Part shown: one piece after another, positions 1 through 38,223 of the stretch | Layout of the letters: each line of letters opens with the position of its first letter | Numbering within the stretch: position 1 is the stretch's first letter | Virus record (IMG/VR): IMGVR_UViG_3300011412_000006 | Location: 1 to 38,223 of that record | Reading direction: 5' to 3' (one strand) | Length of the DNA: 38,223 nt | Source of the DNA: a virus | Taxonomy: Duplodnaviria; Caudoviricetes | Position numbers and translations under genes: made by a program | Notes under the pieces: model-generated | Told to the model about the DNA's origin: nothing | The model's input: only the letters and a program-made list of their open reading frames with translations | Database searches by the model: none

Positions 1-123
1 CAATCTCGATACACAGCGTGGCCGTGAGGCTTTCAGTGATATCGAGTTTGGCATCATCGACGAGTTCAGTATTGGTTATCGCGTCATTCGCGAGACGATG
101 GATAACGATACAGGTGCACGAGA
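1..123. repeat. Terminal direct repeat, copy 1 (circular assembly overlap)
   Basis: Bases 1-123 are identical to 38101-38223 and an ORF reads through the junction. Confidence 0.97.
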
Positions 124-505
124 ACTGCACGAGCTCGAACTATTTGAGTTCTCACCTGTCTTGGTTGGGATGAACCCGGAGACAGAGTTGTTACGAGTCA
201 AGCAAGGCGTGGCTCCCACGTTTGCGGATCAAGCGGCAAACACACTAGCAGTGATTGCCAGCTTCACATCAATCGGGAAGGCAATGGCATCAGCACGCGC
301 TAAAGAAGGGCGCGTAATCTCAGCCGTCAATCGCACTCGCATACGTGCCGCCACGGATGCGATTCGAGGTATGCAGGTACTCGCAGATGATCTCGATGCA
401 CTGCTTGAGCTCGCAGAACCGGAGAAAGAGAAAGCGAATGATGATGAGGTGCGGATGCTATATGCAGAGTTTTTAAGATCGCAGCAAATCTATGGGAGCA
501 AATGA
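2..505 (+). CDS. HK97-family prohead protease, 3' part (starts at 37832, crosses the origin; ~257 aa in total)
   Basis: In frame with ATG 37832 after circularisation. Motifs FSIGY and ELFEFSPVLVGMNPET; directly upstream of the capsid gene. Confidence 0.92.
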   Translation, partial: NLDTQRGREAFSDIEFGIIDEFSIGYRVIRETMDNDTGARELHELELFEFSPVLVGMNPETELLRVKQGVAPTFADQAANTLAVIASFTSIGKAMASARAKEGRVISAVNRTRIRAATDAIRGMQVLADDLDALLELAEPEKEKANDDEVRMLYAEFLRSQQIYGSK

Positions 506-1752
506 TGAGTGAATATTCTGGAAAGTCAGGGCGAGAACTCGAAGCACTGCGAGCGGCAAAGGCTGCCGAGTGGCAGAAGATAATGGACGACAACTCAGTT
601 GAGAAGGATGGCAAGAAGGTTGCCAATCTGACCGGCGATCAACTGAATGATCTACGTACTCGACACGCCGAACTCGATGCAATTGGCAAGGCACGTGATG
701 AGCAACTGAACCTTGAGAAGATGAACGATAGCGTCAAGAGCATCATTGAGGATGCTAAGCAGATCGTGCGACCGAACTTTGGCGGCAATGGCGGCAGCAG
801 TAACGTCTCAGTCAAGAGTGATGATCGGAGTTACGCGCAGCAGTTTGTTGAGTCAAAGCAGTATCAGGATTATCTCAGGCATCATCCGCAGGAGTCGCAG
901 GAATACGATACAGGCATCTCGATGAAGGTACTGACGACTGGGACCTCGTGGGCTCCACAGGCTGTACGCGCTCCGCTCGTTGTGCCGTATGCAACGCGAC
1001 CGATTCAGGTAACTGATCTCATCCCGACAATTCAAACAAATCAGAATGCGTATGTGTACATGGAAGAAACCACGTTCACGAACGCAGCAATTGAGATTGC
1101 AGAAGGTGCAGCCAAGCCGGAGGCGAACTTGGCATTGACGCAGCGCACAGCACCGATCCGCAAGATAGCGGTTTACATTGCTGTCACTGATGAGCAACTC
1201 GAAGACGTGCCCGGTATGCAGCAATACTTGGAGCAGCGACTTGGGTTCATGGTGCGTCAGCGTCTCGACAGTCAGATACTCGTGGGCACTGGTATTGCTC
1301 CCAACCTGCTTGGCATTCTCAACGTCGTTGGCATACAGACGCAGGCAAAGGGTGCTGATCCAACGCCTGATGCGATCTATAAGGCAATGACCAAGATTGA
1401 AGTCACTGGTCAGGCAATTCCAAGTGCGGTTGTACTTCATCCGAACGACTGGCAAGAGATCAGACTACTCAGAACAACGGATGGTATTTATATCTGGGGC
1501 AGCCCAAGTGAAGCTGGTCCGGAGCGTATCTGGGGCTTGCCAGTAGTGAAGGCACAGGGACTGACAGAAGGCACAGGCGTCGTTGGTGACTTCGACAACT
1601 TCTCACTGCTCGTTGAGCGCAAAGGTTTGACACTGAAGATTGGCTACAATGCCGATGACTTCACAAAGAACCAGCGCACAGTGATTGCAGAGATGCGCGT
1701 TGCGTTCGTGGTTACACGCCCAAGTGCATTTTGCTCGGTCACTGGGATCTAG
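502..1752 (+). CDS. HK97-fold major capsid protein with N-terminal coiled-coil (delta/scaffold) domain
   Basis: 416 aa; AEGAAKPE, VTDEQLED, LHPNDW, IWGLPVV, GDF, EMRVAFVVTRPSAF motifs; follows the protease. Confidence 0.95.
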   Translation: MMSEYSGKSGRELEALRAAKAAEWQKIMDDNSVEKDGKKVANLTGDQLNDLRTRHAELDAIGKARDEQLNLEKMNDSVKSIIEDAKQIVRPNFGGNGGSSNVSVKSDDRSYAQQFVESKQYQDYLRHHPQESQEYDTGISMKVLTTGTSWAPQAVRAPLVVPYATRPIQVTDLIPTIQTNQNAYVYMEETTFTNAAIEIAEGAAKPEANLALTQRTAPIRKIAVYIAVTDEQLEDVPGMQQYLEQRLGFMVRQRLDSQILVGTGIAPNLLGILNVVGIQTQAKGADPTPDAIYKAMTKIEVTGQAIPSAVVLHPNDWQEIRLLRTTDGIYIWGSPSEAGPERIWGLPVVKAQGLTEGTGVVGDFDNFSLLVERKGLTLKIGYNADDFTKNQRTVIAEMRVAFVVTRPSAFCSVTGI

Positions 1753-1795
1753 TTTATGTATTGACACCGTAATCGTGCATTGAAAGGGAAATAAT

Positions 1796-2311
1796 ATGCC
1801 AATCATCGAAGGATCAATGGGAATGCTGTCATATGCCGGAACACCTGCATCCGGCGTAACTGAGGTGCAGACGCTCACATTTGGCGGCACAATTACGGGC
1901 GGTGGCTTTGCGTTGACGTTTCAAGGTGGAACCACTGCATCGATTACTTGGAGCAGCACCAATACGACGCTCGTTGCTGCGATTGATGCAGCACTCGAAG
2001 CATTGCCCAATATTGGAACTGGCAATGTCACGGTAGCGGTTGGAACGATGACAGCCGGCATCGGAACGATTACTGTGACTTTTGCCGGAACACTTGCCAA
2101 CAAGGATGTTGGTGAACTCACGATAGCCGCCAATACACTGACTGGCACAGCACCAACTTTGACAGTCACGCAGACAACTGCTGGTGTGTCTCCGGGCGGC
2201 GTGGGTGCATCCAAAGGACAGCTGCTAGCCGATACGACTAACGGCATCCTTTACATCAACACCGGGACGAGCGCAGTGCCAACTTGGACGAAAGTTGGTA
2301 CTCAGACTTAG
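1796..2311 (+). CDS. Putative head decoration/head-fiber protein
   Basis: T/G/A-rich beta-structured 171 aa directly after the capsid gene; C-terminal DTTNGILYINTGT..W segment typical of small trimeric virion proteins. Confidence 0.6.
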   Translation: MPIIEGSMGMLSYAGTPASGVTEVQTLTFGGTITGGGFALTFQGGTTASITWSSTNTTLVAAIDAALEALPNIGTGNVTVAVGTMTAGIGTITVTFAGTLANKDVGELTIAANTLTGTAPTLTVTQTTAGVSPGGVGASKGQLLADTTNGILYINTGTSAVPTWTKVGTQT

Positions 2312-2318
2312 AAGCATT

Positions 2319-2588
2319 ATGATTTCAGATCGTCGTTTATTTCTAACTGCTGATAAACGCTCTATCGTTGAGGAGGGCGACACTCGTGCCGCCTTCCTCT
2401 TTTGTTTAAAGGGCGACTACTACGACGAAGTTGAAGCGGCAAAGTTTGGCTGGCCACCTGCACCTAAAGTAGAACCTGAAGCTAAAGCAATGCTTGAACC
2501 GCCAAGCAATAAAGCAGTCGAGTGGCCGCCTGAAGTCAAGAAGAGCAACCGACCAAGATTGATTCGCAGAGGTGCGCGTCGTGGCTGA
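2319..2588 (+). CDS. Hypothetical protein (head module)
   Basis: Tightly packed ORF; ATG 2319 preferred over TTG 2295; Pro/Lys-rich tail. Confidence 0.65.
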   Translation: MISDRRLFLTADKRSIVEEGDTRAAFLFCLKGDYYDEVEAAKFGWPPAPKVEPEAKAMLEPPSNKAVEWPPEVKKSNRPRLIRRGARRG

Positions 2589-3063
2589 TCTGACTTTTGC
2601 AGAGATGAAAGAACAGGCATTTGAGCAATTCCTGCTCTATGCAGAGCCGTGCTGTGATCCGTCAATAGAAGGCTTAGAACTGTCGATACTCTCAAGACAT
2701 ATGAGAGCAAGCATCTGGTTGCCAAACACCGCCTACGTGCTCGGAGACGTCATCCAGACGTATCCTAGAAGCGGCTACAGATATGGATGTATTGTATCGG
2801 GCAGTTCCGGAGCACTTGTTTGGCCGACTCCCTATACGAGCAGCTGGTCATTTACTGATGGAACAGTCGTGTGGCGTGAGTGCGGATCAGATTATGAGAA
2901 TGTGTTTGACGTCAGGGCGGCGGTTCATGAGGCGTGGACGATCAAGGCAAGTCGTTCATCGCATCTCGTGACAACTGCAACTAGCGGCTCAAGCGTTCAA
3001 GCATCGCTGCTCCACCAACAGTGTCGAGCGCGTGCAATAGAGTTTGCACCTTTGGATCTATAA
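2581..3063 (+). CDS. Putative head-tail adaptor with an inserted CBM5/12-like module
   Basis: Synteny; C-terminal DVRAAVHEAWTIKA helix; internal WLPNTAYVLGD...YGC...DGTVVW insert. GTG 2581 follows GAGG. Confidence 0.55.
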   Translation: MADLTFAEMKEQAFEQFLLYAEPCCDPSIEGLELSILSRHMRASIWLPNTAYVLGDVIQTYPRSGYRYGCIVSGSSGALVWPTPYTSSWSFTDGTVVWRECGSDYENVFDVRAAVHEAWTIKASRSSHLVTTATSGSSVQASLLHQQCRARAIEFAPLDL

Positions 3064-3105
3064 CTCGCGGCGTTTCTAAAGTTCAAGCTTAATGGCGGTA
3101 ACTTT

Positions 3106-3471
3106 ATGGGATGTTTGACTATAGCAGAACTGTATCAACAGCAACTTGATAATGTCATCGCTACAGTTGGCGCAACTGTCACTTACTATCCAGCAGTCTT
3201 AACAGGTTATTCCACATCGACACAGGCACGCATACCAAGTGAAGGCGCGGCAGTGCCGGTGCTTGGCGTATTCGGGCAGGAGCGTGTCTATTCGCCTGAA
3301 GGTGCGATCACGTACTCAAACACATTCAGCATTGCCAGTGGTTCTTATAGTGGCGTGCCCAGTCCGGGTGATCGCATCGAGCATGGCGGCATAAGCTATC
3401 GCGTGGTCGAGCTCAAGCGTGATTACTTTGGCAGTGTGCTCACGAACTACGTGCTCACTTTGGGAAATTAA
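3106..3471 (+). CDS. Putative head-closure (head-tail joining) protein
   Basis: 121 aa, beta-rich, PSPGDRIEHGGISYRVV motif; synteny. Confidence 0.65.
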   Translation: MGCLTIAELYQQQLDNVIATVGATVTYYPAVLTGYSTSTQARIPSEGAAVPVLGVFGQERVYSPEGAITYSNTFSIASGSYSGVPSPGDRIEHGGISYRVVELKRDYFGSVLTNYVLTLGN

Positions 3472-3474
3472 AGA

Positions 3475-4128
3475 ATGCTTGTACTTCTAGACACATCACA
3501 CGATTTGGCGGTAGCGGCATCTGAATTAGGCATGGATGTCGGACAGTTCATCACACCACTTACAAGATATGCGAATAGAGGCGGTAAATTTGCGATAGAT
3601 AACGGCGGGTTTTCTCAATGTGATCCTGCTGGTTTTATTAGTTTGTTAGAACGTGAGAAACCGAACATGCAGCAATGCATATTCGTGGCAGTACCGGATG
3701 TCGTCGGAGATGCACGCAGGACTGGTGAGTTGTTTGAGCACTGGCACTGGAAAATGCCCGGTTGTCCTCTTGCCTTTGTAGCACAGGATGGGCAGCAGGA
3801 TTTGCCCATACCTTGGAAGTTAATAAATGCAATTTTTATCGGTGGTAGTACGCAATTCAAAATGTCGCGTCATGCCGAGGCCATTATTAAGTGTGCTCAA
3901 TGGCAGCAGAAATGGGTGCATGTAGGCAGAGTCAATGGCGCTGGCCCAGTCAGACATTTTGAAAAGTTAAATGTAGACAGCATAGATGGCACGGGTCTGA
4001 GCCGTTACTCTCATATGCGTGAGACAGTACGATTAAGGCACGATTCGCCTCAGTTGCATTTGTTATCAGAATACGAGATCAGTAATGGCATCGAAATCCA
4101 ATTACAAAGCCGTACTCACCAAGACTGA
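3475..4128 (+). CDS. TGT-fold (DpdA-like) base-exchange enzyme
   Basis: Ordered motifs IDNGGFS, VPDVVGD, VAQDG, FIGG, VHVG, DSIDGT match the tRNA-guanine transglycosylase barrel active-site pattern. Confidence 0.7.
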   Translation: MLVLLDTSHDLAVAASELGMDVGQFITPLTRYANRGGKFAIDNGGFSQCDPAGFISLLEREKPNMQQCIFVAVPDVVGDARRTGELFEHWHWKMPGCPLAFVAQDGQQDLPIPWKLINAIFIGGSTQFKMSRHAEAIIKCAQWQQKWVHVGRVNGAGPVRHFEKLNVDSIDGTGLSRYSHMRETVRLRHDSPQLHLLSEYEISNGIEIQLQSRTHQD

Positions 4129-4516
4129 GAAGGATATGCGAAAGCGTATCAATAGCGCACTGCAACTGACAGCACTCAGTGCCATCAATCAGATGATCGA
4201 CTTGACTCCGGTCAAGACAGGCGCGGCGAAGTTTCATTGGTTTGTGCGTGCATTGCCCGACGAGAACTTTGACAAAGAGCGAACCGATCCAAGCGGCGCA
4301 CAGCCAAAGGCAAGAGCCAAGCGTGATGTGAAACTATTCAAAGCAGGAATGCGTGTATGGCTCGTGAATGCTGCACCCTATTTCAAGTACCTCGAAGCAG
4401 GCTCATCACAGCAAGCACCTGAAGGGATAGTCAACATTGTCAAAGCTGATATGCAGTCAAGATGGCATCGAATGTTGAGCGTTGCATTCTCACGACCGAC
4501 AGGCAGTAACGAATGA
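4085..4516 (+). CDS. HK97 gp10-like tail completion/neck protein
   Basis: TPVKTG, NAAPYFKYLEAGSSQQAPEG motifs; basic; synteny. Confidence 0.85.
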   Translation: MASKSNYKAVLTKTEKDMRKRINSALQLTALSAINQMIDLTPVKTGAAKFHWFVRALPDENFDKERTDPSGAQPKARAKRDVKLFKAGMRVWLVNAAPYFKYLEAGSSQQAPEGIVNIVKADMQSRWHRMLSVAFSRPTGSNE

Positions 4517-4716
4517 GCGACCAACCAACTATTGATGTCTACGTGTTGACTGAGAGTGAACTTCAGCAGAAGAACCGAGACGCGATTCGTGCCTTCATTG
4601 AACGAGTCGAGAAGCGGTTGCCGGATTACGACACTGGTCGAGGTGCTGACGCGATGCTGAAAGCGTATCGACAAGCTGTATATGATGAACTCATTGCGAT
4701 GGGAGAGAGTGAGTGA
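4513..4716 (+). CDS. Small hypothetical protein, paralog of 22146..22460
   Basis: ATGA/GTGA overlaps with both neighbours; shares PTID, AxRAFxERVxKR and ELxAM blocks with 22146..22460. Confidence 0.7.
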   Translation: MSDQPTIDVYVLTESELQQKNRDAIRAFIERVEKRLPDYDTGRGADAMLKAYRQAVYDELIAMGESE

Positions 4717-5159
4717 GTTACAACATCGCAACAGCAACCGCAGACATACGCGCAATCCTCGATGGCGTAGTTGCTTCGACGTGGACTGCACTCGGCTACA
4801 CAGTTGACACTATCGAATGGCCGAATACCTACTTCGTGAAACCGGGCAATGGCGCATGGATGCGCGTCACATATCCGCAACAAACAACCATTCCATTCAC
4901 GTATAGCGGCACTGGCGGTGTTGCACAGAATCAGACGACAGCACTGTTAGCTATACAGGTATTCGCGCCACGCAATGCCGGTGACTTCATCCTGATAGCT
5001 GCTGTTGATGCATTCCGCGCACGCTTCGAGCGACAGTCATTCGCAGATGGGATTCGGTTCAGTGAAGCGTCAGGACCGAACGACACTGCATTTGAACCAC
5101 AATGGGCGGGACGAGCACTTATCTTTCCGTTCAATTACATCGAGAACATTCAACTTTAA
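4713..5159 (+). CDS. Putative tail terminator protein
   Basis: 148 aa directly before the tail tube; IEWPN, WMRV, IQVFAPRNAG pattern. Confidence 0.75.
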   Translation: MSYNIATATADIRAILDGVVASTWTALGYTVDTIEWPNTYFVKPGNGAWMRVTYPQQTTIPFTYSGTGGVAQNQTTALLAIQVFAPRNAGDFILIAAVDAFRARFERQSFADGIRFSEASGPNDTAFEPQWAGRALIFPFNYIENIQL

Positions 5160-5170
5160 GGAGAGCGATC

Positions 5171-6109
5171 ATGCCTGATCCCGCATTATTATCGAATACT
5201 ATCGTCGGCATTCAACGCGAGACAGTGCGTGGCACTGCTCCCACGACAGGTGTATATGCAGCCGTACCATTCCTTGATGGCATCAGTTTCTCGTATGAGT
5301 CATCACCGACTGAGTTCGATGTATACGATGGCACGAGAATGAAGTCGTTCACCGTCGGTGGCTCTCGTGCGGCACGCATCACACTTCCCACAGTAATGAA
5401 CTATGAGCAAGGGCAGCAGGACTTGCTGCGAGCTCTGCTGCACGCTGCACCATGGGCAGCTGGTTCAATCGTTGCTGATGCGGATGCTGGTTATTACTTC
5501 ACTATCGTCGCCAAGATGGAATTGAGTACTGGTGATGACTACATCATTTTCACTGGATGTGAAGTAGCAAGCGCAACGATTGATATGCCGCTCAATGACA
5601 AGGTGAGCGTCAACTACGACATCTTTGGATTGGCACAGACTGTTGGGACTGCGCTGCCCGGAAGCGCAACCATCGGGACACTGACCGGCAAGTCTCCATT
5701 CACGACTGGTTTCACTGGCGCACAGGCAACGTGGAATGCATTGCCGGTTCCGGGTGCATTCACTGCATCTGTAACAGTCGATAACCAAGCTGATCCAAAG
5801 TACGCTTGGGGCAGCGCGTCAGCAGATCACATCATCAACAAGAACCTCAAAGTCACAGGCAGTCTCGAAGTCTACTATCGTGATGATGCATTCATTGTTG
5901 ATTCAATTGCAGGCACGCTCAGACCACTGACGTTTGTGCTCAAGTGCTCTGAAGGTGCAGCCGAGGACACAATGACACTCAACTTTCCAAAGGCGCTTGC
6001 AGTCAATGCACCTGTCAGTGATTCGGCTGGCTCGATGGCAAGCGCAGTGGACTTTCGCGCTCAGTATGATTCGGTGCTCACAAGCGTGATGAGCATTCTC
6101 GTTGCATAA
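5171..6109 (+). CDS. Major tail tube protein
   Basis: ATG 5171 after AAGGAG; beta-rich 312 aa; VTGSLEVYY and LNFPK segments; precedes chaperone and tape measure. Confidence 0.85.
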   Translation: MPDPALLSNTIVGIQRETVRGTAPTTGVYAAVPFLDGISFSYESSPTEFDVYDGTRMKSFTVGGSRAARITLPTVMNYEQGQQDLLRALLHAAPWAAGSIVADADAGYYFTIVAKMELSTGDDYIIFTGCEVASATIDMPLNDKVSVNYDIFGLAQTVGTALPGSATIGTLTGKSPFTTGFTGAQATWNALPVPGAFTASVTVDNQADPKYAWGSASADHIINKNLKVTGSLEVYYRDDAFIVDSIAGTLRPLTFVLKCSEGAAEDTMTLNFPKALAVNAPVSDSAGSMASAVDFRAQYDSVLTSVMSILVA

Positions 6110-6118
6110 GGAAAACAT

Positions 6119-6616
6119 ATGGCTGATTTTGGACAACTGGCAACTGCAGTTAAAGAATGGCAGGAATCGAGCGCGTGGTGCGTATTGATGGACCCAAGAA
6201 CAGACAAGCCTATAGGTGATCCACCGGCACGAGTGCTGCTGATGTCACCAATGTCAGAGCGATGGGAGAAGCTTGAGAAGTCATATCAGGCACAGATTCG
6301 ACTCGCGCATCAGAACGGGCAGCGACTCTACACAGTCGAGGATGTTGAGCGATTCGAGCAGCATCGCCTGCAATGCTACATCGCAGTCACTCGTGAGTGG
6401 CAGAACATTGAGCGCGATGGTGAGCCGCTGGCCTGTACGCCCATCAATATGGAGTGGCTGTATTCAATGAAGTGGATTGCAAGTCAGTTGCTCATGTTTA
6501 TGTCTGACCTCTCGAACTTTGGCGCACCTGTTGGGACAGAGAACCCAGTCGTGCTCGACATCATTGCAGACAGCGAAAAAAAATTCTCGACTGGTGCTGC
6601 TGGCACTTTGCAGTAA
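6119..6616 (+). CDS. Tail assembly chaperone (lambda gpG analogue)
   Basis: Between tube and tape measure genes; A8 slippery run near its 3' end. Confidence 0.85.
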   Translation: MADFGQLATAVKEWQESSAWCVLMDPRTDKPIGDPPARVLLMSPMSERWEKLEKSYQAQIRLAHQNGQRLYTVEDVERFEQHRLQCYIAVTREWQNIERDGEPLACTPINMEWLYSMKWIASQLLMFMSDLSNFGAPVGTENPVVLDIIADSEKKFSTGAAGTLQ

Positions 6617-6972
6617 CCAATAAACTGTATGTCTCAACACTGCGTGCAGAGTTCAGGAACAACGAAGGCTCGAAGCTGGTTGAGGTCAACCGCAGAGCGC
6701 AGCGCATTCCAAGAAGCGAACGCGAGCCGATATATCCGGAGAGTCACGCCTATCTGTTCTCAATCTTTCACGACCTGCACGCAAGCCGAACGCATAATGG
6801 GTTCTCATACAATCCAATCACATATGTTGAGCTCGATGCATATCAGCGATTGACCGAACAGCGACTAAGCGTATGGGAAGTGCGCACACTAAAAAAGATG
6901 GATGGCTACTTTCTGACAGCAGTTAACAAGTCACAGGAAGTGAATAGCAAGACGATAGCGAAGCGCAAATAA
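6583..6972 (+). CDS. -1 frameshift extension of the tail chaperone (gpGT analogue); not in the ORF track
   Basis: The -1 frame after A_AAA_AAA (6577-6583) is open for 129 codons (ILDWCCWHF...NPITYVELDAYQRL...WEVRTLKKMDGYFL...KRK*) and stops 2 nt before the tape measure ATG. Confidence 0.85.
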   Translation: MLDWCCWHFAVTNKLYVSTLRAEFRNNEGSKLVEVNRRAQRIPRSEREPIYPESHAYLFSIFHDLHASRTHNGFSYNPITYVELDAYQRLTEQRLSVWEVRTLKKMDGYFLTAVNKSQEVNSKTIAKRK

Positions 6973-6974
6973 AT

Positions 6975-9113
6975 ATGGCCGATCTTGCAGTAGTCAGTCT
7001 AGCAATTGATTCAAGCGGCGTGGCAAAGGGTGAGAAAGACGCATCTCGTCATCTGCAACTTATGCAGACAAAGATGGCTGAGATGGAAAAACAGCTTGAG
7101 TCGTTAAATAAAAAACTTGCTGACAATGCTAAAAAGACTGCCGATGACATGAAAAAAGTCAGCGATGCGGCAGGCAAGATGGGTGGCGCGCTCAATCATC
7201 TTGGCGGCAATGTCGGGTCAGTTACTACTCAGCTTGGGCCGCTTGGCAATGCACTCGATGCAGTGCAGACCTACATTGCTAAGTTTGGTCTGGCCGGTGG
7301 TCTGGCAGCAAGTGCTGTTGCAGGACTAACCGCGATAGCAGGTGCATTGACTGCGCTTACGATCAGTGGTGTTGGCGTCAGTGATTCGATGGGCGACATC
7401 GCTGAGTCTACTGGATTGTCACTCGATGCAGTGCAGCGGCTCGCAGCTGCAGCCTCACTCAGTGGTGAGGACATGGGCATCATTGAGAAAGCATTCAAGA
7501 CTTATACGAGTGCGGTCATTGAAGCACAGGATCCAACGAGCAAAGCAGCGAAGGCATTCAAGGCACTCGGTATTGATTCAAAGGCTGCAGGTGATGACGT
7601 AGAGAAATCGTTTCTTGATTCAATAGTTCAACTCAAGAAGTTTCGAGAGACTGCAGTTGGTGCCGAAGCATCAACGTTGTTGTTTAGCAAGGGCGTGTTT
7701 TCACTCACGCGAGTTGCTGACAATCTCGGACTGACACTCAAGAGCAGCCGAAAGGAACTTGAAGATAGTTTCATAGTCGCTACCGAAGCAGGCGTCATTG
7801 CAGGTGGTCGGCTCGATGCGCAGATGAATAAGCTGAATACTACGTGGACGGTATTCACGCAGAATCTCGCAGCAACCAATGTTGGCACGATCATCGAAAC
7901 ATCTCTCGCAGGCGGCATCAGTGCATTAGGTGCTTTGCTGTCTATGTTGCAGCAAATTGAAAAGAACCCATATGCGAAAATTGTCTTGTTAGGTGTAGGA
8001 CTGAATGTTGTTGGTCCCGTAGCTTTTGCTGGCGCAAAAACTAAACCAGTGGATCGCGCAAAATTGCTGGAACCCGGACCCGCAATTGCTTCTCGTGGCG
8101 ATACTCTGGGCGTGAAGAAAGGACTGGGACTTGGTGATTACATTCCACCAGCAGGTGCTGCAGCGAAAGCTGGCAAGGATGCAGCAGTGAAAGCGGAGGA
8201 AGAATTTCAAAAGGCAAGACTCGCGGCTGCACGCGAAGGCAGCAAGCTGATGCAGGATCAGTTTGATAAGAACATCGATGCATTGACGAAAAGCTATGAT
8301 GAGATGATGCAGGCGCACAAGACGAGTGTGGAGGATGCGCGCGTTGAGTTAGGTGAACGAGTCGGCAAGCTTGCGAAAGGTGTGCCGCTCGTGATTCCGG
8401 GCGCACCTCCGGGCGTTGGTGGCACGACCATTCCCGGTGAGTTACAGCCGAAAGGACCACCGGCTGATACGATCCGCACTGAACAGCAAGCAGCACTCGA
8501 TGAACAATTCGCATCTATCTTCGATGGCTTCCTCTTTAGTGTTCTGACAGCACAGAAGTCGCTGGGCGAAGCATTCGGTGATCTGGCGCTTGGTATTGTT
8601 GACACGTTCGCTATCGAGTTTTCGAAGGCAATGCGTGAGGCATTTATTACGCCCATCATCAAGGGACTGACTGATCTTCTCGTCAGTGGGCTGAAGTCAA
8701 TACTTGCATCGGTGCAGGGACAGTTAACCGGCGGCGGCGGTACTGGATTCTGGGCAGGACTGCTTGGCTCTATCTTAGGCGGTGCAGCGAGTGGTCTGGG
8801 CGGTGCAAAGGTGGGCACACCATCGCTCGCTCATATCAGGGCACTTGGAGGTGCAAGATATTTTGCTGAAGGTGGCACGTTATATCCGGGTAAGTTCGGC
8901 ATCGTGGGCGAGCGCGGTCCGGAGCTCATATTCGCTGCCAGTCAGCCAATGCATATAGCACCATTGACCGGAGGCGGAGCCGGTAGCACAACCACTATCA
9001 ATTTTGCGGTCACCACGCCGAATGGTCAGATTGACAGGCGCACGCAGGATCAGATGGCGACTCAGGTTTATAACGCAGTGCAGCGAGCACAAAGGAATCA
9101 GGGCAGCAGGTAG
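6975..9113 (+). CDS. Tail tape measure protein
   Basis: 712 aa, Ala/Gly/Leu-rich and helical; C-terminal FAEGG...GIVGERGPELI motif. Confidence 0.92.
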   Translation: MADLAVVSLAIDSSGVAKGEKDASRHLQLMQTKMAEMEKQLESLNKKLADNAKKTADDMKKVSDAAGKMGGALNHLGGNVGSVTTQLGPLGNALDAVQTYIAKFGLAGGLAASAVAGLTAIAGALTALTISGVGVSDSMGDIAESTGLSLDAVQRLAAAASLSGEDMGIIEKAFKTYTSAVIEAQDPTSKAAKAFKALGIDSKAAGDDVEKSFLDSIVQLKKFRETAVGAEASTLLFSKGVFSLTRVADNLGLTLKSSRKELEDSFIVATEAGVIAGGRLDAQMNKLNTTWTVFTQNLAATNVGTIIETSLAGGISALGALLSMLQQIEKNPYAKIVLLGVGLNVVGPVAFAGAKTKPVDRAKLLEPGPAIASRGDTLGVKKGLGLGDYIPPAGAAAKAGKDAAVKAEEEFQKARLAAAREGSKLMQDQFDKNIDALTKSYDEMMQAHKTSVEDARVELGERVGKLAKGVPLVIPGAPPGVGGTTIPGELQPKGPPADTIRTEQQAALDEQFASIFDGFLFSVLTAQKSLGEAFGDLALGIVDTFAIEFSKAMREAFITPIIKGLTDLLVSGLKSILASVQGQLTGGGGTGFWAGLLGSILGGAASGLGGAKVGTPSLAHIRALGGARYFAEGGTLYPGKFGIVGERGPELIFAASQPMHIAPLTGGGAGSTTTINFAVTTPNGQIDRRTQDQMATQVYNAVQRAQRNQGSR

Positions 9114-9117
9114 AAAC

Positions 9118-9162
9118 AAAGCGGCCCGAGGGAATCTAGTGGAAAACCTCGGGCGGCTTTTT
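9118..9162 (+). terminator. Intrinsic terminator-like hairpin after the tape measure gene
   Basis: GCCCGAGG (9124-9131) / CCTCGGGC (9147-9154) stem, 15-nt loop, then GGCTTTTT. Confidence 0.65.
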
Positions 9163-9213
9163 CAACAGTTGCTCGTTGCCACGATCAAGTGTTGTTGAGC
9201 AGAGAATAACAGA

Positions 9214-10206
9214 ATGCCCACGTACGACTCAACATCTTTCCCAACTGATGCAATCTTTGCCAACGGAACTATCACTGGTGGGCCGACATTTCAAACTCAG
9301 ATAGTGCATACAGCCAACGGATATGAGCAGCGCAATGGTCGTGCAGGTATTCATGCGCGTCGAATCTTTCACATCGACACAGCAGCAATTGACAACGCAA
9401 CACGCGGTGATGTGCTCCTGTTCTACGATGCTCGACGTGGACAGAGTGATTCGTTTCGATTCAAAGATCCATTCGATCACACAGCAGTCAATGAACCGAT
9501 AGTCGGCAGTCAATTAGTGAAACGCTATACAGCAGGCAGCGTGAGTTATGATCGACCAATAGTAAAGCCGATAAATGGAACAGTATCGTTCAGTGGTGGT
9601 GGCACATTGGATTATGAAACTGGTGTGATCAGCGGCAGTGCTGGCGGTACGTGGTCAGGTGAGTTTGAGATTCAAGCGCGGTTCTCAGTGGATCGCTACA
9701 CTGAAGTTAATTTTTTCGCCAACTGGCACGAGCTCAGCGTGGACATCGTTGAGGTGTTTGATTACGACATTCCGGGCAGTGCTGGCGTCACACTTTCACC
9801 CACGATTGCATATGAGTTTCCACTGCCGCTCGAAGTAGGACGCGAACGCCATCACGACTTTTCAACATACATGGTGCAGGGCGGCGGTCACAGTGAGGAC
9901 CGATTCGCTCAGTATGCCAACGGCGTTGTCGGTTTTGCCGGTAATGTGCTCTGTGCCAATCGGGATGATCTTGAGATTCTACTGAGTGCATTCCTGTGCG
10001 TGCGTGGGCGACGCACAGCATTCCAGCGTGAAGGATTTGACGTGCGCTTTGACCGTGATGCACTCGTGGTTGGCTATACAGGCAACGAGTCGTTTCAGTG
10101 CCCGGTCGGGTTTGTCGGGCTGGCAGTCAATCCGGGACTTGACGAGATGGCGGCTTTAGAGCAGCCGCCCGAATCCAGACATAGTACAGACAGGCTATTC
10201 ACCTGA
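9214..10206 (+). CDS. DUF2460/TIGR02217-like distal tail protein, apparently with two tandem domains
   Basis: GGPTFQTQIV..NGYEQRN, ARRGQSDSFRFKDPFD, QLVKRY, RPIVKP motifs; first gene of a GTA-like tail-tip cluster. Confidence 0.85.
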   Translation: MPTYDSTSFPTDAIFANGTITGGPTFQTQIVHTANGYEQRNGRAGIHARRIFHIDTAAIDNATRGDVLLFYDARRGQSDSFRFKDPFDHTAVNEPIVGSQLVKRYTAGSVSYDRPIVKPINGTVSFSGGGTLDYETGVISGSAGGTWSGEFEIQARFSVDRYTEVNFFANWHELSVDIVEVFDYDIPGSAGVTLSPTIAYEFPLPLEVGRERHHDFSTYMVQGGGHSEDRFAQYANGVVGFAGNVLCANRDDLEILLSAFLCVRGRRTAFQREGFDVRFDRDALVVGYTGNESFQCPVGFVGLAVNPGLDEMAALEQPPESRHSTDRLFT

Positions 10207-10228
10207 AAACGTCTCTACGGGCTTCTAA

Positions 10229-11161
10229 ATGCCAAGAAATATACCCGCAGCACTGGTAACGCACATCAATCAGGGCGGGACGTCTCTTTGTGAGCTCATA
10301 AAGATCACGCCCACCGTGGGTGCTGTGCTTGCCTTTACTGATCACATTCAGAACCTGACAGTCGATGGGCAGTTGTACTTATCACGACCGGGAATGCGCG
10401 TGAGTGAGGTCAAGTCCGGACTCAAGATGGAGATTGACACGAGTCAGGCACAGGGCTTCTTTCAGACTGGTGTGATCACGCTTGCCGACATTCTCAAGGG
10501 CAAGTTCAGAGATGCAATCTTCGAGAGAAGGTTTGCTAATTACGATTCACCATCAAGCGGTGGCTACACGTATCAGTCAGGGCAAATCGGGCGTGTTGAT
10601 GTAGCTGACAACTCATTCACTGTTGAATTGCGTGGGTTGATTCAGAAGTTGTCGCAACCAGTCGGTCGAGTCACATCAAGGATGTGTGATGTGCAGCGCG
10701 TAGGTGATGCAAGGTGCAAGTTCAATCTCGCAACTACGCATTACATTGACGGAACGCCATTCACGCAAACTCTGACAGTGAGCGCAGTATTTAGTGCAAA
10801 TGTCTTCGAGGTCTCGTCAGGCTACAACGTCTCATATTCTGAGAGTTGGTTTGAGGGCGGCTATCTGACATGGAACAGTGGCAACAATGCAGGCTATACC
10901 GCAGACATTGCGAGATCGCTGATTCAGTCACCGCCTACTACGCTTGAGTTCACATTGATGATGCAACCGGGAGCAGATATTCAGATTGGTGACACATTCA
11001 CTGCGACTGCCGGATGTGATCGATTCGCAACCACATGTCAAAACAAGTTTCGCAATGCATCACAGCCGAATGGCAATTTAGTCAACTTTCGCGGCTATCC
11101 TGATCTCGCAGGCGCAATCATCTATAAGGCAGCAGATGGAATCATCGCATCAGGCGGATAG
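10229..11161 (+). CDS. DUF2163/TIGR02218 (BR0599-like) tail hub protein
   Basis: FTDH, C...GDARC, GCDR...TC..KF.N...NFRGYP motifs. Confidence 0.9.
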   Translation: MPRNIPAALVTHINQGGTSLCELIKITPTVGAVLAFTDHIQNLTVDGQLYLSRPGMRVSEVKSGLKMEIDTSQAQGFFQTGVITLADILKGKFRDAIFERRFANYDSPSSGGYTYQSGQIGRVDVADNSFTVELRGLIQKLSQPVGRVTSRMCDVQRVGDARCKFNLATTHYIDGTPFTQTLTVSAVFSANVFEVSSGYNVSYSESWFEGGYLTWNSGNNAGYTADIARSLIQSPPTTLEFTLMMQPGADIQIGDTFTATAGCDRFATTCQNKFRNASQPNGNLVNFRGYPDLAGAIIYKAADGIIASGG

Positions 11162-11579
11162 AACAGAGATCGTGAGAACAGCGCGCAGGCTCTTAAGGCC
11201 GCGTGTAAAGTTCCGTCCTTATGGGCGCGATCCCAATTATGGAATGGATTGCATTGGCGTCATTGACTGGGTAGGAAAAGAGTGCAAGTTGCTGCCTGCT
11301 GATCTCGTGATTCCGCCGTATGCATACCCGCCGCAGCGTGAGGCATTCGATCTGTTCAATGAACATATGGATCAGGTGATGAATCCGGCAGAAGGTGCAG
11401 TGGTCATCATTGCTGATAAGGATGGCACACCACGTCACACCGGCATCGTTGACTGGGCAGATGATAAGTGGAAATGCATTGGTATTGATGTTCATGGGCA
11501 GCGCCCGTGGGTAACGATCATCCCGCTTGAGCTCGATATGGTCTGGCGATTCTATGATTTTAGACTGGCGCAGAGTTAG
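11136..11579 (+). CDS. NlpC/P60-family tail-associated peptidase
   Basis: GRDP..GMDCIG catalytic Cys motif and HTGI His motif; position in the GTA-like tail cluster. Confidence 0.85.
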   Translation: MESSHQADRTEIVRTARRLLRPRVKFRPYGRDPNYGMDCIGVIDWVGKECKLLPADLVIPPYAYPPQREAFDLFNEHMDQVMNPAEGAVVIIADKDGTPRHTGIVDWADDKWKCIGIDVHGQRPWVTIIPLELDMVWRFYDFRLAQS

Positions 11580-13716
11580 TCACATTCTCGCACTGCTCGT
11601 GCTGCTTACCGTGACGGTGGCAGCTGATCCTATTAGTGCCTTCATAGCGGCTCATGCCATTTATTCAGCAATAATTATCTCTGGCCTCCTTTCTGGTGCA
11701 AGCTACTTACTGCAGCGCATTCTTGCTCCGAAACCAAAACCGGGAGAAGCCGCAAGACCCGATCTACAGCTAACCGCATCACGAGAGAGTGAAGGCATCC
11801 CGCGCATATATGGCAGAGCGGCAGTGGGCGCAAAAGTCATTTGGCTTTCGCCAGTCACGACGCGTTCAGTATCGCAGGGAAGCGGTAAGCGGAGTTCACC
11901 GCCAACCACTGCTTATTCAGTCTCGATGGGTTTGCTTGTGTGCGAGAATCGCAATGATTCAATACTTGGTATTTCGCGCATCTATGCCAACGGCAATGTG
12001 CTCTATAGTCGTGATCCGTCAACAATGACTGGCGCGAATCCGGGTATTGAAGGCACAGACAATGGTCCATACAGGGCTGATCTTTTATATGCACAGCGAT
12101 TGCAAATCCTGCTTGGACAGGAATCGCAGACAGAGCGATGTCCGTGGTATGCAACGAGCGGTGATAATGATGACTATCCGGGTTATCGCGGATCGGTTGT
12201 TGTCTGGCTCGATGATGTTGATCTGACTCCTTCCTACAATCAGATTGCGCAATATCAAATTGAAGTAGTCACTTCTGATCAAGTGATCGCAGATATTGTC
12301 GCAGCTGAAAGTGACTATGCAGGCGTGAGTGCAAGTCAGATCACAAATGGTGCTCCGGTTGCCGGTATCAATGGTTGGATCATCTCAGGTCCAACACCGC
12401 CTAAGAGTACCTTTGAAGCATTATCAATTGTCTCTCCGTTTGACTGCGCAGAAGTTGATGGGAAACTAAAGTTCATTGCACAACCACAAGCATCAAGCGT
12501 AACCATTCCTGATAGCGATCTGGGCGCAGTCTCATCCGGTCGTGAGGAACAGTCAGAGAAGGCGGTGAAGTTTGCGCTATCGAGTGAACAGAGTTTGACT
12601 GAGGTAGCACAGCGTGTGGAAATCAGTTTCTTTGATCCGCTCTTTCAATATGAGGAAGCGACAGCAGGTTATGGTTTGCAGTTCGGATCAGGCGTAGCTG
12701 TCAAAGAAGTCTTCTTGCCCATCGCGTCTGATCGTACGTATATACGAAACATCGCAAGCAGTCTGCTCGCACGCACGCGAATGGAGACGGATTCACTCAA
12801 AATCGAACTGCCGCCAAAGTACATCAAGTACCATCCGGGTGATGTGCTGACTGTGCCTGCTCCCAATGGACAGGTGCTTAATCTGCGCGTCACCGATATG
12901 GAATTTATTCCGGGCGATAGAGTCAAGATCGAAGGCGTTCGTCAGTTGCGTTCGGAAGGGCTCGGACCGCCGCTCGATACAATCACACCTCCTTATCCAG
13001 TTCCGGGTGAAGGCGGACCACTACTGCCAATTGATACGATTTACATTCTCTCGAATGCACCGCCACTGATAGATGATCACGATGGGTTTGATGGTATCTA
13101 CTGGGCAGCTGGTCCGCGCAATGTACCGCCATCGCCGCTGTACGGCTGGACTGGCTCAACGCTGTTTAGAAATGCGTGTGGAAGTGACGATGCCAATAAA
13201 CAATATTATCCAATCGCATTGACACGCACAGCAGCTGTGATTGGCAAGGCACGCACTGCACTTGCTACAGGGAGCGGCGTGGATGCAACGAACACAGTTG
13301 ATGTTGACTTCCCATTCGGACTCGGCACGACCACAGTGCTTGGGATTCACAATGATGCATTCGTCAAGACGACGCAGGCGAATCTCTGCATACTCGGCAA
13401 AGAAGTATTGCAGTTCCGTGATGTGACCGATGTCAGTGCATCCTATTCGCTTGCACCCGGGCGTGTCTGGCGACTCTCACAGTTGAAGCGTGGCCTCAGA
13501 GACACGAGTGCAATGACAGCTACACATGCAATCAGTGAAGGATTCGTCTTATGGAATCCTGATGCTCTGATACGCGTGCCGCTTGATGTCATCGAGCAGG
13601 ACAATACTTGGAACTACAAGGCACTGACGTTGCAGCAGCAGGAGACCGATGCAGATCCGATAGCCTTCGAGTACGATCCGGATGATGGCACGATGACACT
13701 TTGGGAGACTCCTTAA
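11554..13716 (+). CDS. Tail tip / host-specificity protein (GTA megatron / gpJ-like)
   Basis: GIPRIYGR...VIW, RIYANG, PGYRG, GKEVLQF, LSQLKRGLRDT motifs; ATG 11554 preferred over TTG 11527. Confidence 0.85.
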   Translation: MILDWRRVSHILALLVLLTVTVAADPISAFIAAHAIYSAIIISGLLSGASYLLQRILAPKPKPGEAARPDLQLTASRESEGIPRIYGRAAVGAKVIWLSPVTTRSVSQGSGKRSSPPTTAYSVSMGLLVCENRNDSILGISRIYANGNVLYSRDPSTMTGANPGIEGTDNGPYRADLLYAQRLQILLGQESQTERCPWYATSGDNDDYPGYRGSVVVWLDDVDLTPSYNQIAQYQIEVVTSDQVIADIVAAESDYAGVSASQITNGAPVAGINGWIISGPTPPKSTFEALSIVSPFDCAEVDGKLKFIAQPQASSVTIPDSDLGAVSSGREEQSEKAVKFALSSEQSLTEVAQRVEISFFDPLFQYEEATAGYGLQFGSGVAVKEVFLPIASDRTYIRNIASSLLARTRMETDSLKIELPPKYIKYHPGDVLTVPAPNGQVLNLRVTDMEFIPGDRVKIEGVRQLRSEGLGPPLDTITPPYPVPGEGGPLLPIDTIYILSNAPPLIDDHDGFDGIYWAAGPRNVPPSPLYGWTGSTLFRNACGSDDANKQYYPIALTRTAAVIGKARTALATGSGVDATNTVDVDFPFGLGTTTVLGIHNDAFVKTTQANLCILGKEVLQFRDVTDVSASYSLAPGRVWRLSQLKRGLRDTSAMTATHAISEGFVLWNPDALIRVPLDVIEQDNTWNYKALTLQQQETDADPIAFEYDPDDGTMTLWETP

Positions 13717-16700
13717 TGGGACGTCGCATTCTCTCATCAGCATTCACGATGGATGTGAGCGAGCAAGGGACAGCACCAGTTGCGCCTGTCGGTGCATTGC
13801 GTATGCGCCCGAAGTCTGATGGCACAACGCTGCAACTCAGCTTCAATGGCGGTGCATACTTTGACATGGGCAGTGGTGCGGCGACTGGCACTGTGAGACT
13901 TGATCAGGTGCTTGATCCTGATATGCCAGCACCGCCTGCATCAACGCAGATCAAAACCTTTGAGATGGGCACGCATCAGCTTGTCTTTCACTTTGGCGGA
14001 ACAGAGGCAGAGGAATGCTATGTCATCGAGAGCGTGACAGGAACAGGCAGTGGCTCGGTGTTGTTGTTGCGTGCGAGTGGAGCAACAACCACCAAAGCAC
14101 CTTTGAGAATTGAGACACGCGGCACATTTGCGATGTCTGTTGATGCTGATGGCAAAGTTGCTATAGGTTCAGAATCAGTCACATCATCACACAAGGTCGG
14201 TGTGCTCAATACCAACTCATCAATTGGCTCATTGATTTTGCAGGACTCGATTCCATCAGCAGGCAGTGCGCGAAATGCGTTCACTTTGTCACTGAGTGAC
14301 AATACGACAACATCACACTCCGGTTATTACGGCATCAACATTGGCTACTCAAAGACAGCGGTGCAGTCGAGTGCTCCGGCATATCTTCTACATATCAATC
14401 CCTCATCAATTGCAGAATCGTTATCAGCACTGACATCAATCAATCTTCGTGCTCCGGGTGTGCTTGCAGGCAAGACTTTAACAACGTGGCGCGGCATTCA
14501 CATTGCTAGTGTGGCGCTGGGCGGAACAACGACGAATAACTATGCAATGACAGTTGAAAGTGGTGCTGGTCATGTAGGGCTCGGCACATCAGCACCGACT
14601 GTGCAGCTGCACGTTGTGGGTGCAATGCACGATGAGCAGAGCACCGGGCAGGTGTTCACCATTGCAAAGACTCACAACAGTGAGACACCACAGCTTGACT
14701 TCAAGCGCACACAGGCAACAGGACTCTATTTGAATGATGACGATCTCGCTGGTCGCATTATGTTCTATGGCTGGTTTAGTCCCGGTCCATTCAAAGCACT
14801 GGGTTATGTGCAAACGACATTCGATACTAACTATGGCAATGCAGGTCTGATCACGATGGGTGCTGGTGACTTTGGCAATGCACGCGTCGAGGTCTTGCAG
14901 ACTGATGGCGGCACAGGCGGTGTGACGATATACGGTGCAGCAACTACGCCGTGGTTTGCTGTGACGAGTGTTGGGCATCTATTCAGTCACGGCACGACTG
15001 GTTCAATGTATTACCGCAATGCTGCAGGATACTTTGTCAATCTCGACATAGATTTTGTAGCAGATCCGGGAACAGATGAAGGCAAAGTGCTGACAGTCAC
15101 GAACGTCAGTGGCAATCTTTATCCGCGATGGATGACGCCATCAGGCACACCGGGCACTGGTGAGCCAGCACTGCCAGCCAGCACGCTTCAATACAATGAC
15201 GCCGGTGCATTCGGTGCTGTCTCGAACTCTCTCGTATCAGGTGCAGCTGTCACGCTTGGCGGTGCATTGACTATCAGAAACGGTGCATCATCGACTGATC
15301 AGAACATCCTGCTTGATGCAGTCAGCGCGAATCCAACGCGCCTCATATTCACTGACTATCGAGATGCAGCAACAGGAAGTCAGATCACATGGGAGCGTGG
15401 AAGATTATCAGGCGGTGTGCATACAGACCTGACGACTAACAATGTCGTGGCGCGGTTTCTATGGAAGGGACAGATACCAACAACAGGTCTGACGCAGCTA
15501 GCCTTTATGCACGGCTATTACACGACGGACTATGGCAGTCCTGCAGGAGTGCTTGAACTCGGTGCTGGTGGTTTTACTCTTGCACGAATCTTCATTCTGC
15601 AAGGTACGGGTGTAGGCAGTAACGGCGGCGTAACGATCTATGGCGGTGCAGCGACACCTTACTTTCAGGTACAGACCGCCGGCTTTCAGTTCTCACATGG
15701 CACTACTGGCTCGATGTATTTCAAGCATTCCAGTGGCTACTTCAATGCGACCGCCTCACCAAGCAGTGCTGACAGCATTCCCTATTGGGACAACTCAGAG
15801 GGCGTCGTTGCTTATATGACCATCGGCACTGGGTTGTCGATCACCGGCACAGCACCGAATCAAGTACTCACATCAACAGCATCAGGTGGCACACCTGCAT
15901 CGCCATCACCGAGTCTGCAATACAACAACGCGGGTGTATTCGGTGCAGTCTCGACATCAGGTGTGACAGCAGCAGGCTGGGTCGGCATTGGAACGACGAC
16001 GCCATCTGTGCGCTTCAACGTTGTAGGCGATACTGTGTTGCAGTCGGCATCATTCATCTTTCAAGTGCAGAGTGCGGGATTCTACTTCTCGACTGGCTGG
16101 GCTGGTTCTGTATATTACAAGGACTCCTTCGGCTACTTCGTGCCGACTCTAGCAGGTATGTCGAATCAGTATCTCAAGGGCGGTTCAGCGCCTTCGTGGG
16201 GCTACTTGACTGCAACCGGATCAACGACCGAGTTGCAATGTCGCGATAGCGGGACAGGTGCATTTGCTGCTGTAGCGAGCTCCAGCGTGGATGGCAGCGG
16301 TAACGTCACGCTCGGTGGCGGCACTCTGACACTGCAAAATAATACAGCCACAGTCTTGAGTATGAAGATCGCCAGCACGAGCGTTGGTCCTGTTCTTTAT
16401 ACTGAACGCTCACGCGGCACGCTGACCAGTAAGAGTGGAATCTTTGCAGGTGATGCACTGCTGACGGTTTCGAATTTTGGTTATGACAGCACTGCGACTG
16501 CAGTCGCCCGACAGGGCGTGGCGATGGATTTCACAGCACAGGCCACGTTCACATCTACAAGTGCTCCGACAGTGCTGCGCCTGCGAACCACGCCGGTTAA
16601 TTCAATCACGCCAGCAGGACGAATGATTGTTGGCGCTTGTCGCACGCTGGCAAATAATACGCTCACAGATTTATTCACCATTACTTATGGCGCCAGTGAC

Positions 16701-17099
16701 CAGTCAGCAATGGGCGGCGAGATACATCTTGTGCTTGTAGCTAAGGGATTAATTTCGGGAGTCATACATACCTTTGTACACAGGCGAGTCATATCGTTTG
16801 CCATCGCGCATAATGCTAATAACGATATGCAAGTCACATTCACCGAAGTCCAGCAACACAGAGCCGGAGGAGCGAGTGATGATGTCGGGCTGACTGCAAT
16901 ATCACACGCATTGAACTTTGACGCTGCAGTAGGTACTGGGACGAATATTCCTTCGACGCCTAATGCATATGCGACCAATTCAATCACCTATAAGGTGCTC
17001 GCGACAGCAGTGCCCAATATGACCAGCGTTAGCTTACTGACCTGCTATTACAATATTTTCTATCACGGCGAAGGAGAACTGGCGGTAGCCGCATCATGA
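13716..17099 (+). CDS. Long tail fiber / receptor-binding protein with internal repeats
   Basis: ~1127 aa, G/T/S/A-rich; VGLGTSAP and VGIGTTTP fiber motifs; repeated LQYN..G.FGAVS; TAATG coupling to the upstream gene. Confidence 0.8.
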   Translation: MGRRILSSAFTMDVSEQGTAPVAPVGALRMRPKSDGTTLQLSFNGGAYFDMGSGAATGTVRLDQVLDPDMPAPPASTQIKTFEMGTHQLVFHFGGTEAEECYVIESVTGTGSGSVLLLRASGATTTKAPLRIETRGTFAMSVDADGKVAIGSESVTSSHKVGVLNTNSSIGSLILQDSIPSAGSARNAFTLSLSDNTTTSHSGYYGINIGYSKTAVQSSAPAYLLHINPSSIAESLSALTSINLRAPGVLAGKTLTTWRGIHIASVALGGTTTNNYAMTVESGAGHVGLGTSAPTVQLHVVGAMHDEQSTGQVFTIAKTHNSETPQLDFKRTQATGLYLNDDDLAGRIMFYGWFSPGPFKALGYVQTTFDTNYGNAGLITMGAGDFGNARVEVLQTDGGTGGVTIYGAATTPWFAVTSVGHLFSHGTTGSMYYRNAAGYFVNLDIDFVADPGTDEGKVLTVTNVSGNLYPRWMTPSGTPGTGEPALPASTLQYNDAGAFGAVSNSLVSGAAVTLGGALTIRNGASSTDQNILLDAVSANPTRLIFTDYRDAATGSQITWERGRLSGGVHTDLTTNNVVARFLWKGQIPTTGLTQLAFMHGYYTTDYGSPAGVLELGAGGFTLARIFILQGTGVGSNGGVTIYGGAATPYFQVQTAGFQFSHGTTGSMYFKHSSGYFNATASPSSADSIPYWDNSEGVVAYMTIGTGLSITGTAPNQVLTSTASGGTPASPSPSLQYNNAGVFGAVSTSGVTAAGWVGIGTTTPSVRFNVVGDTVLQSASFIFQVQSAGFYFSTGWAGSVYYKDSFGYFVPTLAGMSNQYLKGGSAPSWGYLTATGSTTELQCRDSGTGAFAAVASSSVDGSGNVTLGGGTLTLQNNTATVLSMKIASTSVGPVLYTERSRGTLTSKSGIFAGDALLTVSNFGYDSTATAVARQGVAMDFTAQATFTSTSAPTVLRLRTTPVNSITPAGRMIVGACRTLANNTLTDLFTITYGASDQSAMGGEIHLVLVAKGLISGVIHTFVHRRVISFAIAHNANNDMQVTFTEVQQHRAGGASDDVGLTAISHALNFDAAVGTGTNIPSTPNAYATNSITYKVLATAVPNMTSVSLLTCYYNIFYHGEGELAVAAS

Positions 17100-17428
17100 A
17101 ATACATCGAACTCAAAGAAGTGACCACACGCAAAGGCGAGAATGTAAGACTCAACTATGCACAGCAGATTGAGCTCATCGTTGGTGAGGCACTCGACAGC
17201 AGCAACGGACAACGACAGGGATTTGACCGAGAGACTAACAGACGCGCACTTCGAGTGCTCGACAAGCTGGATGAATTGAATGGCGACAATGTGCTTGCGC
17301 TTGAGGATGCTGATCACAGCTTTTTATTGGGCAGAGTGAATGCGTTCATCTGGCCATTTGCTGATCGTGCTTTTGAAACCTTCTGTGATGAGATTGAACA
17401 CGCTCCATCGAGTGCGAATGTGCAATAA
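17096..17428 (+). CDS. Putative tail fiber chaperone / hypothetical protein
   Basis: ATGA-coupled to the fiber gene; acidic 110 aa. Function inferred from position only. Confidence 0.5.
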   Translation: MKYIELKEVTTRKGENVRLNYAQQIELIVGEALDSSNGQRQGFDRETNRRALRVLDKLDELNGDNVLALEDADHSFLLGRVNAFIWPFADRAFETFCDEIEHAPSSANVQ

Positions 17429-17473
17429 TGCTTTTCCTCCCGATCAACCAACAACAACAAAGGAGTATCAGCT

Positions 17474-17725
17474 ATGGCTCAGGATAAAGAACGCGAGAGA
17501 TGGCAGCAGCAGGGCGATGCAGAGATTGAAAAGGTCACAGTGACAATTGAGAAAGTTAAAGTCGATGTGCCTGCGAACGTGCGACCAAAACTCGATGAGG
17601 TGCTTCAGTCATTGAAAAGTTTGAAGGCGCACTTCGCAAACGTGCCCACGCAGCTGCCAGCAGACCCGAATGCACCGCAAGTGAGCAATCCAATGGCTCC
17701 GGGCGGTCAACCTCAACCAAAGTAG
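17474..17725 (+). CDS. Hypothetical protein, last gene of the late operon
   Basis: Strong AAGGAG RBS after an A/C-rich leader; Pro-rich C-terminus. Confidence 0.7.
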   Translation: MAQDKERERWQQQGDAEIEKVTVTIEKVKVDVPANVRPKLDEVLQSLKSLKAHFANVPTQLPADPNAPQVSNPMAPGGQPQPK

Positions 17726-17733
17726 ACTCAGAG

Positions 17734-17782
17734 CACCCGCGTCGAGGTCTAGGGATGGAACTTCTCGCGGGTGTAATTTTAT
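17734..17782 (+). terminator. Terminator-like hairpin ending the late operon
   Basis: CACCCGCG (17734-17741) / CGCGGGTG (17766-17773), followed by TAATTTTAT. Confidence 0.6.
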
Positions 17783-17785
17783 GTG

Positions 17786-17815
17786 TTTACATCTCGTTTA
17801 ACATTGTTATATAGT
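17786..17815 (+). promoter_or_regulatory. Sigma70-type promoter of the RHH gene with a variant operator
   Basis: TTTACA-N18-TATAGT; contains TTTAAC-ATT-GTTATA; ATG 17823 is 7 nt after the -10 box (leaderless geometry). Confidence 0.65.
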
Positions 17816-17822
17816 GATGACT

Positions 17823-18029
17823 ATGAAACCTGAGAAAGTGAAGACGGATTTCGTGGCCTTCCGACTCGATGCTGATCTGCATCAGAAGTTGAAGGCACAG
17901 GCACGCGGACTGAGAGTCTCAAAATCCTTCCTGATGAAGCAGTATCTTCTCAGAGGGATGGGCTTTTCTACTCCGCTTATCAGTTCTAAACCCTTACAAT
18001 CAAAGACTTTAAAAGAAATACAAGAATAG
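17823..18029 (+). CDS. Ribbon-helix-helix (Arc/CopG-like) DNA-binding regulator
   Basis: FVAFRLDADLHQKLKAQARGLRVSKSFLMKQYL: alternating beta strand followed by two helices with the S.S turn. Confidence 0.75.
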   Translation: MKPEKVKTDFVAFRLDADLHQKLKAQARGLRVSKSFLMKQYLLRGMGFSTPLISSKPLQSKTLKEIQE

Positions 18030-18042
18030 TTGTATTTTTATC

Positions 18043-18072
18043 TTGACTTGTTTAACAAAGTTAAACTATAAT
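18043..18072 (+). promoter_or_regulatory. Strong early sigma70-type promoter P1 with palindromic operator
   Basis: TTGACT-N18-TATAAT; spacer holds the perfect inverted repeat GTTTAAC-AAA-GTTAAAC. Confidence 0.85.
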
Positions 18073-18118
18073 GTCTTTAGTGAGAGAGAAGAACACAACA
18101 AAGAAAGAGGACACACAA

Positions 18119-18409
18119 ATGACCAGAAAAGACTACATCAAGATCGCAGAAGCATTGAACGCAGCAGCCAAGCGGCACTCAAGCAAAGAGTATGGATTGA
18201 GTCTCGAAGCCAACAGACTGTTCACGCTGATAGTCAACGAGCTCAGCTTAACATTTGCAGACGACAACCCGCGCTTCAGTCTCGGTCGATTCGAGAAGGC
18301 GGTCACAGGATTCGACAACATCAAGCTAACAGCAGCGCAGACAGAGAAACCTGATGCAGTGGACAGGCTCGAAGCAGCGATGGATGAGTACCGAAAGGCG
18401 GTGGCGTAA
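18119..18409 (+). CDS. Small early phage protein (MTRKDY...DNPRF type)
   Basis: ATG 18119 after GAGGACACAC; first gene after P1. Confidence 0.75.
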   Translation: MTRKDYIKIAEALNAAAKRHSSKEYGLSLEANRLFTLIVNELSLTFADDNPRFSLGRFEKAVTGFDNIKLTAAQTEKPDAVDRLEAAMDEYRKAVA

Positions 18410-18664
18410 ATGGAAGCAATTCACACCTTCACATCGAGACGAAAATTATTGACCTATCTGAAAGATGTCTGGCCCGGACTAGTAGCCTATGCAGTGTTGG
18501 ATGGCGAAACATTTTGGGTGCGTGATCATTATCGAGATGGGCGCATTATTGCCAGTGAATACTCGCCCTACAATGTCTACAAACTGCCAAGCAGTGCGCA
18601 AATCGTGCTCACCCATACGGAAGCAGAGGCACTTGCCGCACAACAAAAAAAGGCGGTGGCGTAA
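18410..18664 (+). CDS. Hypothetical early protein
   Basis: Abuts neighbours; flanked by a 16-nt direct repeat. Confidence 0.7.
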   Translation: MEAIHTFTSRRKLLTYLKDVWPGLVAYAVLDGETFWVRDHYRDGRIIASEYSPYNVYKLPSSAQIVLTHTEAEALAAQQKKAVA

Positions 18665-18867
18665 TGTTTTACAAACCAGAAAGAAAGAGACGCGCACCAC
18701 TAAGTCAGCAAACGATTCAAGCGTGCAAGCTAGCGCAGATCGCAGAGGCTGAGAGATTCCTGAAGCAACTCGAAGACACAATGCCGAAAGATATTCCGAC
18801 AGCGACAGCCGAGGGCATTCTCGAATTTCAAAGAGCACAGATCAGACAGTTAAAGGAGGCACAATAA
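18664..18867 (+). CDS. Hypothetical early protein
   Basis: TAATG coupling at both ends. Confidence 0.7.
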   Translation: MFYKPERKRRAPLSQQTIQACKLAQIAEAERFLKQLEDTMPKDIPTATAEGILEFQRAQIRQLKEAQ

Positions 18868-19082
18868 TGAACATGTCATATTGCAGATTCCAGAACACAC
18901 TGAGTGACTTGAGAGATTGCTATCACAACTGGGACGGAGACACAGGAACGTATGAGGACGACGAAGTTGAGGAACTTTCAGACGATGAGAAGGATGCTCA
19001 AACTGATCTGCTTGCACTCTGCCGGCGCATCATCACTGACTATGACGAGTTCTATGAAGTGACTCACGTCGATGACCTGTAA
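18867..19082 (+). CDS. Small acidic early phage protein (MSYCRFQNT type)
   Basis: GGAGG RBS; N-terminal NMSYCRFQNTLSDLRDC motif recalled from other phages. Confidence 0.75.
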   Translation: MNMSYCRFQNTLSDLRDCYHNWDGDTGTYEDDEVEELSDDEKDAQTDLLALCRRIITDYDEFYEVTHVDDL

Positions 19083-19165
19083 AAAGTTTGGGCTGGTGTC
19101 ACATACACCAGCCCAGAGTCAAACCAAAAAAGGGACACACAAACTAATTGAGAGAGGATAACACA

Positions 19166-19450
19166 ATGACTTTTGATCCGATAGATCGCACAGCAGACTG
19201 GCCGCAGGATGCATCAGAGCTCGACGAGAACGACGCAGATGACTGGACACTCGATGAACCGGATGGTGACGAGGATGAAAACCCGCGTGAGCGTCTCTGG
19301 CAGGCAGTCTACAGGCTTGAGTCTGAAGTTGAGTACATCAAGCGTGAGCACGATGCGGCAGAGTATCGGGATACGGTGCTCAAGCTGAAGTCACAGCTGG
19401 CTGATCTGTACGAGAAGCTGTCACACCCGACCGAAAGGCCAGTGGAATAA
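19166..19450 (+). CDS. Acidic hypothetical early protein
   Basis: ATG 19166 after GAGGA; D/E-rich N-terminal half, coiled-coil C-terminal half. Confidence 0.7.
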   Translation: MTFDPIDRTADWPQDASELDENDADDWTLDEPDGDEDENPRERLWQAVYRLESEVEYIKREHDAAEYRDTVLKLKSQLADLYEKLSHPTERPVE

Positions 19451-19477
19451 TTCTAATAATTTTAATGTATTTAGTGC

Positions 19478-19506
19478 TTGACTTGTTTAACAAAGTTAAA
19501 TATAAT
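19478..19506 (+). promoter_or_regulatory. Strong early sigma70-type promoter P2 with the same operator
   Basis: TTGACT-N17-TATAAT; spacer TGTTTAACAAAGTTAAA; AT-rich upstream element. Confidence 0.88.
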
Positions 19507-19543
19507 CACTTCAGATCAGAACACAGAAAGAGGAGACACGCAG

Positions 19544-19834
19544 ATGACTTACAAAACCTACGAACTTAGAGTGACGCGAAACAACAGCACAGAATACGTC
19601 GAGATGGACGCATCATCAGCAGCAAAGGCGATTCGATATTATGCAGATAGAACAGAGTCGAACGTTGACACATTGACGACGACCGAAGCAGATCAAAAAC
19701 ATACTGATGTATTCGTCTCCGATAAGAATGTTTGTCTGGAGTTTGCGAAAGCAACTCTATCGAACGATCACGACGGAATAGTGTTGGTTTCGGCAACAAT
19801 CGAAGTTGAAGACAGACGAGACTATGAACGATAG
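19544..19834 (+). CDS. Hypothetical early protein
   Basis: ATG 19544 after GAGGAGACAC; the track's TTG start is the -35 box. Confidence 0.72.
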   Translation: MTYKTYELRVTRNNSTEYVEMDASSAAKAIRYYADRTESNVDTLTTTEADQKHTDVFVSDKNVCLEFAKATLSNDHDGIVLVSATIEVEDRRDYER

Positions 19835-19901
19835 GCATCAACAAGAGACTGCATCGGGTTGGAGCTCGATGCAGTCTCAACCAGACGAAGGAGCACACAT
19901 T

Positions 19902-20162
19902 ATGACAGAACGAGAAATGATTGAGTACTACGGTGTTTGGGAAACATCAATGTTGTATGACGAACTGACACGCGTCAGAGAAGGACTAAGGAAACTCAAG
20001 TCGCCTACTGCTATCTCAGGCAAAGCACTTGAAAAGGCGATGGCGCCATTCTGGGAGATGACAGCACGAGTCGATATTATATGCGAAGCAATCACTGTAA
20101 AAGAAGGCGGCGTCACATCACGCACTGACATCCAGTGGCCAGAAGCAAAGGAGACACAATGA
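19902..20162 (+). CDS. Hypothetical early protein
   Basis: ATG 19902 after AAGGAGCACAC (alternative start 19824). Confidence 0.68.
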   Translation: MTEREMIEYYGVWETSMLYDELTRVREGLRKLKSPTAISGKALEKAMAPFWEMTARVDIICEAITVKEGGVTSRTDIQWPEAKETQ

Positions 20163-20374
20163 CAATCACAAAAGACGAGTTCAATGCATACGAAAGAGTC
20201 AGGCGACTGGGCGTGGTGAACATGTTCGATGTCAAGAAAGTCGGGCAGCTGTCAGGACTGACACGACCAGCGATCATCGCAATCATGAAAGATTACTCAC
20301 GACTGAAAGAACAGTTCAACTCGACACTAGACTACGATGCAGTCGAGGTCATCGGCGCAAAGGAGACACAATGA
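20159..20374 (+). CDS. Small protein with an NMFD motif (DUF5049-like)
   Basis: VRRLGVVNMFD motif; AAGGAG RBS; ATGA overlaps. Confidence 0.65.
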   Translation: MTITKDEFNAYERVRRLGVVNMFDVKKVGQLSGLTRPAIIAIMKDYSRLKEQFNSTLDYDAVEVIGAKETQ

Positions 20375-20610
20375 CAGACGAAACCTTGAGAGAGATTGAA
20401 CAACGCAGACACGAGCTCAACGAACAGCGACGCGCTTGGCGGGATGTTCAGAAGTACATCGACGGAATAGTTGACGCACTCGATGTGCAGATCAACTTCA
20501 CCTTCGATGAATGGGAGACAGCATTCAATCAAATCTATCCCGATATGACCAACGAGAAAGTCAAAGAACTCGTGGCAGAAGCCGAGTCAAGAATTAATAT
20601 GACGGAATGA
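20371..20610 (+). CDS. Hypothetical early protein
   Basis: AAGGAG RBS; ATGA overlap. Confidence 0.7.
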   Translation: MTDETLREIEQRRHELNEQRRAWRDVQKYIDGIVDALDVQINFTFDEWETAFNQIYPDMTNEKVKELVAEAESRINMTE

Positions 20611-20750
20611 TTTGGCTCTTGGTTGCGGCTGCATTCTCAGTCGGTGCTGTTGTTGGATTCCTACTGCGACACATACTGGTTGAGGATGCACCGCCACCAA
20701 GACAGATAGAAACCAAACACAGAGAGGACACAAACAAATGGCGACACTAA
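20607..20750 (+). CDS. 47-aa single-pass membrane protein (not in ORF track)
   Basis: MIWLLVAAAFSVGAVVGFLLRHILVEDAPPPRQ...; ATGA overlap; fills the gap between neighbours. Confidence 0.6.
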   Translation: MIWLLVAAAFSVGAVVGFLLRHILVEDAPPPRQIETKHREDTNKWRH

Positions 20751-20953
20751 GAGGCACAATGCAGGACGAGCAGAGAATAGACAAGCAGATAGAACGCCTT
20801 GAGACTTCAATTTGTCAGCTTGCAGAGAGAGTCGATGAACTCACCGAGGCACTTGAGAAGATTCGCGAGTGGTGCTTGAAGTCAGATGATGATCTGCTTC
20901 GTCATCTCGCAACCATTGCCAACCTTGCACTCAGAGACGGGAGGAACAAATGA
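20738..20953 (+). CDS. Small coiled-coil hypothetical protein
   Basis: GAGGACAC RBS; heptad pattern. Confidence 0.68.
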   Translation: MATLRGTMQDEQRIDKQIERLETSICQLAERVDELTEALEKIREWCLKSDDDLLRHLATIANLALRDGRNK

Positions 20954-21159
20954 GCATCAAGGGACTCGACAGATGGCTGACGACACAACCAGAGTCACCT
21001 GAGTTCTGGATTGAGCTCACTGGCGATGCTGAATGTAATCAATGCGGCAGAATGATGCGTGATGGCGCAACCGTACTTGTAGATGAGAACGATCATCTTT
21101 GGTGCAGTGATCAGTGCTTGACAAACTGGCAGGAGGCACGAGACGACGATGAATTATGA
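20950..21159 (+). CDS. Small zinc-finger protein
   Basis: CNQC...CSDQC; GGAGG RBS. Confidence 0.7.
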   Translation: MSIKGLDRWLTTQPESPEFWIELTGDAECNQCGRMMRDGATVLVDENDHLWCSDQCLTNWQEARDDDEL

Positions 21160-21364
21160 AGTCATACAACACGCCGACAACCTGAGTCAGTATTACGTGC
21201 AGAATAAGGTCACAGGGCGCATCGTCGTCAACCACGTCTCATATCAGCAGGCACGAGAGACTGCCGAAGCACTTGAGTTCACGCGTCTGTTGCATCTCTC
21301 AGAGCAATACACCAAAGACGAATGGCCAAAGGAAATCAACGTAGACACGAAAGGGACACAATGA
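21149..21364 (+). CDS. Hypothetical early protein
   Basis: Overlap-coupled ORF in the operon. Confidence 0.65.
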   Translation: MNYEVIQHADNLSQYYVQNKVTGRIVVNHVSYQQARETAEALEFTRLLHLSEQYTKDEWPKEINVDTKGTQ

Positions 21365-22149
21365 ACAACAACACTGAACTTGCTACAACTGAACCAACCG
21401 CAGCTGCACTTGAACGAGTGCTCATTAAAGGCGACATCGGTAAACTCTCAGACGAACAGAAAATTTTCTACTATCGCGCAGTGTGTGAGTCAGTCGGGTT
21501 GAACCCGCTGACGCAGCCATTCAATTATCTGGTGCTCAAAGGCAAGACGGTTCTATACGCCAACAAAGCCTGCACTGACCAGTTGAGAACGAATCATAAA
21601 ATCAGCATCTATCAACTCGACACCAAAACCGAGGACGGCATCTATCAAGTCACTGCATATGCACGCAACGCCGAAGGGCGTGAGGATGCAGACCTCGGTG
21701 CAGTCAGCATTGCCAACCTCAAAGGTGAGGACTTGGCCAATGCCAAGATGAAAGCAACAACCAAAGCCAAACGTCGCGTCACATTGTCGATCTGCGGTCT
21801 TGGTATGCTCGATGAGACAGAAGTTGAATCCATCTCACAAGAGGACAGGCAGGCTCGTGCAGTTCAGGACTATATATCACCAGCTATGCCAGCCGAAAAT
21901 CGCGCTACGAGCCTCTCTGTGCAAGGAAAAGGTACTGGGAGCAAGGACAACATTGCGGCTATCGGTGAATTGATTCGAGACTTGAGGACTGCGGGAATCG
22001 AGATGCCGGTCATACAAGCGCGGATGAAGTCACTGACAGGATGCGAGAAGCGGTCAGAGTTGAATGATGGGCAGGCGGTAGTGGTGATTGAAGAATTTGA
22101 AAGCTGGTTGGATGTGCTTGACGATCCGTCTCTCGGAGGTGGTGCATGA
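21361..22149 (+). CDS. RecT/Red-beta-like single-strand annealing protein
   Basis: CESVGLNPL and MKATTKAKRRVTLSICGLGMLDETE motifs; ATG 21361 after GGGACAC. Confidence 0.75.
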   Translation: MNNNTELATTEPTAAALERVLIKGDIGKLSDEQKIFYYRAVCESVGLNPLTQPFNYLVLKGKTVLYANKACTDQLRTNHKISIYQLDTKTEDGIYQVTAYARNAEGREDADLGAVSIANLKGEDLANAKMKATTKAKRRVTLSICGLGMLDETEVESISQEDRQARAVQDYISPAMPAENRATSLSVQGKGTGSKDNIAAIGELIRDLRTAGIEMPVIQARMKSLTGCEKRSELNDGQAVVVIEEFESWLDVLDDPSLGGGA

Positions 22150-22460
22150 CCGAACCAACGATTGATGAAATGCTGGCGTGGTTGGACAACCCACATGTTC
22201 CTAAGCCGTATTCCTTCTTCGATGCCATCCGCGCCATTCTCGAACAAGTCAGACTAATGGAACAGATGGGAGTGCGTAAGCAGGTCGAACTCGAAGCTGT
22301 CCGCGCATTCGTGGAACGGGTGGGGAAGCGGTTCTCCAATCGGACTGTGCCACCGCCTGCTGGTGAGGATTATTGGTTACTGCACAACGCGATAAATACA
22401 GAACTCGCCGCGATGGAATCCGAGGTGAAGAATGACAAGTTTTTACGAAATCCAGAATGA
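22146..22460 (+). CDS. Hypothetical protein, paralog of 4513..4716
   Basis: GGAGGTG RBS; shared motif blocks. Confidence 0.7.
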   Translation: MTEPTIDEMLAWLDNPHVPKPYSFFDAIRAILEQVRLMEQMGVRKQVELEAVRAFVERVGKRFSNRTVPPPAGEDYWLLHNAINTELAAMESEVKNDKFLRNPE

Positions 22461-22920
22461 TCTTGCCTTGCTGCTTGAGGAAATCGAGCAGCAGGGCGGT
22501 GAGATCAACGAAGAACAGGAAGCGCGATTAGATGCGTTGAACCTGTCACGAGATGACAAGCTGAACAACTGGTGCCGGTATCTTGAGAACATGAAACTCA
22601 CAGAGCTCGCACTGAGTGCAGCCATCGATGATCTCAGAGAAAAGAAACAACGAGCACAGAGGATGCACGAGAGATCGAAGGAGCAGCTGTCACGACTGTT
22701 GGGCACAGGAAACAAGTGGACAAACGGTGTTCACTCACTATCGTGGCGAAAGTCAACGCGGTGCATTCCGATGATGCCGCTTGAGCAGATGCGAGAAGTT
22801 TTCGTTCGAGTGAAAGAAACGCGTGAGTTCAATCGAGAAGCTGCAACTACGTTCATCAAGCAGAATGGAGAGATACCGGAAGCGGTGCTCGTCGAATCAA
22901 CAAACCTACAAATCAAATAA
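22432..22920 (+). CDS. Siphovirus Gp157-family (Gam-like) protein
   Basis: FYEI start, long coiled coil, LSWRKS, C-terminal NLQIK; next to the recombinase. Confidence 0.85.
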   Translation: MTSFYEIQNDLALLLEEIEQQGGEINEEQEARLDALNLSRDDKLNNWCRYLENMKLTELALSAAIDDLREKKQRAQRMHERSKEQLSRLLGTGNKWTNGVHSLSWRKSTRCIPMMPLEQMREVFVRVKETREFNREAATTFIKQNGEIPEAVLVESTNLQIK

Positions 22921-22942
22921 TTGAAAGAAAAGGAACACACAA

Positions 22943-23410
22943 ATGAAGTACATATTTCTATTAGCTATGGCATTGCAGACACCTGTCACATTGCCGGAAC
23001 CAATCGTGACCAAACCTCAACTCGTCGAGAGCCAGCCACCAGCAGGCAACTATCGAGAAAAGACACAGGAAATGATTGAGTATGCAGAGGCGCAAAAGAA
23101 GCGTGATGCAATGACTGCACCAGAGCTCGCAACTGCATATCAAAAGTTCCTGAGTGAACTGATTCCCAGTTACAACTACATCGAAGCGAATCTGGTGAGA
23201 CGTCCTTATGGCGGTTCGTCGCTCGTTGGCTATCATCCGTTCTTCAACAAGTATGCATTCTCGACAGGTCCGTTTGTGAAGCACGTCGGACGATGGGTGC
23301 AGGAGCATTGCACTGCATTGAAGAATGGAAAGATCGGTGAAGTCGGTGTTGGTGGGTATTCGGACCGCCAGACTGAGACAGCTTTCAAGATGAAGACTGC
23401 GTGCCCGTAA
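22943..23410 (+). CDS. Hypothetical protein with signal-peptide-like N-terminus
   Basis: MKYIFLLAMALQ followed by a Pro-rich linker; two Cys. Confidence 0.6.
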   Translation: MKYIFLLAMALQTPVTLPEPIVTKPQLVESQPPAGNYREKTQEMIEYAEAQKKRDAMTAPELATAYQKFLSELIPSYNYIEANLVRRPYGGSSLVGYHPFFNKYAFSTGPFVKHVGRWVQEHCTALKNGKIGEVGVGGYSDRQTETAFKMKTACP

Positions 23411-23439
23411 TTTACAAATCAAGTGAAGTGATTTAGAGT
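23411..23439 (+). promoter_or_regulatory. Putative sigma70-type promoter P3
   Basis: TTTACA-N17-TAGAGT; predicted +1 near 23446. Confidence 0.5.
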
Positions 23440-23606
23440 GCTCTTGCCTTCGACAGAGGCATTGGAATTGAGGAACAGCAGACTCACGACGCCTTCTGGT
23501 TGAAGGCTCTTGACTCATCGATCAGTGGTGTTCTTTTCCGTCTGCATTCTCACACCTCGGATCGTCTGTCGGAGCAAGAGCTTTCAACGAGAGGGCGTTT
23601 TTATTT
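23440..23606 (+). ncRNA. Candidate structured leader RNA / attenuator with two alternative folds
   Basis: Helix A 23440-23457/23565-23581. Helix B 23489-23512/23575-23598 (24 positions, 2 G-U, 1 mismatch) followed by TTTTATTT. Confidence 0.6.
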
Positions 23607-23635
23607 CAAACCAACACAGGGACACAAGAAAACAC

Positions 23636-24709
23636 ATGAGGCTAAAATTGAAATATCTTGCACCGTCAGAACTTCGCGTTGATCCCAAAAACAAAGAATT
23701 GTTTGATGCATTGAACCCACAAGAACTAGACTTTCTCGCTCGTTCAATCGAGGAGCATGGTCTGATCAATCCAATAACAATCACTGAGGACTATCTGATC
23801 ATTGCAGGTGAGCAACGCTATAGGGCAGCGATGCAAATAGGGCTGGAACAGATTCCAGTAATCGTGCGCAAGCCGAAAGACGAACTTGAACTTGAGGAGA
23901 TTCGACTTGATGAAAATCTAGCGCGGCGATCAATTCCAACCTATACGCTGGCGAAGTGTTTGCAACGCAAGACAGAAATTAAGTTGAAACGGAACAGTTT
24001 TTGTAATGATTACAAAAAATCAAAGGGTGAGATTGACATTGAGATAGCAAGTGAAACGGGTTACACCACAACATCAATACAACATACTCGCGCACTCGCC
24101 AAACTCATTGACGATCTTGGTGAACTTCTAAACGAAAACCATTTCTCACGTGAAGCAGCATTGCAAATGGCGCAAATGCCAGAATCTGACCAGAAATGGT
24201 TATTGAGCCGGTTGTCTGCATCACGGTTGAAAGAAGTTCACAAAGATGAAATCAAGAATTTAAAAACCGAACTTACTAATGTTCGGGATACGAATGCGAA
24301 GTTGCAGGAGTTAATTGAATCTCGTGATCAAGAAACCGACAAAGTAATCAAAAAACGAATCGCGGCAGAGATCAAAGCAGCCCGTGACGATGTAGCAGAA
24401 GCTAAGAGATTAGCAGATGAACAGGTAATTGCGATTCGTGAGCAATACGAGAAACGAACAAAAGAACTTGACCGCAAATACCGAGACGACCAACGGCAAC
24501 CAATTAGCAGGTTTCTAGAAAAGGCAGTGCCATTATTGAATACCGATCCGGCAGACACTGCTAATAACTTCTTTTTAATTTCCTACGATCTGGCAGAAAT
24601 GGTATGCGAAAAGGCCGAAGCCTTATCGCCGTGGTTAATCTCGTTTGCCAAAGCACTTCGGGCTCGTGTTCGGAATGAGAGGCGAACCAATCTAAAAGGA
24701 GTCAAATGA
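23636..24709 (+). CDS. ParB/Srx N-terminal domain protein with HTH-like region and coiled coil
   Basis: SIEEHGLINPITI...IIAGEQRYRAA...IPVIVR...DENLARR; ATG 23636 after GGGACAC. Confidence 0.8.
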   Translation: MRLKLKYLAPSELRVDPKNKELFDALNPQELDFLARSIEEHGLINPITITEDYLIIAGEQRYRAAMQIGLEQIPVIVRKPKDELELEEIRLDENLARRSIPTYTLAKCLQRKTEIKLKRNSFCNDYKKSKGEIDIEIASETGYTTTSIQHTRALAKLIDDLGELLNENHFSREAALQMAQMPESDQKWLLSRLSASRLKEVHKDEIKNLKTELTNVRDTNAKLQELIESRDQETDKVIKKRIAAEIKAARDDVAEAKRLADEQVIAIREQYEKRTKELDRKYRDDQRQPISRFLEKAVPLLNTDPADTANNFFLISYDLAEMVCEKAEALSPWLISFAKALRARVRNERRTNLKGVK

Positions 24710-25206
24710 CACCCGCACAATCACTACACAAACAATTCACTCAAAGAGTTCTTGAATTAAAAAATCAAGGACTACAAGTTTCTGATATTTGCGACGACCC
24801 GGAAGTTGAACAACTTGGGTTGACGCTATGGGGATCCAAAGCTGTCAAGAAAATCATACAAATGGAAGTGCGCCGAGTAATACAAAACGACATTGATAAA
24901 GAAACCGGAGTTAGAAAATGGGTTTCCGTTCCTCAAGTTACTTTACCAATGCCACAAGCTAGTAAAGAACCACCAACACCTGCTGAATTGAGACAGCGTG
25001 AATATCTTCGAACCGTGACACTTGATCCGATCCGCGAGTTAATAACAGTTCAAGAATTGAGCAAAGCGATAAAAAGTCTTGTTCGAAAACGCGGAGTGCT
25101 TACTGAATACGAAGAACAATCCTTGTTCAAAGCAATCGACAAGGTATTCAAAACAGCAACCACCCGACTACAGCAAAGTAACGGATCAGATATCGTTGTT
25201 GACTAA
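24706..25206 (+). CDS. Hypothetical protein (AT-rich)
   Basis: AAGGAG RBS; ATGA overlap with the ParB-like gene. Confidence 0.72.
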   Translation: MTPAQSLHKQFTQRVLELKNQGLQVSDICDDPEVEQLGLTLWGSKAVKKIIQMEVRRVIQNDIDKETGVRKWVSVPQVTLPMPQASKEPPTPAELRQREYLRTVTLDPIRELITVQELSKAIKSLVRKRGVLTEYEEQSLFKAIDKVFKTATTRLQQSNGSDIVVD

Positions 25207-25211
25207 CTTGA

Positions 25212-25649
25212 ATGATAGACGAACGCACTAACTGGCGTGATGAAGCCCTGAGTGCAAGACATCGTACTTGGGGCTTCCACATTCCAATGTTTGATGTGGA
25301 CTTCCTTTGTGTTGAGTACTCGAAGCGAAAGCCAGTTGCATTGATTGAGTACAAACACGAGCGCGGATGGCTGGTCAGTCGAGGCAATGCGAATATGGAT
25401 GTGCTCATCAGTCTCGGCGATAATCACACGCCAGCACTGCCCGTTTTTGTGGTTCAGTATGCAGCGAAGTTGGATCAGTTCACCGTCATCCCAATGAACG
25501 CAGTCGCCCACGATTTAGTACGTGAGTCAACCTCGATGAATGAGCTCCAATATGTCGAGTTCCTGTATTCTCTGCGCCGGTCTACTATGCCGCCAGTAAT
25601 CAGGGATGAGATTTGCAAACGACAATATTCTAGACAGGTAACGTTCTGA
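25212..25649 (+). CDS. Putative PD-(D/E)XK nuclease-fold protein
   Basis: FDVDFL...ALIEYK motif. Confidence 0.55.
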   Translation: MIDERTNWRDEALSARHRTWGFHIPMFDVDFLCVEYSKRKPVALIEYKHERGWLVSRGNANMDVLISLGDNHTPALPVFVVQYAAKLDQFTVIPMNAVAHDLVRESTSMNELQYVEFLYSLRRSTMPPVIRDEICKRQYSRQVTF

Positions 25650-25687
25650 GCGTTACACTAACGCTTTGCTAACACAGGGCTACTTTT

Positions 25688-26593
25688 ATGTACGTGAAAC
25701 TATTTTCGAAAGTGCTCACTTCATCCATCTGGATGGAGGATGAATCAACACGAATTGTATGGATAACCCTTTTAGCTTTAATGGATAAAGATAGTTTCGT
25801 TGAGGTTGCATCGATTCCAAACCTTGCACATCAGGCGCGAGTCTCAAATGAAGCGTGTGAGCGTGCAGTTGGCATCCTCGAAGCACCTGACGCAAATTCA
25901 TCTGATCCTGACTTTGAAGGTCGTCGCATCGAACGAGTGCCGGGAGGCTGGCTCGTTCTAAATGCTGAGAAGTATAGGGAGATAGGATCACTTGAACACA
26001 AGCGCGCAAAGGGCAGAGAACGCGTCGCGAGATGGAAAGAGAAGCAGAAGAAAGGTAACGCTCAAAGCGTTAAAGGTAACGCAGAGCTAACGCATGGGTA
26101 CGCCATGCAGATACAGATACAGAAGAAGAATAAGAGTGTAGGAGTACAACCTAGTATTGAGAGTGATGGACCCGACAGAATTGCAAAGCCAATTCGTCGG
26201 GCACGCGCACAAATTCCCGATTCTGATTTTCTCAACGACCTGAAAACCAAAAGCGCCTATAGTGCGATCAACGTCACACTCGAACTTGAGAAAGCTGAAA
26301 CTTGGTGTGCTGCAAACCACCGGACTTGTACTCGAAGGTTCTTTGTCAACTGGCTGAATCGGGTTGAGAAACCACTGGCGATTCCCAAACCGCAATCTCG
26401 CGTTGGTGCTCAAGCCAAACCTGTCGCAGTCGAGAGTGATCGTGCTGACTCTGCGGAAATCATCTCAACGTGGAATGATCTCGCAGATGCAATGGGCGAA
26501 CCGCTTGAGAAGCTGGTGAAGAAAAGCGTGGCACTTGGACAACTCTCGAAGGATGATGCGCGAATGATACTCGGAGAACTAAATGCACAATGA
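25688..26593 (+). CDS. Phage replication initiator (lambda O / DnaD-like architecture)
   Basis: YVKLF..SSIW N-terminal winged-helix-type domain, RERVARWKEK, low-complexity linker carrying iterons, FFVNWLNR C-terminal motif. Confidence 0.75.
   Translation: MYVKLFSKVLTSSIWMEDESTRIVWITLLALMDKDSFVEVASIPNLAHQARVSNEACERAVGILEAPDANSSDPDFEGRRIERVPGGWLVLNAEKYREIGSLEHKRAKGRERVARWKEKQKKGNAQSVKGNAELTHGYAMQIQIQKKNKSVGVQPSIESDGPDRIAKPIRRARAQIPDSDFLNDLKTKSAYSAINVTLELEKAETWCAANHRTCTRRFFVNWLNRVEKPLAIPKPQSRVGAQAKPVAVESDRADSAEIISTWNDLADAMGEPLEKLVKKSVALGQLSKDDARMILGELNAQ
26051..26103. repeat. Iteron-like cluster (probable origin of replication)
   Basis: AAAGGTAACGC x2 (26051, 26072), inverted AGCGTTA (26066), CTAACGC (26087), GGTACGC (26097). 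Confidence 0.65.
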
Positions 26594-26891
26594 GGGAACA
26601 GAAGTGAGATCACTCACACTGAGACTCAACGACGTTGAGGTGATCTGTCTTGACGGCTGCTTTACACTGCGCACGATTGCCGGTGATGACGACACGACAT
26701 TGTGGGACAAGATCGAGGTCACCGCAGAATCATTCGCAGAGCTCGAAAACATCATCCGCAAACTCTACACACAACCCGAACTCGATGACGTTCTCAGCGT
26801 AGTGACCCGCATCAGGCACATCTGGGCTAACTGGAATCTTGATCCTGCTGAAGATTCTAAGTTGCCTGCAAGTCCAGAGATTCTAGAGTAG
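26583..26891 (+). CDS. Hypothetical protein
   Basis: GGAG RBS; overlaps the initiator stop. Confidence 0.65.
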   Translation: MHNEGTEVRSLTLRLNDVEVICLDGCFTLRTIAGDDDTTLWDKIEVTAESFAELENIIRKLYTQPELDDVLSVVTRIRHIWANWNLDPAEDSKLPASPEILE

Positions 26892-27312
26892 GCTGATAAA
26901 TAATTTTGCGATCTGTTTTGACGACGATAGCTAGAACATCAAACTTCAATCCGTCCTGCTCATTTTTAGGTGACACAATCTTTCCGGTTTGCGTGTAGTA
27001 TCCCGTCGTCACCTCAACACGCAGCAGACGTCGATCTGAGGTCAAGATTGCCAGATCACACTCACAAGAACCTGACAGAGCACGAAAGACTGCATAGCCT
27101 CGAAACATCAAATCCGCTGCAACGAACAGTTCATGTGCTGCACCTGTTGTCACAGTTGAAAGCTTAACAGACGTAGATGGATTCAAGATTTGAAACTGAC
27201 GACGTGCGTGTTCTCGGCTGCATTCGGCCTGACAGAACATAGCACCATGTCGTCGCCTGAGATTCCTAATGGGAGTCTGACAGACCACACAATTGTCAAA
27301 TAAGATTGTCAT
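26857..27312 (-). CDS. Zn-finger + PD-(D/E)XK homing-endonuclease-like protein
   Basis: CVVC...CQAEC; GAAHELFVAADL..RGYAVF...CDLAI...RVEV...FDVLAIV pattern; fills a gap in + strand coding. Confidence 0.7.
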   Translation of the reverse strand: MTILFDNCVVCQTPIRNLRRRHGAMFCQAECSREHARRQFQILNPSTSVKLSTVTTGAAHELFVAADLMFRGYAVFRALSGSCECDLAILTSDRRLLRVEVTTGYYTQTGKIVSPKNEQDGLKFDVLAIVVKTDRKIIYQPTLESLDLQAT

Positions 27313-27333
27313 AATCGCTATAATAAGCCTATT

Positions 27334-27846
27334 ATGGAACCCAGTCTAGTAACGAGTCAGGATATGCCCGAAAAACGCCCTAGAGCGTCTCCAAACGTCA
27401 AGAAACGGCATCTGGCGAGTCACTCACTGGTCGAATTTGCCACTGAGCGACAGATTCAGAACTCGATCTGTGAGATTCTGGACTACTTGAAACTGCCCTA
27501 TTCGATCACGGATGCATCACGCGTATATGGTGCTGATGGGCGGGTTAGGCGATCAAAGGTGGCAACTGGCTGGCCGGACATCACAGGGTGCTTAATGGCT
27601 GGGCGGTTCTTTTGCATTGAGGTCAAGAGAGCCAAAGGTAAACTATCAGCAGAGCAGAAAGAGACACTAGCGAGACTGAGAGAATGCAATGCGGCGGTCT
27701 GCGTAGCATACTCGGTCGACGATGCAGTTAATTTTCTCTACACAGAGGGAGACTTGACATGGCAACAGCAATCTTTCCTGTCGCGCTTATCATCATCGGC
27801 GGAGCACTCTACTTCGTCTCAGCGAATCCAAAGATCCAAGAAATAG
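27334..27846 (+). CDS. VRR-NUC domain nuclease (putative resolvase)
   Basis: ERQIQ, GWPDI, IEVKR..GKLSAEQ, VAYSVDDA motifs. Confidence 0.88.
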   Translation: MEPSLVTSQDMPEKRPRASPNVKKRHLASHSLVEFATERQIQNSICEILDYLKLPYSITDASRVYGADGRVRRSKVATGWPDITGCLMAGRFFCIEVKRAKGKLSAEQKETLARLRECNAAVCVAYSVDDAVNFLYTEGDLTWQQQSFLSRLSSSAEHSTSSQRIQRSKK

Positions 27847-27917
27847 GGCGCATCCTACTTGCAGCTGGTGCATTCGCGCTGGCGTTCCTGCTCGCACAAA
27901 CCAAACTCGCAATATGA
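27759..27917 (+). CDS. 52-aa two-TM membrane protein, holin-like (not in ORF track)
   Basis: MATAIFPVALIIIGGALYFVSANPKIQEIGRILLAAGAFALAFLLAQTKLAI; GAGGGAG RBS. Confidence 0.6.
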   Translation: MATAIFPVALIIIGGALYFVSANPKIQEIGRILLAAGAFALAFLLAQTKLAI

Positions 27918-28021
27918 ACTCAACATTCTCGATGCTTGAGTTTGTGATGACTATGCTCGTGGCGTTTCTTGCGCTCATTGGATTGGTGATTCTGGCTCGA
28001 ATGCTGTACAGGTCCAAGTGA
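27914..28021 (+). CDS. 35-aa single-TM peptide (not in ORF track)
   Basis: MNSTFSMLEFVMTMLVAFLALIGLVILARMLYRSK; ATGA and TGATG coupling. Confidence 0.55.
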   Translation: MNSTFSMLEFVMTMLVAFLALIGLVILARMLYRSK

Positions 28022-28227
28022 TGACACACACAGAGAAAGACACTGAGCAGGAAATTCTCGACGCGCATCGACTGATACGCGAAGCAACAGACGCGATTCA
28101 ATCACTTGAGCTCTCAGTGCGATCTGAGTTGCACACCTTGAGAGAATCACTTCTCAACCTCGGTGCTGCGTTACTTGCCATCTCACGCAAGATTGATGAC
28201 GAGCGACGCGAACGCCTGAGAGGTTGA
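28021..28227 (+). CDS. Small coiled-coil hypothetical protein
   Basis: Coupled start; last gene before the terminator. Confidence 0.62.
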   Translation: MTHTEKDTEQEILDAHRLIREATDAIQSLELSVRSELHTLRESLLNLGAALLAISRKIDDERRERLRG

Positions 28228-28278
28228 CTGTAGTGCTATAGTTGAAACTTCAAGATAGTATGTTGGGGCAACAGCGAG

Positions 28279-28316
28279 AGCCCGGACACAAAATATTGTG
28301 TTCGGGCTTTTGTTTT
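28279..28316 (+). terminator. Intrinsic terminator closing the early/middle region
   Basis: AGCCCGGACACAA-aata-TTGTGTTCGGGCT followed by TTTGTTTT. Confidence 0.85.
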
Positions 28317-28349
28317 GTGGTATATGTTCCCGTCTGTTCGACAATTGCT

Positions 28350-28396
28350 CTGCAGTGAGCATTGGTTTAAGGAGGAAGGATCGGTGTTCACTGCAG
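28350..28396 (+). promoter_or_regulatory. 19-bp RNA hairpin with AAGGAGGAA loop in the late-operon leader
   Basis: 28350-28368 pairs with 28378-28396: 13 Watson-Crick + 6 G-U pairs, no mismatch on the + strand. Confidence 0.6.
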
Positions 28397-28427
28397 TTGC
28401 AACCAACCCTCCGAGGCATAGAGTCAA

Positions 28428-28826
28428 ATGGCATCCGCATTCTACGCAACCTACAAGACGATTCTCTTGACGACTGGTGGCATCAATCTGCTGACTGACA
28501 CGATCAAAGCGCAACTGGTCGATGCTGCAGACTACACACCTAATCTCGCAACCGACAATTTCCTGAACGATATTCCGGCACTGGCACGCGTTGGCACTGC
28601 ACAAACTCTTGCCAGCAAGACAGTCGTCGGCAATGTTTTTGATGCTGCTGATCTGTCATACACAGCTGTCACAGGCGATGGCACTGAGCACGTTGCAATC
28701 TTCAAGGACACTGGCGTTGAGTCAACGTCAAATCTGATCGCGCTTATCGATGGCGCAGTCACACCAACAGGCGTCGATATAACTCTTGTGTGGGATAACG
28801 GTCCAAATAAAATCTTCGCACTCTGA
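28428..28826 (+). CDS. Virion structural protein (fiber-associated minor protein)
   Basis: DTIKAQLV, VFDAADL, GVDITLVW..KIFAL pattern typical of phage minor structural proteins. Confidence 0.7.
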   Translation: MASAFYATYKTILLTTGGINLLTDTIKAQLVDAADYTPNLATDNFLNDIPALARVGTAQTLASKTVVGNVFDAADLSYTAVTGDGTEHVAIFKDTGVESTSNLIALIDGAVTPTGVDITLVWDNGPNKIFAL

Positions 28827-28834
28827 GGCAATCT

Positions 28835-29053
28835 ATGATGGGCAAGCTACTCAGTCTCTTGGTCGTCGCCAACGACTCATGGTATCTCAATCCCGGTTAT
28901 GGCTGGTCGAGTGACATCAAGGACGCGATGTTATTCCCGAATGCAGCAGAGGCAAAGAAGGCTGCAGATCAGATGATGTTAGTACCGGAATATGCCGCAG
29001 ACACGATTCGTGCATACAAGAACTTCGGGCAATCCGATCAGGAGACTCTGTGA
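28835..29053 (+). CDS. Hypothetical protein
   Basis: GAGG RBS; tightly packed. Confidence 0.62.
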   Translation: MMGKLLSLLVVANDSWYLNPGYGWSSDIKDAMLFPNAAEAKKAADQMMLVPEYAADTIRAYKNFGQSDQETL

Positions 29054-30999
29054 TGATTCTCGACCAGGCAAAGAACTTCGCCAAAGCCACGCTCACGACC
29101 GGCATCACGTCGAGTGCGACATCAATCACGCTGACCACCGGCCACGGCGCGAAACTGCCAACAGTGCCCTTCAACGCAACGATCTGGAACTCAACAGACT
29201 ATCCCGACCCATCTGACGATCCGCAGGTTGAAGTGCTGCGCGTAACAGTCAAAGCAACTGATACGCTGACCGTGACACGCGCACAGGAATCAACATCAGC
29301 AGTTGCGCATAACACCGCAGGCAAGACATACAAACTCGCTGCCGGCGCAACCGCGAAATTAATCAACACAGACCTCCCGACAGTATTCACACGCTATCGC
29401 GCACGCGAGTATGATGCGCGCAACTACCTCATCGGTGATGGAACAACCGATGACACTGCGGCACTGCAGGCACTTTTCACTCAGATCGGGACTGACGCAC
29501 AGAACGCAACAATCTATTTCGATGACGCCACTTACATCATCGGCGGTGCATTGCAGGAAGGCGCACGACGCAATTCTCAGCTGATCCTGCCAACTGTCGG
29601 TATAACCGATCTGCAATATACGATTCAGCTTATCGGGCACAGCACTGTTGCCTGTTCACCGAGTGGTTATGAGGCAGTCGAGTTACCGCGAGGTACGAAG
29701 ATCAAATCGACTCTTGCAACAGCAACCGGGACTGATCCATCAGTCATCACAGGTCGTGGTCCGGTTGGTGGCTATCTCGATGAAACCAACTACAGTCACA
29801 TTGAGATTGAGAACATCATCTTTCAGACTGTCCCGAACCCGAACTATTCGTGCCTCAACTTCCGACGCTACACGACAGTTGCAATCAAGAACTGCATAGT
29901 TGCAGCTGGTCCGCACATGAACGTTGTTGCAGCTATACAGCCAACAACAACCACAAGTTATGGAATCATTCTGCCGCAATACAACAGCGGCATCTGTCAG
30001 CGTCTCGAAGGGCAAGTGAATATTTTTGGATTCTACTATGGCATCAGATGCGGCGAGTTAATGCACGCAGAGAACCTTGGTCTCTGGTGGTGCTATAAAG
30101 GCATGGAATTTCCATTCAGTTATCACGCATCGCTGATCGACAGGCTACTCGTTTTCTGGTGCCCATATGGTGCTGAGTGGACAGCAGCACATCCTGTTGA
30201 GATACAGCAATGGGACAATGAGCACACAATGACTGGCGAGAGTGCATGGTACGCCACGCTCTACGACGTATACGACCCCTCCAACCTCGGCTATGGTGAA
30301 ATCAAATGGCTAACTGTGCGTGCATCATTTGGCCGAGAGTCCGTATTCTTGATAAACGGTGGCGCTAACTTACTTACTCGTGAGTTAGGCGTGCCTTCAA
30401 TGGATGAAGGCGAGACGCCACCGACTGGGTTATTCTTTGATAACTTTACCGATACTAACTACGTGTTACTCTCTGCTCATATGCCTGATATAGGTACGGG
30501 CTGGACACACTTTGAAACGGGTGCTGATGAGATTTACATCTATAACAACTGTGCAGTAGGAGAAGTAAATGCCGGAGCAGCTAACGCCTATGTAGCTAAT
30601 GCCACCGCCGCTGACGCTATCATTACAGCCAAGGTAATGTTCCCGATAGGAGGCGCGGCTACCCATCATTATGACGAAATTGTATTTCGTTATCTTGATG
30701 CTAATAACTACTGGAAGTTAAGCCGTAACAACAAAGCTACAGGTAACTTTGAGATTGTCAAAAAAGAGGGCGGGGCTGATACCACGGTGCAAACAACCAC
30801 GCTGGCATTTACTGAAGGCGTATTTGACGACTTGAAAGTTACGCTGTTAGGTACAAGCATAACGTGTGAGGTAAACGCTACTCCGTTAAGTACGACAAGC
30901 AGTTTTAACCTGTCTGCGGCGAAACACGGCATCCGCATCTATCGCGCTACCGCTGGCGTTGCATGTCTCGATACGTTCAAGATTGAAAGCAATCCATAG
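29050..30999 (+). CDS. Tailspike/fiber: N-terminal anchor + pectate-lyase-like beta-helix + lectin-like C-terminal domain
   Basis: LTVTRAQEST anchor motif; GDGTTDDTAALQA beta-helix cap; C-terminal FFDNFTD...GTGW beta-sandwich. Confidence 0.75.
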   Translation: MMILDQAKNFAKATLTTGITSSATSITLTTGHGAKLPTVPFNATIWNSTDYPDPSDDPQVEVLRVTVKATDTLTVTRAQESTSAVAHNTAGKTYKLAAGATAKLINTDLPTVFTRYRAREYDARNYLIGDGTTDDTAALQALFTQIGTDAQNATIYFDDATYIIGGALQEGARRNSQLILPTVGITDLQYTIQLIGHSTVACSPSGYEAVELPRGTKIKSTLATATGTDPSVITGRGPVGGYLDETNYSHIEIENIIFQTVPNPNYSCLNFRRYTTVAIKNCIVAAGPHMNVVAAIQPTTTTSYGIILPQYNSGICQRLEGQVNIFGFYYGIRCGELMHAENLGLWWCYKGMEFPFSYHASLIDRLLVFWCPYGAEWTAAHPVEIQQWDNEHTMTGESAWYATLYDVYDPSNLGYGEIKWLTVRASFGRESVFLINGGANLLTRELGVPSMDEGETPPTGLFFDNFTDTNYVLLSAHMPDIGTGWTHFETGADEIYIYNNCAVGEVNAGAANAYVANATAADAIITAKVMFPIGGAATHHYDEIVFRYLDANNYWKLSRNNKATGNFEIVKKEGGADTTVQTTTLAFTEGVFDDLKVTLLGTSITCEVNATPLSTTSSFNLSAAKHGIRIYRATAGVACLDTFKIESNP

Positions 31000-31554
31000 A
31001 TGTACGGATCAACTACATACGGGTCACTGCCCTACGCAACCGGCCCATCAATCAGTGCGCCCATTACTCTCACACTGACTGGCATTGCATCATCAAGTGC
31101 ATTCGGCACGCCAATGCTTTCATCTGCCGGTAGTCTGCTGCTTGAACTCTCAGGCATCCCATCAAGCAGTGCATTCGGCTCAGTCGTCATCATCGAGACG
31201 CCATCAACCGGCGGTGCAGGTGGCACGAATCGCGTCGTCACCATTGCCGCTGAGAACGGCACATGTGGTGAACCTTACGTTACGTTCTATTACAAAGATC
31301 CCGACGCAACGCTCGATTACATCTGGAATTGGAGCGCCTATCTGACCGCAGATGATGACACGATACTGACGCACAGCTTTCTCACATCAAGCACTGACGT
31401 CTCAGTGCTCTCATCTTTGCAGACTGATACCACGACAACTGCTTGGCTCACCGGCGGTACTGCATTTACTGAATATGGCATCACGTGCCGCATCACAACC
31501 CACGGTGGCCGCACTGATGATCGAACGCTTAAACTGATCTGCATAAAGCGATGA
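31000..31554 (+). CDS. Putative fiber adaptor protein
   Basis: KDPDATLDYIWNW...WLTGGT...Y.ITCRITT.GGRTDDRT domain, commonly seen beside phage fibers. Confidence 0.65.
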   Translation: MYGSTTYGSLPYATGPSISAPITLTLTGIASSSAFGTPMLSSAGSLLLELSGIPSSSAFGSVVIIETPSTGGAGGTNRVVTIAAENGTCGEPYVTFYYKDPDATLDYIWNWSAYLTADDDTILTHSFLTSSTDVSVLSSLQTDTTTTAWLTGGTAFTEYGITCRITTHGGRTDDRTLKLICIKR

Positions 31555-32147
31555 TTAAACAACTCGACACACTCAAAGACTTAATCCCTGATACCGCCAA
31601 CGTCAACAAGGGCAGTGAGCGCGGCAACTACATGCTCGACTGGTCAATCAGGCAGTTAGGCGCAGGTCGTAGCATCCTCGCAGATGCAGATGGTCGAGTT
31701 ATAGCAGGTAACAAGACTCTTGATGCTGCTGCTGAACGTGACTTACCCATTCGAGTAGTACAAACAGATGGCAAGGAACTTGTAGTAGTTCAACGTACTG
31801 ACTTACGTCTCGAAGGTGAGGGCGATGAACGCACACTAGCACGCCAACTTGCTATCGCAGATAACAGAACAAGTGAGATTGGTTATGTTGCTGATGCTGA
31901 GACACTACTAGCGCACCTACAAAGCGGTGTCGATCTCTCAGCAATGTATCGCGACGATGAGCTCCAAAAACTTCTCGAAGATATTGGCCGCGATACTGGC
32001 ATCATGCGTGGTGAGGAAGATGGTGCAGTCGAGTCAATGAATTATGAATATCGAGTTATTGTTGACTGTCGTGACGAGATGCATCAGACAGAATTACTCA
32101 GACGCTTTGAGCAAGAAGGATTATCGTGCCGCGCTTTGATTGTCTAG
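31551..32147 (+). CDS. ParB/Srx-like protein (terminase-linked modification locus)
   Basis: GAGRSIL.D..GRVIAGNKT...AIADNRTSE; short C-terminal VIVDCRDE domain. Confidence 0.75.
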   Translation: MIKQLDTLKDLIPDTANVNKGSERGNYMLDWSIRQLGAGRSILADADGRVIAGNKTLDAAAERDLPIRVVQTDGKELVVVQRTDLRLEGEGDERTLARQLAIADNRTSEIGYVADAETLLAHLQSGVDLSAMYRDDELQKLLEDIGRDTGIMRGEEDGAVESMNYEYRVIVDCRDEMHQTELLRRFEQEGLSCRALIV

Positions 32148-33229
32148 TTGAGTCGAAACTGAAAGCATCGGGTCGGGTCAAACAGTTCTCTGCAATGTTT
32201 GATGCACCGATTGAAGAACGTCTGCGCCTCGCGTGGCAAGGCAATCTCGACATTGACTCAGATGATTGGAACATCGGCCTCATATACGGGCCATCAGGTT
32301 CAGGTAAAACAACCATCGCACGTCATATGTTCGGCGCACCCGCACAACTCACCTACGCAGACAACGCAGTCATCGATGACTTTGCATCGACTCTTACTGT
32401 CACCGACATTGCCGAAGCGTGTCAGGCGGTTGGCTTCAATACTATCCCGGCGTGGTTTCGACCGTTCTCTGTTCTCTCAACTGGTGAGCAGTTTCGTGTT
32501 GATATTGCACGTCGCCTCCTTGAACTCCCTGACCCAATCGTCATTGATGAGTTTACATCAGTAGTTGATCGACAAGTCGCACAGATCGCTTGTCACGCAG
32601 TGCAGAAGTTTGTACGTCGCAACTCTCGCAAGTTGATCGCAGTAAGCTGTCACTCGGACATTATCGACTGGTTACAACCTGATTGGACGTTTGAAGTCGG
32701 GTCGATGCACTTCGCGCGGAGGTCGCTTCAACCTCGACCTTCACTCGAAGTCGGAATTAAACGGGTCCCGTACAATAGCTGGCACATGTTTAGTAAGTTT
32801 CACTATATGACTGCAGACCTCCACAGAGGCGCACGTTGCTTCGCGCTTTACGTCGGCAACCAGATCGCTTCATTCGGTGCAACATTGCATCGTGTGAATC
32901 CTCGCGTCAAAGATATCACTGGCCTATCAAGACTCGTCACACTTCCCGATTGGCAAGGTCTCGGTCTGGCTATGATTCTCAGTGATAAACTCGGCTCGGC
33001 ATATGCGGCGATTGGTCGGCGCTTTCACACTTATCCGGCACATCCTTCGTTGGTGCGCTCATACAATAACTCGAAACACTATAAACTGGAGAAACGCCCG
33101 GGCGTATATCTCGAGGTTGCTGACTCTAAATCTCGCGATGTTGGTAAACATGGTGGCAGACCTTGTGCAGTCTTTTCCTATTGCGGTCCTGCAATGGATA
33201 AACAGACTGCAGAGAATCTATTGAATTGA
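32126..33229 (+). CDS. ABC-type ATPase fused to a GNAT (Mom-like) acyltransferase
   Basis: Walker A GPSGSGKTT, signature LSTGEQFR, Walker B IVIDEF, SCH; GNAT motif A RLVTLPDWQGLGLA. Confidence 0.85.
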   Translation: MPRFDCLVESKLKASGRVKQFSAMFDAPIEERLRLAWQGNLDIDSDDWNIGLIYGPSGSGKTTIARHMFGAPAQLTYADNAVIDDFASTLTVTDIAEACQAVGFNTIPAWFRPFSVLSTGEQFRVDIARRLLELPDPIVIDEFTSVVDRQVAQIACHAVQKFVRRNSRKLIAVSCHSDIIDWLQPDWTFEVGSMHFARRSLQPRPSLEVGIKRVPYNSWHMFSKFHYMTADLHRGARCFALYVGNQIASFGATLHRVNPRVKDITGLSRLVTLPDWQGLGLAMILSDKLGSAYAAIGRRFHTYPAHPSLVRSYNNSKHYKLEKRPGVYLEVADSKSRDVGKHGGRPCAVFSYCGPAMDKQTAENLLN

Positions 33230-33634
33230 ATGGCGAAAGGACGTAAGACAGGTGGACGACCAACCAAACTCACGCCTGAGATTCAAGAGAAGATCGTTCA
33301 GGTCATACGCGCTGGCAATTATGCAGAGGTTGCAGCAGCTTATGCCGGTATCTCCAACAAAACATTCTATCTTTGGAAGCAAAAGGGCGAAGATCAACCG
33401 GATAGTGCTTATGGTGAGTTCTTACACGCTATTAAAAAGGCTGAGGCCGATAGCGAAGCAGAAGCCGTTGCGCAGATTAAACTGGCGGCTCGCGATCCAA
33501 AGAACTGGGTGGCTGGTATGACGTGGCTTGAGAGACGTTATCAGAAGCGTTGGTCACGTACTGACAGACAGGAGCACAGTGGCGAAGTAAAGATCGTGAT
33601 GGTAGATGAGACAAGCGACAAAGAAACAGACTGA
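33230..33634 (+). CDS. terS: Terminase small subunit (HTH type)
   Basis: GRPTKLTPE, AAAYAGIS..TFYLW, WLERRY; directly before TerL. Confidence 0.8.
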   Translation: MAKGRKTGGRPTKLTPEIQEKIVQVIRAGNYAEVAAAYAGISNKTFYLWKQKGEDQPDSAYGEFLHAIKKAEADSEAEAVAQIKLAARDPKNWVAGMTWLERRYQKRWSRTDRQEHSGEVKIVMVDETSDKETD

Positions 33635-34856
33635 GTTAACAATACGCTTCCCTAAACCGCACGTTAAGCAGGCCGAGATTGCTGCGAGTAAGGCGAAGCG
33701 CGTTGTAGTTAATGCAGGGCGTCGTGCAGGTAAGACAACACTGGCTGCGCGTATCAGTATCAAGAAGATGATCCTCGACAAACGCCGCGTGTTACTTTCG
33801 AGTACAACACAAAACCAGGCTGATGCATTCTGGGAGAAAAGTAAGTTATGGTTAGGTGAGCTCATTGACGCGGGTGTTATCGAGAAGAATGAACAGCGAC
33901 GTATGCTTACTTATAAAGCTAACGGTGGATGCATACGAGTCAAGACAGCATATGATGCTGATACATTGCGCGGTGACTATGCCGACTTCTTAGTGCTCGA
34001 TGAGTGTGCGTTACTTGCACCTGATGCGTGGGACAAGGTCGGAGCGCCGATGTTACTCGACAATGATGGCGATGCGTGGTTCATCTCAACACCACGTAGA
34101 AGGAATTGGTTTCACACGTTATTCCAACGAGCCGAGTCAGACACTACAGGTCGATGGGCAGCATTCCATTTCACATCATTCGATAACCCGCATCTGAGCA
34201 AAGCGGCACTTGAGGAAGTCGCATCTGACTTGAGCGCCGAAGCATACCGGCAAGAGATTATGGCGGAGTTCCTCGAAGGCGAAGGATCGGTGTTTCGCAA
34301 CATCGTCGAGAACTTAACCGCACCGCTCGATGCACAGCCATCAGATCATATTGAGCACAGACTGGTGATGGGAGTTGATTGGGCTCAGAAGCAGGACCAT
34401 ACCGCTCTGAGCGTAGTCTGCGCAGATTGTAGATGCGAGGTTGCGCTTGAGCGATTCAATCAGATTGACTGGGCACTGCAGAGAGGGCGCCTGACGGCTT
34501 TAGTTGAGAAGTGGAATGTGTTCTATGTGCAGGCTGAAGAAAACAGCATAGGCAGTCCGAATATCGAAGCATTGCAGATCGAGGGATTGCCCATCTACCC
34601 GTTTATGACCACGGCAGCATCGAAGCCACCATTGATCCAATCACTAGCACTGGCGTTTGAGCGTCGAGAGTGTCAATGGCTTGAGCACTCGGCAGCAACA
34701 GCAGAACTGCACGCATTCGAGTCACGCATCGCATCGAATACGCATCGAGTAAGTTATGCCGCGCCAGAGGGTCTCCATGACGATACTATCATTGCGCGTG
34801 CACTAGCGTGGCGTGCAGCACTCGCAGCAATGCGTGGATGGGAGCATTCAGGGTGA
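33606..34856 (+). CDS. terL: Terminase large subunit
   Basis: Walker A GRRAGKT, LRG, Walker B VLDE, ISTP; nuclease GVDW and HDDTIIA motifs. Confidence 0.95.
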   Translation: MRQATKKQTELTIRFPKPHVKQAEIAASKAKRVVVNAGRRAGKTTLAARISIKKMILDKRRVLLSSTTQNQADAFWEKSKLWLGELIDAGVIEKNEQRRMLTYKANGGCIRVKTAYDADTLRGDYADFLVLDECALLAPDAWDKVGAPMLLDNDGDAWFISTPRRRNWFHTLFQRAESDTTGRWAAFHFTSFDNPHLSKAALEEVASDLSAEAYRQEIMAEFLEGEGSVFRNIVENLTAPLDAQPSDHIEHRLVMGVDWAQKQDHTALSVVCADCRCEVALERFNQIDWALQRGRLTALVEKWNVFYVQAEENSIGSPNIEALQIEGLPIYPFMTTAASKPPLIQSLALAFERRECQWLEHSAATAELHAFESRIASNTHRVSYAAPEGLHDDTIIARALAWRAALAAMRGWEHSG

Positions 34857-35500
34857 AGCCGTACTTCGAAGATGAGTCAGTGACGATCTATCATGGTGAT
34901 TGTCGTGAGGTGCTACCATCATTACCGCGTGCTGATCTGGTCTTTGCTGATCCACCTTATGGGATTGGTAAGGCTGAGTGGGATTCGGAATTTCCTGTTG
35001 AGGTGATTCCGATGATGCTACAAGCTGGTAAGACGCTAGCAATCACTCCGGGCGAAACAGCATTTCGGCAATGCTTGATAGCTTTAGGCGACACGTATCA
35101 GGGAATGATGATTGGGCATAATTTGAATGGCATGGCACTTGGCGAAATCGGGTTTTTAAGTTATGTGGCAATTCTGATCGCCGGTGATCGTCCGAGATAC
35201 CACGGAAAAACTGCATTTGATTATGTGATAAGTGGTTCGATACCAGAGCATCCAGCATCGAAGCCCTTACGCTTTATGAATTGGATAATATCTCGTTTGT
35301 GTATGTCAGGTGATCTTGTTATTGATCCATTTATGGGCAGCGGCACAACACTGCGAGCCGCAAAGGATCTTGGCATCAAGGCTATTGGCATCGAAATCGA
35401 AGAGCGTTACTGCGAGATAGCTGCGAAGCGAATGGCGCAACAGGTACTAACATTCGATGACGTAGTAACACAGCCGCAACAGTTGAGTGTGTTGCAATGA
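34853..35500 (+). CDS. Orphan beta-class N4-C/N6-A DNA methyltransferase
   Basis: HGDC, DPPY, HPASKP, DPFMGSGTT, GIEIEERYC in beta order; GTG 34853 overlaps the TerL stop. Confidence 0.92.
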   Translation: MKPYFEDESVTIYHGDCREVLPSLPRADLVFADPPYGIGKAEWDSEFPVEVIPMMLQAGKTLAITPGETAFRQCLIALGDTYQGMMIGHNLNGMALGEIGFLSYVAILIAGDRPRYHGKTAFDYVISGSIPEHPASKPLRFMNWIISRLCMSGDLVIDPFMGSGTTLRAAKDLGIKAIGIEIEERYCEIAAKRMAQQVLTFDDVVTQPQQLSVLQ

Positions 35501-37011
35501 ATAAATCAACATCGCTCATTGAGCGCACAGTGAATGCACTAACACAGTTCAAGAAAGCAACAGCACTGCGCTTTCCCGGCAGAGGCGGCACGACCTCGAC
35601 AGGCAATCTCGCTCAATGGCAGATACTCAATGACTTCACCAGTGGTGAGGCAGTTAACTACTCCAATGAGATTGGCGATGTTGGCGGTGCGAGTTTAGTT
35701 ATAGCTGCTGTGAATTGGTTAGGTCGTGTGTTACCTGAAGCGCACTTGAATGTGATCGAGATGGATGATGAAGGAATGGAGGTGCCGATTCCTGATCATC
35801 CTGCTGCTGAGTTATGGCGTCGCCCGAATGAGTTCTATTCCTGCACGACTATGTGCAAGGCATACGCGCATAGCTGGATAGTAACTGGGAATCCATACTT
35901 CCTGAAGATAAGAGAGAAGTCAGGTGTGGTGCGAGAGCTCTGGTATATCCCACCTGCAATGATACGCCCTGTATGGCCGGATGATGGCAGTGAGTTCATC
36001 TCAGGTTATGAGTATAAGGTTGATGGCAGGACTCAGATATTTCCGGCTGAGGATGTTATTCACTTCAGAGATGGTATTGATCCGTGTAACCCGCGACTTG
36101 GGTTGTCACCTGTAGCGTCCGTTATGCGTGAGCTATACACCGATCAACAAGTCGCAACCTACTCAGCACTGTTAATGAAGAACGGCGCAGTACCGCCAGT
36201 AGTTATATCGCTGCGTGATAGCGTCAATGCTATCGGGTTCGATAGTAAGAAAGTGCGTGAAGGTTACTTGAAGCAAACGCAGGGTGATGAGCGCGGCAAG
36301 GCGTGGGTAACAGGTGCGGCTGTCAGGATCGATAAGGTTGGATTCGCGCCGGCTGATCTGAACTTAGCTCAGTTACGACGCTTACCAGAAGAACGGTTAT
36401 CAGCAGTCATCGGCATTCCTGCACTGGTGCTTGGTTATGGCGCAGGTCTTGACAAAGCTACTTACTCGAATGCTCGACAGGCTGCTGAGTTTGCAACAGA
36501 GAGTTACTTAGTCCCGCTGTACAGATACATCGAAGAAGAATTAACGCATCAGTTGTTACGCGACTTCGATGAGACTGGATCATTGCAGTTTCGATTTGAT
36601 CTCACGCAAGTCAGAGCATTGAGCGAGGATCAGGATGCGCAGTATGCAAGACTGACTGCGGCATATAACGGTGGCTGGTTGAAGCGTTCAGAGGTGCGTG
36701 AGATGGCTGGTTATGAGTGGGATGAAGGCGATGAGGTCTATGTTAGTCGAGCAACCGAGAGCGCAGATGATGAGATCGTTGAGGAAGTCCCTGTAGCCCC
36801 GGATGCGGCAGTGGTTCCGGAGAGTGAGGCTGGCGACGAGTCACAAGATGCAGTGTCACCAGAACCGGAACCATCTGCCGCGAAAGTGCTCAGACTGAAA
36901 GCAAAAGATAAGCCACTGGCAGATGATGTGCTCGATGATGCAGTTGAGTGGCTGCTGAGTATTGGTGAACCAGAGGCGGCGGGAATGATCCGCGCAGTAC
37001 CTAAGAAGTGA
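35497..37011 (+). CDS. HK97-family portal protein
   Basis: RPNEF, GNPY, DVIHFR, GLSPV, GIPALVLG, TYSNA, EVREMAGY motifs; acidic C-terminal tail. Confidence 0.93.
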   Translation: MNKSTSLIERTVNALTQFKKATALRFPGRGGTTSTGNLAQWQILNDFTSGEAVNYSNEIGDVGGASLVIAAVNWLGRVLPEAHLNVIEMDDEGMEVPIPDHPAAELWRRPNEFYSCTTMCKAYAHSWIVTGNPYFLKIREKSGVVRELWYIPPAMIRPVWPDDGSEFISGYEYKVDGRTQIFPAEDVIHFRDGIDPCNPRLGLSPVASVMRELYTDQQVATYSALLMKNGAVPPVVISLRDSVNAIGFDSKKVREGYLKQTQGDERGKAWVTGAAVRIDKVGFAPADLNLAQLRRLPEERLSAVIGIPALVLGYGAGLDKATYSNARQAAEFATESYLVPLYRYIEEELTHQLLRDFDETGSLQFRFDLTQVRALSEDQDAQYARLTAAYNGGWLKRSEVREMAGYEWDEGDEVYVSRATESADDEIVEEVPVAPDAAVVPESEAGDESQDAVSPEPEPSAAKVLRLKAKDKPLADDVLDDAVEWLLSIGEPEAAGMIRAVPKK

Positions 37012-37211
37012 TGACTAAGAAAGATCGAGAATCCAGTCCATTCAACAAGATGCCACTCGCAGAACGCCAGTACTATCAGGCGATGGATCGCATTGAGAAG
37101 TATGAGGCGGTGTTTGTGGAGTTGCAGAGATTACTTGCGAGTGACAAAGCAGCTGACATTGGGCGAGCTCGTGAGTTGTTAGTCAAGACAATGCAAGAGC
37201 GTGAGAAGTAG
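37011..37211 (+). CDS. Hypothetical protein
   Basis: TGATG-coupled small ORF. Confidence 0.6.
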   Translation: MTKKDRESSPFNKMPLAERQYYQAMDRIEKYEAVFVELQRLLASDKAADIGRARELLVKTMQEREK

Positions 37212-37214
37212 AGT

Positions 37215-37805
37215 GTGCCGTATCAATGGGACAAAGATAAGCGCAGATACATTGCACCTAATGGCAAGGTGATCACGATGCAGGCGCAGCGCAAGATCGC
37301 CGCACAGGTAGCAGACAAAGCAGCCGAAGCAATGACCGAGATCGCAACAACATATACACGTGGCGGATCATTCGCGAGTTGGGCTGTTGGTATGCGTGAG
37401 ACTATCAAGAATGTGCATAGCTCGATGACGCAACTTGCATATGGTGGCAAGGCACAGATGGGAAATCGTGAGCAAGGGCGACTAGGTCAGATCATCAAGG
37501 AGCAGAATAAGTTTCTCGCAGGTTTCGCACAGGATGTCGAAGCAGGCAAGTTGAGTAACGATCAGATAATTTCTCGAAGTGAGATGTATGGCGATGCAGG
37601 TTATTCGAGTTATGAGTCATCAGTGAATGATCGGGAGAAAGAAGCAGGGATGACCGAGGAGCGCAGCTTTCTCGAACCTGAAGCTGATCACTGTGAAGAA
37701 TGCTTTGATGAAGCGAGCAAGGGATGGTCGCCCATAGATTCATTGATACCAGTAGGTGAGCGTCAATGTTTAGTTCGCTGCCAATGTAGTTTTGAATATC
37801 GTTAA
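37215..37805 (+). CDS. Mu gpF / SPP1 gp7-like minor head protein
   Basis: Between portal and protease; C-terminal HCEEC...C..RCQC motif. Confidence 0.7.
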   Translation: MPYQWDKDKRRYIAPNGKVITMQAQRKIAAQVADKAAEAMTEIATTYTRGGSFASWAVGMRETIKNVHSSMTQLAYGGKAQMGNREQGRLGQIIKEQNKFLAGFAQDVEAGKLSNDQIISRSEMYGDAGYSSYESSVNDREKEAGMTEERSFLEPEADHCEECFDEASKGWSPIDSLIPVGERQCLVRCQCSFEYR

Positions 37806-37831
37806 GTGGTATAACGCCGGGAGTCACTTCA

Positions 37832-38223
37832 ATGGAATTAGAACATAAGCAGTTTAATACAAGCGCGGTCACGACTGACAAGAAGGGCGTCGTCGAGGCT
37901 ATCGTTGCAGTGTTCGGTAACACCGATCATGCGAATGAAGTGATCATGCCCGGAGCATTTGCAAAGACACTAGCGACCCGAATACCCAAAGGTGTATGGG
38001 CACACGACTGGCGTGTTCCAATTGCGAAAGTATTGGAAGCGCGTGAGGTGCTCGCAGGAGAGAAGTCAGCGAAAGCTGGTCTCTTCATCAAGTCTCAATT
38101 CAATCTCGATACACAGCGTGGCCGTGAGGCTTTCAGTGATATCGAGTTTGGCATCATCGACGAGTTCAGTATTGGTTATCGCGTCATTCGCGAGACGATG
38201 GATAACGATACAGGTGCACGAGA
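37832..38223 (+). CDS. HK97-family prohead protease, 5' part (continues across the origin to 505)
   Basis: MELEHKQF...VFGNTD..NEVIMPGAF...WAHDWRVPI; GGGAG RBS; missing from the track because no stop occurs before the window end. Confidence 0.92.
   Translation, partial: MELEHKQFNTSAVTTDKKGVVEAIVAVFGNTDHANEVIMPGAFAKTLATRIPKGVWAHDWRVPIAKVLEAREVLAGEKSAKAGLFIKSQFNLDTQRGREAFSDIEFGIIDEFSIGYRVIRETMDNDTGAR
38101..38223. repeat. Terminal direct repeat, copy 2
   Basis: Identical to 1-123. Confidence 0.97.

Follow-up and report, generated by a model that had tools for sequence, protein, structure and literature searches.

A two-fold RNA element that may attenuate transcription of putative replication genes in two related uncultivated phages

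Introduction

Between the early operon and a ParB-N gene of an uncultivated phage lies a noncoding gap of 225 nt (23411-23635), about 160 bases of which can fold in two long and mutually exclusive ways. The question raised by this locus is what such an element does ahead of putative DNA-replication genes. The gap is part of virus record IMGVR_UViG_3300011412_000006, all 38,223 nt of which were analyzed and are referred to here as the window. To our knowledge, almost all RNA attenuators before replication genes come from a few enterobacterial phages and Gram-positive plasmids. A preliminary description of the DNA had proposed a two-state RNA, in which a helix A competes with a terminator-like helix B beside a U tract, and had suggested that the choice between the two depends on where transcription started.

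Genome and Gene Neighborhood

The window is a complete circular phage genome of 38.1 kb with a terminal repeat of 123 nt, and its genes include those for head, tail, terminase and portal. There was no integrase among its scanned ORFs, so that a resident state that requires immunity is hypothetical. The DNA was best represented in sediment and groundwater metagenomes. A weak match to HTH_Tnp_1, below the cut-off, was seen at 33230-33634.

Upstream of the element, a small ribbon-helix-helix-like ORF (17820-18029; Pfam RHH_1 E 0.045, below the cut-off, with CopG-like look-alikes by model features) precedes two strong early promoters. The motif GTTTAACAWWGTTA occurs exactly at 17796, 18050 and 19485, which places it in the promoter-like region before this ORF and at both early promoters, and a search allowing up to two mismatches gave six matches against 0.54 expected. 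This motif common to the early promoters is operator-like.

Downstream, a replication-initiator-like gene starts about 2 kb after the ParB-N gene. It had no Pfam or PHROG match at E 0.01; the ESM Atlas look-alikes of its protein (0.94-0.95) include DnaT and Phage_rep_org_N clusters, the top two being unnamed. Based on these model features, we refer to the downstream genes as a putative replication operon, and the role of the gene in replication is likewise putative.

Features of the Element

The sequence and the pair listing bore out the preliminary description in the location and pair counts of helices A and B and in the positions of the U tract and the promoter-like site (Table 1). That description lacked the hairpin H1 (-6.3 kcal/mol), which starts at the predicted +1, as well as two parts of fold B, its inner helix and its 7-nt bulge. 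Helix B consists of 21 Watson-Crick pairs, two G-U pairs and one G.G mismatch, and as a terminator-like stem it encloses about 60 nt. Intrinsic terminators with so long an insert are atypical. The next ribosome-binding site is left free by both folds, so that any control would act on transcription.

Table 1. Coordinates of the element and of the genes that follow it in the window.
Feature	Position	Strand	Remarks
Sigma-70-like promoter match TTTACA-17-TAGAGT	23411..23439	+	9/12; predicted +1 near G23446
6-bp inverted repeat in promoter spacer, possible operator	23416..23434	.	Sole exact copy in window; not conserved
Outer helix A, 5' strand	23440..23447	+	Pairs with 23574-23581, 8 bp; window-specific; needs RNA begun upstream
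Hairpin H1	23446..23460	+	z -3.4; loop region 23449-23457 is 5' strand of P1
P1 (inner A)	23449-57/23565-73	+	9 bp, one G-U
Linker	23470..23483	+	5' strands of P2 and P3, the core of fold A
P2 5' strand, GAGGA in linker	Pairs with 23547-51	+	Predicted in fold A
P3, GCAGAC/GTCTGC	23478-83/23540-45	+	Core of fold A
Helix B, 5' arm	23489..23512	+	Contains H2
Hairpin H2	23491-23507	+	Hides 5' arm of B in fold A
Interior of fold B	23514..23574	+	Inner helices 23519-23/23560-64 and 23527-31/23552-56; opening of apical loop and bulge predicted to cost 0.1-0.3 kcal/mol
Apical loop of fold B	23532-23551	+	20 nt; predicted single-stranded; complementary to linker
Bulge of fold B	23565-23571	+	7 nt; predicted single-stranded; complementary to H1 loop
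Helix B, 3' arm	23575..23598	+	Predicted long-range terminator stem
U tract TTTTTATTT	23598..23606	+	Predicted termination point
ParB-N-domain protein	23636..24709	+	PF02195, E 5e-14; first gene 3' of element
Replication-initiator-like gene	25688..26593	+	Replisome-organiser/DnaT-like, by model features only

The promoter match is weak evidence when taken alone, since 14 sites of the 9/12 type were found in 10 kb and shuffled sequences gave 10.4 +/- 2.7. All promoter scans used a sigma-70-type consensus, which may not be the promoter type of the host.

A Homolog of the Element

One homolog of the element was identified, on a second phage contig (L119:2233-2421; nhmmer E 4.5e-10), and all comparative statements made here about the element concern these two sequences. 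In L119 the element lies 28 nt past a stop codon and about 45 nt ahead of an initiator-like gene, which is the first gene after it and whose product is 56% identical over 138 aa to the initiator-like protein of the window. ParB is missing at the corresponding place; the link to ParB drawn in the preliminary description is therefore incidental. The two phages are 60% identical in the element, 60% in the flanking Gp157 gene and 64% in the initiator gene, and 35% identical in the spacer behind the U tract.

The U tract is retained in L119. The outer helix A is not, and the 7-mer GCUCUUG is not duplicated there. A -10-like TATATT, read by eye and not in the list from the promoter scan, ends 8 nt before H1 (7 nt in the window), with no -35 at this site in L119, and a different inverted repeat occupies the place of the one in the window's promoter spacer. 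The sequence upstream tends to lengthen H1 in L119. There H1 and P1 are nearly balanced, with P1 at 0.45-0.84 when the RNA starts at H1 or 2 nt ahead of it.

Stability and Specificity of the Two Folds

Both folds were far more stable than expected from the composition of the element. Fold A (23440-23581) had a predicted energy of -62.9 kcal/mol (z -5.34) and fold B (23489-23606) one of -54.4 kcal/mol (z -6.52), and in neither case was any of 200 shuffled sequences as stable. Each of the window folds was about 11 kcal/mol better on the + strand than on the - strand. A scan of 868,756 bases on both strands for helices of 24 nt in which 21 or more positions pair, combined with an insert of 35-120 nt and a U tract, matched the window, the L119 homolog and one unrelated locus only. 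The DNA of the element is no assembly artefact: contigs from three of four other runs span most or part of it with zero differing letters, and the contig from the fourth stops short of it. Strain-level variation of the element is known from these four runs only.

For the finished leader of either phage, the minimum-energy structure was fold B. The preliminary description had placed the hairpin H2 inside A, and this was the case in L119, where H2 had a probability of 1.00, but not in the window, where the predicted interior is GACGCC/GGUGUU plus CUGGUUGA/UCGAUCAG and H2 had a probability of 0.01. Each arm of B had also been described as folding into a hairpin of its own. This holds for the 5' arm, which forms H2. 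The local hairpin of the 3' arm is weak in the window (-6.6, z -2.2) and does not form in L119 (z +1.08). Because this local hairpin is lost in L119, B is the sole conserved stem beside the U tract that is capable of acting as a terminator.

A covariance search of the whole window against Rfam gave no match at the gathering score, including to C4, IsrK and the described riboswitch and T-box aptamer families. When E values of up to 10 were allowed for 23300-23750, the single match was to a microRNA model and scored 20.8 bits, below its cut-off of 79.

Covariation of Both Folds

The preliminary description had named covariation in relatives as a check on both helices, and in L119 it was found for helix B, for the inner helix of B and for the core of A (P1 and P3), but not for the outer helix A. 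What the two phages have in common is, for fold B, a helix of 24-27 bp, the inner helix and the U tract and, for fold A, a rod of P1-P3 around H2.

On a MAFFT alignment (A7), 51 of the 52 cells of fold B were paired over its 26 pairs, and six pairs had changed on both sides; controls with slid partners gave 37-52% paired and zero or one pair changed on both sides. The G.G mismatch of helix B is kept, one pair becomes U.U and the remaining departures are G-U (two in the window, three in L119). When the 15 observed changes were placed at random, pairing in B survived equally well in 21 of 200,000 trials; restricted to the base of B, with its 18 pairable positions, the figure was 1,925 of 200,000. 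The inner helix of B, about 27 bp away from the U tract, kept five of five pairs, three of them by compensatory changes, and covariation so far from the U tract suits an RNA with a life after termination.

In fold A, P1 kept nine of nine pairs with one compensatory change (H1 loop against bulge), and P3 kept six of six with two, in a register that was picked by structure; in the MAFFT alignment P3 is off register. Random placement kept P1 and P3 together in 357 of 200,000 trials; P1 alone was not significant (11,125 of 200,000). P2 has five pairs in the window and seven in L119. The outer stem of H1 is identical in all four pairs, and the stem of H2 is invariant, with 16 of the 17 nt of H2 identical between the phages. 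Since helix B, its inner helix and the core of A have all been kept through compensatory changes, both folds look as if they were selected as RNA. Based on this comparison with one homolog, we are confident that the element has two selected and incompatible RNA folds, and the proposal of a two-state RNA with a terminator-like B before replication genes gains support from it.

A Proposed Self-Triggered Attenuator

In our assessment the element is probably a transcription attenuator for the putative replication operon. As regards its trigger, folding models lead us to propose, tentatively and with a real chance of being wrong, that overall it is the element's own finished B-form RNA acting in trans. 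Read-through would be the default, and termination would set in once an earlier, finished copy of the leader pairs with a growing one. In the growing chain, H1 and H2 are predicted to form first, after which P3, P2 and P1 would join into a rod with the 5' arm of B hidden in its tip. With the RNA trapped in this way in fold A, the polymerase would pass the U tract. As B is predicted to be the most stable fold of the finished leader, terminated or refolded leaders would accumulate as B rods, in which the apical loop and the 7-nt bulge, complements of the linker and of the H1 loop, are predicted to be open. Such an RNA could bind the linker and H1 loop of a nascent transcript before their partners in the same chain have been made. 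The rod could then not close, B would zip up from the GCUCUUG toehold and transcription would stop at the U tract. The outcome would be a burst of replication-gene transcription that then shuts itself off, and a second phage might be excluded as well. RNA from the early promoters of the window, with its additional outer helix, would resist termination more strongly, as a local tuning.

Several folding predictions are consistent with this scheme. Core A was dominant until the last 8-13 nt of the 3' arm of B in L119 and until the last 2-8 nt in the window, and transcription completes the 3' strand of P3 11 nt ahead of the point at which a B-specific helix can first close. In a nested model the barrier from A to B was 35-48 kcal/mol, compared to 2-7.5 kcal/mol from a state in which the linker is held open; these values are upper bounds, as the modelled paths are free of pseudoknots and include no pseudoknotted strand invasion. 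Based on this difference, fold A is a predicted kinetic trap that lets the polymerase pass, and termination would therefore need something that binds the 5' strands early. Opening the apical loop and bulge of B costs 0.1-1.0 kcal/mol in both phages, and opening the nascent side about 1-4, once 8.9. The predicted duplexes of the loop with the linker and of the bulge with the H1 loop have energies of -12.4 and -9.0 in the window and of -18.4 and -8.2 in L119. In both phages the bulge and the H1 loop can form seven of seven pairs, and the apical loop and the linker 11-13. Even for the long window RNA, the probability of B at a point 4 nt short of its end rose from 0.00 to 0.96-0.99 when either target was blocked. 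We infer that P3 cannot coexist with B in one molecule, because 5-6 nt would have to span about 35 bp; the pairing can therefore only belong to an alternative fold or be intermolecular.

Some points bear on how far these predictions can be taken. That the loops of B complement the 5' strands of A follows in part from the existence of A itself. Since the targets are also part of a full-length B RNA, such a molecule could mask itself, the H1 loop being able to reach the bulge in cis, or associate with further copies. At equilibrium, B was favored in L119 8 nt before its end even with no blocker (0.94 for the short RNA, 0.52 for the long), so that read-through there would depend entirely on kinetics.

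We also looked for other components of a control system. No conserved opposite-strand promoter was found across the element in either phage. A leader peptide was considered and rejected: apart from the invariant hairpins, the three-frame translations of the two phages have no start or frame in common. Both phages do contain an AFWLKAL frame, whose Trp codon lies in the H2 loop, together with a PSG-stop frame, but the starts and remaining parts of these frames differ. At its fullest, the scheme would make the element a one-part, RNA-only timer and immunity switch, whose 160-nt leader serves as antiterminator, as long-range terminator and later as antisense, with no counter-promoter, peptide or protein, and to which a six-base extension found only in read-through RNA adds promoter dependence in the window. 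We regard this complete version as speculative and doubtful.

Alternative Explanations

Sensing of the start site, by which RNA from the local promoter would lack part of the competing 5' sequence and terminate, and RNA from the upstream early promoters would form A and read through, now seems rather improbable as the core mechanism. In the window the predicted folding did respond to the 5' end. G(A)-G(B) at full-length B was +5.7 kcal/mol from 23446, +0.9 from 23440 and 0 to -1.6 further upstream, a shift of 5-7 kcal/mol towards A for six extra 5' bases, and the probability of B at 23596 was 0.99 for the 23446 start, compared to 0.00-0.23 for upstream starts. To this extent the duplication of GCUCUUG is predicted to influence the choice between A and B, as had been proposed. 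In addition, the two strong early promoters with their common operator-like motif are located upstream of the element, and promoter-dependent read-through exists in P4, via eta translation (PMC10111431, excerpt). However, in L119, which lacks the duplication, there was no such shift: G(A)-G(B) was +6.7 from H1 and +4.8 to +8.6 across all 5' ends from H1 upstream. In favor of a variant of the idea, L119 has a TTGACA-17-AAGAAT match (10/12) that begins within H1 and whose start inside the element would remove H1, P2 and part of P3; this match is without the first T of the -10, is one of seven where 6.0 +/- 2.3 are expected and has no counterpart in the window. Core A was also predicted to come first in the window for both starts (at least 0.97 up to 23590 for the 23446 start), and with the large predicted barrier from A to B the short window RNA would not simply fall into B. 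We regard the outer helix A, on these models, as a window-specific tuning and not the core of the mechanism. The attenuator might instead respond to a protein or small ligand with its binding site in H1, in H2 or at the fold A junction, in the manner of a riboswitch or antiterminator. The near identity of H2, the resemblance of H1 to H2 and the kept G.G in B would all suit sequence-specific recognition, and for the attenuator of pLS20 the authors themselves suggested that a protein binds the small 5' hairpin (PMC13401043, excerpt). The invariance of H2 is also explained, however, by its double duty in H2 and B, the element matched no Rfam family and none of the annotated ORFs of the window stood out as a candidate RNA-binding protein, many of its ORFs being without annotation; on balance we think this unlikely.

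It is improbable, in our view, that the B rod is a stable small RNA with a target or job of its own, with A as a protective folding intermediate and the replication genes transcribed through leakage or protein antitermination. Such an RNA would account for B being the minimum-energy fold and covarying throughout in both phages, and for H1 starting at the predicted +1, but not for the helices of A, which covary too and are placed where they block B. No gene but the replication operon follows the element, and the sole promoter-like match past the U tract in the window overlaps the start of ParB, with none in L119. Control by an antisense RNA from the opposite strand, of the pT181/pIP501 type, fits the geometry of a block on H1 and the linker, and in L119 a stable hairpin (-12.7) just upstream would be a hairpin plus U run on the - strand. 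This upstream hairpin is absent from the window (z +0.13), no - strand promoter at 9/12 lies over the element in either phage and weaker candidates are found at non-homologous places, all of which make such an RNA very improbable. That the conserved features are those of a DNA element, such as operators, a cruciform or mobile-element ends, we find scarcely credible. It is true that H1, H2 and the 3' arm of B resemble one imperfect palindrome and that the H1/H2 motif is rare elsewhere in both genomes, but the departures from pairing in helix B are never A.C, B is about 10 kcal/mol better on the + strand in both phages and the U tract is on one side only.

Comparison with Known Systems

The CI RNA of P4 reportedly presents its antisense in a bulge and a loop. 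P4 immunity (CI RNA with seqA and seqC; Rfam C4 and IsrK; P1 C4 and N15 CA as relatives) resembles the self-triggered attenuator proposed here in leader-on-leader termination. In P4, a short RNA derived from the leader of the replication operon base-pairs with that leader and thereby ends transcription of the operon prematurely (PMC4825925, PMC10111431, PMC3632133; excerpts), and both CI RNA and IsrK act in trans on the leader of their own operon (PMC4825925, excerpt). A seqA-like feature is present in our element, in the form of antisense segments complementary to an upstream site of the same transcript. Unlike P4, the element has upstream targets only and no seqC-like site behind it; exact 7-mer complements of the bulge occur in the window at 20967, 23451, 26173 and 27448, and in both phages the stretch from the element to the following gene contains none. 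It also differs in lacking a coupled ORF of the kil/icd/eta/Bro type, the next genes being ParB-like or initiator-like, and in having as its terminator a long-range intrinsic stem within the same RNA. The trans step, which was shown for P4, is a proposal here.

The excerpted account of IsrK from the Salmonella prophage Gifsy-1 (PMC4825925) describes two alternative folds of similar energy, a likeness to our element, and a short terminated form that targets, in trans, the longer RNA made from the same locus, in competition with pairing in cis. IsrK activates the translation of orf45-anrP, whereas the predicted effect here is termination. In the zipper-type attenuator cATT of pLS20, as excerpts of PMC13401043 describe it, a weak 5' hairpin of -6.4 kcal/mol, close to the energy of H1, zips onto a long imperfect stem. 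This attenuator antiterminates by default, an oligonucleotide on the 5' segment causes more than 90% termination and the natural trigger is unknown. The same zipper feature is predicted here, in that H1 converts to P1 atop P2 and P3. In contrast to cATT, whose terminator is a local hairpin with a 5' stem that pairs with the small hairpin (PMC13401043, excerpt), the conserved stem here is long-range. The exclusion is mostly topological, because the 5' arm of the terminator lies inside a rod tip and pairs 60 nt away. The genes controlled also differ, cATT preceding conAn1 and the conjugation operon (PMC13401043, excerpt) and our element putative phage replication genes.

The antisense attenuators of the plasmids pT181, pIP501 and pAM-beta-1 likewise have alternative antiterminator and terminator folds in front of a replication gene, and the switch is an RNA that binds the nascent leader. 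In these plasmids this RNA is a counter-transcript from the opposite strand. A conserved promoter for a counter-transcript was not seen in our two phages, and the terminator-like hairpin on the - strand is found in L119 only. All three plasmid attenuators are named in PMC2879508. Given the lack of an Rfam match, a downstream target, a coupled ORF and a local terminator hairpin, the element is not a member of the P4, IsrK or cATT families. Its build is unusual in that the 5' arm of B lies in the tip of an antiterminator rod, the stem surrounds about 60 nt and the terminated fold displays complements of the 5' strands of A. If the trans step is true, the element would represent an independent route to a P4-style self-made immunity RNA, in a phage in which no integrase was found, and a compact, protein-free part for negative feedback.

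Search for Further Copies

Searches that started from neighboring proteins gave few related loci. Six full- or near-full-length ParB homologs were found at 42-69% identity, and more at lower identity. The ParB-based scans of viral contigs and genomes returned no relatives and that of metagenomes only the record of the window itself. A wider ParB alignment covered 12 loci, none of which matched the element, and in the three best of these (28-35% identity) ParB abuts the upstream gene. For the 155-aa protein upstream and the 166-aa protein downstream, no homologs other than themselves were found within the lengths searched.

Searches based on the element itself were similarly sparse. With GenBank phages and plasmids as the target, BLAST yielded at most short chance matches. 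In 91 sources, a covariance model built from the two sequences recovered the two copies already known, with their - strand echoes, and nothing else, and it had no match among 151 genomes of the phylum of genome G007 or 33 virus records; these blanks say little. Four actinophage-like or other contigs with the H2-toehold pattern were set aside, as they had no Rfam match and did not align with the element. Likenesses to CRISPR repeats, IS200/605 ends, retrons and boxB were also set aside, as there was no Rfam match and no RT, Cas or transposase among the scanned ORFs. No description of the element was found in the literature, where the supplements of RNA-motif surveys could hold one.

The scans that did return a relative all led to the same place. 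DNA-pattern scans of viral contigs gave 61, 40 and 83 stretches, of which only one, in the third set, was homologous, and it belonged to the L119 contig. The initiator scans (53 viral and two genome loci) likewise led only to this contig. The terminase scan identified the element in one of 33 loci, again L119, and this was the sole locus that matched the early or replication genes.

Genes and folded stretches around the predicted RNA switch

The arrangement downstream of the predicted two-fold RNA leader was found to differ between the window and L119, the contig of a related phage that holds the one homolog found. In the window, three genes separate the element from the initiator-like gene, encoding a ParB-N protein, a 166-aa orphan and a protein of 145 aa; L119 has none of them at this place. 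The three genes represent a block acquired or lost downstream of the predicted switch. Just upstream of the element, L119 has a GC-rich hairpin with a terminator outline when read on the - strand. L119 further carries an 11-codon ORF that begins immediately past the upstream stop codon and terminates within H1, a small hairpin of the element. Neither feature has a counterpart in the window.

Behind the initiator region lies the single likely - strand gene of the window, whose product is PD-(D/E)XK-like; no such gene was seen at the corresponding place in L119. A second strongly folded intergenic stretch follows small holin-like genes and precedes the next operon. It contains a hairpin of ~21 bp with a U-rich run at its end, plus another of ~19-23 bp, and had no counterpart in L119 or the remaining loci scanned.

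Features of the window and of the compared contigs
Feature	Contig	Position	Strand	Remark
Ribbon-helix-helix-like ORF	Window	17820-18029		Region of interest 17787-18070
Early-promoter stretch	Window	19478-19506		Bears motif GTTTAACAWWGTTA
275-aa recombinase-like gene	Window	21322-22149
ParB-N gene, 166-aa orphan, 145-aa gene	Window	23636-25649		Between element and initiator-like gene
PD-(D/E)XK-like nuclease	Window	26857-27312	-	Pfam score below cut-off
Divergent promoter-like sites	Window	27277-27360		Accompany the nuclease-like gene
Second folded intergenic stretch	Window	28225-28430		z -6.58
GC-rich hairpin	L119	2207-2228		Exactly at stop codon upstream of element
24-bp helix, 45-47-nt insert, then U run	L138	about 10459-10553	-

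Early region of the window

The motif GTTTAACAWWGTTA was present in the promoter-like region of the ribbon-helix-helix-like ORF and in both strong early promoters. This ORF and the motif copies likely constitute a repressor-operator set, and no integrase was found in the phage carrying it. The 275-aa protein, which we take to be recombinase-like from gene position, had no match in Pfam or PHROG; its N-terminal half shares 58% identity with genes of two Campylobacter phage records.

Similar outlines in other phage contigs

Four phage or prophage contigs (L075, L082, L093 and L094) have in common a conserved, apparently structured non-coding stretch around 1450-1620, which contains a hairpin pattern like that of H2, another small hairpin of the element. 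This stretch did not align with the element and gave no Rfam matches at the gathering score. In L138, an unrelated phage contig, the long-range-terminator outline is like that of the element but the sequence is different, and the helix and U run are followed by a ribosome-binding site and start codon.
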